Source: an uncultured Verrucomicrobiota bacterium
GTDB lineage: Bacteria > Verrucomicrobiota > Verrucomicrobiia > Limisphaerales > CAIMTB01
Direction: 5' to 3'
DNA length: 64,000 nt
Assembly (NCBI GenBank): GCA_964476125.1
Contig: CAYZAE010000002.1
Span: 52,395-116,394 of the forward strand
How positions within the stretch are numbered: position 1 is the stretch's first letter; each line of letters opens with the position of its first letter. A model generated the notes under the pieces. That model saw only the letters and a list, made by a program, of their open reading frames with translations, had not been told where the DNA came from and ran no database searches. Shown piece by piece: positions 1 to 64,000 of this stretch. The translations under genes and the position numbers were made by a program.

Positions 1-344
1 ACCGCGACGTCGCCGCCCTTGAGCGTGACCCCCAGACCGAGGGCCTCGATGACCCCGCGGCCCACTTCGAATTCCAGGGGATCATAACCGAACAACGCCA
101 GGTGGCCGGGACCGCTGCCCGGGGTGATTCCCGGCGCGACCGGGATCATCCGGCCCTGGGCGGAATCCTTGGAAAGCGCATCCAGGTTGGGGGTCCGGGC
201 GGCCTCCAGGGGGGTCAGATAGCCCTGTTCGCGGGTGGCGATATCGCCCAGCCCGTCGAGCACGATCAGAGCGAGCTTGGTGCCGCTCTTCACGAGGAGT
301 TTCGAGTAGGTTTCGTCCAGAAGGTTTCCAGTGTCCGATTTCAC
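1..344 (-). CDS. apgM: cofactor-independent phosphoglycerate mutase, ApgM (archaeal) type; 5' part only, gene runs off the left edge
   Basis: Own minus-strand translation; the ORF is absent from the track because it is edge-truncated. Sequence: VKSDTGNLLDETYSKLLVKSGTKLALIVLDGLGDIATREQGYLTPLEAARTPNLDALSKDSAQGRMIPVAPGITPGSGPGHLALFGYDPLEFEVGRGVIEALGLGVTLKGGDVA. It fits the ApgM pattern ILDGxGD...TPLExAxTPNxD...PGSxxxHLxxFGYDP...GRGxxEAxG. The start is uncertain: GTG at 344 is the candidate, and the frame stays open upstream without an ATG. Confidence 0.6.
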   Translation of the reverse strand, partial: MKSDTGNLLDETYSKLLVKSGTKLALIVLDGLGDIATREQGYLTPLEAARTPNLDALSKDSAQGRMIPVAPGITPGSGPGHLALFGYDPLEFEVGRGVIEALGLGVTLKGGDVA

Positions 345-525
345 GGTGGGATCGATCTCAGGTTCTCCAGCTCCGGTTTTGTCCGAGTCCGGATCGGAAG
401 CTGGCCGGGAAAACCGGCCGCACTTCCGGAACAGCAGGCTGTGGAAGAAGACCCCGACCGTCAACGCGATTGTCCCCGGCTTTTTTGCGGGGAACCGGCT
501 GCGGCACTTCCGATGACGACCCCGA

Positions 526-960
<435 letters not shown>

Positions 961-1059
961 TCATGTTCATGGTCTCCGGGGATCCCCAGGCAGGCAGTCC
1001 CGCCCGGGGTTGGAGGTTTTCAAATCAAGGTTCGCGCGTTACGGTCCGGCCGCATCGAC

Positions 1060-2277
1060 ATGACTGGATCACGTCTTCCATGGGTTCTGCTCGGCTGGCT
1101 GTTGGCGGCCCTTTCCACCCGGGGCGCAACGCCGACCGCCGACGGATTGTACGCCGTGTTCCGCGTGAATCGGGGGGCCGCGGCGCTTGGCGAATTCGCC
1201 TGCCGACTCGAATTCGAGAAGGTTCCCCGGACCGTGGCCAATTTCGTCGGGCTGGCGGAGGGGTCGTGGCCGTTTGTGGATGACCTGTCCGGCCATGCCG
1301 CAAAACGCCCGTTTTACGACGGCATCGTGTTCCACCGGGTCGTGCCGGGCTTTGTGATCCAGGCCGGTTCACCGAACGGGCAGGGCACCGATGGGCCCGG
1401 GTACACTTTCCGGGATGAATTCAACAGCTCCCTCCGCCATTCCAAGGCCGGGATTCTGTCCATGGCCAACAGCGGACCCCACTCGAACGGGAGCCAGTTC
1501 TTCGTCACCCTGGCCCCCACCGCCTGGCTCAACGATCTGCACAGTGTGTTCGGGGAAGTCGTGGACGGCATGAACGTGGTGACGAACGTGGCCCAGGGGG
1601 ATGTCATCGCCGGGGTCACCATTCTCCGCAACGGTGCCGCCGCCCGGGCCTTCGTGCCGTCCGGCCAGGGTCTCCCCGAATCAGCCGGCGTCCCGGCGTC
1701 CATCGTCCTCCAATCCGACGCCGTACGGCTCAACTACTCCCAGACCGCCAACTCCGAGTTCTTCGTGTATCACTCCGACCGCGTCGACGCCAAGGCCTGG
1801 GCCCAGGTGGCGGGCCAGGAAATGCTGGGGACCGCGCCGGTGGCCTCAACGCGCGATGTCACGGCCGTTTCGGCGGGGAAACCGGCGAAGTTCTACGAGG
1901 TCGTGCGGGTTCAGTATCCCGACCCCATTCACACTCCGGCCTCCGTGGCCTCGAAGCTGGTGAGACTCACCGACACCGGCGGATTTGTGATCGCCTTCTC
2001 GCTGAGTTCCGCGACTTCGGGAACCTACACCTTCACGCAGGGCGCGTCGGTGCTGGGGCCGAATCCGGTTTCCAGCTACAGCTGGACGCAGGAGGCCTAT
2101 CGCGGCCGCTTGGTGACGGGGATCTCCGGGCTCGCGTATGGCAACGATCCCGTGGTTCAGGCGAGCGTCAATCTGCTGCCCCTGTCGCCGACCAACGGGA
2201 CCTACAGCGGCAGTCTCGGCACTGCCACCGGGCAGTCGGTGCCCATCAAGGGGACCTTCGGCATCAGTGGACTCTAG
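1060..2277 (+). CDS. secreted cyclophilin-type peptidyl-prolyl cis-trans isomerase with a roughly 230-aa C-terminal extension
   Basis: ORF 943..2277 trimmed to ATG 1060, where MTGSRLPWVLLGWLLAALSTRG looks like a signal peptide. Cyclophilin core motifs are present: VANFVGLAEG, FHRVVPGFVIQAG, SMANSGPHSNGSQFFVT. The C-terminal half has no motif I recognise. Confidence 0.85.
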   Translation: MTGSRLPWVLLGWLLAALSTRGATPTADGLYAVFRVNRGAAALGEFACRLEFEKVPRTVANFVGLAEGSWPFVDDLSGHAAKRPFYDGIVFHRVVPGFVIQAGSPNGQGTDGPGYTFRDEFNSSLRHSKAGILSMANSGPHSNGSQFFVTLAPTAWLNDLHSVFGEVVDGMNVVTNVAQGDVIAGVTILRNGAAARAFVPSGQGLPESAGVPASIVLQSDAVRLNYSQTANSEFFVYHSDRVDAKAWAQVAGQEMLGTAPVASTRDVTAVSAGKPAKFYEVVRVQYPDPIHTPASVASKLVRLTDTGGFVIAFSLSSATSGTYTFTQGASVLGPNPVSSYSWTQEAYRGRLVTGISGLAYGNDPVVQASVNLLPLSPTNGTYSGSLGTATGQSVPIKGTFGISGL

Positions 2278-2355
2278 GTCTCGGCCTCCGCCTTCCACCG
2301 GGCCGCTCCTGACGCCGGGAAGCGCCGGTCCCTTCAGGGACTCAGGATGCTGCGG

Positions 2356-3186
2356 TCATTGTCCCAGCTGCCGGTGAATGCGGTGGATCGTGCTCTGGAG
2401 TGTGGGGGCGCTGATCCGGATCTCGAACGTCCGCTGGTCGTCCACTTCCCGTCGCCAGAACGTTCCGCCGGCCCGCTGGAGGATGAGGCCGGCCGCCGCG
2501 ATGTCCCATAACCGGACGCCGTACTCGATGTAGGCATCGAAACGCGCCGAGGCCACGTAGGTCATCGAAAGAGCTGCGGCCCCCATGATCCGGATCTTGC
2601 GCACGCGGTGGACCAGGTGGTTGAACACCGGCAGCATCAAATCGAGGGTGTGCCCCGACTTTGCAAAGCCCATGGCCACCAGCGATTCGTCCAGTTTCCG
2701 GCGCGGGTAGACCGCGATCTTGCGGCCGTTGAGGCGGGCCGGTCCGGTGAAGTCGGCCGACCAGAGTTCATCGGTGAACGGTTCGTAGACCACGCCCAGC
2801 AGGGTTTCGTAGCCGTCCTCGTAGGCGGCGGCATCGGGTTTGCGCCCGGGCTTCGTCCGGCGCTGGAGGGCAATCGAAACGCAGGCATGGGGCACGCCGT
2901 AGGCAAAATTGACGGTGCCGTCGATGGGATCAACGACCCAGCGGAGGTCGGCGTCGATCACCGCCGCTTCGCCTTCCTCGCCGAGAAACGCGGCTTCGGG
3001 CAATGCGCGGCGGAGCATGGACTCGATGCGTTTCTGGCAGCGGACGTCGAGTTCCAGCTTGATGTCGTGCTGGGTGGCGAGATTGACGCGTTTGGCGGCG
3101 TTGAGGTTGGCGTGCATGAGCCGGCCCGCGGCACGGGCGGCGTCCTGCGCGGCCAGGAGGGCGGCTCGGAGGGTCTTGGGGTTCAT
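2356..3186 (-). CDS. inositol monophosphatase family protein (SuhB-like)
   Basis: Contains FLGEEGE, WVVDPIDGTVNFAYG and a C-terminal WDIAAAG, the IMPase metal-binding signature motifs. Confidence 0.9.
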   Translation of the reverse strand: MNPKTLRAALLAAQDAARAAGRLMHANLNAAKRVNLATQHDIKLELDVRCQKRIESMLRRALPEAAFLGEEGEAAVIDADLRWVVDPIDGTVNFAYGVPHACVSIALQRRTKPGRKPDAAAYEDGYETLLGVVYEPFTDELWSADFTGPARLNGRKIAVYPRRKLDESLVAMGFAKSGHTLDLMLPVFNHLVHRVRKIRIMGAAALSMTYVASARFDAYIEYGVRLWDIAAAGLILQRAGGTFWRREVDDQRTFEIRISAPTLQSTIHRIHRQLGQ

Positions 3187-3214
3187 CGATCGCGATCGGT
3201 CGCTGTCGGGAGCA

Positions 3215-3697
3215 TCAGAGGGGCAGGGGCCTGCCGTCGAGATCGAGGAATTCGGTGCGAACCCCCTCGGGCGTCAGGTGAAGCAGCGCCAGGCTTCGGG
3301 GAAGTCCGAAACGCGGGGATCCCGCGGAACCCGGGTTGAGAAACAGGACGTCCCCGATCGTGGCCTGGTAGGGGCGGTGGGTGTGTCCGAAAACCACCAT
3401 CCCGGCCCCGCTGCGGGTCAGTCGCTGGCGAAACGCCGCGCTGGGAGCCTCCGGCCGGACGATGTGCTCGATGAGAATGCGACGGCCACCCCACTCCGTG
3501 ACTTCCGTTTCCCGCCAGCCGACGAGTGGATCGTTGTTGCCCAGCACCACCGTGACCGGCGCGATGAGGCCGAGTTCCTGGATGATCATGGGGTCGCAGA
3601 CATCCCCGGCGTGAAGGATGCGGTCCACGCCGGCAAACCGGTCGTGAACACGGGAATCCAGAACATTGTGGGTGTCGGAAATGAGTCCGAGAACCAT
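3215..3697 (-). CDS. metallophosphoesterase (YfcE/MJ0936 family)
   Basis: The motif series is present in the canonical order within 160 aa: SDTH, HAGD, GNND, GHTH. Confidence 0.85.
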   Translation of the reverse strand: MVLGLISDTHNVLDSRVHDRFAGVDRILHAGDVCDPMIIQELGLIAPVTVVLGNNDPLVGWRETEVTEWGGRRILIEHIVRPEAPSAAFRQRLTRSGAGMVVFGHTHRPYQATIGDVLFLNPGSAGSPRFGLPRSLALLHLTPEGVRTEFLDLDGRPLPL

Positions 3698-3856
3698 GGC
3701 AGGTTGGGGTGGAACAGGTGGCGATGGACCCCGGAGGCATCGGCACGACGCGGCGCGGGGACGCGGAGACCATCCAAGGCCGGGTGGGACGGGATCCAGC
3801 CCAAAGACAGGTTTGGCGTGGACGTCCCGGGGGCGCGGCGGGTTTGATCTCGCGCG

Positions 3857-4738
3857 ATGATTTCACCCTCGGCGTCGACCCTGCGCGCGTTCCGCACCTG
3901 GCTGGTGCTTGGGCGGGTGTCGAATCTGCCCACGGTCTGGTCGAATTGTCTGGCGGCCTGGCTGCTGGCTGGGGGCGGGTCGATGGGGCGGTTCCTGGTT
4001 TTGTGTCTGGGGGCGAGTCTGGTTTACGTCGGGGGGATGTTTCTGAACGACGCGTGTGATGCGGGTTTCGACCGGCGCGTTCGAAACGAACGTCCGATTC
4101 CGCGGGGCCTGGTTTCGGAGCGGGCGGTTTGGCGGGCCAGTGTCGGGGTGCTCGGGGCGGGTTGGCTGCTGCTGGCATCTCTGGGAACCGCCACGGCGGG
4201 TCTGGCGTTCCTGCTGGTGGTGGCGGTGGTGGTCTACGATTTCACCCACAAGTTCGTGCCCTTCTCGCCGGTCACCATGGCCTTGTGCCGTTACCTGTTG
4301 TTCCTCGTCGCGGCTTCCGTGGGATGGAACGGCGTGGTGGGCGATGCGATCTGGAGCGGTCTGGTGCTGGGCCTTTACGTGGTGGGCCTCAGTTATGTCG
4401 CCCGCGTGGAATCGACGGGCGGCTTGATCCGGTGGTGGCCGCTGCTCGGCCTGCTGGCGCCGTTCGGCCTCGCGGTTCTGATGAACCCGCCCTACGCGTG
4501 GAGCCGTCCCAGGGTCATCATGCCGGCTGTCCTGCTGGCCGTCTGGAGTGCCCGATCGCTGGTGGAAATGCTGCGACCCGGGGGCGGCGGGCCGAAGGCC
4601 GCGGTCTCGGGCCTGCTCGCGGGCATCGTGTTCGTGGACATCCTGGCCACCATTCCCGCGCCCTGGCCCTGGGGAATCCTGTTCCTCGGATTCTTCGGCC
4701 TGGCGCTTCTCTGGCAGCGCCGGGTGCCCGCGACCTGA
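3857..4738 (+). CDS. UbiA-family prenyltransferase (integral membrane)
   Basis: NDxxDxxxD motif (FLNDACDAGFDRR) with multiple hydrophobic helices throughout its 293 aa. Confidence 0.8.
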   Translation: MISPSASTLRAFRTWLVLGRVSNLPTVWSNCLAAWLLAGGGSMGRFLVLCLGASLVYVGGMFLNDACDAGFDRRVRNERPIPRGLVSERAVWRASVGVLGAGWLLLASLGTATAGLAFLLVVAVVVYDFTHKFVPFSPVTMALCRYLLFLVAASVGWNGVVGDAIWSGLVLGLYVVGLSYVARVESTGGLIRWWPLLGLLAPFGLAVLMNPPYAWSRPRVIMPAVLLAVWSARSLVEMLRPGGGGPKAAVSGLLAGIVFVDILATIPAPWPWGILFLGFFGLALLWQRRVPAT

Positions 4739-4892
4739 GGTCCGTGCCGGAGCCGGGCCGGGGTGAATTTCCGAAATGTCGGAGGTGGATCTGGTGAACT
4801 TGAGTAAGTGACTTTCGCTAGGGACCTTGCTTGGGGGGGCCGAGGTGAATCCGTTTGACCCCGGGGGGTGAAGGTTCGTATGAGATCCCCCC

Positions 4893-5936
4893 ATGAATCG
4901 GAAAAAGGGATGGCTGGTGGCGCTGCCGCTGGGAGTCATGGCGGTGCTGTCGGGCCAGGGGGCGGTTCAATTCCAGTTCACCTATGCGGATGTGACGGGC
5001 AGCACGGGCACGGGATTTGACGATGCGGTGCTTGGAGCGACCCGGCGTGCGGCTCTTTCCAGTGCGGCGGGCCTGATGGCCAATTACTTCTCCAGTTACA
5101 CCGCCACCATCACGGTGAACGTGACTTCGGTGTCGCTGAATTCATCCACCCTGGCTTCGGCCGGCAGCGGGGTTCCCGCCACGGTGGGATTTCAGCCGAC
5201 GGTGGTTCAGACGAAGATCATCTCCGGAACGGACCTCAATGGCGCTTCGGACGACGCGCAGATCCAGTTCAACTTCTTCCATGGGTGGGATTACGACGAT
5301 ACGATTTCCGGGTCCCTGTTTGATTTCAAGGCGGTGACCATGCATGAGATCGGGCACACGCTCGGTTTCTTTTCCTGGATCAGTGAGACGGGCACGGGGG
5401 GATTCAACAATGCTTCGGGAACGGCGGACCTCTGGTCGACCTTCGATAGTTTTCTGACCGACGCGGCCGGGAACCGGTTGGTGAAGACGGATTTCAAGTA
5501 CGACACCTCCCTGGGAACCGGGCTGCTGAAGGGCAATCCGGGAGTCTTTTTCAGCGGGCCGAATGCCATGGCCGCGTATGGCGGTCGGGTGCCGATCTAC
5601 ACCCCGACCACCTTCCGTGAGGGCAGCAGCATGTCGCACACCGACGACAACACCTTCACGGGCATCAATGACCTGATGATGAATGCCACGGTCGGCACGG
5701 GGCCGGGCGTTCGCACCCTGAGTGCGATCGAGTTGGGCATCTTCAGGGACCTTGGGTACGCGTCGGTGCCCGAGCCGGAGACTGTGGTGTGGTGGGCGGG
5801 CCTGGGCCTGTTCGGGTGGGCGGCTGGGCGGCGGGTGCGGGTCACTTTCGGCGGCTCAAACCGCCCCCTCCCCACCCCACGCCCGTCCGCCGCCCCACAT
5901 CAGAGCAAAGCGGCAGAGGGCTGGCCCACTCCCTAG
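4893..5936 (+). CDS. secreted zinc metalloprotease-like protein with a PEP-CTERM-type sorting motif
   Basis: N-terminal signal-like MNRKKGWLVALPLGVMAVLSG. HExxHxxG zinc motif (MHEIGHTLGF). C-terminal VPEPETVVWWAGLGLFGWAAGRRVR reads as PEP + TM + Arg cluster. The ORF continues about 35 aa past the basic cluster. Confidence 0.7.
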   Translation: MNRKKGWLVALPLGVMAVLSGQGAVQFQFTYADVTGSTGTGFDDAVLGATRRAALSSAAGLMANYFSSYTATITVNVTSVSLNSSTLASAGSGVPATVGFQPTVVQTKIISGTDLNGASDDAQIQFNFFHGWDYDDTISGSLFDFKAVTMHEIGHTLGFFSWISETGTGGFNNASGTADLWSTFDSFLTDAAGNRLVKTDFKYDTSLGTGLLKGNPGVFFSGPNAMAAYGGRVPIYTPTTFREGSSMSHTDDNTFTGINDLMMNATVGTGPGVRTLSAIELGIFRDLGYASVPEPETVVWWAGLGLFGWAAGRRVRVTFGGSNRPLPTPRPSAAPHQSKAAEGWPTP

Positions 5937-6017
5937 GACCGTCCCCATGTGGAGTGCGGGTTGTTTCGTCGGACTGCGACGAACCCCGGGGATCGTGCTC
6001 CGGGCCCAAAAGCAGAA

Positions 6018-6042
6018 CGCCCGGGTCCAGGCGACCCGGGCG
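6018..6042. terminator. perfect 9-bp stem hairpin between convergent genes (candidate bidirectional terminator)
   Basis: CGCCCGGGT-ccaggcg-ACCCGGGCG. It lies between the stop of the + strand protease (5936) and the stop of the - strand SNF2 gene (6077). There is no clear U-tract. Confidence 0.35.
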
Positions 6043-6076
6043 GAGCAGACAGGGGTGGGACCTGGGGATCAGTCCA

Positions 6077-9000
6077 TCAATCTTCCGAGAACAGGTATTC
6101 CAGGTCGGTGCTGGTGAGATTCTTGGCGAATCCTTCCTCGCCGAGCACATCGCTGATGGTCTGGGCCTTCTTCTGCTGCAGATCCCAGATCTTTTCCTCG
6201 ACGGTTCCCGGGGAGATGAGGCGGTAGGCGTTGACCGTGCGGGTCTGGCCGATGCGGTGGGAGCGGTCGATGGCCTGGGCTTCGACGGCGGGATTCCACC
6301 ACGGGTCATACAGGACCACGTAGCTGGCGGTGGTCAGGTTGAGGCCGGTGCCGGCGGCGCGGAGGGAGAGCAGGAAGACCGCGGGCCGGGTTTCCTCGTG
6401 GAAGGCCTTCACGACCTCCTGCCGGTCCTTGGTGTTGCCGGTGAGGATGTGGGTGACGATGGAGCGGGTGCCGCATTCCCGTTCGAGGATTTTGAGCATC
6501 TCGACGAACTGGGAGAACACGAGGACCTTCTCGCCCTTTTCCATGAGCGGTTCGAGCAGTTCGAACAGGGTCTCGGTCTTGCCGGAGGAGGTGTCGCTGC
6601 CGACCAGGGAGGGATGGCAGCAGATTTGTCGCAGCCGGGTGAGGGCGGCGAGCACGTGCATGCGGCTTTGGGCCAGACCCTTGGTCTGGAGCGCCTGCAT
6701 GACCTGGTCGCGGCTCCGCCGGAGTTCGGCGAGATAAAGCCGGCGCTGGTCCTCGCCGAGTTCGCAATCCCGGCGTTCCTCGATGCGGTCGGGGAGATCC
6801 TTGGCGACCTGTTGTTTGAGGCGCCGGAGCATGAGCGGACGCAGCTTGGCGGAGAGCCGGCGGCGGTTGATCCGCTGGGCGGCGGGATCCTCCCGGGGCG
6901 CCTCGTAGGTCTCGTTGAAATCCACCTGCGTGCCGAGGTAACCGGGCTGGATGAAGTCGACGATGCTCCAGAGGTCGAGCAGCCGGTTTTCGAGCGGGGT
7001 GCCGGTGAGGGCGAGCCGCTGGAGGGCCTTGAGCTGCTTGACGCACTGGGTCACCTGGGCCCCCGGGTTCTTGATGAACTGGGCTTCATCCAGCACCAGC
7101 GCCTGGAACTCGAACTTTTGCAGTTCCTCGAGGTCGCGGCGGAGCAGCGCGTAATTGGTGACGACGATGTCGAAGTTCGGGATCTGCTTGCGGAGGTTGT
7201 GCCGGGCGGAACCGCTCTCCATCACGAGCACCCGCATCGAAGGCGCGAATTTCTCCGCCTCACGACGCCAGTTGTGGAGCACGGAGGCGGGGCAGATGAC
7301 CAGGACGGGCTTGGATTTGCGTCCGTGCCGGAGCTTGAGCCAGAGCAGCCAGGCCAGGGTCTGGAGCGTTTTCCCGAGCCCCATGTCGTCGGCGAGAATC
7401 CCGCCCAGATGGACGTTGTTGAGGTGGCAGAGGAAGTCGAAGCCCTCCTTCTGGTAGGGACGTAGCTCGGCGTTGAGACCCTCGGGAAGGTCGGTGTCCG
7501 GGACGCCCTTGAAGTTGGTGAGCCGCTGACGGAGAGCGCGGGCCTCGGGGCTGTCGCCGAACTTCTGCAGGGACGTTTCGTCCAGGGCCTTGGCCTGGAC
7601 CATGTCGACCTTCTGGGCGATGGGCACGAGGCCGTCGACGCCGAGTTCGGCCATGGTTTCGTGCGCCTGGGTGACAGCTTCGGTGTCGAGCTCGACCCAG
7701 CCGGCGTCGGGCAGTTTGACGTAGCGGTTGGTGGCGGTGGCGAGACGCTGGAGGTCTGCGGGGGTGAGTTTCATCCCCTCCTGTTCCCATTCGGCGGAGA
7801 CGGAGAGCCAGTCGATGCCGCTGCCCTTGACCAGGAGTTTGGGCTTCAGTTTGCGCGGCTGGAGGAAGAGCCGCTGGAAGGCGGGGTTGCCGAGGAATTC
7901 GGCGCCGTTGGGTTTGCTGCCCCAGACGAGGGAGAGTGTGCCGAGGAAGTTTTCGTTGGCATCGCCGACCCAGAGGCCGGGTTCGGGGGTGAACCAGTCG
8001 AGGCGCCGGAGCCAGCCGATGGCGTTGTCGAGGCGTTCGTCGTCGAGCAGGTCGGGTTTCTCGGTCTTGCGGGAGCCCTGCCCGGCGAAGATCCATTCAT
8101 GGCCGTTCCACTGCCAGAGCGAGTTGTCGCGTTCGCTGACCGCGAGCAGCCGGAGGCGGACGACTTCCTCGCTGAGTTCGAAGATGAACTGGGGCCGGGC
8201 CTTGTGACTGACGCAGAGGCTGTCCCAGCGGTTGTCCTCGTGGGCGTGGGCGCGGCGGAGCTGGGTGAGCAGCCGGTGGTTCAGTTTGCGGATGGGCAGT
8301 GTCGGCTTCTCCAACAGGCCGGTCAGCAGACGCTCGCTGGGGGCGTTTTCGAGCAGGAAAAATTCGCCTCCGACCAGGGCCAGGGGAAGTTCGCCGCTGA
8401 AGAAGTGGACATCGGCGAGGCCGAATTTACCTGCGGGAGTCTCGACGGAGTGGGCGAGGCTGAGTTCCTGGTCGCCGTTATCAAGGCGGTAGGCGAACCG
8501 GGCGAGCTGGCCGCGGAACAGGAGCGGGACCTGGTCGGTGTGGGTCAGCATGCGTCCGATGCGGCCCCAGCGGACGAGCCAGCGGAGCAGTTCGACGCCC
8601 TCGAGCAGGAGCGGTTCGGGAACGGGATCGCAATGCCGGTACTGTTCGGCGAGCCAGCGGATCAGGTCCCAGTCCTCGGGCGGGAACAGTTCCTGTTCCT
8701 GGGTGGCGCGCAGGGTCAGTTCGATGACTTCCTGGAGGGTGCGGTCCTTCTCGCCGGTGCGGCTGCGGACGATGTTGAAGGCGATGGCAATGCGGCTGAG
8801 GCCGCCGCCGTTCTCGGGCCGACGCGGTTCGCAGAGCACGCGGAGGCCGGCGCGTGGGGAGTCGAGGTGATCGGGGGCGGGGGGGAAGAGCCACCGTTCC
8901 AGGTCATCGACCATGAGTTGGTCGCGTTCGGCCTGTTGCTGCTGGGCGAATCGTTCGAAGTTCGCGTGGGAAAGCAGTTCGGTGGGCAGGGCGCGGTTGG

Positions 9001-9376
9001 CGCGGAGGAAGAGGTGGGCGGTCTCCTCGAGGCGTCCTTTGCCCTGGGCGCCCATGAGCCGGGTCCACCAGTCGTCGCCCGGAAAGTCGCGTCGGGAGAG
9101 ATTCAGCTTCTCGAAGTAATCCTCGAGCAGGAGCCAGGCTCGCTGGGGGTCGGCGCAGGCCCCGAAATGCCCGAGAATCTCGCTGCGCTCGGCGACCGCG
9201 GCCTTCGAGTCGGAGAGTTCGCGACGCAGTTCGGCGAGGGCGCCGTAGGCGCGGCCGAGGACGTTGTGATGGGCGTCGTACCGCGCGGCGGCGGCGGACG
9301 AGCGGAGGACGGGTGTCCCTGTGTTCTTTCTTCCTCTGGGCATGGCTACTTCAAACGACCTGCAATGAAGTTTCAT
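6077..9376 (-). CDS. SNF2/Swi2-family DEAD/H-box ATPase with a roughly 640-aa uncharacterised N-terminal region
   Basis: Helicase motifs: LRPYQKEGFDFL, ILADDMGLGKTLQTLA (motif I), LVLDEAQFIKN (DEAQ box), LTGTPLENRLLDLWS, and a C-terminal helicase lobe with DPWWNPAVEAQAIDRSHRIGQ. An alternative start ATG at 9343 (MPRGRK) is possible. Confidence 0.9.
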   Translation of the reverse strand: MKLHCRSFEVAMPRGRKNTGTPVLRSSAAAARYDAHHNVLGRAYGALAELRRELSDSKAAVAERSEILGHFGACADPQRAWLLLEDYFEKLNLSRRDFPGDDWWTRLMGAQGKGRLEETAHLFLRANRALPTELLSHANFERFAQQQQAERDQLMVDDLERWLFPPAPDHLDSPRAGLRVLCEPRRPENGGGLSRIAIAFNIVRSRTGEKDRTLQEVIELTLRATQEQELFPPEDWDLIRWLAEQYRHCDPVPEPLLLEGVELLRWLVRWGRIGRMLTHTDQVPLLFRGQLARFAYRLDNGDQELSLAHSVETPAGKFGLADVHFFSGELPLALVGGEFFLLENAPSERLLTGLLEKPTLPIRKLNHRLLTQLRRAHAHEDNRWDSLCVSHKARPQFIFELSEEVVRLRLLAVSERDNSLWQWNGHEWIFAGQGSRKTEKPDLLDDERLDNAIGWLRRLDWFTPEPGLWVGDANENFLGTLSLVWGSKPNGAEFLGNPAFQRLFLQPRKLKPKLLVKGSGIDWLSVSAEWEQEGMKLTPADLQRLATATNRYVKLPDAGWVELDTEAVTQAHETMAELGVDGLVPIAQKVDMVQAKALDETSLQKFGDSPEARALRQRLTNFKGVPDTDLPEGLNAELRPYQKEGFDFLCHLNNVHLGGILADDMGLGKTLQTLAWLLWLKLRHGRKSKPVLVICPASVLHNWRREAEKFAPSMRVLVMESGSARHNLRKQIPNFDIVVTNYALLRRDLEELQKFEFQALVLDEAQFIKNPGAQVTQCVKQLKALQRLALTGTPLENRLLDLWSIVDFIQPGYLGTQVDFNETYEAPREDPAAQRINRRRLSAKLRPLMLRRLKQQVAKDLPDRIEERRDCELGEDQRRLYLAELRRSRDQVMQALQTKGLAQSRMHVLAALTRLRQICCHPSLVGSDTSSGKTETLFELLEPLMEKGEKVLVFSQFVEMLKILERECGTRSIVTHILTGNTKDRQEVVKAFHEETRPAVFLLSLRAAGTGLNLTTASYVVLYDPWWNPAVEAQAIDRSHRIGQTRTVNAYRLISPGTVEEKIWDLQQKKAQTISDVLGEEGFAKNLTSTDLEYLFSED

Positions 9377-9632
9377 TGCCGCATGTTACGGCGAGTCCGG
9401 TCAAATCATTATTCCGGTTGTCGAAGGGACCTCCGATGTCCCGCGGAGGGCCTGGGAGGGGCGAAAACACACGGGAAATCGAGCGTGCTAAGGCTCGGGA
9501 TTCACCCCGCTGATTTCGCTACCGGAGGGGGCCGGGGCGCCGATGGGGCGAGCTCTCCGAGGGCGCCATGCGGAGCTGTGAAGGAAGGGTGGCCGTGGCG
9601 GCGCGCTCGCAGATCGCGCCCTCCCTACCCGA

Positions 9633-10829
9633 TCAGACGGAACGGATGTAGCTGCGGTCCTCCCAGACGGCCTTGATCGAGGTGAGATTCCTGGGGTCGA
9701 GAACGTGTTTGGCAGCCTTTAGGACCCGTCCCTTGCGGAGCGCGTGCCAGGCGTCGCTGGCATTGATGGCCACCGCCTGGAGCACGCTCGGATCGCGGTA
9801 GCAATCGATCATGCAACGCGTGCAGCCATCGCGAATGAGCTTCGAACTGTCGAAGTCGTAGATGTTGCACATGGGGGACTCCCAGAAGTGGCAGCGGTAC
9901 AGGTTCAGGTTCCAGTCGAGGTAGAAGTATTTGTGCCCGCCGAGGCAGCCGAATTTCTCCTTCTCCCCCCGGAGATGGCGCTGCATTTCGTCGAGGGACT
10001 CGGTCGGGTTCACGACCGGGAACCCGCTCCGGCGTTTCATCCCCTTGATCTTCTCGAAGACCTCGATGAGTTCGTCGATGCGGAAGTTGACCAGGCTCGA
10101 TTCGCTGAAGCTGAGGTAACTCGATTGGAGGTTGGTGAGCGGATACGAGAAGGTGCAGGAGCTGAATCCCAGGGAGCGCAGGAAATCCGGGAGGCGGTCG
10201 TAATCCTCGATCAGCCGGCTGGCGGTGATGCTGGCGGTGGTCTGGATTCCCAGGCGGCCGAAGGTTTCGTTGGCGCGCTTGATCTTGCGGCAGACATCCG
10301 GCAGGCCACGGTTGTCCTCGTGCTTGGCGATGTCATGGGCGTCGATCGACATGATCACGCTGCTCAGGCCGTCCTCGGCGAGCCCGCGCATGTTGTCGTC
10401 GGTCCACAAACCCCCGTTGCTGCAGATCATCGGCCGGATGCCGTTCTCCGCCGCGTACCGGACCATGGCCCGGATGTCGCGGTGGACCATCGGTTCGCCG
10501 CCCACGAAAAGGAGGTAGCCGATGTGTTCCCGGCGACAGATGTCGATGACGTCGCGGGCTTCCTTGAGCGTGACGGACCGGCGGGACTTGGGATCGAACT
10601 TGGACCGCGCGAATCCGCAGAAACCGCAGTCGGCGTTGCAGATGTTCGTGATGGCGAACTGGAGGTAGCCGGGTCCGCCGTGGTCGAGGACCTCGCCGAC
10701 CAGTTTGAGAAATCCCTTCTTGGGCGGGCGCACGGGGGCTGATCCGCCGCCGGCGGGCGGGGTGCCGCGGGTGGAGGACTGTCCCATGGGCCTGTCGGAG
10801 GTCGGGGCGGCGTCAGCGGTAGGTTCCAT
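9633..10829 (-). CDS. radical SAM enzyme with a Cys-rich SPASM/twitch-like C-terminal region
   Basis: CxxxCxxC cluster motif in FAITNICNADCGFCGF, then GGEPM. The C-terminal cysteines are FGCLGG...YRCHF...CNIY...CTRCMIDCYRD. The N-terminal 30 aa are low complexity, so the start could be an internal Met. Confidence 0.85.
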   Translation of the reverse strand: MEPTADAAPTSDRPMGQSSTRGTPPAGGGSAPVRPPKKGFLKLVGEVLDHGGPGYLQFAITNICNADCGFCGFARSKFDPKSRRSVTLKEARDVIDICRREHIGYLLFVGGEPMVHRDIRAMVRYAAENGIRPMICSNGGLWTDDNMRGLAEDGLSSVIMSIDAHDIAKHEDNRGLPDVCRKIKRANETFGRLGIQTTASITASRLIEDYDRLPDFLRSLGFSSCTFSYPLTNLQSSYLSFSESSLVNFRIDELIEVFEKIKGMKRRSGFPVVNPTESLDEMQRHLRGEKEKFGCLGGHKYFYLDWNLNLYRCHFWESPMCNIYDFDSSKLIRDGCTRCMIDCYRDPSVLQAVAINASDAWHALRKGRVLKAAKHVLDPRNLTSIKAVWEDRSYIRSV

Positions 10830-10877
10830 GCTCGGAGGGGTGGGATAGTGGGGGCGATGAAGGGCGGCGGCAACCGC

Positions 10878-13811
10878 TCAGGCAAGTTTCAATCCAACCG
10901 GCAGGGAATCGCCCAGGACCCGGGCTTCGTCGGCCCGCTCGAGGTCGGCGACCTCGCGGACCAGTCGAATCCAGGAGGCCGGTGCCCGGCCGGCTTCCAG
11001 GGTCGCGAGGGTCAGGGTCCGGGCGTCGTCGTCGAGGTCCCGGGATCGGTCGCCGGTGAGGCGGGTGATCTGGACGAGGGCAAAGAGGGCGCCGTCGGCG
11101 CCCCGGGCGTGGGCGTGGCGGAGACGCTCGAGCCAGCGGGTGGCGATTTCGGGGTCGAGGGTCTGGTGCTGGTTTCCGGCGAGGGGCACGCGGGCGCCGA
11201 GGCGGCCGAGGGCCCAGGCCCAGGGACCGGAGAGGCCTGTGGGCAGTTCGAGTTGGGCCAGCACCCAGCCCCCCAGCACCGCCTTGTCGGCGGGTGCCAG
11301 GTGTTCGAGGGAGGCGGCGAGGCGGACCATTTCGTGAAGCCCCTCGGGCTGGGTGCCCTTGGGTTTTCCGGAGTGTTTCGGATGGCCGGGATCGATGCGG
11401 AAGGCGAGGTGGGGACGGAGGTGCTCCCAGATTTCGCGATGGCGTGCGGGTTCGAGGCCGCCGGCGATGCGACGCCAATGCACCCAGAACGCATCCCACA
11501 CCGTGGCGTCCTTGACCGACTGCACGCCCTCGGCGAAGAGCGGAGCGATCTGTTCGCAGCGCCAGGCGTCGAGGGGGTAGCCGAACCCCGGGCGGAGCGA
11601 GAATCCGGCCAGCTGGTAGTAGGCGCGTTCGTGATCGGGAGAGCGGCGCCTTCGGGCGGCGCCGGCGTGAAGGGCGCCCCAGAGTTCGCGAAGCACAGGC
11701 AGGCGCCATTCGTCGCGGGGGCCGAGGTGGGTTTCGAGCTGGGACGGGAGCTGGCGCGCGGCTTTGGCGAGGGCGTCGAGGGAGGCCTGGGCGGGCGGGG
11801 TGGGACCGGATCCCGGCGTGGATCGCGCGGACTTGGATCGGGGCGTGAAGACGTGTTCGACAGCCTGTCGGGCGTCGTCGAATCGCCGGGGCATGGCCTC
11901 CACCACGGGGGCGTTATTGCCCGGCACCGCGTTCAAGCCCGAAGCTGAGCCCGAGCCCGAGCCCGAGCCGCGCAGTTCGAATTCGAGGCGCCAGTGCCCG
12001 GCGGAATCCTGCGCGACGCAGGCCAGTTCGAGTGTGCCGATCTCGGTCAGGGTCGCCCGCAGGTGGACCGGGATTTCGCTTTCGCGCGCCGACGGATCCG
12101 CCTGTTTCTCACTCCGGAGCAGGGCGTGCAGGGGCGGCAGCGGGGTCAGTTCCTCGTCGACCGCCACGAGGTCGCCGGGCGACTCGACGCGGTCGGAAGT
12201 GCTGGTGAACAGGGGGAATTGGACCGGGCGCCCCAGGGTGAGCCGGAACACGCGCTGGTTGAGCTCCGCGGTGCGCCCCTCCTCCCAGCCGCGGGGAATC
12301 ACACAAAGCGCGGACCCCGGCCCGGCGGAGTCGGATCCCAGGCCGACGTAGATCGCGTGCGACGAACCGCCGGCGATGCGACGGGCCAGTCCGCGCCGGG
12401 CAAGGCCGTGGCAGGCCGCGCCGCGGGCGACGGCGAGATCCAGGGATCCGTGGGGGAGCGTGGGAATGGGCGGTTGATCGGGCCACCACGAGGAAAGAAT
12501 CCCGAGCAGTCGACGGGCGAGCGGATCGGCTTTGAAGACGCCTCCGTTCAGCAGGACGGCGTCGGGCCGGGGGAGGCTGCCTGGGACCGGCGGAGGGTGG
12601 ACGGCGTTGGACGACGGCGTGGGGTCCAGGGCCGCCAGGGCCGCCAGGGCCAGATGTCCGGCGCCCCGATGCGCGTGAAGAAAAGCCGCAAGCTGTCGTG
12701 GGATCGCCGGATCCTTGGCATAGGGCAGTCCGAGTTCCTGCAAAGCCGTTCGCGGGGCGCGGACGAGTGCCGGTTCGGGGCCGCAGGCGGGGAAGAATCC
12801 TTCGAGCACCAGCCGTTCGACGTCCGCGCGCGTCAGCGTCGCCTTCAACGTCCCGCCCATCAGCGCGCTGCCCTGGCCGGCGATGGACAGTCGAACCTCG
12901 GCCGGGGCGTCCTCCCCGAGCAGCCTTTCCTTGGCGTCGCGGCTGGCCTGGAGAAGTTGGGTCCAGGAGGACGCGCCCAGCCGTCGTCCCCCCGCCGACA
13001 TCCGTTCCTCGGCGCACCGGGCGAGGGCGGCGTCCATGTTGTCGCCGCCCAGCATGAGGTGTTCTCCGACGGCGATGCGACGAAGGACAGGACCCTCGAC
13101 CTGGACCAGGGTGAAGTCGGTGGTGCCGCCGCCCACATCGACGACCAGGACCAGGCGGATCCCAGCGAGGGCCGCTTCGAGGGAGCCGTTCCGGGTGGCG
13201 GTGTGGACGAAATCCTCGAAGGCCGCCTGCGGTTCCTCGACCAGGGTGCAGCGGCGCAGGCCGGCGCGGTGGGCGGCCTCGACGGTAAGATTCCGGGCGA
13301 CGACGTCGAAGGAGGCGGGAACGGTGAGAACCAGGTCCTGTTCGGCGAGGGGATGGCCGGGGTGGGCCTGATCCCAGGCGCGGGCCAGGTGGAGGAGATA
13401 GCGTGCGGAGGCGTCGACGGGTGAGACGCGGGGAACGTCGGGAGCGGCACCCCAGGGAAGGATGGGAGCGGAACGATCGACGCCCGGGTGGCAGAGCCAG
13501 CTTTTGGCGGAGGTGACCAGCCGTCCGGGAACCCGGGCCCCGTGGCTCCGGGCGAAATGGCCGATCACCTGCGACATGCCGGGGGTGGTGTCCCAGGGCA
13601 GGCGAAGGGTCTCGGCGGGGAATTCGTCGGGGTGCGGGAGGTAGAGTGCCGAGGGCAGCGTGGACCGCGGGGAGATTTCGCCCAGGGCCTGGAGTTGCGG
13701 CACGGGGAAATCGGTGACCGGCGCCCCTGGCCCGGCCTCGGTATCGACGAACGCGAGGGCGCAGTTGGAGGTGCCGAGATCGATGCCGACGAGGAAACGC
13801 GGGGCAGTCAC
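10878..13811 (-). CDS. atypical Hsp70-family ATPase with a long (about 450-aa) helical C-terminal extension
   Basis: Actin-fold/Hsp70 NBD motifs: FLVGIDLGTSNCALAF (phosphate 1) and VVDVGGGTTDFTLV (phosphate 2). The 977-aa length and the C-terminus are unlike the DnaK lid. Confidence 0.85.
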   Translation of the reverse strand: MTAPRFLVGIDLGTSNCALAFVDTEAGPGAPVTDFPVPQLQALGEISPRSTLPSALYLPHPDEFPAETLRLPWDTTPGMSQVIGHFARSHGARVPGRLVTSAKSWLCHPGVDRSAPILPWGAAPDVPRVSPVDASARYLLHLARAWDQAHPGHPLAEQDLVLTVPASFDVVARNLTVEAAHRAGLRRCTLVEEPQAAFEDFVHTATRNGSLEAALAGIRLVLVVDVGGGTTDFTLVQVEGPVLRRIAVGEHLMLGGDNMDAALARCAEERMSAGGRRLGASSWTQLLQASRDAKERLLGEDAPAEVRLSIAGQGSALMGGTLKATLTRADVERLVLEGFFPACGPEPALVRAPRTALQELGLPYAKDPAIPRQLAAFLHAHRGAGHLALAALAALDPTPSSNAVHPPPVPGSLPRPDAVLLNGGVFKADPLARRLLGILSSWWPDQPPIPTLPHGSLDLAVARGAACHGLARRGLARRIAGGSSHAIYVGLGSDSAGPGSALCVIPRGWEEGRTAELNQRVFRLTLGRPVQFPLFTSTSDRVESPGDLVAVDEELTPLPPLHALLRSEKQADPSARESEIPVHLRATLTEIGTLELACVAQDSAGHWRLEFELRGSGSGSGSASGLNAVPGNNAPVVEAMPRRFDDARQAVEHVFTPRSKSARSTPGSGPTPPAQASLDALAKAARQLPSQLETHLGPRDEWRLPVLRELWGALHAGAARRRRSPDHERAYYQLAGFSLRPGFGYPLDAWRCEQIAPLFAEGVQSVKDATVWDAFWVHWRRIAGGLEPARHREIWEHLRPHLAFRIDPGHPKHSGKPKGTQPEGLHEMVRLAASLEHLAPADKAVLGGWVLAQLELPTGLSGPWAWALGRLGARVPLAGNQHQTLDPEIATRWLERLRHAHARGADGALFALVQITRLTGDRSRDLDDDARTLTLATLEAGRAPASWIRLVREVADLERADEARVLGDSLPVGLKLA

Positions 13812-13824
13812 GTCGGGGAGCGTC

Positions 13825-15684
13825 TCACTGATCGCCCTTCATGCGGACGTTGAGTTCCAGCTTCCAGCGGCCCGGGCCGTTGCGTTCGAGGCACCGGATT
13901 TCGAGCATGCCGAGTTCGGTGACGGCAGCCTGGATCTGGACGGGGACGAGCTGGCCCTCACGACCGGGCTCGGCAGGCAGGCAGGTTTCGACGGGGGCAA
14001 GTTCCTCGAAGGAATCGAGGGAATCGGCGTCGTCGCAGAGGGACCCGACGTGGTCTTCGCGTCGGACGGACGACGTGAAAAACCGGAAGCGCGTGGGTTC
14101 GCCGACGACGAGGGCGAATTCCTGGGGGGGCAGGTCGGCGGCAGTGCCTTCCTCCATGCCGAAGGGGGCGACGCAGAGGGCCTTGATGGGCGGTTCGAAA
14201 CCCGGCACGGCGGGCATGGGGGATTCGACGCCGATGTAATAGGCGTGCGCGGTGCCGCCCCGGATCCGGATCCCGTGACCGGCGCGGACCCAGCCGTAAT
14301 AGGCGGCGCCGCGGGCGACGGATTGATCGAGATCGGCGCCTTCCTGTTCCCGGACCGGTTGGCCGCCGTCGGCGGCCAGCCAGCCATTGAGCACGGAGAG
14401 CAGACGTTCCTTGAGCACCTCGGCCTTGAAGACGCCGCCGTTGAACAGGACGGAGGTTGGGTGGACGAAGCTGCGGCCGGCGACGGAGATCGGTGCCTCC
14501 GGGGAGGCGGCCAGGGCGCGGGCCTGACGGGTCAGGAAGGCGGCCAGGTGCCGGGTGATGGCGGCGTCCTGGGCGTAGGGCAGGGCGACCTGGGTGAGGC
14601 CGGTGCGGCGGGCGGTCTGGGGAATCTCCGAGACCTCGACCACCGGGAAGAAACCGTCGGTGAGCACGCGGGTCAGGGCCTCGCGGGTGAGCTCGATCTT
14701 GATCGTGCCGCCCATGAGGGACGATCCGCGGTTGGGAATGGCGATGGGGGCCTTTTCCAGGGTCGGGTTGGCGAACAGGGCTTCCTTCGCCTGTCGGGCT
14801 CCGTGGGTGAGCGAGGTGAACTGCCAGGCATCCAGCTTCCTGCCCGCGGCGGTGAGGTCGCGGTTCAGCGTGTGCGCGAGCGCGAGATCCATGTTGTCGC
14901 CGCCGAGCAGGATGTGGTCGCCGACCGCGAGTCGGGTCAGCTGCAGGTCGCCGCCGGATTCGGTGACGGCGATGAGCGAAAAATCCGAGGTGCCGCCGCC
15001 GACGTCGATGACCAGGATGACATCGCCCACCTTGAGTTCGCGTCGGAAGCGCGGGCCCATGCGTTCGAGCCAGGCGTAAAGAGCCGCCTGGGGTTCCTCC
15101 AGGAGGGTCACCCGGGACAGCCCGGCGCGGTGCGCCGCCTCCACGGTCAACTCCCGCGCGGCGGCATCGAAGGACGCCGGCACGGTGAGAATGATCTCCT
15201 GCTCGGCCAGTGCGATTGCCTCGCCCCGGGCCCGCAACCGGGCGTCACCGGCGGCGATGAGGTGCCGCAGATAGCGGGCCGAAACATCGACCGGCGAAAT
15301 TCGGGTCACGTCGGACGGTGCCTGCCAGGGAAGCAGCGGGCCTGTGCGATCCACGCCCGAATGGCCCAGCCAGCTCTTGGCCGAGGCGATCAGTCGTGTC
15401 GGCACGGAAACGCCGTGGCGCCGGGCGAATTCGCCGACCGGTTCCAGGGAATCAGCGGGCCAGGGCAGGGCGAGGCCTTCAGCGGGGAACTCGGCAGCCC
15501 CGGGCAGGTAAAGAAACGACGGGAGCAACGGTCGTTCCTCGACCGTTCCCAGCGCCGTCAGTTGCGGAATGGGCAGCGAAATGTCGGCGTCCGAGCGGGC
15601 GTGGTCGTCCGGAGCGGTCAGGGGATGGAGGGAGACCGCGCAGTTGGTGGTGCCGAGGTCGATGCCGACGGAATAGGTGGCCAT
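13825..15684 (-). CDS. atypical Hsp70-family ATPase (619 aa)
   Basis: YSVGIDLGTTNCAVS and VIDVGGGTSDFSLI motifs, followed by a beta-rich C-terminal domain. It lies 13 bp upstream of the 977-aa paralogue. Confidence 0.85.
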   Translation of the reverse strand: MATYSVGIDLGTTNCAVSLHPLTAPDDHARSDADISLPIPQLTALGTVEERPLLPSFLYLPGAAEFPAEGLALPWPADSLEPVGEFARRHGVSVPTRLIASAKSWLGHSGVDRTGPLLPWQAPSDVTRISPVDVSARYLRHLIAAGDARLRARGEAIALAEQEIILTVPASFDAAARELTVEAAHRAGLSRVTLLEEPQAALYAWLERMGPRFRRELKVGDVILVIDVGGGTSDFSLIAVTESGGDLQLTRLAVGDHILLGGDNMDLALAHTLNRDLTAAGRKLDAWQFTSLTHGARQAKEALFANPTLEKAPIAIPNRGSSLMGGTIKIELTREALTRVLTDGFFPVVEVSEIPQTARRTGLTQVALPYAQDAAITRHLAAFLTRQARALAASPEAPISVAGRSFVHPTSVLFNGGVFKAEVLKERLLSVLNGWLAADGGQPVREQEGADLDQSVARGAAYYGWVRAGHGIRIRGGTAHAYYIGVESPMPAVPGFEPPIKALCVAPFGMEEGTAADLPPQEFALVVGEPTRFRFFTSSVRREDHVGSLCDDADSLDSFEELAPVETCLPAEPGREGQLVPVQIQAAVTELGMLEIRCLERNGPGRWKLELNVRMKGDQ

Positions 15685-15724
15685 GCGTGAAGCGGAGGGG
15701 AAAGAGGGGGCGGGCGGAGTGGGA

Positions 15725-16333
15725 TCAGGGCAGTTCGACCTCGGCGGATGCGATCACGCGGGGGTCCAGGGCGGGGTTGACCTCGGGAAACTTCACCGTG
15801 CGTGCCACCCAGCCGTGGTGCCGGACGGCGCCGCGGTAGGGAGGTTGGCCGGTCACATTTCCCGTGAGGCGGATGCGTTGGGCATCAAAGCCGGCGGGCA
15901 CGGAGACCGTTGCTCCTTCCGGGTCTGGCAGGGCCGGTGCGAGATCGACGCATTGCCGAAGCACCCGCTGGCAGCCGGCGTGAACCACCCGCGCCGCTGC
16001 GGCCACATCCTCGTCGGCAAACCCGGTGACGTCCTGTTGCAGGAAATCGATCAGGCGCCCTTCGCGTTGCAGCGCCGCGAGCAGGACCAGACCGGAGGCG
16101 TGGACGCGTTCGGGCGGCAGCGGGGCCGGGGCAGGAGCAGGGGGAGGCACCGGTTTCGATGCCACCGGCGCCGGTGATGGCGCGGGGGCTTGAAAGGGAG
16201 CGGGAGCGGGAGCCGGGGCGGAAGGCTTTTGCGGGGCGAGCAGCGAGCGTGCGTAGGGGGCGTCGAAAAGCACCCGCCACGCCAGCTTGAGCCGGGCGCC
16301 AAACGTCAGGTCCGCGTGGGACGATCCATCCAT
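15725..16333 (-). CDS. DUF2760-like protein (Pro/Ala-rich linker plus conserved C-terminal domain)
   Basis: The 202-aa protein has N-terminal FGARLKLAWRVLFD, a PAPAPAP linker, then LLAALQREGRLIDFLQQDVTGFADEDVAAAARVVHAGC. As I recall, that pattern is characteristic of DUF2760 proteins, which are typically found next to Hsp70 paralogues. Needs HMM confirmation. Confidence 0.65.
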   Translation of the reverse strand: MDGSSHADLTFGARLKLAWRVLFDAPYARSLLAPQKPSAPAPAPAPFQAPAPSPAPVASKPVPPPAPAPAPLPPERVHASGLVLLAALQREGRLIDFLQQDVTGFADEDVAAAARVVHAGCQRVLRQCVDLAPALPDPEGATVSVPAGFDAQRIRLTGNVTGQPPYRGAVRHHGWVARTVKFPEVNPALDPRVIASAEVELP

Positions 16334-16384
16334 GGGCCAAAGCCTAGGCGCGGAGAAGTCCGGAGGCCAGTCCCGGGCGAAAGA

Positions 16385-16533
16385 GTGCGTCGTGGGTCGT
16401 GCGTCGTGCGGCGATAAGAGTGGGGAGAGGGGAGTGGGGAGAGGGGAGGATTAAGATTAGGATTAAGATTCAGATTAAGAACGAGGATCCAACGCTCCCC
16501 ACTCCGACCCACGACCCACGACCCACGACCCAC
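16385..16533. repeat. composite intergenic element: inverted heptamer arrays, opposed G4 motifs and a central AT-rich hexamer array
   Basis: Left arm is (GTGSGTC)x4 at 16385-16412. A + strand G4 motif GGGGAGAGGGGAGTGGGGAGAGGGG lies at 16422-16446. Then (GATTNN)x5 at 16449-16478. CTCCCCACTCC at 16495-16505 is the exact complement of GGAGTGGGGAG at 16431-16441. The right arm is (GACCCAC)x4 at 16506-16533, the reverse complement of the left heptamer, and gives GGGTCGTGGGTCGTGGGTCGTGGG on the minus strand. Confidence 0.9.
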
Positions 16534-16540
16534 TCCCCCG

Positions 16541-16930
16541 TCAGCCTCCCGTGAACACGGGGCGGAAGCCGGCTTCGGTCAGAATGCGGGCGACGTCCTC
16601 GCGTTTGTCGCCCTGGATTTCGATGCGGCCTTCCTTGACGGTGCCGCCGACGCCGCAGGCTTTCTGCATTTGTTTGGCGAGCCGTTCCTTTTCGGGGAGG
16701 CCGATGCCGACGAAATTTTTCACGACCGTCACGGTTTTGCCGCCGCGACCGCCGGTCTGGCGCTGGACGTCCACGCGGCCGCGGTTTTTGGCGGGTTTGG
16801 CGGGGCGTTGAGGCAGTTCCGAGTCGGCAGGGCCGGGCGGGAGCCCGGAGGCGCTCAGGGCGGCGAAGGGGTTGTGCCCGAACTCCGGGGGGGGATCGTT
16901 GGGGGACGCTGGGTTTCCGGCCGTGGCCAT
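16541..16930 (-). CDS. yciH: translation initiation factor SUI1/YciH family
   Basis: ORF 16541..17200 trimmed to ATG 16930. The C-terminus GRGGKTVTVVKNFVGIGLPEKERLAKQMQKACGVGGTVKEGRIEIQGDKREDVARIL is the SUI1 fold signature. Confidence 0.85.
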   Translation of the reverse strand: MATAGNPASPNDPPPEFGHNPFAALSASGLPPGPADSELPQRPAKPAKNRGRVDVQRQTGGRGGKTVTVVKNFVGIGLPEKERLAKQMQKACGVGGTVKEGRIEIQGDKREDVARILTEAGFRPVFTGG

Positions 16931-17038
16931 GGCGAGGGTTCTGTGCCGCAAACCGCGGGTGGGAGCGAGCGTGAAAACGGGTGGATTGGGGATTTGTTCC
17001 GACCCGGGAATCAGGGAGCATTCAGGCACGCCGAATTC

Positions 17039-18043
17039 ATGAAGAACGCCGACTACTTTCTGAGCTGCGATTGGGGAACGAGTTCCTTCCGGCTTCGGCT
17101 CGTGTCCCGGGCGGGGGGCCGGGTGGTGGGTGCGGTGGAGAGCGCGGAGGGCGTGAAGAGCATCCATGCCGCGCTGGTGGAGTCCGGTCTGGGGAAGCAC
17201 GCCGAAGCGCGATCCCGGGCGTTCGCCGCCGTGCTGGGCGAGGCGATCGGGGAGATCGCGGTTCTGGCCGGGCGGGAAGTGGAGTCGGCGCCGGTGGTGA
17301 TTTCAGGCATGGCCTCCTCGACGGTGGGCTGGCGCGAACTGCCGTATGCCCGCACACCCTGCCGGATCGACGGATCCTCGCTGCGGGTGGAGCCGGTTGA
17401 ATCCGTGGAGGCGGCGGGATCGCGCCATGCGGTGTGGATGATTTCCGGGTTGACCACGGGCGGGGACATGATGCGGGGCGAGGAAAGCGAACTTCTGGGA
17501 TTGCTGTCCGCCGAGGCCTGCGATGCGGCGCGTGACGGGGCCTCGGTGGTTCTGCCGGGAACCCACTCGAAACAGGTCCGCGTGGAGGGGGATGCGGTGA
17601 CGGATTTTCGAACCTTCATGACCGGGGAACTGTTTGAGCTTCTGGCCACCCGCAGCCTGCTGGGGGCTTCGCTGGAATGGCCTCCCGGCACCCTGGATGA
17701 ACCGGCCTTCCGGGACGGTCTGGACTGGGCGCGAGAGGTCGGCCTGACGCGGGGATTGTTCCGGGTTCGATCGCGGTCGGTTCTGGACGGAGCGTTGCCC
17801 GCGTCGAACACCTGGTTTCTGGCGGGACTTTTGATCGGGAGCGAGGTGCGGGAGTTGATGGCCTGGGATGGCGCGGGATCGCGCCCGATCGTGCTGGCGG
17901 CGGCCGCGAAGTTTGCCGCGACCTACCGCATCGCGCTGGAGCACGCGGGCGGGGCGGGGCGCGTGATGGTGGTGCCGCCGGACGACCTGCTGCGCGCAAC
18001 CTTGCGCACCCACCGGTCGGTGCTGGAGCGTCTTGGAGCATGA
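17039..18043 (+). CDS. dgoK: 2-dehydro-3-deoxygalactonokinase
   Basis: ORF 16670..18043 trimmed to ATG 17039. DWGTSSFRLRL, GMASSTVGWRELPY and DMMRGEESELLG match the DgoK pattern. Confidence 0.8.
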   Translation: MKNADYFLSCDWGTSSFRLRLVSRAGGRVVGAVESAEGVKSIHAALVESGLGKHAEARSRAFAAVLGEAIGEIAVLAGREVESAPVVISGMASSTVGWRELPYARTPCRIDGSSLRVEPVESVEAAGSRHAVWMISGLTTGGDMMRGEESELLGLLSAEACDAARDGASVVLPGTHSKQVRVEGDAVTDFRTFMTGELFELLATRSLLGASLEWPPGTLDEPAFRDGLDWAREVGLTRGLFRVRSRSVLDGALPASNTWFLAGLLIGSEVRELMAWDGAGSRPIVLAAAAKFAATYRIALEHAGGAGRVMVVPPDDLLRATLRTHRSVLERLGA

Positions 18044-18696
18044 ACCTGCCGGCATCGGGATTCTCCTGGGAGGCATTCCGCCGGGTTCCCGTGGTGGGGA
18101 TCCTGCGCGGGTATGATCAGGAACGCATTCTGCGGGCCATCCGGGCCGCGGCCTCGGGCGGGCTGACGACCGTCGAGATCACCATGGACACCCACGGCGC
18201 CGCCGCCTCCATTGCCGCGCTGCGTCGTGAATTCGGAGACGCGATGAACGTCGGCGCGGGAACCGTGACGACGCTTGAACGGCTGGAATCCGCACTGGCC
18301 GCGGGCGCGCAGTTCATCGTCACCCCGTCGATCGGGATTCCCGTGATGGAGCGGTGTCGGGCGTTGGACGTGCCGATTTTTCCGGGGGCGCTGTCGCCGA
18401 CCGAAGTGCTGCGTGCGTCCGAGGCCGGAGCGGCGCTGGTGAAGGTGTTTCCGGCGGAAGGGTTGGGACCCCGCTACATCGCGGCGTTGCACGAGGCGTT
18501 GCCGGGAGTGGGACTGCTGCCGACGGGAGGGGTCGAATTGGGAACCCTGGAGATGTTCGTGGCGGCGGGGGCGTCGGGGTTTGGGGTGGGGGGACCGTTG
18601 TTCCGCAAGGAACGGGTGATGGCCGAGGATTGGGCCTGGATCGAAACCCAGTGCCGGGCGTGGGCCGGTTGGTTTCGGGATCGCGCCTCGGGGTAG
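18040..18696 (+). CDS. KDPG/KDPGal aldolase (2-dehydro-3-deoxy-6-phosphogluconate/galactonate aldolase)
   Basis: VVGILRG, TVEITMDT, GAGTVTT, FIVTP and VKVFPA motifs. The ATGA start/stop overlap with dgoK at 18040-18043 suggests translational coupling. Confidence 0.85.
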   Translation: MNLPASGFSWEAFRRVPVVGILRGYDQERILRAIRAAASGGLTTVEITMDTHGAAASIAALRREFGDAMNVGAGTVTTLERLESALAAGAQFIVTPSIGIPVMERCRALDVPIFPGALSPTEVLRASEAGAALVKVFPAEGLGPRYIAALHEALPGVGLLPTGGVELGTLEMFVAAGASGFGVGGPLFRKERVMAEDWAWIETQCRAWAGWFRDRASG

Positions 18697-18728
18697 TCGG
18701 GCTCCGTGAAGGGCATTGATTTCAGCGC

Positions 18729-21700
18729 TTGGACCGACAGGCTTTCGTCCGAATGCCGCGACACGTTCACTGGGGATGGCGGGGAGCAGTCCTGGCCCTG
18801 ATTTTCGCGGGTCTCTCCACCGGCTTCACGAGCCCTGCGAAGGCTGCCGACGAGGGGGCCGGCTGGCCCATGCATCGGGGGGAGGGAGGGCGCACGGCAT
18901 TCCGGGAGGGCACACTGAAACTCCCGCTGCAACTCGCCTGGCGCCATGATGGCGGCCCGCCGCGACCCGCCTGGGGACCTCCGGCCCGGCGCAGTTACTG
19001 GCAACGTCTGGAGTCCATCGCCGCCCGGGTGGCCGACGACCATGCCCATGCCGCGGTGATTTCGGGGGACGCGGTGTTCTTCGGTTCCTCGGCCGACGAC
19101 ACGGTCCGTTGCCTGGATTTGCAAACGGGGGCGGAACGATGGGTTTTCTGGACCGACGGCCCGGTCCGCTTCGCGCCGGTGATTGCGGAGGGCCGGGTGC
19201 ACTTCGGCAGCGATGACGGCTTCGTGTACGCCCTGGATGTCCGCGATGGACGGTTGTTGTGGCGCCAGCGGCCCGGGCTGGAGGACTGGCGGATTCCAGG
19301 CAATGGCCGGGTCATTTCAAGCTGGCCGGTGCGCACGGGACTTTTGGTGGAGCAGGGAATTGTTTACGCGGCGGCGGGTTTGTATCCGCAACAGGGCGTG
19401 TTCGCCTGTGCTTGGGAGGCGTCGACCGGCGCGGTGCGGTGGCGCGAACCGCTCACGGTGTCGCCGGAGGGATATCTCGTGGCCACGGAGCGCGCCGTCC
19501 TGGTGCCCACGGGGCGGGCTTCGCCCATCGAGTTGGATCGGAGGACAGGGCGGGAGGGAAGGACCTTCGACACGGGCGGCGGGACGTTTGCGGTGGTGCA
19601 CCGGGGCGAGTTGTTTGGTGGGCCCGGCAACGAAGGTTCCGTGACCGTTCAGGCTGCAGCCGGCAAGTCGCCGGGGTCCCGTTTGGTCACCGCGCAGGGC
19701 CGGGGCCTGGTGGCGCGGGGGGGCTGGGTTTACCTGATTCAAGGCGGGGAACTGAGAGCGGTCGATCGGGCGCGCATGGGTGGATTGGAACAATCAGCGC
19801 GCGCGGACGAAGCGCTGATCGCGGAGATCGAAGGCCGTCGTCGCGAAGGAACCGCCCGGGAAGCCGACGTGTCGGCGCTGGCCGCGGCCCGGGAACGGCT
19901 GGCTGGGAATCGGAAATCGCAGGCGGCTTGCGAAAGCTGGCGGGTTCCGTGCCCGGAGGATCTGTCGCTGATCGGGCTGGGCGACGTGCTGGTGGCGGGC
20001 GGATCCAACCGTGTGGCCGCGTTCGAGAGGGCGACCGGCCGACGGGTCTGGGAGGCCGTGGTGGAAGGGCGTGTGCTGGCCCTGGCTGCGGTGAACGGAC
20101 ATTTGGTGGCGAGCACCGACCGTGGGATTCTGCAGGCGTTTCGTGATGCGGGATTGCCGGCGGCCGGGAGTCCGGCGCCAAGTACGAGCACGGCCCCGGC
20201 GGGGATCGCGCCGCAAGCCCGCGTGAATCCGGATGCCGCCCGGGCCAGGGAGGCGTCGGGTCTCCTGGGACGTCTGCTGGAGGCCGGGTTGGCCCCACGG
20301 GGTTTCGGCCTTGTGGTGGGGTCGGGGTCGGGCGCCGTGATCCGGGAGCTGCTGCGGCGCACCGAACTTCAACTGGTGGTGATTGATCCGGATCCCGAAC
20401 GTGTGGCGCGGCTGAGGCGTGATCCGTGGTTCCGGGAAAATGCGGAAAGCCGGGTCTCGGCGCATGAGGTGAAGGGAACCCGGCTTCCGTTCACCGATTA
20501 CTTCGCCAACCTCGTGGTTTCGGAATCGGCGCTGGAAGGCGAGTCCCGTGCGATGGGATTCGCGGAAGCGGAACTCGAACGGGTGGTCCGGCCCTATGGC
20601 GGCCTGCGCTGGACCGATCCAGGGGCGGGTCCCGCACGGCGGGAGGCCCTTTCGGGCGCCGGCGAATGGACGCATCAGTTCGGGAATCCGGCCAACACCG
20701 CCAGCAGCGGCGACCGGCGGATCCGATCGGAGCTGAGACTCCAATGGTTCGGCGGTCCTGGACCGGATGCCATGGTCGACCGGCATTTGCGCGGACCGGC
20801 GCCCTTGAGCGCCGGGGGACGATTGTTTGTTCCCGGGGAGAACCGGTTGCTGGCCGTCGACGCCTACAACGGCACCGAACTTTGGCGAAAGGACCTGCCC
20901 GGTTCCCAACGCTATTCCATGCCGTACGACGCCGGCTACCTGTCGGTCGAAGGAGAAACTTTGGCCGTGGCGGTCCGGGACGCTTGCTGGCTGATCCGGG
21001 CCGCGGATGGGGAGGTCCTGCGGCGGCATCAGGTTCCTGAGCCCGCCTCGACTCCGGGCACGAAGGGAGGGGGTTGGGATTGGGGCTGGGTGGTTCTGGA
21101 GGGTGGGTCCCTGTTCGGAAGTGTTCAGAAATCCGGGGCCTCGCGCACCCAGGCCAGCTATGAGCAGATCGACGTCGATTACGGCAACGAGCAACCGCTG
21201 GTGACCGGGAGATCCGTGTTCCGCCTGGATCCGGCAACCGGGCGGATCGCGTGGGAACGGCGATCCGGCGGGGTGATCAACACGACCCTGGCCCTGGGGG
21301 CTGGCCGCGTGCTTTTCGTGGAAGCGCGGTCCCCCGAACTGGCTTCGCATCCGACCGGACGGATTCCCCTGGGCCGGGCCCTGGCGGCGGAACCGTGGCT
21401 GGTGGCGGTGGACGCCGGGAGCGGACGGGTCGAATGGGAGCGACCGTTGGATGGGGCTCTGCGCGAAAGCCGGAACGCGCTCTATCTGGCGATCGATGGG
21501 GAGGGGGTGGTTCTGGTGGGATCGCACGTCACCGCGGCCAACGACACCCGGTACGTGGTGGAACGACGGCGGCTGTCCGACGGCACGAGGGAGTGGCAGG
21601 CGGACCATGCAGCGGGCATGCCCGGGGCGTTTACGCACGGGGAACAGGTGCATCATCCGGTGGTGCTCGGGGACCTGCTGGTGGCGGAGCCCGTGGTTTA

Positions 21701-22031
21701 TGAACTGAAAACCGGTCGTCGCAAACCGGTGGCGTGGGGACAGGAGGACTGGCGATTGGTGCGGCCGGGGCACAGCTGCGGAACGCTCAGCGGCGCGGGG
21801 GATTGCCTGTTCTTCCGGGCCAACAATCCGACGGTGCTGGATGTCCGGACCAGCCTCGAGTCCACGGCGGCGGGCGCGAAGAAGCTGTCGCCGTCCCGCA
21901 CCGGTTGCTGGATCAACATGATCCCCGCCGGCGGCCTGCTGCTGATTCCCGAGGCGAGTGCCGGTTGCGTCTGCCAGTACTCCCTCCAGACGTCGATGGC
22001 GTTCCTTCCCTGGCCTTCCGGCGGCCGCTGA
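18729..22031 (+). CDS. large secreted PQQ-like/BamB-like beta-propeller repeat protein with a central Rossmann (methyltransferase-like) segment
   Basis: N-terminal signal (WRGAVLALIFAGLSTGFTSPAKA). Recurrent motifs are typical of PQQ-type propeller blades: FFGSxDxxVxALDxxTGxxxW, VYAAAG, and LWRxxL/WE. The central GFGLVVGSGSGAVIRELLRRTELQLVVIDPD resembles SAM-MTase motif I. The start could be 18753. Confidence 0.7.
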   Translation: MDRQAFVRMPRHVHWGWRGAVLALIFAGLSTGFTSPAKAADEGAGWPMHRGEGGRTAFREGTLKLPLQLAWRHDGGPPRPAWGPPARRSYWQRLESIAARVADDHAHAAVISGDAVFFGSSADDTVRCLDLQTGAERWVFWTDGPVRFAPVIAEGRVHFGSDDGFVYALDVRDGRLLWRQRPGLEDWRIPGNGRVISSWPVRTGLLVEQGIVYAAAGLYPQQGVFACAWEASTGAVRWREPLTVSPEGYLVATERAVLVPTGRASPIELDRRTGREGRTFDTGGGTFAVVHRGELFGGPGNEGSVTVQAAAGKSPGSRLVTAQGRGLVARGGWVYLIQGGELRAVDRARMGGLEQSARADEALIAEIEGRRREGTAREADVSALAAARERLAGNRKSQAACESWRVPCPEDLSLIGLGDVLVAGGSNRVAAFERATGRRVWEAVVEGRVLALAAVNGHLVASTDRGILQAFRDAGLPAAGSPAPSTSTAPAGIAPQARVNPDAARAREASGLLGRLLEAGLAPRGFGLVVGSGSGAVIRELLRRTELQLVVIDPDPERVARLRRDPWFRENAESRVSAHEVKGTRLPFTDYFANLVVSESALEGESRAMGFAEAELERVVRPYGGLRWTDPGAGPARREALSGAGEWTHQFGNPANTASSGDRRIRSELRLQWFGGPGPDAMVDRHLRGPAPLSAGGRLFVPGENRLLAVDAYNGTELWRKDLPGSQRYSMPYDAGYLSVEGETLAVAVRDACWLIRAADGEVLRRHQVPEPASTPGTKGGGWDWGWVVLEGGSLFGSVQKSGASRTQASYEQIDVDYGNEQPLVTGRSVFRLDPATGRIAWERRSGGVINTTLALGAGRVLFVEARSPELASHPTGRIPLGRALAAEPWLVAVDAGSGRVEWERPLDGALRESRNALYLAIDGEGVVLVGSHVTAANDTRYVVERRRLSDGTREWQADHAAGMPGAFTHGEQVHHPVVLGDLLVAEPVVYELKTGRRKPVAWGQEDWRLVRPGHSCGTLSGAGDCLFFRANNPTVLDVRTSLESTAAGAKKLSPSRTGCWINMIPAGGLLLIPEASAGCVCQYSLQTSMAFLPWPSGGR

Positions 22032-22139
22032 GGGGAGGGTGGGACGCTGCCGCTGTCAGGAATGCCTTCGACATCCGGGTCCGGCGTGCGAGTATGCGAC
22101 CACTTTCCGAGCCAACGCCGTAACATCGAAAGCTTCCAC

Positions 22140-23138
22140 ATGAACACTGTCCGAACTCCCCGCATCCCTGCTCTCACCTGGATGTCGCTGCTGCTGATCG
22201 CTGCGAGGGGCCTGGGTGCGGCGGATCCGGTGTTCTCCGGTCCGCAGCCGGGGGAAAAGGTCTCCGGGTTCAAGGTGGTCGCGCTGAACGGTCCGGGGAT
22301 GGGCCAGGAACGGGATCCGACGGCAGGAACAGGAACAGGAACCGCAACCGATGGGAAACCCCTGGTCCTGGTGTTTGTGCATGCCATCGAACGTTCCCTG
22401 GTGCCGCTGCTGCGGTCGGTGGACGAGTACGGTGCGGCTCGATCGAATCTGCTGCGGACCGAGATTGTCTTTCTGTCGGCTGACCGGCTCGAAGGCGAGC
22501 GGCGGGTGAAGGCGGCGAGTGGATCGCTCAAGTTGAAGAGTCCGGTCGGTCTCTCGATCGATGGCGCGGAGGGCCCGGGCAATTACGGGCTCAACAAGGA
22601 ATGCCTGATGACCCTGGTGGCGGTGCGTGGTTCGACCGTGGCCACCAATTTCGCCTTGGTTCAGCCGGGGATCGTCGACGCTCCCCGGATCGTGTCGGCT
22701 CTGGCCGCGCTTTGCGGCGACACCCATCCGCCAAGTATTGAATCGCTCACCCAACGTCCGCCGGCGCGTGCCGGGGAGGCGGGCCGAATGGACGCGGGCA
22801 ATCGCGGGACGACACCGGAGGGCAAGCCGAAGGAGCCCTTTCCGGGCGCGACCCCAACCGACCTGCGCATGATGGGCCTACTGCGGCGGTTCATTAAGCC
22901 GACCAACGACGTTGCCACCGTGGACACGGTCCTGGCCGAGGTTCGGGCGTTGGTGAAGGAACAGCCCGAGCTTCGGAAACAGGCTGTCGACGGCTGGACC
23001 CGGGTGCTGCATTTCGGGGATCGCTACGGCACCGCGCATGCCCGGAAGGTCGGTCAGGAGTTCCTCGAGGAAATGAAGGCGGGCATGGAGGAGAAATCCG
23101 ATAAGGACGCCAAGCCCGTGCGGGATGCCGGTCGATGA
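22140..23138 (+). CDS. hypothetical secreted protein (possible Cys-less thioredoxin/redoxin-like fold)
   Basis: ORF 22062..23138 trimmed to ATG 22140, where MNTVRTPRIPALTWMSLLLIAARGLGA looks like a signal. GKPLVLVFVHAIERSLVPLL resembles the AhpC/TSA strand-helix region but lacks the Cys. Fold assignment is weak. Confidence 0.5.
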   Translation: MNTVRTPRIPALTWMSLLLIAARGLGAADPVFSGPQPGEKVSGFKVVALNGPGMGQERDPTAGTGTGTATDGKPLVLVFVHAIERSLVPLLRSVDEYGAARSNLLRTEIVFLSADRLEGERRVKAASGSLKLKSPVGLSIDGAEGPGNYGLNKECLMTLVAVRGSTVATNFALVQPGIVDAPRIVSALAALCGDTHPPSIESLTQRPPARAGEAGRMDAGNRGTTPEGKPKEPFPGATPTDLRMMGLLRRFIKPTNDVATVDTVLAEVRALVKEQPELRKQAVDGWTRVLHFGDRYGTAHARKVGQEFLEEMKAGMEEKSDKDAKPVRDAGR

Positions 23139-25270
23139 AGATGAAGCGGCACGCGATCAGCGCGGGTCTTGCGGTTCTCCTGCTCGCGGGGAGCGTTCAG
23201 GCGGCGGAGGTGCCGGTGTTTCGGACCGACGTTCTGCCGGTACTTACCAAGGCGGGATGCAATGCGGGTGCCTGCCATGGCGCGGCGACGGGGCAGGGTG
23301 GGTTTCGACTCAGCCTGTTGGGGTATGATCCCGAGGAGGACTTCGAGCGCATCGCGCGGGAATCGGGGACGCGTCGGATCGAGGTGGGGCGTCCGTTGGA
23401 AAGCCTGATCCTTCGCAAGGCCTCCAACGAGCTCGAGCACGAGGGCGGCCGAAAACTGGGTCCGGGTTCCGCGGGCTACGAGACCCTGCGCCGCTGGATC
23501 GCGGCGGGAGCACCGTTCGGGCCTCCCGGACTTCGCGTCACCGGCATTGCCGTCGAACCCACGGATCTGCTGCTTGAGTCCGGGTCCCCGGCGCGTCCGC
23601 TGCAGGTGCGGGCGACTCTTTCCAACGGCGCGCAACGGGATGTCACGGCGCTGGCGCTGTACACCTCGAATGACGAGGCCGTGGTGGGGGTTTCGAAGGC
23701 GGGACAGATCACCGCCGCCGGGAGCGGTCTGGCAAGCGTGATGGTGCGGTTCTCGGGGCAGGTGGCCGCGGCGCGGGTGGCGGTGCCTTACGACGCCGGC
23801 ACAAATCTGCCCGCCGCGTTGCCTCCGGCCGGATTCATCGACGAACACGTGGGGGCCGAGTTGCAGCGCCTGCGCGTGCCGGCTTCGCCGCCGAGTGCCG
23901 AGGCGGAATTCCTGCGCCGTGTCAGCCTCGATGTCACGGGCCGCCTGCCGTCAGCGCAGGTGACGCGACGGTTCCTGGACGCTCCGCCGTCGGATGCGAA
24001 GCGGGACCGGTTGATCGAGGAACTGTTGGTGGACGAGGCGTTCGTGGATTTCTGGACCCTGAAGCTGGCGGACCTGCTGCTGGTGCAGGGGAAGGGGGAG
24101 GGGGTGCGGGCCTACCACGCCTGGTTGCGGGAGCAGGTCGCGGACGATGTTCCCTTGGACCGCGTGGCGCGTGAGTTGGTGACGGGCGGCGGCGATACGC
24201 GCCTGGAGGGCCCGGCGAACTTCATGATGCTGGCAAATGATCCGCGCGACCTCGCGGAGCATGTCGGCCGCATTTTCCTGGGCGCGCGCATCGCCTGTGC
24301 CCGATGCCATGCGCATCCCTCCGATCGCTGGACCCAGGAGGATTACCACCGCTTTGCCGCGTATTTCGCGAGGGTCCAGCGCGACGACGGCGTGGTGCGG
24401 GTGGCCTCGCGCGGGGAGGTCGATCATCCCAAGACGGGTCGGGCGATGACGCCGAAGCCGTTGGGCACGGAACCCGAGCCCATGCCGGGCACAAACGTGG
24501 GCGACGGGGATCGCCGGGAGGAACTCGCCCGCTGGCTGGCGTCGGCGGACAACCCGTTCTTTGCGCGCACGTTCGTCAACCGCGTCTGGAAGCATCTTTT
24601 CGGACGGGGCCTGGTGGAGCCGGTGGATGATTTACGACCGACGAATCCGGCCAGTCACCCGGCCTTGCTGGATGCGCTGGCGACGCACTGGGTGGCCCAC
24701 GGTTACCGCCTTCGGCCGCTCGTGCGCACGATGGTGCGTTCGCGGACCTACCAACTCGGTTCCGTCACGGTCGGGGTCAATGCGGGGGAGACCCGCCTGT
24801 TTTCCCATGCCTATGCCCGGCCCCTGCCGGCCGAAGTCTTCGCCGACGCCGTGGCCCAGGTCACCGGGGTGGCTGACGGGTACGAAGACCATCCCGCAGG
24901 CACGCGAGCGGTCCAGCTGGCGAGCCCGTCCACGCCATCGACGGCTCTCGACGTGCTGGGCCGCTGCCGGCGAACGCGTCCCTGTGAGACCGGGTCCTCC
25001 GAGGGAGGGGGACTGGCGCAGGCCCTGCATCTCATCAATGGCAGCACCATCAACGGCAAGCTGCGCGGCGGGCTGGTCGGGGCCTGGAAGGACAGGCCGT
25101 TTCCGGAAGCCCTCGAGGAAGTCTATCTGCGCGCCCTGGTGCGGCGCCCTTCGGCCGAGGAGATCGCGCTTTGGGAATCCTTTGCGCAGCAGGGCGAGGA
25201 TCGTGAACAGACGCTGGCGGACCTCGTCTGGGTCCTGCTCAACTCCCGTGAATTCGCCTTCAACCACTGA
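23135..25270 (+). CDS. DUF1549/DUF1553 (PSCyt2/PSD1) domain protein with an Ig-like (Big_2-type) insert
   Basis: N-terminal LTKAGCNAGACHGAATGQGGFRLSLLGYDPEED. Mid-protein FVDFWTLKLADLL and RIACARCHAHPSDRW. C-terminal LLNSREFAFNH. All are typical of this PVC-expanded family. ATGA overlap with the upstream gene. Confidence 0.85.
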   Translation: MKMKRHAISAGLAVLLLAGSVQAAEVPVFRTDVLPVLTKAGCNAGACHGAATGQGGFRLSLLGYDPEEDFERIARESGTRRIEVGRPLESLILRKASNELEHEGGRKLGPGSAGYETLRRWIAAGAPFGPPGLRVTGIAVEPTDLLLESGSPARPLQVRATLSNGAQRDVTALALYTSNDEAVVGVSKAGQITAAGSGLASVMVRFSGQVAAARVAVPYDAGTNLPAALPPAGFIDEHVGAELQRLRVPASPPSAEAEFLRRVSLDVTGRLPSAQVTRRFLDAPPSDAKRDRLIEELLVDEAFVDFWTLKLADLLLVQGKGEGVRAYHAWLREQVADDVPLDRVARELVTGGGDTRLEGPANFMMLANDPRDLAEHVGRIFLGARIACARCHAHPSDRWTQEDYHRFAAYFARVQRDDGVVRVASRGEVDHPKTGRAMTPKPLGTEPEPMPGTNVGDGDRREELARWLASADNPFFARTFVNRVWKHLFGRGLVEPVDDLRPTNPASHPALLDALATHWVAHGYRLRPLVRTMVRSRTYQLGSVTVGVNAGETRLFSHAYARPLPAEVFADAVAQVTGVADGYEDHPAGTRAVQLASPSTPSTALDVLGRCRRTRPCETGSSEGGGLAQALHLINGSTINGKLRGGLVGAWKDRPFPEALEEVYLRALVRRPSAEEIALWESFAQQGEDREQTLADLVWVLLNSREFAFNH

Positions 25271-25297
25271 GAACTGCCCGTCCCGGAGATTGCATCC

Positions 25298-26641
25298 ATG
25301 AACACCCTCACGCCAGGTGCCGGCATCCGATGTGACGGGGTTTCGCGCCGGGACTTCCTGCATCTCGGGGTGCTGACCGGATTCGGACTCAGCCTGCCGG
25401 GATTGTTCCGACGACAGGCCCTGGCGGCGGTTCCCGCTGCGGCGGGAGTCCGGGCCCCAGCGAAGTCCTGCATTCTTCTCTGGCTGGATGGGGGGCCGAG
25501 CCACATCGACCTGTTCGATCCCAAGCCGGAGGCGCCGTCCGAGATCCGCAGTCCGTTCCGGTCGATCCCGACGGTGGTTCCCGGTCTTCATCTTTGCGAG
25601 CACCTGTCCCGGACGGCGAAGGTGATGAAGGACGTGGCATTGATCCGGTCGCTGACCCACGAACTTGGCAATCACGACACCGGCAGCCGGTTCCTGCTCA
25701 CCGGTCACCGGCCGACGCCGGCGCTGGAGTATCCCAGCCTCGGCAGCCTGGTGGCGCACCAGCGCGGTTTCGGGTCGGCGATGCCGCCGTACCTCGCGAT
25801 TCCCGGGGATTCGGTGGGTGGCAATTCGAATGCGGCCCGGGCGGGGTATCTGCCCGGTGCTTATTCGGCTTTCAACGTCGGGGCCGACCCGTCCCGGGTG
25901 GAGGGAATGCAGTTGCCCGAGGGCGTATCCTTCGGACGCAGCGAACGCCGCAGGGACATGCTGGCCCGCATCGATGCCTATTCGCGCCGGGTGGAGGATG
26001 GACCGGCCACCCGGGATCGGGATGTGTTTTACGAGCAGGCCTATCGCTTGCTGGCGTCGCCGGAGACCAAGGCCGCCTTCGATCTTTCGCAGGAAACACC
26101 CGCCACACGGGAGAAGTATGGCCCCAGCCGGGTGGGAACGGGCTGTCTTCTCGCCCGCCGCTTGGTCGAGGCGGGAGCGGCGTTCGTGACGGTGGTCGAT
26201 GCCGGGTGGGATACCCATGTCCAGATCGCCCGGGAATTGCCTGATTCAAGGTTCCCCGGGAGCGGCAAGGTGCCGTCGCTGGATCGCGCCTACGCGGCGC
26301 TTCTCACGGACCTCCGGGAGCGCGGCCTTTTGGAATCCACCCTGGTCGTGCTCCTGGGCGAGTTCGGCCGGACCCCGCGATTCAACGCGCAGGGTGGACG
26401 GGACCACTGGCCCAGGGCCGGCTTTGCCTGTCTGGCGGGCGGCGGTGTGCAGGGCGGACGGGTGATCGGGGCGACGAACAGTTTTGGCGAAGTGCCCGTG
26501 GAACGACCGGTGGGCCCGGCGGATCTTGCCTTCACCCTGCTCGACCGGCTCGGGGTGGATCCGACCCGCGAATTGACCACATCCACGGGCCGCCCCATGA
26601 AAATCATGGCCGAGGGCGGTCTCATCCGTGAACTCCTATGA
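25298..26641 (+). CDS. DUF1501 domain protein (sulfatase-like fold, Tat signal)
   Basis: Twin-arginine-type SRRDFLHLG. The motifs LWLDGGPSHIDLFDPKP and GEFGRTPRFN...GRDHW are characteristic of DUF1501, the usual partner of DUF1549/1553. Confidence 0.85.
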   Translation: MNTLTPGAGIRCDGVSRRDFLHLGVLTGFGLSLPGLFRRQALAAVPAAAGVRAPAKSCILLWLDGGPSHIDLFDPKPEAPSEIRSPFRSIPTVVPGLHLCEHLSRTAKVMKDVALIRSLTHELGNHDTGSRFLLTGHRPTPALEYPSLGSLVAHQRGFGSAMPPYLAIPGDSVGGNSNAARAGYLPGAYSAFNVGADPSRVEGMQLPEGVSFGRSERRRDMLARIDAYSRRVEDGPATRDRDVFYEQAYRLLASPETKAAFDLSQETPATREKYGPSRVGTGCLLARRLVEAGAAFVTVVDAGWDTHVQIARELPDSRFPGSGKVPSLDRAYAALLTDLRERGLLESTLVVLLGEFGRTPRFNAQGGRDHWPRAGFACLAGGGVQGGRVIGATNSFGEVPVERPVGPADLAFTLLDRLGVDPTRELTTSTGRPMKIMAEGGLIRELL

Positions 26642-27726
26642 GGGTTGCCCGGTGGAAAGCCATCGTCCTGGCGGTGGGGGTGGCCGGTCTTTGGGGCAGT
26701 CCTACGGGAGCGACGGAGAGCGCGCCGTTGGCCGAGTCCATGCCGGTGACGGCTCTCGTGTTTTCGCCCGATGGCTCGAACCTGGTTTCGAACGGCGATC
26801 GTTCCCTGGCGGTTCGTGATCCGGCGGATGGCACGGTGCGGCGATCGGTTCCCTGCGATTTGAAGCGCATCACCAGCCTCGCGTTCCGACGCGACGGACG
26901 CCTCCTGGCGGTGGGGGGCGGCGAGCCGGGGGTGCGCGGCGAATGGTGTTTGTTCAGCTGGCCGGAGGGCCGGTTGGTGCGGCGATCGGGCGGTCCCCGC
27001 GATCTCGTGACCAGCGTGGCCTTCGATCGGGAGGGTCGTCGTCTGGGGGTGGCCTCGGCGGATCACGGCGCCAGCCTGTGGGAACTTGGCCCTGACCCGG
27101 GGGCGTCCGGGGGAGGGGCCGGGGCCGGATCGTCGTTGGGCGAACCCACCGAACGGCCCCGCTTCACGCTGACCGGCCATGCGGGACCGGTCCTGGCTGT
27201 TGCGTTCCCGGGGTCCGGCGATTTGCTGGTCACGGCGGGTGGGGATCGGTCGGTGAAGGTCTGGAGCCTCGACGGGGGCCGGTTGCAGCGTTCGCTGAAC
27301 CACCACACGGAGGCTATTCGGGCCCTTGCCTTCCGTCCCATGGAGGCCGGGGTTGGGGCGGGGGCTGGCGCCTGGCAGGAGTTTTGCGCCACGGCAGGAG
27401 ACGACCGGACCGTGCGCGTCTGGCAGCCGGGCCTTGGGCGCATGGTGCGCATTATCCGGGGCCACGAAAGTGCGGTGCTGGCGCTGACCTGGAGCGTGGA
27501 TGGCCGGTGGTTGTTTTCGGTGGGTCGGGACGGGGTGATCCGGTGTGTGGAGGGCGACAGCGATGTTCTCCGGGCGCAGTGGCGGGCGCAGGACGACTGG
27601 ATCTATGCGCTGGCGGCGAGCCCGGACGGTGCCCGGCTGGCCTCGGGCGGCTGGGGGGCGCGGGTGCGGGTGGACGAACTTCGAGCGCGGGTTCCCGGCT
27701 GGCAGGCAGAGGCGGGTTCCCCATGA
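26638..27726 (+). CDS. WD40-repeat beta-propeller protein (secreted/periplasmic)
   Basis: Repeated blade patterns: LTGHAGPVLAVAFxxxGDLLVTAGGDRSVKVW, TAGDDRTVRVW, and SxDGxxLxSxG. N-terminal signal-like helix. ATGA overlap with the DUF1501 gene at 26638-26641. Confidence 0.85.
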   Translation: MRVARWKAIVLAVGVAGLWGSPTGATESAPLAESMPVTALVFSPDGSNLVSNGDRSLAVRDPADGTVRRSVPCDLKRITSLAFRRDGRLLAVGGGEPGVRGEWCLFSWPEGRLVRRSGGPRDLVTSVAFDREGRRLGVASADHGASLWELGPDPGASGGGAGAGSSLGEPTERPRFTLTGHAGPVLAVAFPGSGDLLVTAGGDRSVKVWSLDGGRLQRSLNHHTEAIRALAFRPMEAGVGAGAGAWQEFCATAGDDRTVRVWQPGLGRMVRIIRGHESAVLALTWSVDGRWLFSVGRDGVIRCVEGDSDVLRAQWRAQDDWIYALAASPDGARLASGGWGARVRVDELRARVPGWQAEAGSP

Positions 27727-27760
27727 TCAGCGGCGTTCCCCGACTCATTTCCTTTCATTC

Positions 27761-28639
27761 ATGAACCTCATTCACGTTTTCGGACTGACGGCGAAGCGGG
27801 CGGGCCTTCGACGTTGCCTTGGGTTGATTCTGGCCCTGGGCGCGGTGTTGCCGGTGTGCGCCGTGGAACCGGTCCCGGAGAAGCTTGTCGTGCTCACCTT
27901 CGACGATTCCGTGGCCTCCCATCACGCGGTGGCCCGGCCCTTGCTGAAGCGTTACGGGTTTGGGGCGACGTTCTTCATCACGGAAGGCTTCACCTTCCGG
28001 ACGAACAAGAAGGACTACATGACCTGGGACCAGATCGCGGAACTGCACCGCGACGGGTTCGAGATCGGCAACCACACCCGGGATCACCTGGGGATCCTTG
28101 CGGCCACGGTCGGACGGCTTTCGGAGCAACTGCAGGCCATCGAGGATCGTTGCCGTGAGCATGGCATTCCCCGGCCGGTCAGTTTCGCGTGGCCCGGCAA
28201 TGCATTTCACACGAACGCGCTGCCGATCCTGAAGCAGGCCGGCATCCGCTTCGCACGGCGCGGCGGTGAGCCGGAGGTTCCGTACAAGGAAGGGGGCGGC
28301 GTGGCGTTCGAACCGAACCGCGACCATCCGCTGCTCATTCCCACCTCCGGCGATGCGCGACCTGTCTGGACCCTGGAGGATCTGAAACGCGCCGTGGCCC
28401 GGGGAGGAAAGGGGCGCATCCCGGTGTTGCAGTTCCACGGCGTGCCCGAGGGCGAGCATCCCTGGGTCAACACGCCCCGCGAACGTTTCGAGGAGTACCT
28501 CGCCTGGCTTCATGCCGAAGGCTACCGGGCCATCGCGTTGCGGGATCTGGCAGCGTACGTGGATGAGACCGTTGTTCACCCGGACCCGATGGCCGTCATG
28601 CAGCAGCGGATGGCTGCGCGGAAGGAAGCGAATCCGTGA
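27761..28639 (+). CDS. polysaccharide deacetylase family protein
   Basis: ORF 27545..28639 trimmed to ATG 27761 (signal-like N-terminus). Contains LVVLTFDDSVASHH, ATFFIT and GNHTRDH motifs. Confidence 0.8.
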   Translation: MNLIHVFGLTAKRAGLRRCLGLILALGAVLPVCAVEPVPEKLVVLTFDDSVASHHAVARPLLKRYGFGATFFITEGFTFRTNKKDYMTWDQIAELHRDGFEIGNHTRDHLGILAATVGRLSEQLQAIEDRCREHGIPRPVSFAWPGNAFHTNALPILKQAGIRFARRGGEPEVPYKEGGGVAFEPNRDHPLLIPTSGDARPVWTLEDLKRAVARGGKGRIPVLQFHGVPEGEHPWVNTPRERFEEYLAWLHAEGYRAIALRDLAAYVDETVVHPDPMAVMQQRMAARKEANP

Positions 28640-28827
28640 GTGGGCGGGGCATCCCCAATGTTCGATTGGGTCGCATCCAGATGGAATGGCTTGCGCAAGC
28701 CGGAGGTTCACCCCACAGGGCACAGAGAGCACCGAGGGAGGACGGAAGAAGTCGGCTGCTGGCCAACCGATTGGACTGGGTGAAGCCGGGCGGGTGGTAC
28801 GGCAACCAGTGGGTTCGGAATCCGGAT

Positions 28828-30387
28828 TTACGGACGAGCTGCGACGAACCGTTGAGCATCCCCAGCGGGTCCGAGCATCGCCTTGATCAGGCCGTCGAGG
28901 TTGTGGGGATTGGCCTCGACGGTGGGTTTGACGCCTAGATTGGCGAGTGTGCGGGTCGTTTCCGGGCCGATGGAGGCCACCCGCAGGGTCGGGTGGCGGA
29001 GCACCAGATCCTTGAGTGGCACCCGCGCGTTCAGGTGGGTCACGGTGGAACTGCTGGTGAAGGTGATCCAGTCGGCGCCCTTCTCGCGCAACGACGCGAC
29101 CAGCGGTTCGGCGATCTCGGTCTCGGGCACGGTCCGGTAGAACGAGACGTCATCGACGATCGCGCCGTTCGCCTCGAGTTCCCGGCTGACGTCGGGATTG
29201 CCGACCTCGGCCCGGGCCAGCAGGACGCGCAGGTTCTCCAGGGATTCCGTTTTGCCGATGGCGTCGGCGACGGCGCGCCCGACGAAATCGGCGGGCTGGG
29301 CATCCACGCGCAGCCGGTATTCGCGGATGCGGGCGGCGGTGGCGGAGCCGACGGCGGCGATGCGCAGGTTCCCGAGCGATCGGACGTCCTCGAACGCGGC
29401 GAGCAGTCCGTCGAGGAAGGCGTTCACGCCATTCACGCTGGTGAACACGATCCAGTCGTACTCTCCGAGCCCGGCCAGGGCCTCGATCATCGGTTCCCGT
29501 TCCGTGGGGTGGCTGGTCCGGATGGTGGGGATTTCGAGCACTTCGGCCCCGAGTTCGGCGAGGCGTCCGGCGAATTCACCCGCCTGCTCGCGGGCCCGCG
29601 TGACAACGATCCGTTTGCCGAAGAGCGGTCGGGCCTCGAACCAGGCCAGTTCGGAGCGAAGCTTGACGACCTCGCCGATCACGGCCACCGCGGGCGATTG
29701 GAATCCGACGGCCGCGGATTTGGCGGCGATGTCGCCGAGCACCCCTTCGAGGGTTTGCTGGGAACCGAGGGTTCCGTTGCGGATGAGCGCCACGGGCGTG
29801 CTGGCCGGCTGCCCGGCTTCGATCAGGCTGGCCGAGATGCGGTCGAGCCGTTCAACGCCCATGAGCACCACCTTGGTTCCGTGCAGACGGGCGACTTCGG
29901 CCCAGTTGACCGCCGCTTCGCCGCGGGCGGGATCCTCGTGTCCGGTGACCACCGTGAAGGCGGAGGCGCAGTTGCGGTGGGTGAGGGGAATGCCGGCGTA
30001 GGCGGGCACGGCCGAGAAGGAGGAGACGCCCGGCACCACCTCGAAGGGAATACCGTGACGGGCCAGGTCCTCGGCCTCCTCGCCGCCGCGGCCGAAGACA
30101 TAGGGGTCCCCGCCCTTGAGCCGGACAACGGTCCGCCCGGCCTTGGCGTGTTCGACCAGCAGCCGGTTGAGCGTTTCCTGCCGCAGGGTGCGATCGGAGG
30201 CGACCTTGGCGGCATCGATGATTTCGGCGCCCGTGCGCGCGTGCCGCAGAAGGGCGGGGTTGACCAGGACGTCATGGATGACGACATCGGCGCGGCCGAG
30301 AAGTTCGGCGGCGCGCAGCGTCAGCAGTCCGGGGTCTCCGGGGCCGGCACCGACGAGAAACACGGTGCCTGTCTTCGTTTTCGACAT
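28828..30387 (-). CDS. cobA/hemD: fused uroporphyrinogen-III C-methyltransferase / uroporphyrinogen-III synthase
   Basis: The N-terminal VFLVGAGPGDPGLLTLRAAELLGRADVVIHD and GGDPYVFGRGGEE are SUMT motifs. The C-terminal roughly 250 aa (IVVTRAREQAGEF...) is HemD-like. Confidence 0.9.
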   Translation of the reverse strand: MSKTKTGTVFLVGAGPGDPGLLTLRAAELLGRADVVIHDVLVNPALLRHARTGAEIIDAAKVASDRTLRQETLNRLLVEHAKAGRTVVRLKGGDPYVFGRGGEEAEDLARHGIPFEVVPGVSSFSAVPAYAGIPLTHRNCASAFTVVTGHEDPARGEAAVNWAEVARLHGTKVVLMGVERLDRISASLIEAGQPASTPVALIRNGTLGSQQTLEGVLGDIAAKSAAVGFQSPAVAVIGEVVKLRSELAWFEARPLFGKRIVVTRAREQAGEFAGRLAELGAEVLEIPTIRTSHPTEREPMIEALAGLGEYDWIVFTSVNGVNAFLDGLLAAFEDVRSLGNLRIAAVGSATAARIREYRLRVDAQPADFVGRAVADAIGKTESLENLRVLLARAEVGNPDVSRELEANGAIVDDVSFYRTVPETEIAEPLVASLREKGADWITFTSSSTVTHLNARVPLKDLVLRHPTLRVASIGPETTRTLANLGVKPTVEANPHNLDGLIKAMLGPAGDAQRFVAARP

Positions 30388-30420
30388 GGGGAAAAGGGTA
30401 GGGCGGGAGGGCCCGGGGTG

Positions 30421-32142
30421 TCAGGGGATAACCTCGTGCCGGCCGGCGAGCCGGGTTTCGAGGCGGGTGAACATGTCTTCGAGCAGCGACTTGTCGGCGG
30501 CCTGGATCACCGCCAGGAATTCCTCGGCGTCATGCAGGCGGGAGACGTTCACATGACTTGCGCCGGCGGCCTTGAGACGGGCCACGTCGGTGAGCAGTTC
30601 GGCGTGGGCAACGATCGCGGCGTCGGGATTGAGGCGGCGGACGGTTTCGACCAGCCGGAGATTGTTCGCGCCCCGGAGAACGGTGTTGGCGAGGGTGCAG
30701 AGCACCAGCCGCGCGTTCTTGATGCCGGAGTGTTCGAGCGTGTCGCGCTGGGTGATGTCGCCCCAGATGGCATGGACGCCGGCGGCCTTGAGCCTGCGAT
30801 GCACCTCCGGGTTGAAGTCGATGACCACCAGCCGGGGGAGCAGTTCCGGGGCCCGGCGCTGGATCTCCTCCAGCAGGGAACTGGCCGTCCAGGAGAAGCC
30901 GAGCAGGAAGATGTCGCCGGTCGGTGCGTGCGCGGTGGCCGGGACCGAGGCGTCATCGGAGCCATCCCCGAGCCCGAGTTGGCGCAGACGGGGTTCGATC
31001 CGGCGGAAGAGGCGGTCGGACCAGTTGATGCCGTAGCTTCCGAGCACGGCGAGAATGAAGAAGGCGTCGACCAGCGGTGCGAACACGGAGCGGTCGACGT
31101 GTTGCGATTGGATTCCCAGAGCGGCGATGACCAGGGCGAATTCGCTGAGGGGCAGGAGGTTGAGGGAGGTGAGGAAACCGACGCGGTTCCCCATGCCCAC
31201 GAGCCGGAGAGGCACCATGACAGTGAGGAAGCGGCTGACGACGATGAAGCCGACGACGAGGACGGCGATGCCGAAGGGCCTTAGTTCAGGAGGGGGAATG
31301 GTCAGGCCGAGCCCGACGAAGAACAGGGTGATGAAGAAGTCCCGGAGGCTGGTGACCTTGGCGGCGACGTCGAGGTGATAGGGGAAGGTGGAGATGGCCG
31401 AGCCGGCCACCAGGGCGCCCATTTCGCGGGACAGTCCGAGCGAATGCGCGAGGGCGGCAATGATGAAGCACCAGGCGAGGGAGCCCACCACGACCAGTTC
31501 CGGCAGCGTGGCGATGCGATGAAAGAGGGTGGGAAGCACGTACCGGCTGGCGCCAAGGGCGATGCCGATCAGGGCGGCAATCTTGGCGAAGGTCAGCAGG
31601 ATGACGCCGAAGGACGGGTTCGAGAGCGCGGGCTGGACTCCGAGAAAAATGATCACCGCGATGTCCTGAATCACGGAAAGCCCGATGCTGATCCGCCCGG
31701 CCAGGGTATCCAACTCCCGCTTGTCGGTCAGGATCTTGACGGCGATCACCGTGCTGCTCACCACGGCACCCACCGCGAGGTAAAGGGCATCGAATCGGCC
31801 GCCGCCCAGCGGGAAGCCAAGTCCGCGAAACACCAGGATTCCCAGGCCGAACGTTCCCAGGATCTGGACCAGTCCGGTCACCGCAATCGCGCGTCCTGAT
31901 CCGAACACCCGCTTGAGATCGATCTCCAGCCCGATGACGAACAGCAGGAGGATCAGGCCGATGGCGGCGATGGATTCGACCGATTTTTCATCCGTGACCC
32001 AGCCGAACCCGGACGGCCCGATGGCGTAGCCGGCGATCAGATACCCCAGCAGCACGGGTTGCCGCAGCACTTGGGCAACCACGCCGAAGAGCCAGGCGAC
32101 CACGATGCAAATGGCGATGTCCGTGAGGGCGCTATGTTCCAT
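30421..32142 (-). CDS. CPA2-family cation:proton antiporter with a C-terminal RCK/TrkA-N domain (Kef-like)
   Basis: About 12 TM helices starting LLGYLIAGYAIGPSGFG, then a Rossmann-type IFLLGFSWTASSLL...VVIDFNPE segment. Confidence 0.85.
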   Translation of the reverse strand: MEHSALTDIAICIVVAWLFGVVAQVLRQPVLLGYLIAGYAIGPSGFGWVTDEKSVESIAAIGLILLLFVIGLEIDLKRVFGSGRAIAVTGLVQILGTFGLGILVFRGLGFPLGGGRFDALYLAVGAVVSSTVIAVKILTDKRELDTLAGRISIGLSVIQDIAVIIFLGVQPALSNPSFGVILLTFAKIAALIGIALGASRYVLPTLFHRIATLPELVVVGSLAWCFIIAALAHSLGLSREMGALVAGSAISTFPYHLDVAAKVTSLRDFFITLFFVGLGLTIPPPELRPFGIAVLVVGFIVVSRFLTVMVPLRLVGMGNRVGFLTSLNLLPLSEFALVIAALGIQSQHVDRSVFAPLVDAFFILAVLGSYGINWSDRLFRRIEPRLRQLGLGDGSDDASVPATAHAPTGDIFLLGFSWTASSLLEEIQRRAPELLPRLVVIDFNPEVHRRLKAAGVHAIWGDITQRDTLEHSGIKNARLVLCTLANTVLRGANNLRLVETVRRLNPDAAIVAHAELLTDVARLKAAGASHVNVSRLHDAEEFLAVIQAADKSLLEDMFTRLETRLAGRHEVIP

Positions 32143-32228
32143 CGCAGGCGCGACGCTAACGGGGCCGATACCGGTTCAGCCAGCAAACCTTGCCTCGCGG
32201 CCCGGGGGTTTTTAAGACTCCGTCCGCG

Positions 32229-33566
32229 ATGCTCGATATCAAACTTGTGCGGGAGCGGACGGATTTCGTGAAGGAGCGCCTGTCGACACGCGGCGCCGGG
32301 GACGAGGGACGGATCGACGAGGCGCTGGCGCTCGACGAGGTGCGACGTTCCAAACTGGCGGAGGCGGAAAAGCTGAAGGCGCAGCGGAACGCGGCCTCGA
32401 AGGAGATCGGGGCGCTGATGGGACAGAAGAAGGTGGCGGAGGCGGAGGCGCGGAAGGCCGAGGTGCGGACGATCGGGGATCGTATCGCGGCGCTGGATCG
32501 GGAGGTGGCGGAGGTGGAGGCCAAACGGGATGATCTCCTGCTGCGGATTCCGAACCTGCCGCATGCCGGGGTGGTGATTGGCCGGACGGCGGAGGATAAT
32601 CCCGTGATCCGGACCTGGGGCGAGGTGCCGAAGTTCGATTTCACGCCGAAAGCCCACGTGGAAATTTGTGAGCGATTGAAGCTCATCGATTTCGCCCGGG
32701 GCGCGAAGCTTTCGGGCAGCGGATTCCTGCTCTACACGGGGTGGGGGGCGCGGTTGGAGCGGGCGCTGATCCAGTTCCTGCTCGATCTGCACACCCGGGA
32801 ACATGGGTACACCGAGGTTTCGCCGCCGTTCGTGGTGGGCCAGCATTGCATGGTCGGTGTGTGGCAGTTGCCCAAGTTCGCGGACCAGGCGTATGCGGTG
32901 CGCGAGGGCATGGACGATTCGACGCTGGGCAAGCTGTACCTCATCCCCACGGCCGAGGCGCCGGTGGCCAACATCCACCGCGAAGAGCTGCTGGCAGCCG
33001 ACCAGCTGCCGATCCGTTACGTGGCCTACAGCCCGTGTTTCCGCGCCGAAGCCGGTGCGGCGGGGGTCGGCACCCGCGGCATGATCCGGGTGCACCAGTT
33101 CGACAAGGTGGAGCTCATCAAGATTGTCAGGCCCGAGGACGGGTACGCGGAACTCGAGGCCCTGGTGGGCAACGCCGAGCGCGTGCTGAAGTCCCTGGGC
33201 CTCCATTACCGCGTGATCCAGCTTTGCTCCGGCGACATGGGCTTCGCCAGCGCCATGACCTACGACATCGAGTTGTGGTCGCCGGGCCAGGGCACCTGGC
33301 TGGAGGTGTCGAGCTGTTCCAATTGCGAGGATTTCCAGGCCCGCCGCATGAACCTGCGGTTCAAGGAGGCCGACGGGCACAATCGCTTTCCGCACATCCT
33401 GAACGGCAGCGGCACGGCGCTGGCCCGGTTGTTCGTGGCCCTGATTGAATCCGGTCAGCAGGCGGACGGCACCGTGGTGGTTCCCGAGGTTCTCAGGCCC
33501 TACCTGGGAGCCGACCGCATTCCGCTTCCGACCCGGACGGAGGCGGCGAAGCCAACCGGCAACTGA
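32229..33566 (+). CDS. serS: serine--tRNA ligase
   Basis: ORF 32190..33566 trimmed to ATG 32229 (MLDIKLVRE...). Coiled-coil N-terminus, then class II motifs: LIPTAEAPV, FRAEAGAAG, HQFDKVE, NGSGTALARL. Confidence 0.95.
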   Translation: MLDIKLVRERTDFVKERLSTRGAGDEGRIDEALALDEVRRSKLAEAEKLKAQRNAASKEIGALMGQKKVAEAEARKAEVRTIGDRIAALDREVAEVEAKRDDLLLRIPNLPHAGVVIGRTAEDNPVIRTWGEVPKFDFTPKAHVEICERLKLIDFARGAKLSGSGFLLYTGWGARLERALIQFLLDLHTREHGYTEVSPPFVVGQHCMVGVWQLPKFADQAYAVREGMDDSTLGKLYLIPTAEAPVANIHREELLAADQLPIRYVAYSPCFRAEAGAAGVGTRGMIRVHQFDKVELIKIVRPEDGYAELEALVGNAERVLKSLGLHYRVIQLCSGDMGFASAMTYDIELWSPGQGTWLEVSSCSNCEDFQARRMNLRFKEADGHNRFPHILNGSGTALARLFVALIESGQQADGTVVVPEVLRPYLGADRIPLPTRTEAAKPTGN

Positions 33567-33663
33567 TTGAGACCCGCGCCTGCCCGGGGCTTGCGCCCGG
33601 GAAGCCCGGATCCCGTGTTCCGCGGGATGACGGAGGCGCGGGGCCCACTCCCCAGCAAAGCCT

Positions 33664-35106
33664 ATGCGAGTCCTTCTGGCAGCGAGCGAACTCCACCCGT
33701 ACTCGAAGACGGGGGGGCTGGCGGACATGGTGGGGGCCCTGGCCAAGAATCTGGCGTCGGCGGGCCACCGCGTCGGGGTAGTGACCCCGTTGTACCGGTC
33801 GATCTGGAATCGGCATTCGCCCCGGCGGATGGAATGGCAGATGGACCTCCCGCTTGGGGACGGCCGCATGGCGCCCGAGATCTGGACCCTTGAGCCGGCG
33901 CCGAACCTGACTGTCTACTTCGTTCATCTGCCGAGGCATTTTGATCGGGACGGCATTTACGGGGACGCCACGGCGCCGTATCCCGACAACGCCGAGCGCT
34001 TCATCGCCTTCAGCAAGGCGGCCGTGCATCTGGCGAGGTACCTCCCGTGGCGACCCGAGGTGGTGCACGGGCACGACTGGCAGACCGGTCTGGTGCCGCT
34101 CCTGATCCGGCATCAGGCGCTGCGCGAGGGCTGGGTCGCTCCGCCCCGGACCGTGCTCACCATTCACAACCTCGCGTACCAGGGCGTGTTTGGTCGCGAG
34201 GCGTATGCCCTCATGAACCTGCCCCCCGATTATCTCGTGCCCGCTGGGGTCGAGTGGCACGGCGGCATCAACCTGCTGAAAACCGGACTCATCTATTCGG
34301 ATGCCCTCACCACGGTGAGCCCTCGGTACGCCCGGGAAATCGGGACCCCGGAGTTCGGGGAACACCTCGACGGGTTGATCCGCGAACGACGGTCAGTGAT
34401 GCGGGGGATTCTCAACGGGGTCGATTACGACGAATGGCGGACGGTCGGGAATCCGTATCTGGCCTTCCCGTTCTCCCTCGAGGATCCGAGCGGAAAAGCC
34501 CTGAACAAGGCGGCGATCCAGGCGGAACTTGGGTTGGTGGCGGATGCCTCGATCCCGTTGTTCGGAACCGTGGGGCGCCTGGCGGAGCAAAAGGGCGTTG
34601 ATCTGATTCTCGGGGCCCTCGAGGAAATGCTTTCCGTGCCCATGCAGTTCGTCGCCCTGGGCACCGGACAGCCGGAGTTCCAGGCGGCTCTCACAGCACT
34701 GGCAAGGCGCCATCCCAGACAGGTCAGCGTACGCATCGGTTTCGACGGCGCCCTGTCGCACCGGATCGAGGCCGGGTGCGATTTCTTCGTCATGCCATCG
34801 AGGTTTGAACCCTGCGGACTGAACCAGATGTACAGCCTCCGGTATGGGACCATCCCGATCGTCCGCCGGACCGGCGGGCTTGACGATTCGGTGGCGGACT
34901 ACCGGGAGGATCCGGAGCATGCGAACGGCATCAAGTTCGACGAGTACTCGGGGCGGGCCCTGGCCAAGGCGATGCGAAAGGCCCTGGCGCTCTATGCCCA
35001 ACCCGACTGGCTGGAGCACTACCGCCGCAACGCCATGGGCGCCGATTTTTCCTGGGACCGCACCCGCGTGGAATACGAGCAGGTCTACCGCGGCTTTTCG
35101 AAGTGA
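33664..35106 (+). CDS. glgA: glycogen synthase (ADP-glucose type)
   Basis: MRVLLAASELHPYSKTGGLADMVGALAKNL contains the KTGGL motif. Also IHNLAYQG and PSRFEPCGLNQMY. Confidence 0.95.
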   Translation: MRVLLAASELHPYSKTGGLADMVGALAKNLASAGHRVGVVTPLYRSIWNRHSPRRMEWQMDLPLGDGRMAPEIWTLEPAPNLTVYFVHLPRHFDRDGIYGDATAPYPDNAERFIAFSKAAVHLARYLPWRPEVVHGHDWQTGLVPLLIRHQALREGWVAPPRTVLTIHNLAYQGVFGREAYALMNLPPDYLVPAGVEWHGGINLLKTGLIYSDALTTVSPRYAREIGTPEFGEHLDGLIRERRSVMRGILNGVDYDEWRTVGNPYLAFPFSLEDPSGKALNKAAIQAELGLVADASIPLFGTVGRLAEQKGVDLILGALEEMLSVPMQFVALGTGQPEFQAALTALARRHPRQVSVRIGFDGALSHRIEAGCDFFVMPSRFEPCGLNQMYSLRYGTIPIVRRTGGLDDSVADYREDPEHANGIKFDEYSGRALAKAMRKALALYAQPDWLEHYRRNAMGADFSWDRTRVEYEQVYRGFSK

Positions 35107-35137
35107 TCCGGCGCGTCCGGCGGGTTAGGGTACGTCC

Positions 35138-36337
35138 GTGGCGCGCGTTTTTGACTCCATCGAGGCGGTTCTGGAAGACCTTCAGCGGGGACGCATGGTC
35201 ATCGTCGTCGACGATGCCGACCGGGAGAACGAGGGGGACCTGATCATGGCGGCGGAGAAGGTGACGCCGGCGGGCATCAATTTCATGGCGAAATTCGGGC
35301 GCGGATTGATCTGCGTTCCGGCGACCTCGGAACGGCTGGTCCAGCTGGGCATCGATCGCATGGTGGTCCAAAACCGGGAATCCTTCCGGACCGACTTCCA
35401 GGTCAGCGTCGATGCGGCGGCCGGGATCACCACCGGGATCAGTGCGGCGGACCGGGCCAAGACCATTCGGGTGATGGCGGATCCGACCGCGGTGCCGGCG
35501 GATCTGGTCCAGCCGGGCCATGTTTTTCCGCTGCGGGCGAAGCCGGGCGGTGTCTTGCAGCGGGCCGGGCACACCGAGGCGGCCGTCGATCTGGCGCGCC
35601 TGGCGGGTTGCCGGCCCATCGGGGTGATCTGCGAGATCATGGACGAGGACGGCACCATGATGCGGTTGCCGAAGCTGCGGAAGTTCGCCCGCCGCCATAA
35701 GCTGAAGATCTGTTCGATCGAGGACCTGATCGAGTTCCGGCGGACGAGGGAGAAGCTCATCGAACGGGTTGAATCCGTCCGCATGCCCACGGTTTACGGT
35801 GATTTCAACCTGGTCCTGTACCATGCGCTGACCGACGGGAAGCATCATGTGGCCCTGGTTTACGGGGATGTTTCGGGAGCGACCGATGTCTTGGTGCGGG
35901 TCCATAGCGAGTGCCTGACGGGCGATGTCTTTGGGTCGATGCGCTGCGACTGCGGTCCCCAGCTCCAGCATGCGCTCAAGCAGATCGCCGAGGCGGGGCG
36001 GGGGGTGCTGGTGTACATGCGCCAGGAGGGGCGCGGCATCGGCCTGGCGCCGAAGATCCTGGCCTACAAACTTCAGGAAAACGGCTACGACACCGTGGAA
36101 GCCAATCTCGAACTCGGCTACCCGATGGATCTGCGGGAATACGGGATCGGGGCTCAGATCCTGGTTGACCTGGGGCTGCGGAAGATCCGGCTTCTGACCA
36201 ATAACCCGAGGAAACTCGTGGGATTGGAGGGGTACGGACTGGAGATCGTGGGACAGGTCCCCATCCGCGTCCGGCCCAATCCGCACAACCGCCGTTACCT
36301 CAAGACCAAACGCGAGAAGCTAGGCCACTTGCTCTAG
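35138..36337 (+). CDS. ribBA: bifunctional 3,4-dihydroxy-2-butanone-4-phosphate synthase / GTP cyclohydrolase II
   Basis: VVDDADRENEGDLIMAAE is the DHBP synthase motif. VHSECLTGDVFGSMRCDCGPQL and YMRQEGRGIGL are GCH II motifs. Confidence 0.95.
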   Translation: MARVFDSIEAVLEDLQRGRMVIVVDDADRENEGDLIMAAEKVTPAGINFMAKFGRGLICVPATSERLVQLGIDRMVVQNRESFRTDFQVSVDAAAGITTGISAADRAKTIRVMADPTAVPADLVQPGHVFPLRAKPGGVLQRAGHTEAAVDLARLAGCRPIGVICEIMDEDGTMMRLPKLRKFARRHKLKICSIEDLIEFRRTREKLIERVESVRMPTVYGDFNLVLYHALTDGKHHVALVYGDVSGATDVLVRVHSECLTGDVFGSMRCDCGPQLQHALKQIAEAGRGVLVYMRQEGRGIGLAPKILAYKLQENGYDTVEANLELGYPMDLREYGIGAQILVDLGLRKIRLLTNNPRKLVGLEGYGLEIVGQVPIRVRPNPHNRRYLKTKREKLGHLL

Positions 36338-36356
36338 GGGCCTCGGACGGGGCAGG

Positions 36357-36851
36357 ATGACCGGGATGCTGAAGCGCGTAACGAAGGCGGGTCCCAAGGC
36401 CTCGGGCTTGCGGGTTGCGGTGGTTGCGTCCGAATACAATCGCCGCCATGTGGACGGGCTCGTGGATGGTGCCTTGCGGGTTTTGAAGGAATCTGGAGTC
36501 GAGGTGGAGGTGGTCCGGGTTCCGGGGGCCTTCGAAATCCCGGTGACGGTGGAAACCCTGCTGCGGGGGCGTCGTCCCAAGGTTTCGGCGATCCTGGCCC
36601 TGGGCGTGATCATCCGGGGTGAGACCGCGCATGCCGATCTGGTGGGGGGAGCGGTCACCCAGGCGCTGATGGAGATTTCGGTGCGCCACCGCATCCCGGT
36701 CATTCACGAGGTGCTGCTGGTGGCGAACCAGAAGCAGGCGGAGGTCCGGTGCCTGGATCCCCGATACAACCGGGGCGGCGAAGCGGCGACCACGGCCCTC
36801 TCCATGACCCGCACGCTGGGTCGTCTGATCACCGAGGGCGCGGGCCGTTGA
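36357..36851 (+). CDS. ribH: 6,7-dimethyl-8-ribityllumazine synthase
   Basis: VAVVASEYNRRHVDGL, VRVPGAFEIP and GVIIRGETAHADLV. Confidence 0.9.
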   Translation: MTGMLKRVTKAGPKASGLRVAVVASEYNRRHVDGLVDGALRVLKESGVEVEVVRVPGAFEIPVTVETLLRGRRPKVSAILALGVIIRGETAHADLVGGAVTQALMEISVRHRIPVIHEVLLVANQKQAEVRCLDPRYNRGGEAATTALSMTRTLGRLITEGAGR

Positions 36852-37014
36852 GCGGCTGCGATGCACCATCGTCGAAGAGCTCCCGAGCACTCCGCGCTTT
36901 ACAAGGGAACCCCCTAGCCGTTTTTCTATTGGGACGCGGCGGTTCCGATTGCCTGCCGCTCCCGAATAGACCCGACGCGGGTTCCGTCCATTGGATGGAA
37001 ATTCGGATGCAAAC

Positions 37015-37728
37015 ATGACCACCACCATCAAAATTCTTGCCGGCGCGCTTGTGCTCGCCGGTCTCGCCACCGCCAACGCCGCCGACATTGCCGGCAAAGT
37101 CACCCTGAAGGGGACTCCTCCCGCTGAGAAGGATCTGCCCCTGGATCCGGCCTGCGGAAAGCTCTGGCCCAAAGAAAAGCCCAAGACCCGCTTCTATTCG
37201 GTGGGGGCCGAGAGCGGTCTGGCCGACACGCTGGTTTACTTGAAGAAGGTGGACGGCAAGCCGGGCGAAGCGAGCAAGCCGGCCATGCTGGACCAAAAAG
37301 GTTGTGAATACGTCCCGTACGTCATCGGGGTTCAGACCGGGCAAAAGATCCTGATCCGCAATTCGGATCCCGTTCTGCACAACGTCCACGCCACTCCCAA
37401 GATCAACAAGGAGTTCAACCTCGCCCAGATGTCGGGTGGCAAGGACATCGAACGCTCGTTCGACCAATCCGAGGTGGTGGTTCGCTTCAAGTGCGATGTC
37501 CATCCCTGGATGTTCGCGTATGTCGGGGTCTTCCCGCACTCCTACTTCGCCGTTACCGACAAGGACGGAAATTTCAAGATCGAGGGCGTTCCCGCCGGCA
37601 AGTACTCGGTGGCCGCTTTTCATCGCAAGTCGCACGGGACCGAGGACAAGGCGGTGGTGCAGGAAGTCACCGTCGCCGATAAGGCCGTGACCGCGAACTT
37701 CTCGGTTGAGGTTGCCGCCGCCCAGTAA
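37015..37728 (+). CDS. secreted cupredoxin-like (type-1 copper ligand pattern) protein with a CarboxypepD_reg-like C-terminal domain
   Basis: ORF 36991..37728; the start at 37015 (MTTTIKILAGALVLAGLATANA) gives a clean signal peptide. HNVH ... CDVHPWM fits a His...Cys-x2-His-x2-Met blue-copper ligand set. The C-terminus is FAVTDKDGNFKIEGVPAGKYSV. Confidence 0.65.
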   Translation: MTTTIKILAGALVLAGLATANAADIAGKVTLKGTPPAEKDLPLDPACGKLWPKEKPKTRFYSVGAESGLADTLVYLKKVDGKPGEASKPAMLDQKGCEYVPYVIGVQTGQKILIRNSDPVLHNVHATPKINKEFNLAQMSGGKDIERSFDQSEVVVRFKCDVHPWMFAYVGVFPHSYFAVTDKDGNFKIEGVPAGKYSVAAFHRKSHGTEDKAVVQEVTVADKAVTANFSVEVAAAQ

Positions 37729-37825
37729 GGGCTCAAGGAATCCTCATTGGACTGGAGCTTGTTTCATTTGTATTGATTCTGTGGAGAGCCGCCGGGGTCA
37801 CACCTCGGCGGTTCCTTTTGCAGCG

Positions 37826-38923
37826 ATGGCCGTCGAACAGAAATCGCAAATCGGGATCAGCCGCTACGCCGCATTCACGGCGCTGATGACGCTGGGCCTG
37901 ATCGCATTGGGAGGGCTGGTGACCTCCCATGGCGTGGGCATGGCCGTACCCGACTGGCCGACCACCTACGGCTACAACATGTTCCTGTTCCCGATCTCCC
38001 AGTGGGTCGGGGGCATTTTTTACGAGCACACCCATCGGTTGTGGGCCTCGGGGGTAGGGTTCCTCACCATCGGTCTGGCGGTGCTTTTTCATTGGAAGGC
38101 CACGGATCGGCGTCTGGCTCGCCTGGCCTGGCTGGCCCTTGTCCTGGTGATCGTGCAGGGGATTCTGGGCGGGCTGCGCGTGAGCCTGATGAAGGATCAG
38201 ATCGGTGTTTTTCACGCGTCCCTGGCCCAGGCGTTTCTCGTTCTGCTGATTGGCCTGTCCGTGGCGACGTCCGCCTGGTGGCAGCGCTGGTGCGCCGCTC
38301 CGGTGGCCCTTCCGCGCGGGCTGGCCCGCTGGGTGGGATGGGTGACGGCCGCCATTTTTGTGCAACTGATCGTGGGCGCGTCCATGCGACATCAACACGC
38401 CGGTCTCGCCATTCCTGATTTTCCGCTCGCCTACGGCCGGTTGTGGCCGTCGGTCGACGAAGCCTTTCTTCAGCAGGTCAATGCCCTGCGAACCGATGTC
38501 CGGGATTTTCATCCGATCACCGCCGGGCAGATTCATCTGCACATGGTCCACCGGCTCCTGGGCCTGGCGCTCGGCGTGGCGGTGCTGGCGACTTCACGGG
38601 CTGTGCGGCGCGCGGCGGGGGCCTCCTCGACGGCGGGTCGTTGGGCGACGGCCTGGGGTGTTTTGATTCTTCTCCAGGCCAGTCTGGGTGCCTTCACGGT
38701 CTGGACCAACAAGGCGGCGGATATTGCCACGGCCCACGTCGTGACCGGTGCCGCCTGCCTGGCTGTCGGGGCGATTACCACGGCGCTTTGCCGGGTGGGG
38801 GCCCGCGCCAGCCAGACCTGCGGGGCAATCCTACCGACGGGAAGCTCCAGCAGGGTGACCCAGGGTGTCGGGTCTGATTTGGCCGCCGGTCGTCCGGTGG
38901 CGGTACAAGAGGTTCACGGATGA
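37826..38923 (+). CDS. ctaA: heme A synthase (COX15/CtaA family)
   Basis: ORF 37706..38923 trimmed to ATG 37826. GGLVTSHGVGMAVPDWPTTYG, YEHTHRLWA and HMVHRLLG, polytopic. Confidence 0.85.
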   Translation: MAVEQKSQIGISRYAAFTALMTLGLIALGGLVTSHGVGMAVPDWPTTYGYNMFLFPISQWVGGIFYEHTHRLWASGVGFLTIGLAVLFHWKATDRRLARLAWLALVLVIVQGILGGLRVSLMKDQIGVFHASLAQAFLVLLIGLSVATSAWWQRWCAAPVALPRGLARWVGWVTAAIFVQLIVGASMRHQHAGLAIPDFPLAYGRLWPSVDEAFLQQVNALRTDVRDFHPITAGQIHLHMVHRLLGLALGVAVLATSRAVRRAAGASSTAGRWATAWGVLILLQASLGAFTVWTNKAADIATAHVVTGAACLAVGAITTALCRVGARASQTCGAILPTGSSSRVTQGVGSDLAAGRPVAVQEVHG

Positions 38924-39834
38924 GAGCGGCCCTTGCGGCAATGCGGGAATCGAGCAGCTCCCTGATCGGGGTGCTGGGAATTCTGCGCGAACTGGTGAAG
39001 GCGCGGCTGACCGCGCTGGTGTTGATCACAACCCTGACCGGCTATTTCGTGGGGAGAGTGGCCACCAGCGATTGGCTGGGCTGCCTGCACGTTCTGGTGG
39101 GCACCGGATTGGTGGCTGCGGGTGCCGCGGCGCTGAACGAGTGGTGGGAGCGCGATTTGGACCGCCTGATGGAGCGCACCGCGCATCGCCCGCTGCCCTC
39201 TGGCCAGATCGAGCCCGCTGTGGCTCTGGCCCTCGGACTGGTCTCCTCGCTGGGAGGCATCGTTTATCTCGGTCTGGTGGTGAATCCCCTCACCGCGTCC
39301 CTCGGAGCCCTCGCTCTTTCCAGCTATGTCCTGATCTACACCCCGCTGAAGCGCCGGACAGTCTGGAACACGTTCGTCGGAGCGCTTCCCGGTGCCCTCC
39401 CGCCCTTGATGGGATGGACGGCTGCCCGGGGTGGGCTGGGGACGGGTGGACTGGCGCTTTTCGGAATCCTTTTTCTCTGGCAGATCCCGCACTTCATGGC
39501 CATCGCGTGGTTGTACCGCGAACAGTACGCCCAGGCCGGATTTCGCATGCTGCCCAACATTGATCCGGCAGGACGTGCCACGGCGTGGTCGGCCCTGGTG
39601 TCCGCGGCGTTCCTCGTCGCCACGAGCCTGGTGGTTTCCTGGGCCGGAGTGGCCGGGACGACCTACGCGGTGGGAGCGCTCATCCTCGGTGCTGTTTTTG
39701 TCGGATCCACCGTCCGTTTTGTTCAGGACCGCAACCGGCGTCATGCGCGCCTGGTCTTTTTCGCCTCGATTGTCTATTTGCCCCTGCTGCTCGGACTCTT
39801 GATGTTCGACAGCGTTCTGCGAACCGTCGGATAA
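38920..39834 (+). CDS. ctaB: protoheme IX farnesyltransferase (heme O synthase)
   Basis: ALNEWWERDLDRLMERTAHRPLPSG (UbiA-type Asp-rich motif) and YTPLKRRT. Overlaps ctaA by 4 bp. Confidence 0.9.
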   Translation: MRAALAAMRESSSSLIGVLGILRELVKARLTALVLITTLTGYFVGRVATSDWLGCLHVLVGTGLVAAGAAALNEWWERDLDRLMERTAHRPLPSGQIEPAVALALGLVSSLGGIVYLGLVVNPLTASLGALALSSYVLIYTPLKRRTVWNTFVGALPGALPPLMGWTAARGGLGTGGLALFGILFLWQIPHFMAIAWLYREQYAQAGFRMLPNIDPAGRATAWSALVSAAFLVATSLVVSWAGVAGTTYAVGALILGAVFVGSTVRFVQDRNRRHARLVFFASIVYLPLLLGLLMFDSVLRTVG

Positions 39835-39865
39835 ACGACCCGGAACCAGAGCCCCGACACCTCCC

Positions 39866-41692
39866 ATGAGTCAGTCCACAAGCCACGCCCCGAGTCATAC
39901 CCATAGCGATGCCCACGACCACGGGGGGCATCACGACGCCGGATTCTGGAGCACGTATGTGTTTTCGACCGACCACAAGGTCATCGGAATCCAATATGGC
40001 GTCACGTCGCTGCTCTTTCTCTTTTTCGGCTTCCTTCTGATGCTGGCGATGCGCTGGCAGATGGCCTATCCGACGGAGCCGATTCCGGTGGTGGGCGGGC
40101 TGCTGGCGGCGGTTCTCGGGGAGCCGGCCGCGGGTGGCAAGATGTCGGCCGACCTGTACAACGCCTTTGGTGCGATGCACGGGACGATCATGGTCTTCCT
40201 CGGGGTGGTGCCGCTGGGCTTCGCGGCGTTCGGCAACTATCTGGTGCCACTGCAGATCGGGGCGCCGGACATGACGTTTCCGCGAATCAACATGGCGAGC
40301 TTCTGGTCGTTCCTGCTGGGCGGGCTGATCATGTTTGTCAGCTTCTTCATTCCCGGAGGCGCGGCCAAAGGGGGGTGGACGTCCTATTCGCCGCTGGCGA
40401 CGATGATTGAGACGGACGGGCAGACCTGGTGGATCATCGGGATGGTTTTCCTGATCACCTCCTCGCTGCTGGGATCCGTGAACTTCATCGCGACCGTGAT
40501 CCAGTTGCGCGCCCCTGGGATGAGCTGGATGCGCATGCCCTTTTTCACCTGGGCCCAGTTCGTGACGGCCTTCATCCTGTTGCTGGCGTTTCCGCCCCTG
40601 GAAGCCGCCGCGGTGTTGCAGCTGGCGGACAAGGTGTTGCACACGAGTTTCTACCTGCCGACGGGGTTGATGAAGGCGGGGCAGCTGGTGGAGGTCAGTG
40701 GCGGCGGGAGTCCGCTGCTCTGGCAGCATCTCTTCTGGTTCCTGGCGCACCCCGAGGTGTATGTCCTGATCCTGCCGGCCATGGGCATTGTTTCCGAGAT
40801 CATCGCCAACAACTCCCGCAAGCCGGTTTTTGGCTATCGTTCACTGGTTTATTCCGTGCTGGCGGTCGGTTTCATCTCGTTCATCGTGTGGGCGCATCAC
40901 ATGTACCTGACGGGCATGGGGACGAAGATTTCCACCTTCTTCCAGACCACCACGATGATCATCTCGGTGCCCTCGGTGATCATTCTGACGTGCCTGTTTC
41001 TTTCGCTCTGGGGCGGATCAATACGCTTCAACACGGGCATGCTGTTCGCCCTCGCGTTTCTGCCCATGTTCGGGATCGGGGGACTTACGGGGCTGCCGCT
41101 TGGATTCAACTTCAGCGACATCCACCTGCATGACAGCTATTACGTCATTGCACACTTCCACTATGTGGTGGCGCCCGGATCCATTTTCGCTCTGTTTGCG
41201 GGGGTCTATTACTGGTACCCGAAGATCACGGGACGGAAGATGAACGAGATGCTGGGGAAGATTCATTTCGGGGCCTCGTTCGTGTTCATGAACCTGATCT
41301 TTTTCCCGATGTTCGCCCAGGGCATCGCCGGCATGTCCCGGCGCATGTCGGATGGCGGCGCCACCTACCTGGTGACGGATGCGACGAAGGACATCCTGGG
41401 ACGACTGGATCCGAGCGTGGTGAATGCGAACATCGGGATCACCACCGCGGCGATTCTGCTGGGTGTGGCGCAGATCCCGTTCATTTGGAACTTCTTCTCG
41501 AGCATTTTCATCGGCGAGAAGGTGACCAACGACAATCCGTGGGATGCCACCACGCTGGAGTGGCAGACCCCGACGCCTCCGCCGCACGGGAATTTCGTGA
41601 AGGCGATCAAGGTTTACCGGGGACCTTACGAGTACAGCGTTCCCGGTGCTCCCCGGGATTTCCTCCCGCAGAACGAGGATCTCCGCCGCTGA
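39866..41692 (+). CDS. ctaD: cytochrome c oxidase subunit I
   Basis: TDHKVIGIQY, MAFPRINMASFW-type loop, WFLAHPEVYVLILPAMG, VWAHHMY and HFHYV, the canonical heme-copper oxidase ligands. Confidence 0.95.
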   Translation: MSQSTSHAPSHTHSDAHDHGGHHDAGFWSTYVFSTDHKVIGIQYGVTSLLFLFFGFLLMLAMRWQMAYPTEPIPVVGGLLAAVLGEPAAGGKMSADLYNAFGAMHGTIMVFLGVVPLGFAAFGNYLVPLQIGAPDMTFPRINMASFWSFLLGGLIMFVSFFIPGGAAKGGWTSYSPLATMIETDGQTWWIIGMVFLITSSLLGSVNFIATVIQLRAPGMSWMRMPFFTWAQFVTAFILLLAFPPLEAAAVLQLADKVLHTSFYLPTGLMKAGQLVEVSGGGSPLLWQHLFWFLAHPEVYVLILPAMGIVSEIIANNSRKPVFGYRSLVYSVLAVGFISFIVWAHHMYLTGMGTKISTFFQTTTMIISVPSVIILTCLFLSLWGGSIRFNTGMLFALAFLPMFGIGGLTGLPLGFNFSDIHLHDSYYVIAHFHYVVAPGSIFALFAGVYYWYPKITGRKMNEMLGKIHFGASFVFMNLIFFPMFAQGIAGMSRRMSDGGATYLVTDATKDILGRLDPSVVNANIGITTAAILLGVAQIPFIWNFFSSIFIGEKVTNDNPWDATTLEWQTPTPPPHGNFVKAIKVYRGPYEYSVPGAPRDFLPQNEDLRR

Positions 41693-41728
41693 TCGGTAGC
41701 GAAACCAAACCCGACCCCATTCCTGTCC

Positions 41729-42595
41729 ATGGACATTCCCTACACAGTCCTGCCGCGCCGGGACACCGGTCTATACAACGCCAAGCTGGGCATCTGGCTC
41801 TTCCTGGCGTCGGAAGTGATGCTCTTTGGGGCGCTCTTTTCCTCCTACATCCTGTTGCGGGTGGGCGCCTATCCGGGTGTCTGGCCGCATGGCATTCTGA
41901 ATGTGCCGGTGGGAACCGTGAACACGATGGTGCTTATTTGTTCCAGCGTGACCGTGGTGCTGGGGTGGGCGGCCTTGAAGGCGAATGATTTTGCCAAGTA
42001 CCGGAAGGTCCAGGCCATCACCATTGCCTGCGCGGCGATGTTCGTCTGCATCAAGAGCTACGAGTACTACGACAAGTTCACCCATTACGAAGTCGTGATG
42101 AAGGATGGCCGGGTCATTGACGGGCATCTGGTGGAGAAGGTTGGCGGGGGGCAGGTGGTGAACGGGGTGAAGCAGCCCCCGGAGCACATCGTGCTGCATG
42201 GCGTGGAGTTCCCGGCGGAGATGAAGGCGGCCGGGATGGCCAAGGTTCCGCTGATGGAGAAGATGGCGGCCGCGGGCGGGGAGGCAGGACACGGGGGCCA
42301 TGCGGGCCACGTGGAGCACAAGGAGTACAAGATCGCCTGGGCGGACACCTCGCGGGTCCAGAACTACGGTCCCTGGCACAACACGTATCTGGCGATTTAC
42401 TTCACCATGACCGGCCTGCACGCGCTGCACGTCATCGGCGGAGCGCTGGTGATCGGGTGGATCTGGGGTCCGGGGGGGTCGATGTGGAAGACGGATCCCG
42501 AGCGTTACACCAATCGCGTCGAAGTCTCCGGCCTGTTCTGGCACTTCGTCGATCTCGTCTGGATTTTCCTGTTCCCGGTCCTCTACCTCCTCTGA
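41729..42595 (+). CDS. ctaE: cytochrome c oxidase subunit III with a roughly 95-aa soluble His-rich insertion
   Basis: The flanks LGIWLFLASEVMLFGALF and FTMTGLHALHVIGG...VSGLFWHFVDLVWIFLFPVLYL are canonical CoxIII. The inserted segment is YEVVMKDGRVIDG...GHGGHAGHVEHKEY. Confidence 0.85.
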   Translation: MDIPYTVLPRRDTGLYNAKLGIWLFLASEVMLFGALFSSYILLRVGAYPGVWPHGILNVPVGTVNTMVLICSSVTVVLGWAALKANDFAKYRKVQAITIACAAMFVCIKSYEYYDKFTHYEVVMKDGRVIDGHLVEKVGGGQVVNGVKQPPEHIVLHGVEFPAEMKAAGMAKVPLMEKMAAAGGEAGHGGHAGHVEHKEYKIAWADTSRVQNYGPWHNTYLAIYFTMTGLHALHVIGGALVIGWIWGPGGSMWKTDPERYTNRVEVSGLFWHFVDLVWIFLFPVLYLL

Positions 42596-42598
42596 ACC

Positions 42599-42904
42599 AT
42601 GACTCATCACGACGTTAGCAAGCACGTACGGACCTATCTGTTGGTTTTCGGCGCGCTCATCGTGGGAACGATTCTCACGGTGGCGGCCTGGAAGGTGCAC
42701 CTGCCGACCCTTTTCCTGACGGTGCTGGTGGCCATGATCATCGCCAGTTTGAAGGCCTCGCTGGTGGCGGGTTGGTTCATGCACTTGGCGAGCGAGCAGA
42801 AGATGATCTACGTGATTCTTGGTTTCACGGCGTTCTTTTTCCTCGGAATGGTGGTCCTCACCATCTGGGCGATGACCGACACCCCAACCCACGTGATGCC
42901 CTGA
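42599..42904 (+). CDS. cytochrome c oxidase subunit IV-like small membrane protein
   Basis: 101 aa with 3 TM helices. The pattern YLLVFGALIVGTILTV...ASLKASLVAGWFMHL is typical of bacterial caa3/aa3 subunit IV (CtaF/CoxD family). Confidence 0.75.
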   Translation: MTHHDVSKHVRTYLLVFGALIVGTILTVAAWKVHLPTLFLTVLVAMIIASLKASLVAGWFMHLASEQKMIYVILGFTAFFFLGMVVLTIWAMTDTPTHVMP

Positions 42905-42914
42905 AAGATCTGCC

Positions 42915-43121
42915 ATGTCACTCAAGGCCTTCCACGTCATCTTCATCACCTCCGCCTTCCTCCTGGCTGTGTTTCTCGGAGGATGGTGCCTGAACGAGTA
43001 CTCCCGGAATGGACAGGTCATCCAGGGATTGCTTGGACTGCTTTCGCTCGCCGGATCCGTGGCGTTGATCGTCTACGGCCGGTATTTCATGAAGAAGCTG
43101 AAGAACATCGATTATTTCTGA
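42915..43121 (+). CDS. small two-TM membrane protein (hypothetical, cox-cluster associated)
   Basis: 68 aa. Two clean hydrophobic helices, tight spacing (10 bp after the previous gene, 7 bp before the next), and no competing ORF on this strand. Confidence 0.5.
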   Translation: MSLKAFHVIFITSAFLLAVFLGGWCLNEYSRNGQVIQGLLGLLSLAGSVALIVYGRYFMKKLKNIDYF

Positions 43122-43128
43122 GCCCACC

Positions 43129-43389
43129 ATGAAGCAGCCTCCATCGATCCCCCTCCTGGCCGGTGCCGTCGTGGCATTCCTGGCGTCGCCCTCGGCGCAG
43201 GCCTGTGCAGTGTGTTTCGGTCGCACGGATTCCCCTCTGGGCAAAGGCCTTCATTGGGGGGTTCTGGCGCTGCTGGTGTTCATTTTTGGGCTGCTTGCCG
43301 CCTTTGGAGCCTTCGCGGTCTATCTCGTCCGCCGCGCGGCCTCGGTCGAGGCCGAGCGATCGACCGAAGAGGGTGGCCCCGTTTCCTGA
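43129..43389 (+). CDS. small signal/TM protein with a CxxC motif (hypothetical, cox-cluster associated)
   Basis: 86 aa: signal-like N-terminus, CAVCFG, then the TM helix WGVLALLVFIFGLLAAFGAFAVYLV. The overlapping 43163 ORF frame is only the 5' extension of ctaC. Confidence 0.5.
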   Translation: MKQPPSIPLLAGAVVAFLASPSAQACAVCFGRTDSPLGKGLHWGVLALLVFIFGLLAAFGAFAVYLVRRAASVEAERSTEEGGPVS

Positions 43390-43414
43390 CGTCCCTTCCT
43401 TCCCCCTGCGTACC

Positions 43415-44179
43415 ATGATGGAGAAACTGCTGAAACTGCCGATGGTCGCGTCCGAACACGGACGCGACGTGAACGAGTTGGTGATCCTGGTGCACTGGCT
43501 CATGGGCTTGCTGCTGGTCGGCTGGTCCCTCTTTTTCGTCTACACCCTGCTTCGGTTCCGGGCGTCCCGGAATCGCAAGGCGGACTACCTGGGGGTGACC
43601 GGCCATGCGTCGACCTGGCTCGAAGTGGCCGTGGCCGGGATCGAAGCGGTCCTGCTCATCGGATTCGCCATTCCGCTGTGGGCGCGGGTCGCGTCCGACT
43701 TTCCGTCGGACAAGGATGCCACGGTGTTGCGCGTGGTCGGGGAGCAGTTCGCGTGGAGCCTGATCTATCCTGGACCGGACGGGAAATTCGGTCGGCAGGA
43801 CATGTCGCTGATCACGTCGGAGAACCCCTTTGGATTCGACAAAAAGGACGACCTGACGAAGGACAACGTCGTTCAGATGAACGAGATGCACGTTCCGATC
43901 GGCAAGCCGGTGATTCTCAGCTGTTCGTCCAAGGACGTGATCCACAGCTTCAAGGTGGTGCCGCTTCGGGTGACCCAGGACTGCATTCCGGGCCTGAATA
44001 TTCCCACGCATTTCGTGCCCACCCAGGAGGGGAAGTTCCAGGTCATCTGCGCCCAGTTGTGCGGGAATGGTCATGCCGCGATGGCCTCGGGAGTGGTGGT
44101 GGTGGAGTCCCAGGACGCCTACACCAAGTGGCTGGCGAGCAAATCCAGCGGCGGCGGGGCTGCGGCGTCCTTCGAATAA
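43415..44179 (+). CDS. ctaC: cytochrome c oxidase subunit II (CuA domain, no fused cytochrome c)
   Basis: ORF 43163..44179 trimmed to ATG 43415. Two N-terminal TM helices, then DVIHSFKV and CAQLCGNGHAAM (CuA ligands H...C-x3-C-x3-H-x2-M). Confidence 0.9.
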   Translation: MMEKLLKLPMVASEHGRDVNELVILVHWLMGLLLVGWSLFFVYTLLRFRASRNRKADYLGVTGHASTWLEVAVAGIEAVLLIGFAIPLWARVASDFPSDKDATVLRVVGEQFAWSLIYPGPDGKFGRQDMSLITSENPFGFDKKDDLTKDNVVQMNEMHVPIGKPVILSCSSKDVIHSFKVVPLRVTQDCIPGLNIPTHFVPTQEGKFQVICAQLCGNGHAAMASGVVVVESQDAYTKWLASKSSGGGAAASFE

Positions 44180-44274
44180 AGTCTGTCGAACGGCGCGCCC
44201 CGTCCCGCATCGCGGAGCTTGAAAGCCGGTGAATTCCGGCCTTGGCTCAGTTCCCGGCGCGGGTCAGGTCAAAC

Positions 44275-44898
44275 ATGTCGAGACCCCTTCGAATCCTAAC
44301 CGTTTCCGGCGCCCTGCTGCTCGCCGGACTGATCGGGCTGAATCTGTTTTCGAAGTGGCTGCTTTCGCGTCCGAAGCCGTTGCCGTTCCTGGGAGAGGTG
44401 GGGGATTTCGCGGTCACCAACCAGGCGGGTGTCCGGTTGGACAAGTCGGCGCTTCTGGGACGTCCGTGGGTGGCGGATCTGATCTTCACTCGTTGTCCGG
44501 GTCCCTGCCGTCAGTTGACCGCGGCGCTGGCCGGGATTCAGGCGAAGCTGCCCGCCGGTTCACCGGTTCGGTTGGTAAGCGTGACGTCGGATCCCGAGTT
44601 CGACACGCCTCTGGTTTTGGGTCGTTACGCGTCCAAGTTTGGGGCGGACACGAACCGCTGGCAGTTTGTCACGGGCAGCCGGGAATCCATCAGGAACCTG
44701 GCGACCACGCAATTGAAGCTGGTTTTGGCGGAGAAACCTGAAGCGGAGCGACAGGGGCCGGACGATTTGTTTCTGCATAGCACCCTGGCAGTGGTGGTGG
44801 ATGGGAAGGGGCGTCTGCGTGCGGTGGTGGAGTTGCTGGAGGCGGGGGGTGTGGAGACGGTGCTGGAGGCGCTGCGGGCGCTGGAGAGGGAGGAATAG
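44275..44898 (+). CDS. SCO1/SenC copper chaperone
   Basis: ORF 44242..44898; ATG 44275 gives a membrane anchor. FTRCPGPCRQ is the CxxxC motif, with a thioredoxin-fold spacing and a later His (LFLHST). Confidence 0.85.
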   Translation: MSRPLRILTVSGALLLAGLIGLNLFSKWLLSRPKPLPFLGEVGDFAVTNQAGVRLDKSALLGRPWVADLIFTRCPGPCRQLTAALAGIQAKLPAGSPVRLVSVTSDPEFDTPLVLGRYASKFGADTNRWQFVTGSRESIRNLATTQLKLVLAEKPEAERQGPDDLFLHSTLAVVVDGKGRLRAVVELLEAGGVETVLEALRALEREE

Positions 44899-44902
44899 CT
44901 TT

Positions 44903-45337
44903 ATGAAGGTGACTGATTTACCGGCCCTGAACGCGTGTTTGAACGCGATGTCGCTGGTCTTGCTGGTGATGGGTTTCGTGTTCATCCGAACCGGTCGACG
45001 GGAGGCGCATCGGCGCTGCATGATGGGGGCGTTCGCCACGTCCTGTGTTTTTTTGGTCTGCTACGTCCTGCACAAGGTGTTGGTGAGGGGGGTGCACACG
45101 AAGCTGGGGGCGGAAGGTCTCCTTAAAACCGTCTACTACGGGATGTTGATTTCCCACATCCTGTTGGCGGCTTCGATTGTCCCGCTGGCGCTGGTGACCA
45201 TTTCGAGGGCGCGGCGGGGCATGTTCGAGGCGCACCGGAGCCTGGCGCGGTGGACATGGCCGATCTGGACGTATGTTTCGGTGACGGGGATCCTGATTTA
45301 TTTCATGCTTTACCGCTGGTTTCCGGCGGGTGCCTGA
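44903..45337 (+). CDS. DUF420 membrane protein (CtaM-like)
   Basis: ORF 44801..45337 trimmed to ATG 44903. 144 aa with four TM helices and the pattern [13 protein letters not shown]...HRRCM...SHILLA typical of DUF420, found next to cox genes. Confidence 0.75.
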
Positions 45338-45399
45338 AGCCTCGGGAGGAATTCGCTGGAACCGGCGCCGCCGGTGCGCAACAACAGGTTTTTGAAGCC

Positions 45400-46941
45400 A
45401 TGCCAGAGCAGATCGTCATTCTCGATTTCGGCTCCCAGTACACGCAGGTGATCGCGCGTCGGATTCGCGAGTGCAATGTCTACTCGACGATCCTTCGCTA
45501 TGACACGCCGGCGAAGGAGATCGCGGCGCTCCATCCGAAGGGCATCATCCTTTCGGGGGGGCCCTCGAGCGTTTACGCGGCGGATGCGCCGATGCCGGAC
45601 CGGGGTGTTTTCAAGCTGGGGGTTCCGGTGCTCGGCGTCTGCTATGGTGTCCAGCTGCTGGCGCATTTCCTGGGTGGCAAGGTGGAGAAGGGCCAGAAGC
45701 GGGAGTACGGCAAGGGGACGCTGTCGGTGCTGGATCCGGCCTGCCCGCTTTTCGAGGGGCTGCCGACCACGCTGCAGGTCTGGAACTCGCATGGCGACAA
45801 GCTCACCCGTCAGCCGAAGAATTTCGCGGTGGTGGCGAAGACGGAGAATTCGGACTACGCGGTGATCGAGGATCGGTCCCGGAACTTCATCGGACTGCAA
45901 TTCCATCCGGAAGTGGCGCATACGCCGCAGGGACGGCAGATCATTGCGAACTTCGTTCATCGCGTCTGTGGCTGCGGCAAGGAATGGACGTTGCGGGGGT
46001 GCCGGGGGCGGGGGGTGGGGGAGAGCGGGGCGCGGGTGGGGGGGGGGGGGGGGGTTGTGGGGTGGCGCGGGGGGTTCGACTCCAGCGTGGCCGCGGCGCT
46101 TTTGCATCGCGCGATCGGGGAGCGGCTGACCTGTATTTTTGTGAACAACGGTCTCCTGCGGTCCCGGGAAGCGGAGGTGGTGCAGGAGGTGTTCGGTCGG
46201 AACTTCAAGATGCAGTTGCAGTACGAGGACGCGAGCGTGCTGTTTCTGAAGCGGCTGAAGGGGGTGACGGACCCTGAGCGGAAGCGGAAGATCATCGGCC
46301 GTACGTTCATCGAGGTGTTTGAGGCCGCCACCAAGCGTGCGGGCAAGGCCAGGTTCCTGGCGCAGGGGACGCTGTACCCGGATGTCATTGAATCGGTGCC
46401 CATCGCGGGCAATCCGGCGGCGCTCATCAAGAGCCACCACAATGTGGGGGGCCTGCCGAAGCGGATGAAGTTCAAGCTGGTGGAGCCGCTGCGCTGCCTT
46501 TTCAAGGACGAGGTGCGGGTGCTCGGGCTGGAGTTGGGTTTGCCGGCGGAGATCGTCTATCGCCAGCCGTTCCCGGGGCCCGGACTCGCGGTGCGCGTGC
46601 TCGGGGATCTGACTCCGCGCAAGCTGGAGATCGTGCGGGCGGCGGATGCGATCGTGGTGGAGGAGATGAAGAGCAACGGCCTCTATCACAAGATCTGGCA
46701 GAGCTTCGCGGTGCTGCTCCCGGTCAAGAGTGTGGGCGTGATGGGGGATGAGCGGACCTACGACGAGACCATCTGCGTGCGCGCGGTGGAATCGCAGGAT
46801 GGGATGACGGCGGACTGGGTCCGGCTCCCCTACGACCTTCTGGAAAAGCTCTCAAACCGGATCGTGAACGAGGTCAAGGGCGTGAACCGCTGCGTGTTCG
46901 ACATCACCAGCAAGCCGCCCGGAACGATTGAATGGGAATGA
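45400..46941 (+). CDS. guaA: GMP synthase (glutamine-hydrolysing); contains an anomalous G-saturated patch over the PP-loop
   Basis: ORF 45250..46941 trimmed to ATG 45400. [27 protein letters not shown] and FHPEV form the GATase part. [28 protein letters not shown] and KPPGTIEWE end the synthetase part. The expected SGGVDSS reads RGGFDSS after a poly-G-rich stretch. Confidence 0.9.
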
Positions 46942-46960
46942 GCCCGGGGAAGTTCCGGGC
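46942..46960 (+). terminator. hairpin immediately after the guaA stop
   Basis: GCCCGG-ggaagtt-CCGGGC starts 1 nt after TGA (46939-46941). 6-bp GC stem, no U-tract. Confidence 0.3.
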
Positions 46961-47089
46961 CGGGCGCGAGTCGTCGTGCCGGCGCGGGCTTCCTGCGGTC
47001 CGGGTTCCGTGGTCCGGCGCCGTTCCCTGAACGAGCCGACATCCCACCGTCGGTAGTCGCATCAACCCCTTTTCAGCTCCCCGTTTCGG

Positions 47090-49159
47090 ATGAATCCCGA
47101 GCCACCAGAACAGAACCCCGGCAATCCGCAGGATCCCGCCGGTCAGACGCCGGAATCCCCGGTGCCGCCACCTCCGGCGCAGTCGGCTCCCCCGTTGCAT
47201 CCCGCGCATCACAAACCGACCGGTGGGCTGCATCGGCGGATGGACCAGAGCTTCCTGGAATACGCGAGCTACGTGATCCGGGATCGGGCCATCCCGAACC
47301 TTGCGGACGGACTGAAGCCGGTTCAGCGGCGGATTCTGTGGGCGATGCATCGCATCGACGACGGCAAGCTGCACAAGGTGGCGAACATTGTGGGGCAGAC
47401 GATGCCCTACCATCCGCATGGCGACGCCTCGATCGGCGATGCGATTGTGGTGCTGACGAACAAGCGGTTTGTCATCGAGGGGCAGGGGAACTTCGGCAAC
47501 ATCTTCACCGGGGATCCGGCGGCGGCCTCGCGTTACATCGAGGCGCGCCTGACGGAGCTTGCTCGGACGGAGTTGTTCAACGATGAGCTGACCGAGTTCG
47601 TTCCGACCTACGATGGGCGCAACAAGGAGCCGGTCACGCTGCCCTGCAAACTGCCGCTTCTGCTGATGCTGGGGACGGAGGGTATCGCGGTCGGATTGTC
47701 GGCGCGCATTCTGCCGCACAATTTCACCGAGCTCCTCGAGGCACAGGTGGCGATTCTCGAGGGCCGGAGCTTCAAACTCGTCCCCGATTTCCCGACCGGC
47801 GGCCTGATGGACGCCAAGGATTATGCGGATGGGACGGGTTCGGTGCGTGTGCGGGCGCGGGTGAAGGTGAAGGACGACGACACGGTGGTGATCACGGAGA
47901 TCCCGCCTGGGACGACGACCGATTCGTTGATTGGTTCGATCGAGGATGCGGCGAAGAAGGGGAAGCTGAAGGTTCGGGCGATCAATGACTTCACCTCGGA
48001 GAAGGTGGAGATTGCGGTGGAGGTGCCGAAGGGGGTGGAGCCGCAGCAGTTGGTGGATGCGTTGTACGCCTTCACGCAGTGCGAGCAGTCGATCAGCAGC
48101 CGGATCGTGGTGATCCGGGACAATCGGCCGGTGGAGATGACGGTGACGGAGGTGTTGAAGGCGAACACCGACCAGCTGGTGGCGCTGCTGCAGCGGGAGC
48201 TGGAGTTGAAGCGGGACCACCTCGAACTCGAGCTGCATCACAAGACGCTGGTGCAGCTCTTCATCGAGCACAAAGTATACAAACGCCTGGAGACGGCGAA
48301 GACGGCCGAGGCGGTGGTGCGGGAGGTTTACGAGGGGTTCAAGCCCCTGCGGAAGCAGATGCTCCGCGACCTCACGGATCCCGACGTCGAGATGCTCCTG
48401 AGGGTTCAGATCCGGCGGATCTCGCTCTTCGACATCCAGCAGCATCGCGACGAGATGGAGAAGATCTCGGCCGAGCTGGCCCAGACGGTGAAATCGTTGA
48501 AGAACGTCCGGGCGTACACCATCAGCCGGCTCAAGGGGCTGCTGGCGAAGTACGGTCCGCAGTTCCCCCGCATGACGCGCTCGGGGCGCTTCGACGAGGT
48601 TGAGGCCAAGGACGTGGCGTTCAAGACCTTCAAGGTCACCTACGACAGCAAGACCGGCTACATCGGGTACAAGGTGGGCGGGGACGAGTTCACCCTGATG
48701 TGCTCGAAGTTCGACAAGCTCCTGCTGGTGTTCAAGGACGGCCGGTACAAGGTGATCGAGCTGCCGGAGAAACTGTTCGTGGGTCAGGACCTGATCTACT
48801 GCGAGCCGCCGGATCGCGAGCGGGTGTACACGGTGGCGTACAGCACGAAGGACGCGACCTGGATGAAGCGGTTCACGTTCGGCGGCACGATCCTGGAGAA
48901 GGAATACCAACTCTGTCCCGAGCCCAAGTCGAAGATCCTCTTCTTTGAGGCGGACACGCCGGAGAAGGTCTACATCAAATACAAGCAGGCGCCGTATCAG
49001 AAGGTGACGCAGCAGACGGCCAAGCCCGCGGATCTCGCGGTCAAGAACGCCAAGGCGCGGGGGAATCAGGTCTCGATCAAGGACGTGGCGAGCATCAACA
49101 GCAAGCCGCCGCGGAACTGGGATGCCGAGGAGCCCACGACCCAGCTGAAGTTCCTCTGA
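47090..49159 (+). CDS. type IIA DNA topoisomerase subunit A (GyrA/ParC family, ParC-like with a short C-terminal domain)
   Basis: YASYVIRDRAIPNLADGLKPVQRRILW, HPHGDASIGDAIV and AAASRYIEARL (catalytic Tyr context). 689 aa with a Pro-rich 45-aa N-terminal extension. No B subunit is adjacent. Confidence 0.85.
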   Translation: MNPEPPEQNPGNPQDPAGQTPESPVPPPPAQSAPPLHPAHHKPTGGLHRRMDQSFLEYASYVIRDRAIPNLADGLKPVQRRILWAMHRIDDGKLHKVANIVGQTMPYHPHGDASIGDAIVVLTNKRFVIEGQGNFGNIFTGDPAAASRYIEARLTELARTELFNDELTEFVPTYDGRNKEPVTLPCKLPLLLMLGTEGIAVGLSARILPHNFTELLEAQVAILEGRSFKLVPDFPTGGLMDAKDYADGTGSVRVRARVKVKDDDTVVITEIPPGTTTDSLIGSIEDAAKKGKLKVRAINDFTSEKVEIAVEVPKGVEPQQLVDALYAFTQCEQSISSRIVVIRDNRPVEMTVTEVLKANTDQLVALLQRELELKRDHLELELHHKTLVQLFIEHKVYKRLETAKTAEAVVREVYEGFKPLRKQMLRDLTDPDVEMLLRVQIRRISLFDIQQHRDEMEKISAELAQTVKSLKNVRAYTISRLKGLLAKYGPQFPRMTRSGRFDEVEAKDVAFKTFKVTYDSKTGYIGYKVGGDEFTLMCSKFDKLLLVFKDGRYKVIELPEKLFVGQDLIYCEPPDRERVYTVAYSTKDATWMKRFTFGGTILEKEYQLCPEPKSKILFFEADTPEKVYIKYKQAPYQKVTQQTAKPADLAVKNAKARGNQVSIKDVASINSKPPRNWDAEEPTTQLKFL

Positions 49160-49173
49160 ACTCCGGACTCGGG

Positions 49174-49195
49174 CTGGACGGTTGATCCCGTCCAG
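49174..49195. terminator. 8-bp stem hairpin between convergent genes
   Basis: CTGGACGG-ttgatc-CCGTCCAG, between the + strand topoisomerase stop (49159) and the - strand stop (49205). Confidence 0.35.
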
Positions 49196-49204
49196 GCGCG
49201 GTCT

Positions 49205-50026
49205 TTACTGGAGGTGGGGTTTGTTGTCGCGGTTCCAGCGACGTGCGACCCGCTCGCGGTTGCCCAGGTCCTTCCACAGCTGCGCGGCGAGGTCCGTCCG
49301 GCGCTCGGCGGTGACGTGGCCGTCGCAGAACAGGATGCTGGCGCGCTTGTTGTGCAGGTCCAGGGGCCATTGCCGCTCCTCATACATGCCGATGAACCCG
49401 CTCCAGTCCGGGTCGCCCTTGCGCTTCAGGTCCCAGTTGCTGTCCCCAATGGCGATCATTTCGGTGGGATTCACCACCGCTTCCGGCTTTGTTTCACCCC
49501 AGATCGGGTCGCCCTTGTAGACTCCCAGACCGGTGTTGGGGTTTTGACCGGCGTAGGCTCCCCAGACGTTGTAGCCGTAGCTCATGAAGCTGACGCCGCC
49601 GGGAACGAGACGGACCTCGTCGGCGAGGTAGCCGTCCTCGGCGGGCAGTTTGCTTCCGAAGGTGGGTTTCCATTGGGCTTTTTCCGGGGCGGACGGGCAC
49701 TTGAAGAGGTCGGTGCTACGCCCCATGCCGATGTGTTCCCGGAGCAGCGACGGCCAGATCCAGGAATTGTTCCGGCTGGCATTGATGCCGACGGGGTAAT
49801 GGCCGGTGTCGTCGCTGAAGGTGGCCATGGCGATGCCCATCTGCCGGAGGTTGCTGAGGCATTTGATTCCCTTGGCCTTCTCCTTCGCCTTGGCCAGGGC
49901 GGGTAGAAGCATGCTGGCGAGAATGGCGATGATGGCGATCACCACCAGCAGTTCGATCAGGGTGAAGCCAGGGGCGGGCGCCCGGCGTGATGCACCGGGC
50001 CGATGCGAAGGATCATCGAAAGTCAT
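49205..50026 (-). CDS. prepilin-type N-terminal cleavage/methylation domain protein, H-X9-DG (DUF1559) family
   Basis: [32 protein letters not shown] is the class III signal. The C-terminal ILFCDGHV fits the family ending. Confidence 0.9.
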
Positions 50027-50196
50027 GGTATGGTCCTTTCATGCTCCCGCGCCGGGGACGCCGTCAATCCCCGGCCGTGCGCCGGTGGGATTGCCGCAGC
50101 GCGACAATCCCCCCAACACGCGGGTGCGCCCGCCGGAAGTTGGTGCGAAAAAGCGGTTGGCTCCGCCCGCGGTGCTGCCGGTAAGCTCATCGCCCG

Positions 50197-51117
50197 ATGT
50201 CCGACGAGAAGATGCCACGACTGAACAAGTTGCCGTTCTGGTTTGCGGACGGCGTGCTCCTTGCGACCGCCGGTGTGCTGGTCGCGGTGGGGGCACGGCC
50301 CCTGGGGGTTTGGGAGATGCTGACCATCGCGGGTTGCGGTGGTCTGGGGGCCTGGCTCGCGGTTCTTCCGTTTCTCAAGGAGTACGAGGCCTCCGTGAAA
50401 CTGGCTGAGACGGATCGCCTGACCGAGACGGCCGCCCGCCTGGATCAACTTGAGGCCCTCGCCCAGCACATTGCGCACGCCACCAGCCAATGGCAGGCGG
50501 TCCAGGATCGCGCCGGTCAAACGGCGGAACTCGCGAAGGGCGTTGTGGAACGTTTGGCGCGCGAAGCCGAGTCCTTCGCCGGCGCGGTTCAACGGACCTC
50601 GGATGGCGAACGGCAGACCCTCAAACTCGAGGTGGAGAAACTGCGCCGGGTCGAGGGCGACTGGCTTCAGGCCACCGGCCGGGTGATGGATCACATCTTC
50701 GCCCTCCATGTCGCCGCCGTCCGCTCCGGTCAGCGTGGGCTGGTCGAACAAATCGACCGGTTCCATGGCGCCTGCCGCGAGGCGCTTCGGCGGGTGGGCT
50801 TCATGCCCATCGTCGCCGCACCCGAAGAACCGTTCGATCCCCGGAAACACCAGCTGCCCGAAGGCGGGGAAGTTCCCCCGGGCGCAGTGGTGGACGAAAC
50901 GCTGGCGCCGGGCTTCGTGTTCCAGGGGCGACTCCTGCGCCCGATCATCGTGCGACTGGCGGGTTCCCCCGCCGCCGCCGCTGCTCCTGCGGGCGCCGGT
51001 GCGGAAGGGAACGTGGAGGGCGCCGGTCCGGCAGGCGCTGCGCCCGGAACCGGCACTGCTTCCACCGAGGCCGGGGAGTCGGTGAGCTTTACGGAGCCGC
51101 CCGCCGGACTGTCCTGA
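50197..51117 (+). CDS. membrane-anchored GrpE-like nucleotide-exchange-factor homologue
   Basis: Two N-terminal TM helices (FWFADGVLLATAGVLVAVG, MLTIAGCGGLGAWLAVLPFL), then a coiled-coil region. The C-terminus LRRVGFMPIVAAPEEPFDPRKHQ...VPPGAVVDETLAPGFVFQGRLLRPIIVRL fits the GrpE pattern L.K.G...I....FDP..H.......V..G.V......GY...GR.LR.A.V.V. Confidence 0.6.
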   Translation: MSDEKMPRLNKLPFWFADGVLLATAGVLVAVGARPLGVWEMLTIAGCGGLGAWLAVLPFLKEYEASVKLAETDRLTETAARLDQLEALAQHIAHATSQWQAVQDRAGQTAELAKGVVERLAREAESFAGAVQRTSDGERQTLKLEVEKLRRVEGDWLQATGRVMDHIFALHVAAVRSGQRGLVEQIDRFHGACREALRRVGFMPIVAAPEEPFDPRKHQLPEGGEVPPGAVVDETLAPGFVFQGRLLRPIIVRLAGSPAAAAAPAGAGAEGNVEGAGPAGAAPGTGTASTEAGESVSFTEPPAGLS

Positions 51118-51191
51118 GCGACGGATCAGGCCGGGGCTGGACGGACGACGGCGGATTGGGTTGGAATCTTTGAATCCCGACAGGAATCGAC

Positions 51192-51908
51192 ATGGCGAAA
51201 GTCATTGCAGAAATGCTGGTGGAAAAGGTCACGCCCGAGGCGGCGGACGTGAAAACGCTCCTTCTCCGGTGGCCGGAGGGCTACGACGTGGAGTTCAAGA
51301 CCGGGCAGTTCATCACGGTCTTCTGGCCGGATACGCCCACCTACAAGCGGGCCTATTCCCTTTCCTCGTGCGCCCTCGACCGAGGTTGCTTCGAGGTGAC
51401 CATCAAGCGCGAAGGGAAGATGGGGACGCGGATTGTGGACTGGGTGAAGCCGGGGGATCGACTTGGCGTGCTTCCGCCTGCGGGACGGTTCCTGCCGGTG
51501 TTTGAGCCGGACATGCATCTGGTCTGCATCGCCGGAGGTTCGGGGGTGACGCCCTTCCGGGGTTTTGCCCGGGAAGCCACGCGGCGGGATCTCCCGACGC
51601 GGGTCACGGTGCTGTACAGCGTGCGACGGCCATCCGACATCATCTTCCGCCAGGAGTTCGAGGAACTGGCGCGGCAGAACCCGAAATTCTTGTTCCACGT
51701 AACCTGCACGCGCCTCACGCCCGACGATTCATGGCACGGGCATCATGGCCGGATCACGCCGCACTGGGTCCGGCAGCATCTGGGCGATCCCGAACGCACG
51801 GTGTTTTATGCCTGCGGCCCGAATGCCCTGGTGGATCACGCGGAACACATGGTCCTGCATGACCTCGGGATTCCGAAGGAGCGGATGAAGCTGGAGAAAT
51901 GGGGCTGA
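51192..51908 (+). CDS. ferredoxin-NADP reductase-like FAD/NAD(P)-binding oxidoreductase
   Basis: RAYSLSS is the RxYS FAD motif. Also GKMGTRIV and CIAGGSGVTPFRGF (NAD(P) binding). 238 aa. Confidence 0.8.
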   Translation: MAKVIAEMLVEKVTPEAADVKTLLLRWPEGYDVEFKTGQFITVFWPDTPTYKRAYSLSSCALDRGCFEVTIKREGKMGTRIVDWVKPGDRLGVLPPAGRFLPVFEPDMHLVCIAGGSGVTPFRGFAREATRRDLPTRVTVLYSVRRPSDIIFRQEFEELARQNPKFLFHVTCTRLTPDDSWHGHHGRITPHWVRQHLGDPERTVFYACGPNALVDHAEHMVLHDLGIPKERMKLEKWG

Positions 51909-51964
51909 CCCGGGACCGCCGGGGCACCTGACGTCCGTCCGTCGCCTGATCCGGTGAGGCGCAG

Positions 51965-51985
51965 AGCCGGCGTCGGGAGCCGGCT
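51965..51985. terminator. 7-bp stem hairpin between convergent genes
   Basis: AGCCGGC-gtcggga-GCCGGCT followed by TTC, between stops at 51908 (+) and 52014 (-). Confidence 0.3.
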
Positions 51986-52013
51986 TCGGGATCGAGGTCG
52001 GGAGCCGGGGACG

Positions 52014-52979
52014 CTAGAAGAGCCGGACGTACGATTTCTTGCGCAGGCGGGCGAGCCACTGGCCCTGGAGCCGGCTGCGTTCCGTCTGCACCAGGGTTCG
52101 TTCGATTTCGTCGCGAACCTCGGTGATGGGGCGGACGTGGGCGTTGCGAACCTCCTCCACGAGCATGATGTAAACGGCTTCGGCCTTCTCGATCGGATCG
52201 CTGCGCTTGCCGGCGGGCAGCTTGAAGGCGAGATCCGCCAGATCCTCACGCAGCACCTTGCGCTCCACCCAGCCCCACAGACCGCCTTCGCGCGCCTGCG
52301 AACCGTCGGAATAAACGGAAGCCATCTCGGCGAACGACACGCCTTCATCCAGTTTCCCGATGATCTCGCGGGCAAGGCGCATGGCATCGACGGGGTTCCG
52401 GGTCTTTTCCAGCACGATCATCCGCAGGCGGACCTGGTCGGCGATGCGGAACTTGTCCTCGTTGTCCTTGTAATATCTGTCGATGCGACCGGGGGAGATG
52501 AGGATATCGCGGGGGACATTCCGGCCGCGCATGATGTACTCGATGAACTGCTCGCGGATGTCGCGGCGGTAGCTTTCGAAGGTGACGCCCTGTTCCTGAA
52601 GGGTCTTCTGGAGGGTGGCGCGGTCGTCGTAGTGTTCCTTGATCTCCTTCTGCACGTGTTCCTCGATGTAGGTCTCGGGGATGTTGACCTTGAGATCGTC
52701 GAATTCCTGGATGATGAGCCGGCGTTCGATCAGGCGCTCAACCCCTTCGCGCTTCGCATCCTGGAGGCGCTGTCGAAACACGTCCGGCTGATTCGCGTAC
52801 TGGACGCGCATGGCCTCGATGGGGCGGGCGATGAGTCGCTGGACCTGCTCGAAGGTGATCACGGAATTGCCCACCAGGGCGGCGATCCCATTGACCATGT
52901 CCGCAGCCCCGGACGGGGGAAGGAGGCGAACTGCGGCGAGGCCCGCGAGGCCCGCGATGATAGACAGGATCAGCTTCAT
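52014..52979 (-). CDS. SurA-like periplasmic chaperone / parvulin-type peptidyl-prolyl isomerase
   Basis: ORF 52014..53012 trimmed to ATG 52979 (signal MKLILSIIAGLAGLAAV). SurA-N-like helical region, then a parvulin segment LRMIVLEK...GVSFAEMASVYSDGSQAREGGLWGWV. Confidence 0.8.
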   Translation of the reverse strand: MKLILSIIAGLAGLAAVRLLPPSGAADMVNGIAALVGNSVITFEQVQRLIARPIEAMRVQYANQPDVFRQRLQDAKREGVERLIERRLIIQEFDDLKVNIPETYIEEHVQKEIKEHYDDRATLQKTLQEQGVTFESYRRDIREQFIEYIMRGRNVPRDILISPGRIDRYYKDNEDKFRIADQVRLRMIVLEKTRNPVDAMRLAREIIGKLDEGVSFAEMASVYSDGSQAREGGLWGWVERKVLREDLADLAFKLPAGKRSDPIEKAEAVYIMLVEEVRNAHVRPITEVRDEIERTLVQTERSRLQGQWLARLRKKSYVRLF

Positions 52980-53023
52980 TGCGCTGGGCTGCATGTTCCG
53001 GACCCGAGGCACCGGGGGTCAAG

Positions 53024-54694
53024 TCAGGCTTCAACTCTCCGGCCATTCAATTGGCCCCCCGATCCGTCGCCGGCGGCGCGGTTCCGGAGCTCCGGCCGAA
53101 CCATCCCGAGGGTCGCCATCACGCAGGCCCAGCCGAAGACATCCCCGAACCGGTTGTAAAACGTCCCTCCAGGATTGCCAAAGGTGAGGGTCAGGAGATC
53201 GAACCCGGGATCATAAACATCCCGTCCCTCGGCGAGCCGGACGGAATGCACCCGCCCGCGGGCATCGACCCAGCAGCTGATCCCGTTGTTGGTGGCCCGG
53301 ATCAGCGGAATCCCGTTCTCCACGGCCCGGAACACCGCGTTGGCCAGGTGCTGCCACTGGGCGGCGCTCCGGTCGAACCAGGCGTCGTTGGTGAGGTTGA
53401 CCAGGAAATCGACCCCCGCACCGGCATGTTCCCGGGCCTGCTGCGGAAAGTTGTCCTCGAAACAAATCAGGGGGGACGCGGTAACCCCCAGGTTCTCCAA
53501 CCGGAAGGACTCGGGCTTCCGACCCGGATGAAATCCGTCCCCGATCGGAGCCAGCCGGCGCAGAAACGGGAACCAGTCCGCCAACGGAATGTACTCCCCG
53601 AACATGACCAGGCGTCGTTTCCGGTACGACGCGACGATCCGGCCCTCGGGATCCATGAGAAAAGCCGAGTTGTACGCGCGTCCCGGCGTCCCGGCGTCTG
53701 TCTCGTCGGGTTCCGCCTCATCGGCCCCGAAAATAAGCCAGGTGCGCGCCCCCTTGATGGCGGCGGCGAGTCGGTCGAAATCGGAACGTTCCAGCCCGCC
53801 CGGCAACGATGCCTCCGGCCAGACCACCAGGTCCGGCCGGGTCGCCAGCGTCTGTTCGGTGAGGCGAAGCAGGGCCTCGAAACGGTTGGTGACCGCGTCC
53901 GGATCAAAAATGACGTTCTGCGGAATGGCCGGCTGGATCAGGCCGAGGCTCAGGCGCCGGGGCGCCTTGGGTTCCGTGAAGACGGCGAGAAACCCGCCAA
54001 ACGCAATGGCCACCATGATCAGCGCCGGAAAAATCAGCGGCCGGCGCCAGACCAGGGTCTTGTCGGGGTCGCGTAAAAGCAGGATGACCGCCGTGAACAA
54101 GGACACCGAAAACCAGACGATGGTGAAGGAGACCCCATAGATTCCGGTCACCGAGGCCACCTGGATCAGGGGCAGCATCCGGTACTGGGACGCCCCCAAA
54201 AGGTTCCAGGGGAACCCCCCGAACAGGCGGGCGATGAACATCTCCCACGCCACCCACGCCGCAGCGCACGCCAGAAACCAGAGGTTGAGCCGAAGCCAGG
54301 GCGCCGCCGTGAAGTCGTCACCCAGTTCCCGGAACGTAAACGGCCCCGCCCGGACCAACCCCAGCCTGCGCGCCATCCGCCACGAGGCCGCCGCCCAGAC
54401 CGGCGGAAACAAGGCCAGAAAGAAGGATAGGGCGAACCAGCCGGTGTACGCCCCCGCCGGAAACGGGATGTGCCGGAGCCACGAGAGGCTGATGAGGTAA
54501 TGGACCGCCGCCGCAACGTACCCCGCCCGGAACGTCAATCCCCCCGGCGCACCCCCCGTGACCGTCAGCAACAGCCCCGGAACCGCCCAGGCCAGCCCGG
54601 CGACACCCGGCAGGGGAAAGGAAATGCCCCACACCACCCCGGCCAGGGCGGCGGCAAACAGTCGGGTGCGGGTGGTCCAGGCCGTCATCTTCAT
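53024..54694 (-). CDS. lnt: apolipoprotein N-acyltransferase
   Basis: ORF 53024..54760 trimmed to ATG 54694. Polytopic N-terminus, then a CN-hydrolase domain with VVWPE, YRKRRLVMFGEYIP and PLICFEDNFP (catalytic Cys context). Confidence 0.9.
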   Translation of the reverse strand: MKMTAWTTRTRLFAAALAGVVWGISFPLPGVAGLAWAVPGLLLTVTGGAPGGLTFRAGYVAAAVHYLISLSWLRHIPFPAGAYTGWFALSFFLALFPPVWAAASWRMARRLGLVRAGPFTFRELGDDFTAAPWLRLNLWFLACAAAWVAWEMFIARLFGGFPWNLLGASQYRMLPLIQVASVTGIYGVSFTIVWFSVSLFTAVILLLRDPDKTLVWRRPLIFPALIMVAIAFGGFLAVFTEPKAPRRLSLGLIQPAIPQNVIFDPDAVTNRFEALLRLTEQTLATRPDLVVWPEASLPGGLERSDFDRLAAAIKGARTWLIFGADEAEPDETDAGTPGRAYNSAFLMDPEGRIVASYRKRRLVMFGEYIPLADWFPFLRRLAPIGDGFHPGRKPESFRLENLGVTASPLICFEDNFPQQAREHAGAGVDFLVNLTNDAWFDRSAAQWQHLANAVFRAVENGIPLIRATNNGISCWVDARGRVHSVRLAEGRDVYDPGFDLLTLTFGNPGGTFYNRFGDVFGWACVMATLGMVRPELRNRAAGDGSGGQLNGRRVEA

Positions 54695-54765
54695 GGCGTC
54701 ACGAGCGGCCGGGAGATTGGGCAGCCCCTCACCCCACCGCAAGCCGGGGCCCACATCCACCCTGG

Positions 54766-56736
54766 TTACTTCGCCAGCGGCAGCGCTCCCAGCAGGCGCA
54801 CCAACGCAAAAGGACGCAGCTCCAGCGCGAATTCGTCCTCGGTCGAGACCAGTCGCTGGCCCGCATTCGAGCGCCAGGTCTCCGACGCCGACATCGCCTG
54901 GAGCACGTTGGTGTCATCCAGAAACCTCAACCGCCAGGTCCCCGGCAGGCCCGTGATCCGCGCTTCCACGGTCTCCGGGGTCAGGTTCGCAATCCACAGC
55001 GCCACCCGTCCCTGCTGCCGGATCGCCAGCGTCGCCAGGGTCCGGTTCGGGCCGGATTGGACCCGGAGAACCTCCCCCCTTGTGAATTCCGCGAGGTCCG
55101 CAAACACGTGATACAACGGAAACACACCGCCCGGGACGGAGGGAAACAGGCTCGCCGGCAGGGCGGGTTTTGCCGATTCCAGCACGCCCCGCGGGCCGGA
55201 GGTCTCGAACCAGGTGAGGCTCTCCACGGCCATGGGAGTCAACGCCCCCAGCATGGCAAGGGTCCAACCCGCCCCGAACAGTGACAGCTGGCGGGCATCC
55301 ACCTCCGGAGGGAGTTCCCCGTCCGGTGGCCGCATCGGGACGCCACTCGCCACCGGATTGAACCGGGGCTTGAGCGTGATCGGCGACACCACCAGCGGGA
55401 CACCGGGAAAATACGCGGCGACACTGGTGATCTGCTGCGCCGCCGCCTCCGGGGTCTCCGCGAGGCTGGTCAGGTCAAAGGCGTGCACCTGCGGATTCAT
55501 CGACCACGCGATGAACTCGGCGTCCCCGGGCGGGCGTTCGAGATTCAACTGATACAGGTCCGCGTCGGTGCCGGCCCCGATCGGCGCCGCGAAGTCCGCG
55601 AGGGGGCCGCGCACCAATCCGAACAGTTCTGCGGGCGTGGAACGGCGGCCGTCCTGGAAGACCATGATCCGGACGATGTCGGGGCGCGCCGAACGGACGG
55701 CCTCGAACAAAGGCCGGAGGTCCGAGGCTCCGGAAGCGGGGAAATGGAGGGCCATTTCCAGGGGGACGCCCAGGTCCGCCGCCTCGCGCGCATGGCGTCG
55801 GAGGCGCGCCGGATAACCGGGGTCCGCCAGGTGCAGGTCCACCCGCAGATGGGCCAGGGAAAGCGCCGAAAGCTGGGTGAGTTCCTGGTCCGACAACGGC
55901 TGGTCGTGGCTGGCCGCCCCGAGTCCGATATCCGGAAGCCGGCGAATGCGCGCCGAACCGGGATCCAGGTACACCGCGGCGCTCCGGCCCGGCCCCGTCG
56001 ATCGGGGAACGCTGACCGGGCGGTCGTGGAGAAGCCGGACCTCGACGGTTTGCCTGAGGCGCGTTCCCGCCGCGATCTCGGCGGGGAAGGGGAGCCGGAT
56101 GGGGGTGCTGTAGGTCTTGAAGGAGGCATCGGTCCAATTCCGCTGGTCCTCGGTTTCGAAGACCTCGCCCGTGAATCGAACCCCGGCCCACAGCCCGGGT
56201 TCGATCTCGTGATCGATGCCGGTCATGTCCTGGAAGCCGGGAACCGGCTGCCCGGAGGCGATGATCGTGGGGAAGGTGTCGGTGTGGACCGATCCGTCGA
56301 CGCGATGAATTCGGACGGGTTTGCCGCAGCATTCGCGGATCGGGTGAAGCACGCAGCAGCCGATGCGATTCCGCAGGAAAGTGGTTCCCGCCATGCCTTC
56401 GAATTCGAAAACCACGGAGCTTTCGGCCGTTCCCAGGATCCGCGCCCGCCATTCGAACTCAATGTCCCCCCGACGGTGCATGGACCGGTAATCAATGCGA
56501 AACCAGTCCGGTCCGGTCTCGATCCGCTCGTCGTGCAGGGTCCCGGGAACGGTGCCCCAGTTCGCGTCCCGCACGGCCGCGTAGATGCGCCGGATGATCT
56601 CGCGCGACCCCAGTCGGATGTGTCGAAGGTCGCCCGCCTCGTAGGTGATCTCGAGGGAACCGGCGCGAAGTGCGGTCTGCCGCGGGGGCGGTTCCGCGGA
56701 CCCGTGGCGCAGAAAATTCAGTGGGAGGGCGGGCAT
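54766..56736 (-). CDS. hypothetical protein (656 aa), no motif recognised
   Basis: Long ORF 54766..56862; ATG 56736 (MPALPLNF...) is preferred because the longer form would abut the divergent gene. Coding-like composition and co-directional with lnt. I cannot assign a family by eye. Confidence 0.6.
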   Translation of the reverse strand: MPALPLNFLRHGSAEPPPRQTALRAGSLEITYEAGDLRHIRLGSREIIRRIYAAVRDANWGTVPGTLHDERIETGPDWFRIDYRSMHRRGDIEFEWRARILGTAESSVVFEFEGMAGTTFLRNRIGCCVLHPIRECCGKPVRIHRVDGSVHTDTFPTIIASGQPVPGFQDMTGIDHEIEPGLWAGVRFTGEVFETEDQRNWTDASFKTYSTPIRLPFPAEIAAGTRLRQTVEVRLLHDRPVSVPRSTGPGRSAAVYLDPGSARIRRLPDIGLGAASHDQPLSDQELTQLSALSLAHLRVDLHLADPGYPARLRRHAREAADLGVPLEMALHFPASGASDLRPLFEAVRSARPDIVRIMVFQDGRRSTPAELFGLVRGPLADFAAPIGAGTDADLYQLNLERPPGDAEFIAWSMNPQVHAFDLTSLAETPEAAAQQITSVAAYFPGVPLVVSPITLKPRFNPVASGVPMRPPDGELPPEVDARQLSLFGAGWTLAMLGALTPMAVESLTWFETSGPRGVLESAKPALPASLFPSVPGGVFPLYHVFADLAEFTRGEVLRVQSGPNRTLATLAIRQQGRVALWIANLTPETVEARITGLPGTWRLRFLDDTNVLQAMSASETWRSNAGQRLVSTEDEFALELRPFALVRLLGALPLAK

Positions 56737-56864
56737 GACGACGTCGGTTCCCCGGATCCTGCGCGGCCAAACCCAGCACCGCAAACACGAGTTGGGCCGG
56801 GGGATCGCCCCAAGGAATTCGTGATGAACCGCGGAAGGCTTCCGGGTAGCGTTCCCGCACAACG

Positions 56865-57938
56865 ATGAGTTTGCCCACCGGTTGCAGGCTGCTGGCGATC
56901 GATGATACCGCCGAGAATCTGCAGGTCGTGTCGGCCATCCTGCGGGGTGCCGGGTATGCCGTCAGCGTGGCCCGCTCGGGGGAGCAGGGACTCGACATCG
57001 CGCGCCGTGCCGCGCCCGATCTGATCCTGCTCGATCTCGTGATGCCGGGTTGGGACGGATTCGAAACCGGCGCGCGTATGAAGGCCGAGGTGTCCCTGCG
57101 GGAGATCCCGGTGGTCTTTCTCACCGCCAGCCAGGAGTCGGCCGACGTGGTCAAGGGGTTCGAGTCGGGGGCGGTGGACTACGTCACCAAGCCCTTTAAC
57201 GCCGCGGAACTGCTTTCGCGGGTGCGGACGCATCTCGAACTGCGGGCGGCGCGGGAACGGCTGGGGTCGCTGGCCCGGCAGTTGTCCCGCTACCTCTCCC
57301 CGCAGATCCATGAGGCGATCTTTTCGGGGGAACGCCGGGCCCGCCGGGAAACCCGTCGCCGGCCACTGACCGTGTTCTTCTCGGACATCGTGGGCTTTAC
57401 GGCGCGCACGGAGGCCCTGGGGGATGCGGAACTGGCGTCCTGGCTGAATGATTATCTCGAGGAAATGGCCCAGGTCGCCCAGCGCCATGGTGGCACGCTC
57501 GACAAATTCATCGGGGACGCGGTGATGGTGTTTTTCGGGGATCCGGGAACCGCCGGGGTGGAGGAGGATGCGCGTCGGTGCGTGCGCATGGCCTGGGAGA
57601 TGCTCGAGGCCGCCCGACGGCGCGACACCGAGATTCGCGTGGGACTCTGTTCCGGTGAATGCATTGCCGGGAACTTCGGGAGCGAAGTGCAGATGAACTA
57701 CACCATCATTGGCTCAGTGGTGAACGCCGCGGCCCGGCTGCAGTCGGCGTCCGCCCCCGGCCGCATTCTGATTGCTGAATCGACCCGGCGTCTGCTGGGA
57801 CCCGGGTTCACCTGCGAACCCCAGGGATCGATCCAACTCCGCGGCATTGCCCAGCCCCTGTTGAGCTGGTGGGTGACCGCGATCGACCAGGTCGAATCGG
57901 AAGCCCTGCCACAACCCACGGAGACCCCTGCATGCTGA
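56865..57938 (+). CDS. response regulator receiver + class III adenylate/guanylate cyclase
   Basis: REC domain: LLAIDD...[14 protein letters not shown]...VVFLTA...DYVTKPF. Cyclase domain: [16 protein letters not shown] and [12 protein letters not shown]. Confidence 0.9.
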
Positions 57939-60900
57939 AGGTCGAATTCTCGCTTGCCCGACGGATCACCCTGCTGCTGGCCGCGCTGGATCTGTTGTTG
58001 CTGGTGGTGGCCGCCGCGTCGTTCCTGCGGTTGCGCGGGGCGGAAGGGCGCTACGCCCGGCTGTTCGAGGCCGACAGCCGGGCGCTGCTTTCCATCCCCC
58101 GGATGAACGTCGCGCTGCACGACGCCGCCCGGATCTCCGCCCAGCGCGCGAACTCCACCATGCCGGACGAGGCCGCGCGGCTGGACCGCGAACTCGCCGC
58201 CGTGCGCACCCGCATGGCCCAGGAGACGGCCGGACTCCGCACCGCCATGCCCGAATACAGCCGGGTCTCGACGGACTTTGACCGGGCGTTCAACGACATG
58301 CTGTCGGCCGCCCAACACATGCGCGACGTCGTCTCCTCGAGGCACTCCGAGGCCGCCCGCATGCAGGCCCGACAACAGTTCCTCGCGCGCTTCGAAAAGC
58401 TGCGCGCCTTTCTCCAGGCTCTCGGCGACCAGATCCGCGACCGCATGATCGAGGAGGCCCGACAGGCGGAGATCGTGGCCGACCGCATCATCCGGCACAC
58501 CCTGCTCATGGCCGTCATCGCACTCGCCGGCGGCCTGGTTCTGGCCCAGGTCTGGGTCTGGCGCTGGGTCGCCCTCCCGTTGCGCGCCCTCGTCACCACC
58601 GTCCGCCGGCTCGTCGCCGGCGACCTGAACACCGACATCCCGGGCGGCGGGCGCTCCGATGAAATCGGGCTGCTGGCCTCCGCGCTCGGCGTGTTTCGAC
58701 AAAGCCTGGAACGGAAGCGGGAACTGGAGGAGGCGGGCCGCGACCAGGTGGCGCGTCTCGAACAAAGCGAATCGGAACTGCGCAAAAGCCAGCACCTGCT
58801 CCAAAGCGTCACCGACAACGCCGAGGCCTTCATCTTCGTCAAGGACCTCCAAGGCCGTTACCTGTTCGTCAACCGGCTGTATCTCAGCCTGCTCAAACGG
58901 TCGGCCGCAGACATCCTCGGTCGGACGGTGCATGACATCTTCCCTCCCGAGGCCGCCGCCGGCTTCGCCCAGGGCGAGAGCGAGGTGCTCACCACGGGCG
59001 TTCCCCAGGTCGGGCAGGCGACCATGTTCTCCCACGACGGCGTGCCCCGCTACTTTCTCGCCCACAAGTTCCCGCTCTTCGACGAACAGGGACGCATGTT
59101 CGCCATCGGCGGCGTCTCGACCGACGTCACCCAGATCAAGAAAACCGAGGAGGAACTGGCCCGCGCCCGCGACGCGGCCGAATCGGCGAACCGCGCCAAG
59201 AGCGCCTTCGTGGCCACCATGAGCCACGAAATCCGCACGCCGATGAACTCCATCATCAACCTCACCGGGCTCGCCCTCGACGGCGAACTCGAACCGCGCC
59301 AGCGCCAGTTCGTCGATGTCGCCCACTCCTCCGCCCGCGGCCTGCTCGCCCTGCTCAACGACATCCTGGACTTCTCCAAGATCGAAGCCGGCCGGCTCGA
59401 ACTGGAATCCGCCCCCTTCGGTCTCCGGCATCTGCTGGAGGAGGTCGGCGATTCGTTCCGCGGCCGGGTCATGGAGAACCGCCTCGAATTTGCCATCCTC
59501 GTCGATGACGACGTTCCCGACCGGCTCGTGGGCGACACGCTCCGGCTGCGCCAGGTGCTCACCAACCTGCTGGGCAATGCCTTCAAATTCACGGAACGCG
59601 GCGAGATCGCCGTCCGGGTCTCCCTCGACCACGAGGCCGCAGTCGAACCCCTCGGCGAACCGGACGCGGAATCCCCCGCCGACTTCGCTCGCGCGGATGG
59701 ATCCCTCCATTTTTCGACCGGCGTGGCGCCCATCCAGGTGCGATTCTCCGTCACCGACACCGGCATCGGCATCGCCCCCGAGAAACAACGGTTCCTCTTC
59801 GAAGCCTTCAGCCAGGCCGACACCTCGACCTCCCGCAAATACGGGGGCACGGGACTCGGTCTCGCGATCTCCAAACGGCTCGTGACCCTCATGGGCGGCG
59901 GCATCCAGGTACGTTCCGAACCGGGCAAGGGCAGCGAATTCACGTTCACCGCCCGCTTCGACGCCTGCCACGGCCAGGAATGCGCCGGACTCGAACGCCA
60001 GGGACTGCCCCGCGACCTGGAACATACCCGGGCCCTCGTGGCCGCCGGCAATGAACTGACCCGCGAACTGCTCGTCCGCACGCTCCGCCGCTTCGGCCTG
60101 CGCACCGAAGGCGTCGACTCCGGCGACGTCGGACTGCGCCGTTTCCGCGAGGCTCTCGAATCCGGAGACGGCTTCGGCCTGGTGGTCGTCGACTGGATGC
60201 TGCCCGCCGAGGGCGGCATGGAATGGGTCCGCCGGGTGAACGGAATCTCCGGCGCCGACCCTGTCCCACTGGTAATGGTCAGCTCCTTCACCGGTGAAGG
60301 GGAGGAAAGGATCGCCCGGGACGCCGGCGTCCGGGCCTTCGTCCCCAAACCCATCAGCGGCTCGATGCTGCTCGACGCCGTGATCGAGGCCACCCAGCTC
60401 CGACCGGAACTCCGCGTCGCCGCCGCCACCAAACCGGAGACCGCCACCACCCTGGCCGGCCGGCGCCTGCTCGTGGCCGAGGACAACGACGCCAACCAGT
60501 TCGTCATCCGCGAGGTTCTCGAACGCGCCGGCGCCTCGGTCACCATCGCCCCCGACGGCAGTGAAGCGCTGCTGGCGCTCCGGAAGGAGAAGTTCGATCT
60601 CGTGCTCATGGACATGCAAATGCCCGGGCTGGACGGCCTCGAAGCCACCCGCCGCATCCGAGCCGGCGAGATTCCCGGAGAGCCACGCCTCCCCATCGTC
60701 GCCCTCACCGCCAATGCCATGAAGTCGGACATGGAAGCCTGCTTCGCCGCGGGCATGGATGACTACGTGCCCAAGCCGATCGAGCGCACGGCGCTGTTCG
60801 CCACGCTGGCTCGATGGCTCCCGCCCCTCCCCCCCGTCTCTCTCCCCGGCCCGGAATCCTCCCTCTCCATCACCCCGCCGGTTCCTGCCACCGAATCCAC

Positions 60901-62506
60901 AGCCGAACCCAAGGTTGGGGTAGAACCGGAGGCGGCGCTCCAGCCCGAGGCCGAATCGAAGTCCGATGCCGGGGACAGGCCCGAAACCAAGGCTGGATCC
61001 GGGACCGAACCGGAGCGCGAGTCTGACCCCGAACCCGAATCCTCGTCCGAGACGGTCACCCCGGCCTTGGCAGTCGCCCCGATTCCCTATTTCGCTCCCT
61101 CCGAATCGGACGACGACACCGCTGGGCCGGTCCTCCATTCGGCGCTCCCAGCCGAGCCTCCGAAGTCCGTGGGAACCGAAATCACAACCCCGCCGGTCGC
61201 GGCCTCGACGCATCACGAGCCGGTGATCGCCAACGAATCCGTCGCAACCGCCGGGAACGGCGTTTCACCGGTGTCCGCCGCGGAGGCGATGTCGGAGCCC
61301 GAACCGGAACCCCAACCGGAGCCGGAGCCGGAGCCCGAGTTGGAGCCCGAACCCGAACTGGGGTTGGTCCTGGAGCAGGAACCTGATGCGCAAACCGAAC
61401 CGGAATCCGGATTTGAGCCGGAACGGGAGCGGGAGCCGGAGCCTGAGTTGGAGCCCGAACCCGAGCTGGGGTTGGTCCTGGGACAGGAACCTGACGCGCG
61501 AACCGAACCGGAACCCGCGACGGTTCCCTCCGAACCCCACCAGGAAACCATCGCCGCCTCGGCGCCAGTTTCGGGGGTGCCGCCGGCTTCGGTCGCCGCA
61601 GAGGACCCACCCGTCCCGGTTCCGGCTGACGCGGAATCCGCGCCTGTTCCCGGCGAGGTTCCAACCTCCCCGGAAGCCGTTGCCCCCGAACCCACCACTC
61701 CTGCCTCCGAGACTGCGGTTCCGGAGCCATCGGTGGCTGCCCGTAAACCGGAATCCCGCCGGATCGGCGGACGTCCCAAGGTCGCGAGACGGCGTCGGTC
61801 GCCCTCCGAGAACCAGATGGATCTGACGGGCGTTCCCCTCGAGCGCGTCACACCTGACGAGGAGATGCGTCGGTTGGTGGCCGGAGGGCGATTGCCCGGG
61901 GTGGACGTCGAGGACGCCATGCAGCGTCTTGGACTCGAGCGGGAGTCGATCCTGCGCATGCTGCGCCAGTTCGCCACGGGACAGAGCCGGATCGTGCGGG
62001 AATTGCGCGCGGCCATCGAGGCCGGGGACCGCGAGGAGGGCCGGCGATTGGCGCATTCCCTCGCCGGTGCCGCCGGGAATCTTTCCGCCCACGCCCTGCG
62101 TCGCCACGCCAAGACCATCGAACTGGCCATCAAATTCAACCAGGAGAACCTCGAAGGCATGCTGATCGAGGTCGAGGAGGAGGCCTCCCGGGTGTTCGCC
62201 GGAATCCGGCTGCTCGATGAGGTTCCCTCGGAACCAGCCCCCGAACAGGTCGTGGTGACCACCGGGGACGGCTCCTCACGCAAGCTTCGCGACGCTTTGC
62301 AGAGCCTCGCGGGAAATCTGGAACTCGGCGACCTCGACGCCATCCAGCAGGGCATGGAAGCCCTCCAGAAACTCGGGTTGCCCCGCGAACTTGCCCCCGA
62401 CGGGCGCCGACTCGGGGAATTGGTCGCCGGCTTTGATCACGTCCAGGCGTCCGAACTCGCCCGCCGCATGGCCGCGGACCTGCGCTGGAACGATCGGCTC
62501 CGCTGA
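57932..62506 (+). CDS. hybrid sensor histidine kinase (TM-HAMP-PAS-HisKA-HATPase-REC-REC-long disordered linker-HPt)
   Basis: ORF 57869..62506 trimmed to ATG 57932 ([26 protein letters not shown]), overlapping the upstream stop by 7 nt. H-box [12 protein letters not shown] boxes [15 protein letters not shown] and [10 protein letters not shown]. Second [14 protein letters not shown]...[14 protein letters not shown]...KPI. HPt [11 protein letters not shown]. Confidence 0.9.
61331..61513 (+). repeat. in-frame 108-bp (36-aa) tandem duplication inside the Pro/Glu-rich linker of the kinase
   Basis: Copy 1 starts at 61331 (gagcccgagttggagcccgaacccgaactggggttggtcctggagcaggaacctgatgcgcaaaccgaaccggaa). 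Copy 2 starts at 61439 (gagcctgagttggagcccgaacccgagctggggttggtcctgggacaggaacctgacgcgcgaaccgaaccggaa). There are only a few substitutions. Protein: [25 protein letters not shown] / [25 protein letters not shown]. Confidence 0.9.
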
Positions 62507-62510
62507 TAAT

Positions 62511-63371
62511 TCAATCCAACGCCCGAACGATGTAGCCGCCCGACCGCTCGTCCGCATCGAGCTTGAGCAACCCGCGGACCTGCGCCTCGTGGAGGAGGTC
62601 GTTGAAACTGCGGAAACCGAACGCGCGTTCGTTGAAGCCCGGATTCCGACGCTTCAGGGCCTGCTTGATCATCGAACCCCAGATCGCCTCGTCGGCGTCC
62701 CGTTCGTCGGTGAGATCATCGAGGGTCTCCGCCACCATGGCCAAGGCCTTCTCCGGCGCCAGCAACTCCGGCCGTCGTTCGTCGCTCCGACCCGCAGGAC
62801 CTCCAGGGCCCCCCGGGCCCGCCGGGCCACCTCCCGGCCGTGCCCCCGCCGGCCCGGAAGCGGGCCGGGATCGGACCCCGCCCTTCGAAGGCGCCGGGCG
62901 GACGAGATCGTCGTAGTACAGAAATTCGTCGCAGTTGTTGATGAACAGGTCCGAGGTGGAGTTCTTCACTCCGACGCCCACCACCGTCTTCGCGTTCTCC
63001 CGCAGCTTGCTGACCAGCGGCGAGAAGTCGGAGTCGCCGCTGAGAATGGCAAAGGTGTCGACGTGACCCTTCGTGTAGCAGAGGTCCAGGGCGTCCACGA
63101 CCATGCGGATGTCGGCGGAGTTCTTGCCCGACTGCCGGACATGGGGAATTTCGATGAGCTCGAACGCCGCCTCGTGCAGGTCGCGTTTGAATTCCTTGTA
63201 GCGATCGAAGTCGCAGTAGGCCTTTTTGACCACGATATGGCCCTTGAGCAGCAGGCGTTCGAGCACCTTCTGAATGTCGAACCGCGGAAAGTGGGCGTCG
63301 CGGGCGCCCAGGGCGATGTTCTCAAGGTCGAGGAACAAAGCCATCGTGGCATCAGGATTCTGCGTGCTCAT
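62511..63371 (-). CDS. NYN (LabA/PIN-like) domain protein with a C-terminal OST-HTH/LOTUS domain
   Basis: ORF 62511..63767 trimmed to ATG 63371. ALFLDLENI...YCDFDRY...GKNSADIRMVVDALD...TFAILSGDSDFSPLV is the NYN core. A Gly/Pro linker follows, then a C-terminal WGSMIKQALKRRNPGFNERAFGFRSFNDLL, which is LOTUS-like. Confidence 0.8.
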   Translation of the reverse strand: MSTQNPDATMALFLDLENIALGARDAHFPRFDIQKVLERLLLKGHIVVKKAYCDFDRYKEFKRDLHEAAFELIEIPHVRQSGKNSADIRMVVDALDLCYTKGHVDTFAILSGDSDFSPLVSKLRENAKTVVGVGVKNSTSDLFINNCDEFLYYDDLVRPAPSKGGVRSRPASGPAGARPGGGPAGPGGPGGPAGRSDERRPELLAPEKALAMVAETLDDLTDERDADEAIWGSMIKQALKRRNPGFNERAFGFRSFNDLLHEAQVRGLLKLDADERSGGYIVRALD

Positions 63372-63512
63372 CGCTCGCGCCGCTATACACGGGGATGCCG
63401 CCGAGACCCAGCACGGAGATTCGGCTCCGCCCAAGGGCGGACTTCCCAAGTCCCGCCCGACCGCTACGCTTCGCACCGCAATCCGCGTTCCCCCCCCCTC
63501 CCGAAAAGCCGT

Positions 63513-64000
63513 ATGCACCCCACCGCTTCCGATCCCTCCCCAGGCGCGCATTTCCTCCGCAACCGGCCCACGCCAACGACGCTGGCCGCCGGTCTCGCCC
63601 TGCTCGGGTTGGCGCAGGCGGTCGTTCCCCGGGCGGATGCGGCCGAGGATCCGTTCGCCGCGAACGTCCGCCCCACCGAACCTCTCACCGCCGAACAACA
63701 GGTCCGCACGCTGAAGGTTCCCGCGGGTTTCGAGGTCCAGTTGGTGGCCGCCGAACCCGACATCCACAAGCCGATGAACCTCGCGTTCGACGCCGCGGGC
63801 CGGCTCTGGGTCACCACCAGCCGCGAATACCCCACGCCCGTCAAAGTCGGCGAAGCCGGCCGGGACAGGGTCCAGATTTTCGAGGATTTCGGCCCCGACG
63901 GCCGGGCCCGCAAGGTCACCACCTTTGCCGACGGACTGAATATTCCGATCGGCGTCTACCCGTTCCGCTCGCCGGCCACGGGCTCCGCCGATCCCGACCG
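63513..64000 (+). CDS. PVC-type putative membrane-bound dehydrogenase domain protein (5' part; runs off the right edge)
   Basis: Own translation: MHPTASDPSPGAHFLRNRPTPTTLAAGLALLGLAQAVVPRADA...TAEQQVRTLKVPAGFEVQLVAAEPDIHKPMNLAFDAAGRLWVTTSREYP...FADGLNIPIGV. It fits the N-terminal pattern of the PVC 'membrane-bound dehydrogenase/heme-binding' family. Confidence 0.65.
   Translation, partial: MHPTASDPSPGAHFLRNRPTPTTLAAGLALLGLAQAVVPRADAAEDPFAANVRPTEPLTAEQQVRTLKVPAGFEVQLVAAEPDIHKPMNLAFDAAGRLWVTTSREYPTPVKVGEAGRDRVQIFEDFGPDGRARKVTTFADGLNIPIGVYPFRSPATGSADPD

Follow-up and report, generated by a model that had tools for sequence, protein, structure and literature searches.

A composite SSR tract between yciH and a DUF2760/Hsp70-like cassette as a possible transcript-end hairpin in an uncultured freshwater verrucomicrobium

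Is a gene spacer made of short tandem repeats in a large imperfect palindrome a regulatory switch, the end of a transcript, or a patch of simple sequence with no function? The question arises in the genome of an uncultured free-living freshwater verrucomicrobium with a GC content of 66%, in which such an element lies between yciH and a gene cassette that begins with DUF2760 and continues with two Hsp70-like genes, whose products have 619 aa and 977 aa, the longer one carrying DUF3731. The surrounding genes in the 64-kb stretch analyzed here, which we call the window, are of the PSCyt2/PSD1/DUF1501 type. The first-pass annotation of the window suggested that the repeats might fold in the mRNA either into a long hairpin or into a G-quadruplex (G4), thereby serving as a conformational or thermosensing switch for a chaperone-like operon. 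Every feature that it listed could be located again in the sequence, including the spacer of 207 nt (16334–16540) between the yciH stop codon and the DUF2760 start codon and the orientation of the two flanking genes, both on the minus strand (Table 1).

Table 1. Positions of the genes, repeat arrays, and predicted structures at the locus (window coordinates, except for the motif in relatives).
Feature	Position	Strand	Description
yciH/SUI1 gene	16541–16930	minus	129 aa; the element forms its 3′ UTR
yciH stop codon	16541–16543	minus	
DUF2760 gene	15725–16333	minus	first in the DUF2760/Hsp70-like/DUF3731-Hsp70-like cassette; ATG at 16333
DUF3731 Hsp70-like gene	10878–13811	minus	
Putative DUF2760 promoter	16341–16370	minus	CTGGCCT (−35-like), 17 nt, TAGGCT (−10-like), 7 nt, ATG
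Promoter motif in relatives	L011 3360–3396; L091 541–577; L092 2964–3000; L232 and L233 about 1164–1200		
GTGCGTC array	16385–16410		3.7 units (Tandem Repeats Finder); fourth unit degenerate, GTGCGGC
GAGTGGGGAGAGGG array	16418–16448		2.2 units (Tandem Repeats Finder)
GATTAA array	16449–16480		5.3 units (Tandem Repeats Finder)
CGACCCA array	16505–16533		4.1 units (Tandem Repeats Finder); 100% matches
Outer arms	16383–16413 / 16505–16535		31 nt, 87% complementary (repeat finder)
Inner arms	16431–16441 / 16495–16505		11 nt, 100% complementary (repeat finder)
Hairpin 5′ arm, mRNA sense	16505–16540	minus	CGGGGGA, then four GTGGGTC units; begins 1 nt past the yciH stop
Inner-stem 5′ strand, mRNA sense	16495–16505	minus	GGAGTGGGGAG; perfect pairing with 16431–16441
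AT-rich centre	16449–16494	minus	GCGTTGGATCCTCG, then five TTAATC-like units; unpaired in the fold
C-rich array, mRNA sense	16418–16448	minus	CCCTCTCCCCACTC, 2.2 units; the plus strand is the G4N3 motif
Hairpin 3′ arm, mRNA sense	16379–16413	minus	four GACGCAC/GACCCAC units, then CTCTTTC; no U-tract after it

The element consists of four adjacent micro-arrays of 6–7-nt units (GTGCGTC, GAGTGGGGAGAGGG, GATTAA, and CGACCCA), with periods of 7, 7/14, 6, and 7 nt and 84–100% matches in Tandem Repeats Finder, which is the head-to-tail arrangement of 1–9-nt units that characterizes SSR/VNTR loci. It is also the top-ranked inverted repeat of the window. The arm complementarity proposed by the first-pass annotation is exact for the inner arms, whereas the outer heptamer arms pair only imperfectly: three of the four left-arm units read GTGCGTC, and an exact complement would need GTGGGTC. 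The AT-rich centre, which includes TTGGATCCTCGYTCTTAATCTGAATC, is indeed the most AT-rich stretch of the window, with 23% GC over 30 nt compared with 33% in the next lowest stretch; 16-mers resembling (GATTAA)n had four matches in the window against 0.03 expected. Since the element is present in 12 independent assemblies (JGI, ENA, and Logan), it is no assembly artefact. Several other structures were considered and discarded. Two small ORFs across the element (16399–16554 on the plus strand and 16306–16533 on the minus strand) have their frames shifted by 7-nt indels among strains, which leaves the arrays outside any conserved ORF; only one GTTRRRY-like core of an integron attC site is present; and the arms lie 91 nt apart for a DNA cruciform.

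Could the element be one copy of a dispersed mobile repeat? The enterobacterial REP/BIME sequences are imperfect palindromes past stop codons, which stabilise the upstream mRNA and can attenuate transcription. REPs, which have a link to RAYT transposases, are 35–40 nt long and number in the hundreds. An intergenic imperfect palindrome of ~150 nt directly past a stop codon occupies a typical REP site, and its inverted arms might also suggest a MITE. However, the element is far longer than a REP and built of tandem units, and it is present as a single copy in the 64-kb window: a search of the window for further copies of the unit arrays found none, nor does it contain a second copy of the centre. 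The arms are tandem heptamers and not unique terminal repeats, and the flanks on the two sides (GGGCGAAA and CCCCGTCA) share no direct repeat, so that the combination of terminal inverted repeats with a target-site duplication expected of a REP or MITE insertion is missing. Viral contigs gave no match to the centre, and among at least 80 metagenome loci with the heptamer array none of those listed matches the window by BLASTN. We consider a REP/BIME-like or MITE origin hardly credible.

The RNA transcribed from the minus strand is predicted to fold at −99.3 kcal/mol, compared with −73.9 ± 4.0 kcal/mol for shuffled sequences (z = −6.4), and the plus-strand RNA at −93.6 kcal/mol (z = −4.8). The minus-strand hairpin spans 16379–16540 with an imperfect predicted stem of ~50 bp and a loop of ~80 nt, and it is kept in all strain alleles with energies between −85.6 and −99.4 kcal/mol at 37 °C. 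The long hairpin anticipated for the mRNA is thus a stable predicted fold. The G-quadruplex alternative to it did not materialize, as a G4 was never part of the minimum-energy structure of any allele at 10, 25, or 37 °C in the G-quadruplex model of ViennaRNA. Heating in silico hardly opens the stem, which retains 52 pairs at 10–37 °C and 46–51 pairs at 50–90 °C, with −18.8 kcal/mol left at 90 °C. The hairpin ends ~46 nt upstream of the DUF2760 AUG, which is unpaired with the element.

These folds bear directly on the proposal that a hairpin/G-quadruplex switch in RNA or DNA senses temperature or cations and controls a chaperone-like operon. The two canonical G4 motifs on which the proposal was built do exist, one on the plus strand (16422–16446) and one on the minus strand (within 16497–16539), each with four G-tracts of at least three bases and loops of 1–7 nt, and their G4Hunter scores are 2.68 and −1.92. 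The G-rich 5′ arm is also transcribed ~100 nt ahead of its partner, and a transient co-transcriptional G4 in the yciH 3′ UTR is conceivable. However, the hairpin outcompetes the G4 at each tested temperature, and the window as a whole contains 29 canonical G4 motifs, close to the 26.6 ± 4.5 found after shuffling with matched composition, so the motif at the element is background; in practical terms, G4 motifs in a genome of 66% GC are background. A regulatory G4 would be enriched and conserved among relatives and alleles, whereas two strains (L005 and L008) have lost the plus-strand motif, and the sister species (L225) lacks the mRNA-sense one.

Thermosensing has no better footing. The element resembles ROSE and fourU thermometers and the CIRCE/HrcA system just in its inverted repeat and in its position upstream of Hsp70-family genes; its predicted stability is one order of magnitude too high for an RNA thermometer, it shows no melting in silico in the physiological range, and it sequesters neither the Shine-Dalgarno (SD) region nor the start codon. 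A search of Rfam at a permissive E-value returned plant miRNA-precursor models alone, at 15–31 bits against gathering thresholds of 85–168, and no thermometer, and the CIRCE operator TTAGCACTC-N9-GAGTGCTAA had no match in the window at up to three mismatches. Even the chaperone-like nature of the operon is in doubt. Both Hsp70-like proteins score 65–81 bits against the DnaK and HscA models, for which the cut-offs are 620–820 bits, so that a heat-shock role is an assumption; judged by these scores, the cassette is an uncharacterised one and no recognised heat-shock operon. The G4 that never enters the fold, the hairpin that persists to 90 °C, the free AUG, the loss of the motifs, and the blank Rfam and CIRCE searches together leave the switch unsupported. 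With a putative DUF2760 promoter downstream of the element and no such element in relatives past the sister species, as described below, we regard the switch as very improbable.

The G4 survey yielded two observations apart from the element. The motifs in the window are strongly strand-biased, with 24 on the plus strand and 5 on the minus strand, which follows from the positive GC skew across most of the window. With a value of 3.4, a G-rich insert (45995–46074) between the GATase and GMP_synt_C domains of a GMP synthase gene (ORF 45250–46941, plus strand) scores highest in G4Hunter across the window, and it includes a G homopolymer of ~17 nt. A frame-critical homopolymer within this essential gene may reflect an error in the assembly or may be hypermutable.

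Phylogenetic footprinting upstream of DUF2760 brought out the motif CTGG(C/T)(C/T)(A/T)-N17/18-TAGGNT-N6/7-ATG, which is common to six independent verrucomicrobial relatives (the window, L011, L091, L092, L232, and L233) with otherwise unalignable upstream regions. The conserved −35/−10 geometry at 6–7 nt before the ATG suggests that a conserved promoter drives a leaderless mRNA of the DUF2760/Hsp70-like cassette, which would start downstream of the element; the base of the hairpin stem ends ~9 nt ahead of the −35-like box. A sigma-70 consensus scan of the spacer found nothing, no promoter-like site was found in the AT-rich centre, and other AT-rich spots in the window gave no usable promoter consensus. 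The myxobacterial homologues carry a different box, TTATCC, at a similar placement. The putative conserved promoter and the apparently leaderless mRNA matter for anyone working on the DUF2760/Hsp70-like genes.

As the 3′ UTR of yciH, the element has an extreme base composition. The mRNA-sense stretch 16410–16487, formed by the C-rich array together with the AT-rich centre, has 35 C but just 3 G among its 78 nt, and its C/G ratio of 11.7 is the maximum of either strand in the 64 kb, in which the 99.9th percentile is 5.8. A C-rich, G-poor stretch is the compositional hallmark of a Rho-loading (rut) site. Being untranslated, past a stop codon, and within the ~70–80 nt typical of Rho-dependent terminators, the hairpin loop looks like such a site from its composition. 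The rut-like loop, together with a hairpin that starts 1 nt past the stop codon and lacks a U-tract, favours a role in termination, 3′ protection, or insulation. Our preferred reading, which we would give about an even chance of being correct, is that the element is a lineage-restricted composite SSR tract, functioning as a hairpin that ends the yciH transcript and insulates it from the next promoter. The element fills the gap from the yciH stop codon to the putative promoter of the next operon, and the hairpin and the rut-like loop would end and 3′-protect the yciH transcript, with termination being either Rho-assisted or brought about by a hairpin terminator without a U-tract. The adjacent promoter of the leaderless DUF2760/Hsp70-like operon would be insulated thereby, and the arrays would have arisen, and would still vary, by slipped-strand mispairing.

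The transcript-end reading is in line with the Rho-dependent or U-tract-less terminators of GC-rich bacteria, with which the element shares a C-rich, G-poor stretch of ~78 nt past the stop codon and a strong GC hairpin. Compared with canonical terminators, the stem of ~50 bp and the loop of ~80 nt are far larger, and the rut-like stretch sits in the loop. A consensus scan for intrinsic terminators in 16334–16540 found no site, the loop is far over the 3–8 nt of Rho-independent terminators, and the stem is followed by no more than UUU, which is partly taken up in the stem; these points speak against a terminator. A pure terminator model also leaves the better-conserved AT-rich centre unexplained, albeit the conservation signal is weak. 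If a terminator or insulator were confirmed, it would imply that a GC-rich bacterium builds a transcript end from slippage-prone sequence at a fresh gene junction, and it would provide a natural case of two complementary SSR arrays giving a length-variable RNA hairpin.

The identity of DUF2760 homologues falls from 100% straight to 68%, leaving no intermediate relatives for an analysis of covariation, and a search of genome contigs with the Hsp70-like protein listed 80 loci, none of which has yciH upstream or the repeats, with the best species being 82% identical. This nearest species-level genome (L011) as well as L091, L092, L232, and L233 have another upstream gene and no such repeats; in L011 the upstream gene has a short GC hairpin at its end, likewise with no U-tract. 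From the side of yciH, L227 (76% identity in YciH) keeps the order aldolase, 2-dehydro-3-deoxygalactonokinase (Pfam DGOK), and yciH, followed by a different gene that overlaps the yciH stop codon, which places the element at a synteny breakpoint. Among the relatives examined, the element is known from the window's species and the sister species L225 only.

The sister species (87.8% nucleotide identity) has the 5′ arm and the centre up to a contig end inside the element. Its 5′ arm (GTAGGTC GTGGGCC GAAGGTC GAAGGTC) is 78% identical to that of the window and has its G-tracts broken; this divergence of 22% is close to the 21% found at the third positions of yciH codons (27 of 130). The centre is 92–95% identical, with about 4 differences in 50 nt where about 10 would be expected at the synonymous rate. 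Since 18.5% of 60-nt windows in the L225 alignment also reach at least 95% identity, the AT-rich centre appears only weakly better conserved than neutral sequence.

The predicted slippage is also visible among strains. The exact DUF2760 protein occurs on 22 metagenome contigs and the exact YciH protein on 16. We compared the spacer in 11 distinct metagenome contigs, 99.1–99.7% identical to the window, and in the window itself (12 assemblies in total). Three length alleles, set apart by a single 7-nt unit, occur among these ~99.5%-identical strains, the dominant one in nine of the 12. In these nine contigs the spacer measures 200 nt and contains GTGGGTC three times. L005 and L008 likewise have three GTGGGTC units, and their C-rich array shows point changes and is longer by one 7-nt unit, which leaves the window as the only assembly with four GTGGGTC units. 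Three SNPs affect the hexamer array of L008, and a single SNP falls in the 3′ arm of L004; neither the L004 SNP nor the unit indels are compensated. Variants are denser in the element than in the flanks in three of the 11 contigs, including L005 and L008, and two further contigs end within the element. Whole-unit differences between close strains are typical of SSR/VNTR loci, and 7-nt steps among near-identical strains demonstrate that unit slippage is real, as the first-pass annotation had supposed. The copy-number polymorphism is probably nearly neutral. Elsewhere in the cassette, at window position 13094 in the DUF3731 Hsp70-like gene, strains L001 and L005 have a 15-nt in-frame insertion relative to the window.

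The main rival to a transcript-end hairpin is a functionless patch of simple sequence, left by slippage at a rearrangement or insertion junction, whose palindrome arose through inverted duplication of a heptamer array. The neutral-like rate of the 5′ arm and the uncompensated L004 SNP mean that the hairpin could be incidental, and a functionless origin agrees also with the confinement to two sister species at a synteny breakpoint, the uncompensated unit indels, the excess of variants over the flanks in L005 and L008, and the frequency of (GTGSGTC)3 arrays in unrelated metagenome contigs. It does not readily account for the tidy layout, in which the hairpin extends from 1 nt past the stop codon to just before a conserved promoter, or for a loop whose excess of C over G is the extreme of the window. 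Moreover, the element has been retained with a well-conserved centre over ~12% nucleotide divergence, and its hairpin is predicted to be at least as strong as −85 kcal/mol in all alleles. We take a functionless patch to be a real possibility, if clearly not an even one.

A scan of metagenome DNA with (GTGSGTC)3 gave at least 80 loci, with unrelated contigs among the matches listed. Many of the listed matches are coding, in signal peptides reading VRRASCV, or are plain arrays in low-GC contigs, which are probably eukaryotic. On an unrelated soil contig with 74% GC (L109, 2240–2320), (GTGGGTC)5 comes directly after a TGA stop codon and is joined through a short loop to (GACCCAC)3, which is an independent hairpin made from the same GTGGGTC heptamer, and on several other high-GC contigs (L116, L125, and L146) the array begins at or just past a stop codon. 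What sets the present element apart is a pair of mutually complementary arrays with an AT-rich hexamer array between them. A different kind of repeat is present within the window itself, in an ORF for a hybrid histidine kinase/response regulator (57869–62506, plus strand, 1545 aa), in which hexamer repeats and a 108-nt repeat at 61293–61517 encode an acidic Pro/Glu-rich linker with a weak Trypan_PARP match.

Heptamer repeats are also familiar from the cyanobacterial STRR sequences. In most bacterial genomes covered by surveys, seven nucleotides is reported to be the commonest length of an SSR unit, and intergenic sets of several heptamer arrays that are missing from close relatives have been described (MacGregor 2015, PMC4679880). 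The element resembles such assemblages in having different 7-nt arrays side by side in one spacer with variable copy number, in contigs that break at the arrays, and in close relatives that share the neighbouring genes, or a shorter spacer, without the repeats. It differs from them in that its two arrays are mutually reverse complementary and thus give one long hairpin, in its occurrence at one locus in 64 kb compared with hundreds of sets, and in its GC-rich units (GTGGGTC and GTGCGTC compared with TAACTGA or CCCCAGT).

Could the unit number itself be regulatory? In the 5′ UTR of Haemophilus influenzae hmw1A, an (ATCTTTC)n SSR pairs with a G-rich region to give a long hairpin, which is cleaved by RNase III and needed for phase variation (PMC12721329). 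Here, too, a heptamer SSR whose unit number varies in populations would serve as an arm of a long RNA hairpin with a G-rich opposite arm, and by analogy the long near-perfect duplex is an obvious candidate for an RNase III substrate. The hmw1A repeat belongs to the 5′ UTR of the gene that it controls and has at least 10 units, whereas the element lies in the yciH 3′ UTR with 3–4 units per array, and the putative promoter downstream of the element argues against a location of the hmw type. It might still be envisaged that the hairpin is a tunable terminator or insulator, in which the number of heptamers sets the read-through from yciH, a stress-response gene, into the atypical Hsp70 cassette, because stem length, presentation of the rut-like loop, or RNase III processing would change with unit number. 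We see a slim chance of this. Were it true, a free-living freshwater verrucomicrobium would have a switch of the contingency type, and two SSR arrays complementary to each other would operate as a variable RNA structure.

More generally, the element might be a contingency or phase-variable tract, in which the unit number, or a protein bound to the (TTAATC)n centre, tunes the DUF2760 promoter or the read-through from yciH. Copy-number polymorphism in natural populations, the position at about −45 to −200 from the putative start site, and a centre better conserved than the arms would all fit, and there are precedents for expression-tuning SSRs upstream of promoters or in UTRs (PMC12721329; PMC4679880). 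However, the arrays lie outside the spacer between the putative −35 and −10 boxes as well as outside conserved ORFs, only three alleles were seen and one of them dominates, the centre contains no promoter-like site, and its conservation is statistically weak. The host is free-living in freshwater, and no host-driven selection of the kind typical of contingency loci is known for the organism. We therefore regard a phase-variable tract as unlikely, and we retain the hairpin at the end of the yciH transcript as our working interpretation.

As for the cassette downstream, a full-text literature search for "DUF2760" returned no paper, the PADLOC defence models had no meaningful match in the cassette, and repeats sought as boundary marks at its far end (10780–10920) were not found. 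The cassette is adjoined downstream by a radical SAM gene (9633–10829, minus strand) with weak matches to prokaryotic viperins, namely, 1e-15 for PADLOC pVip and 50 bits for the NCBIfam viperin model with a cut-off of 180; these matches probably reflect generic radical-SAM similarity.
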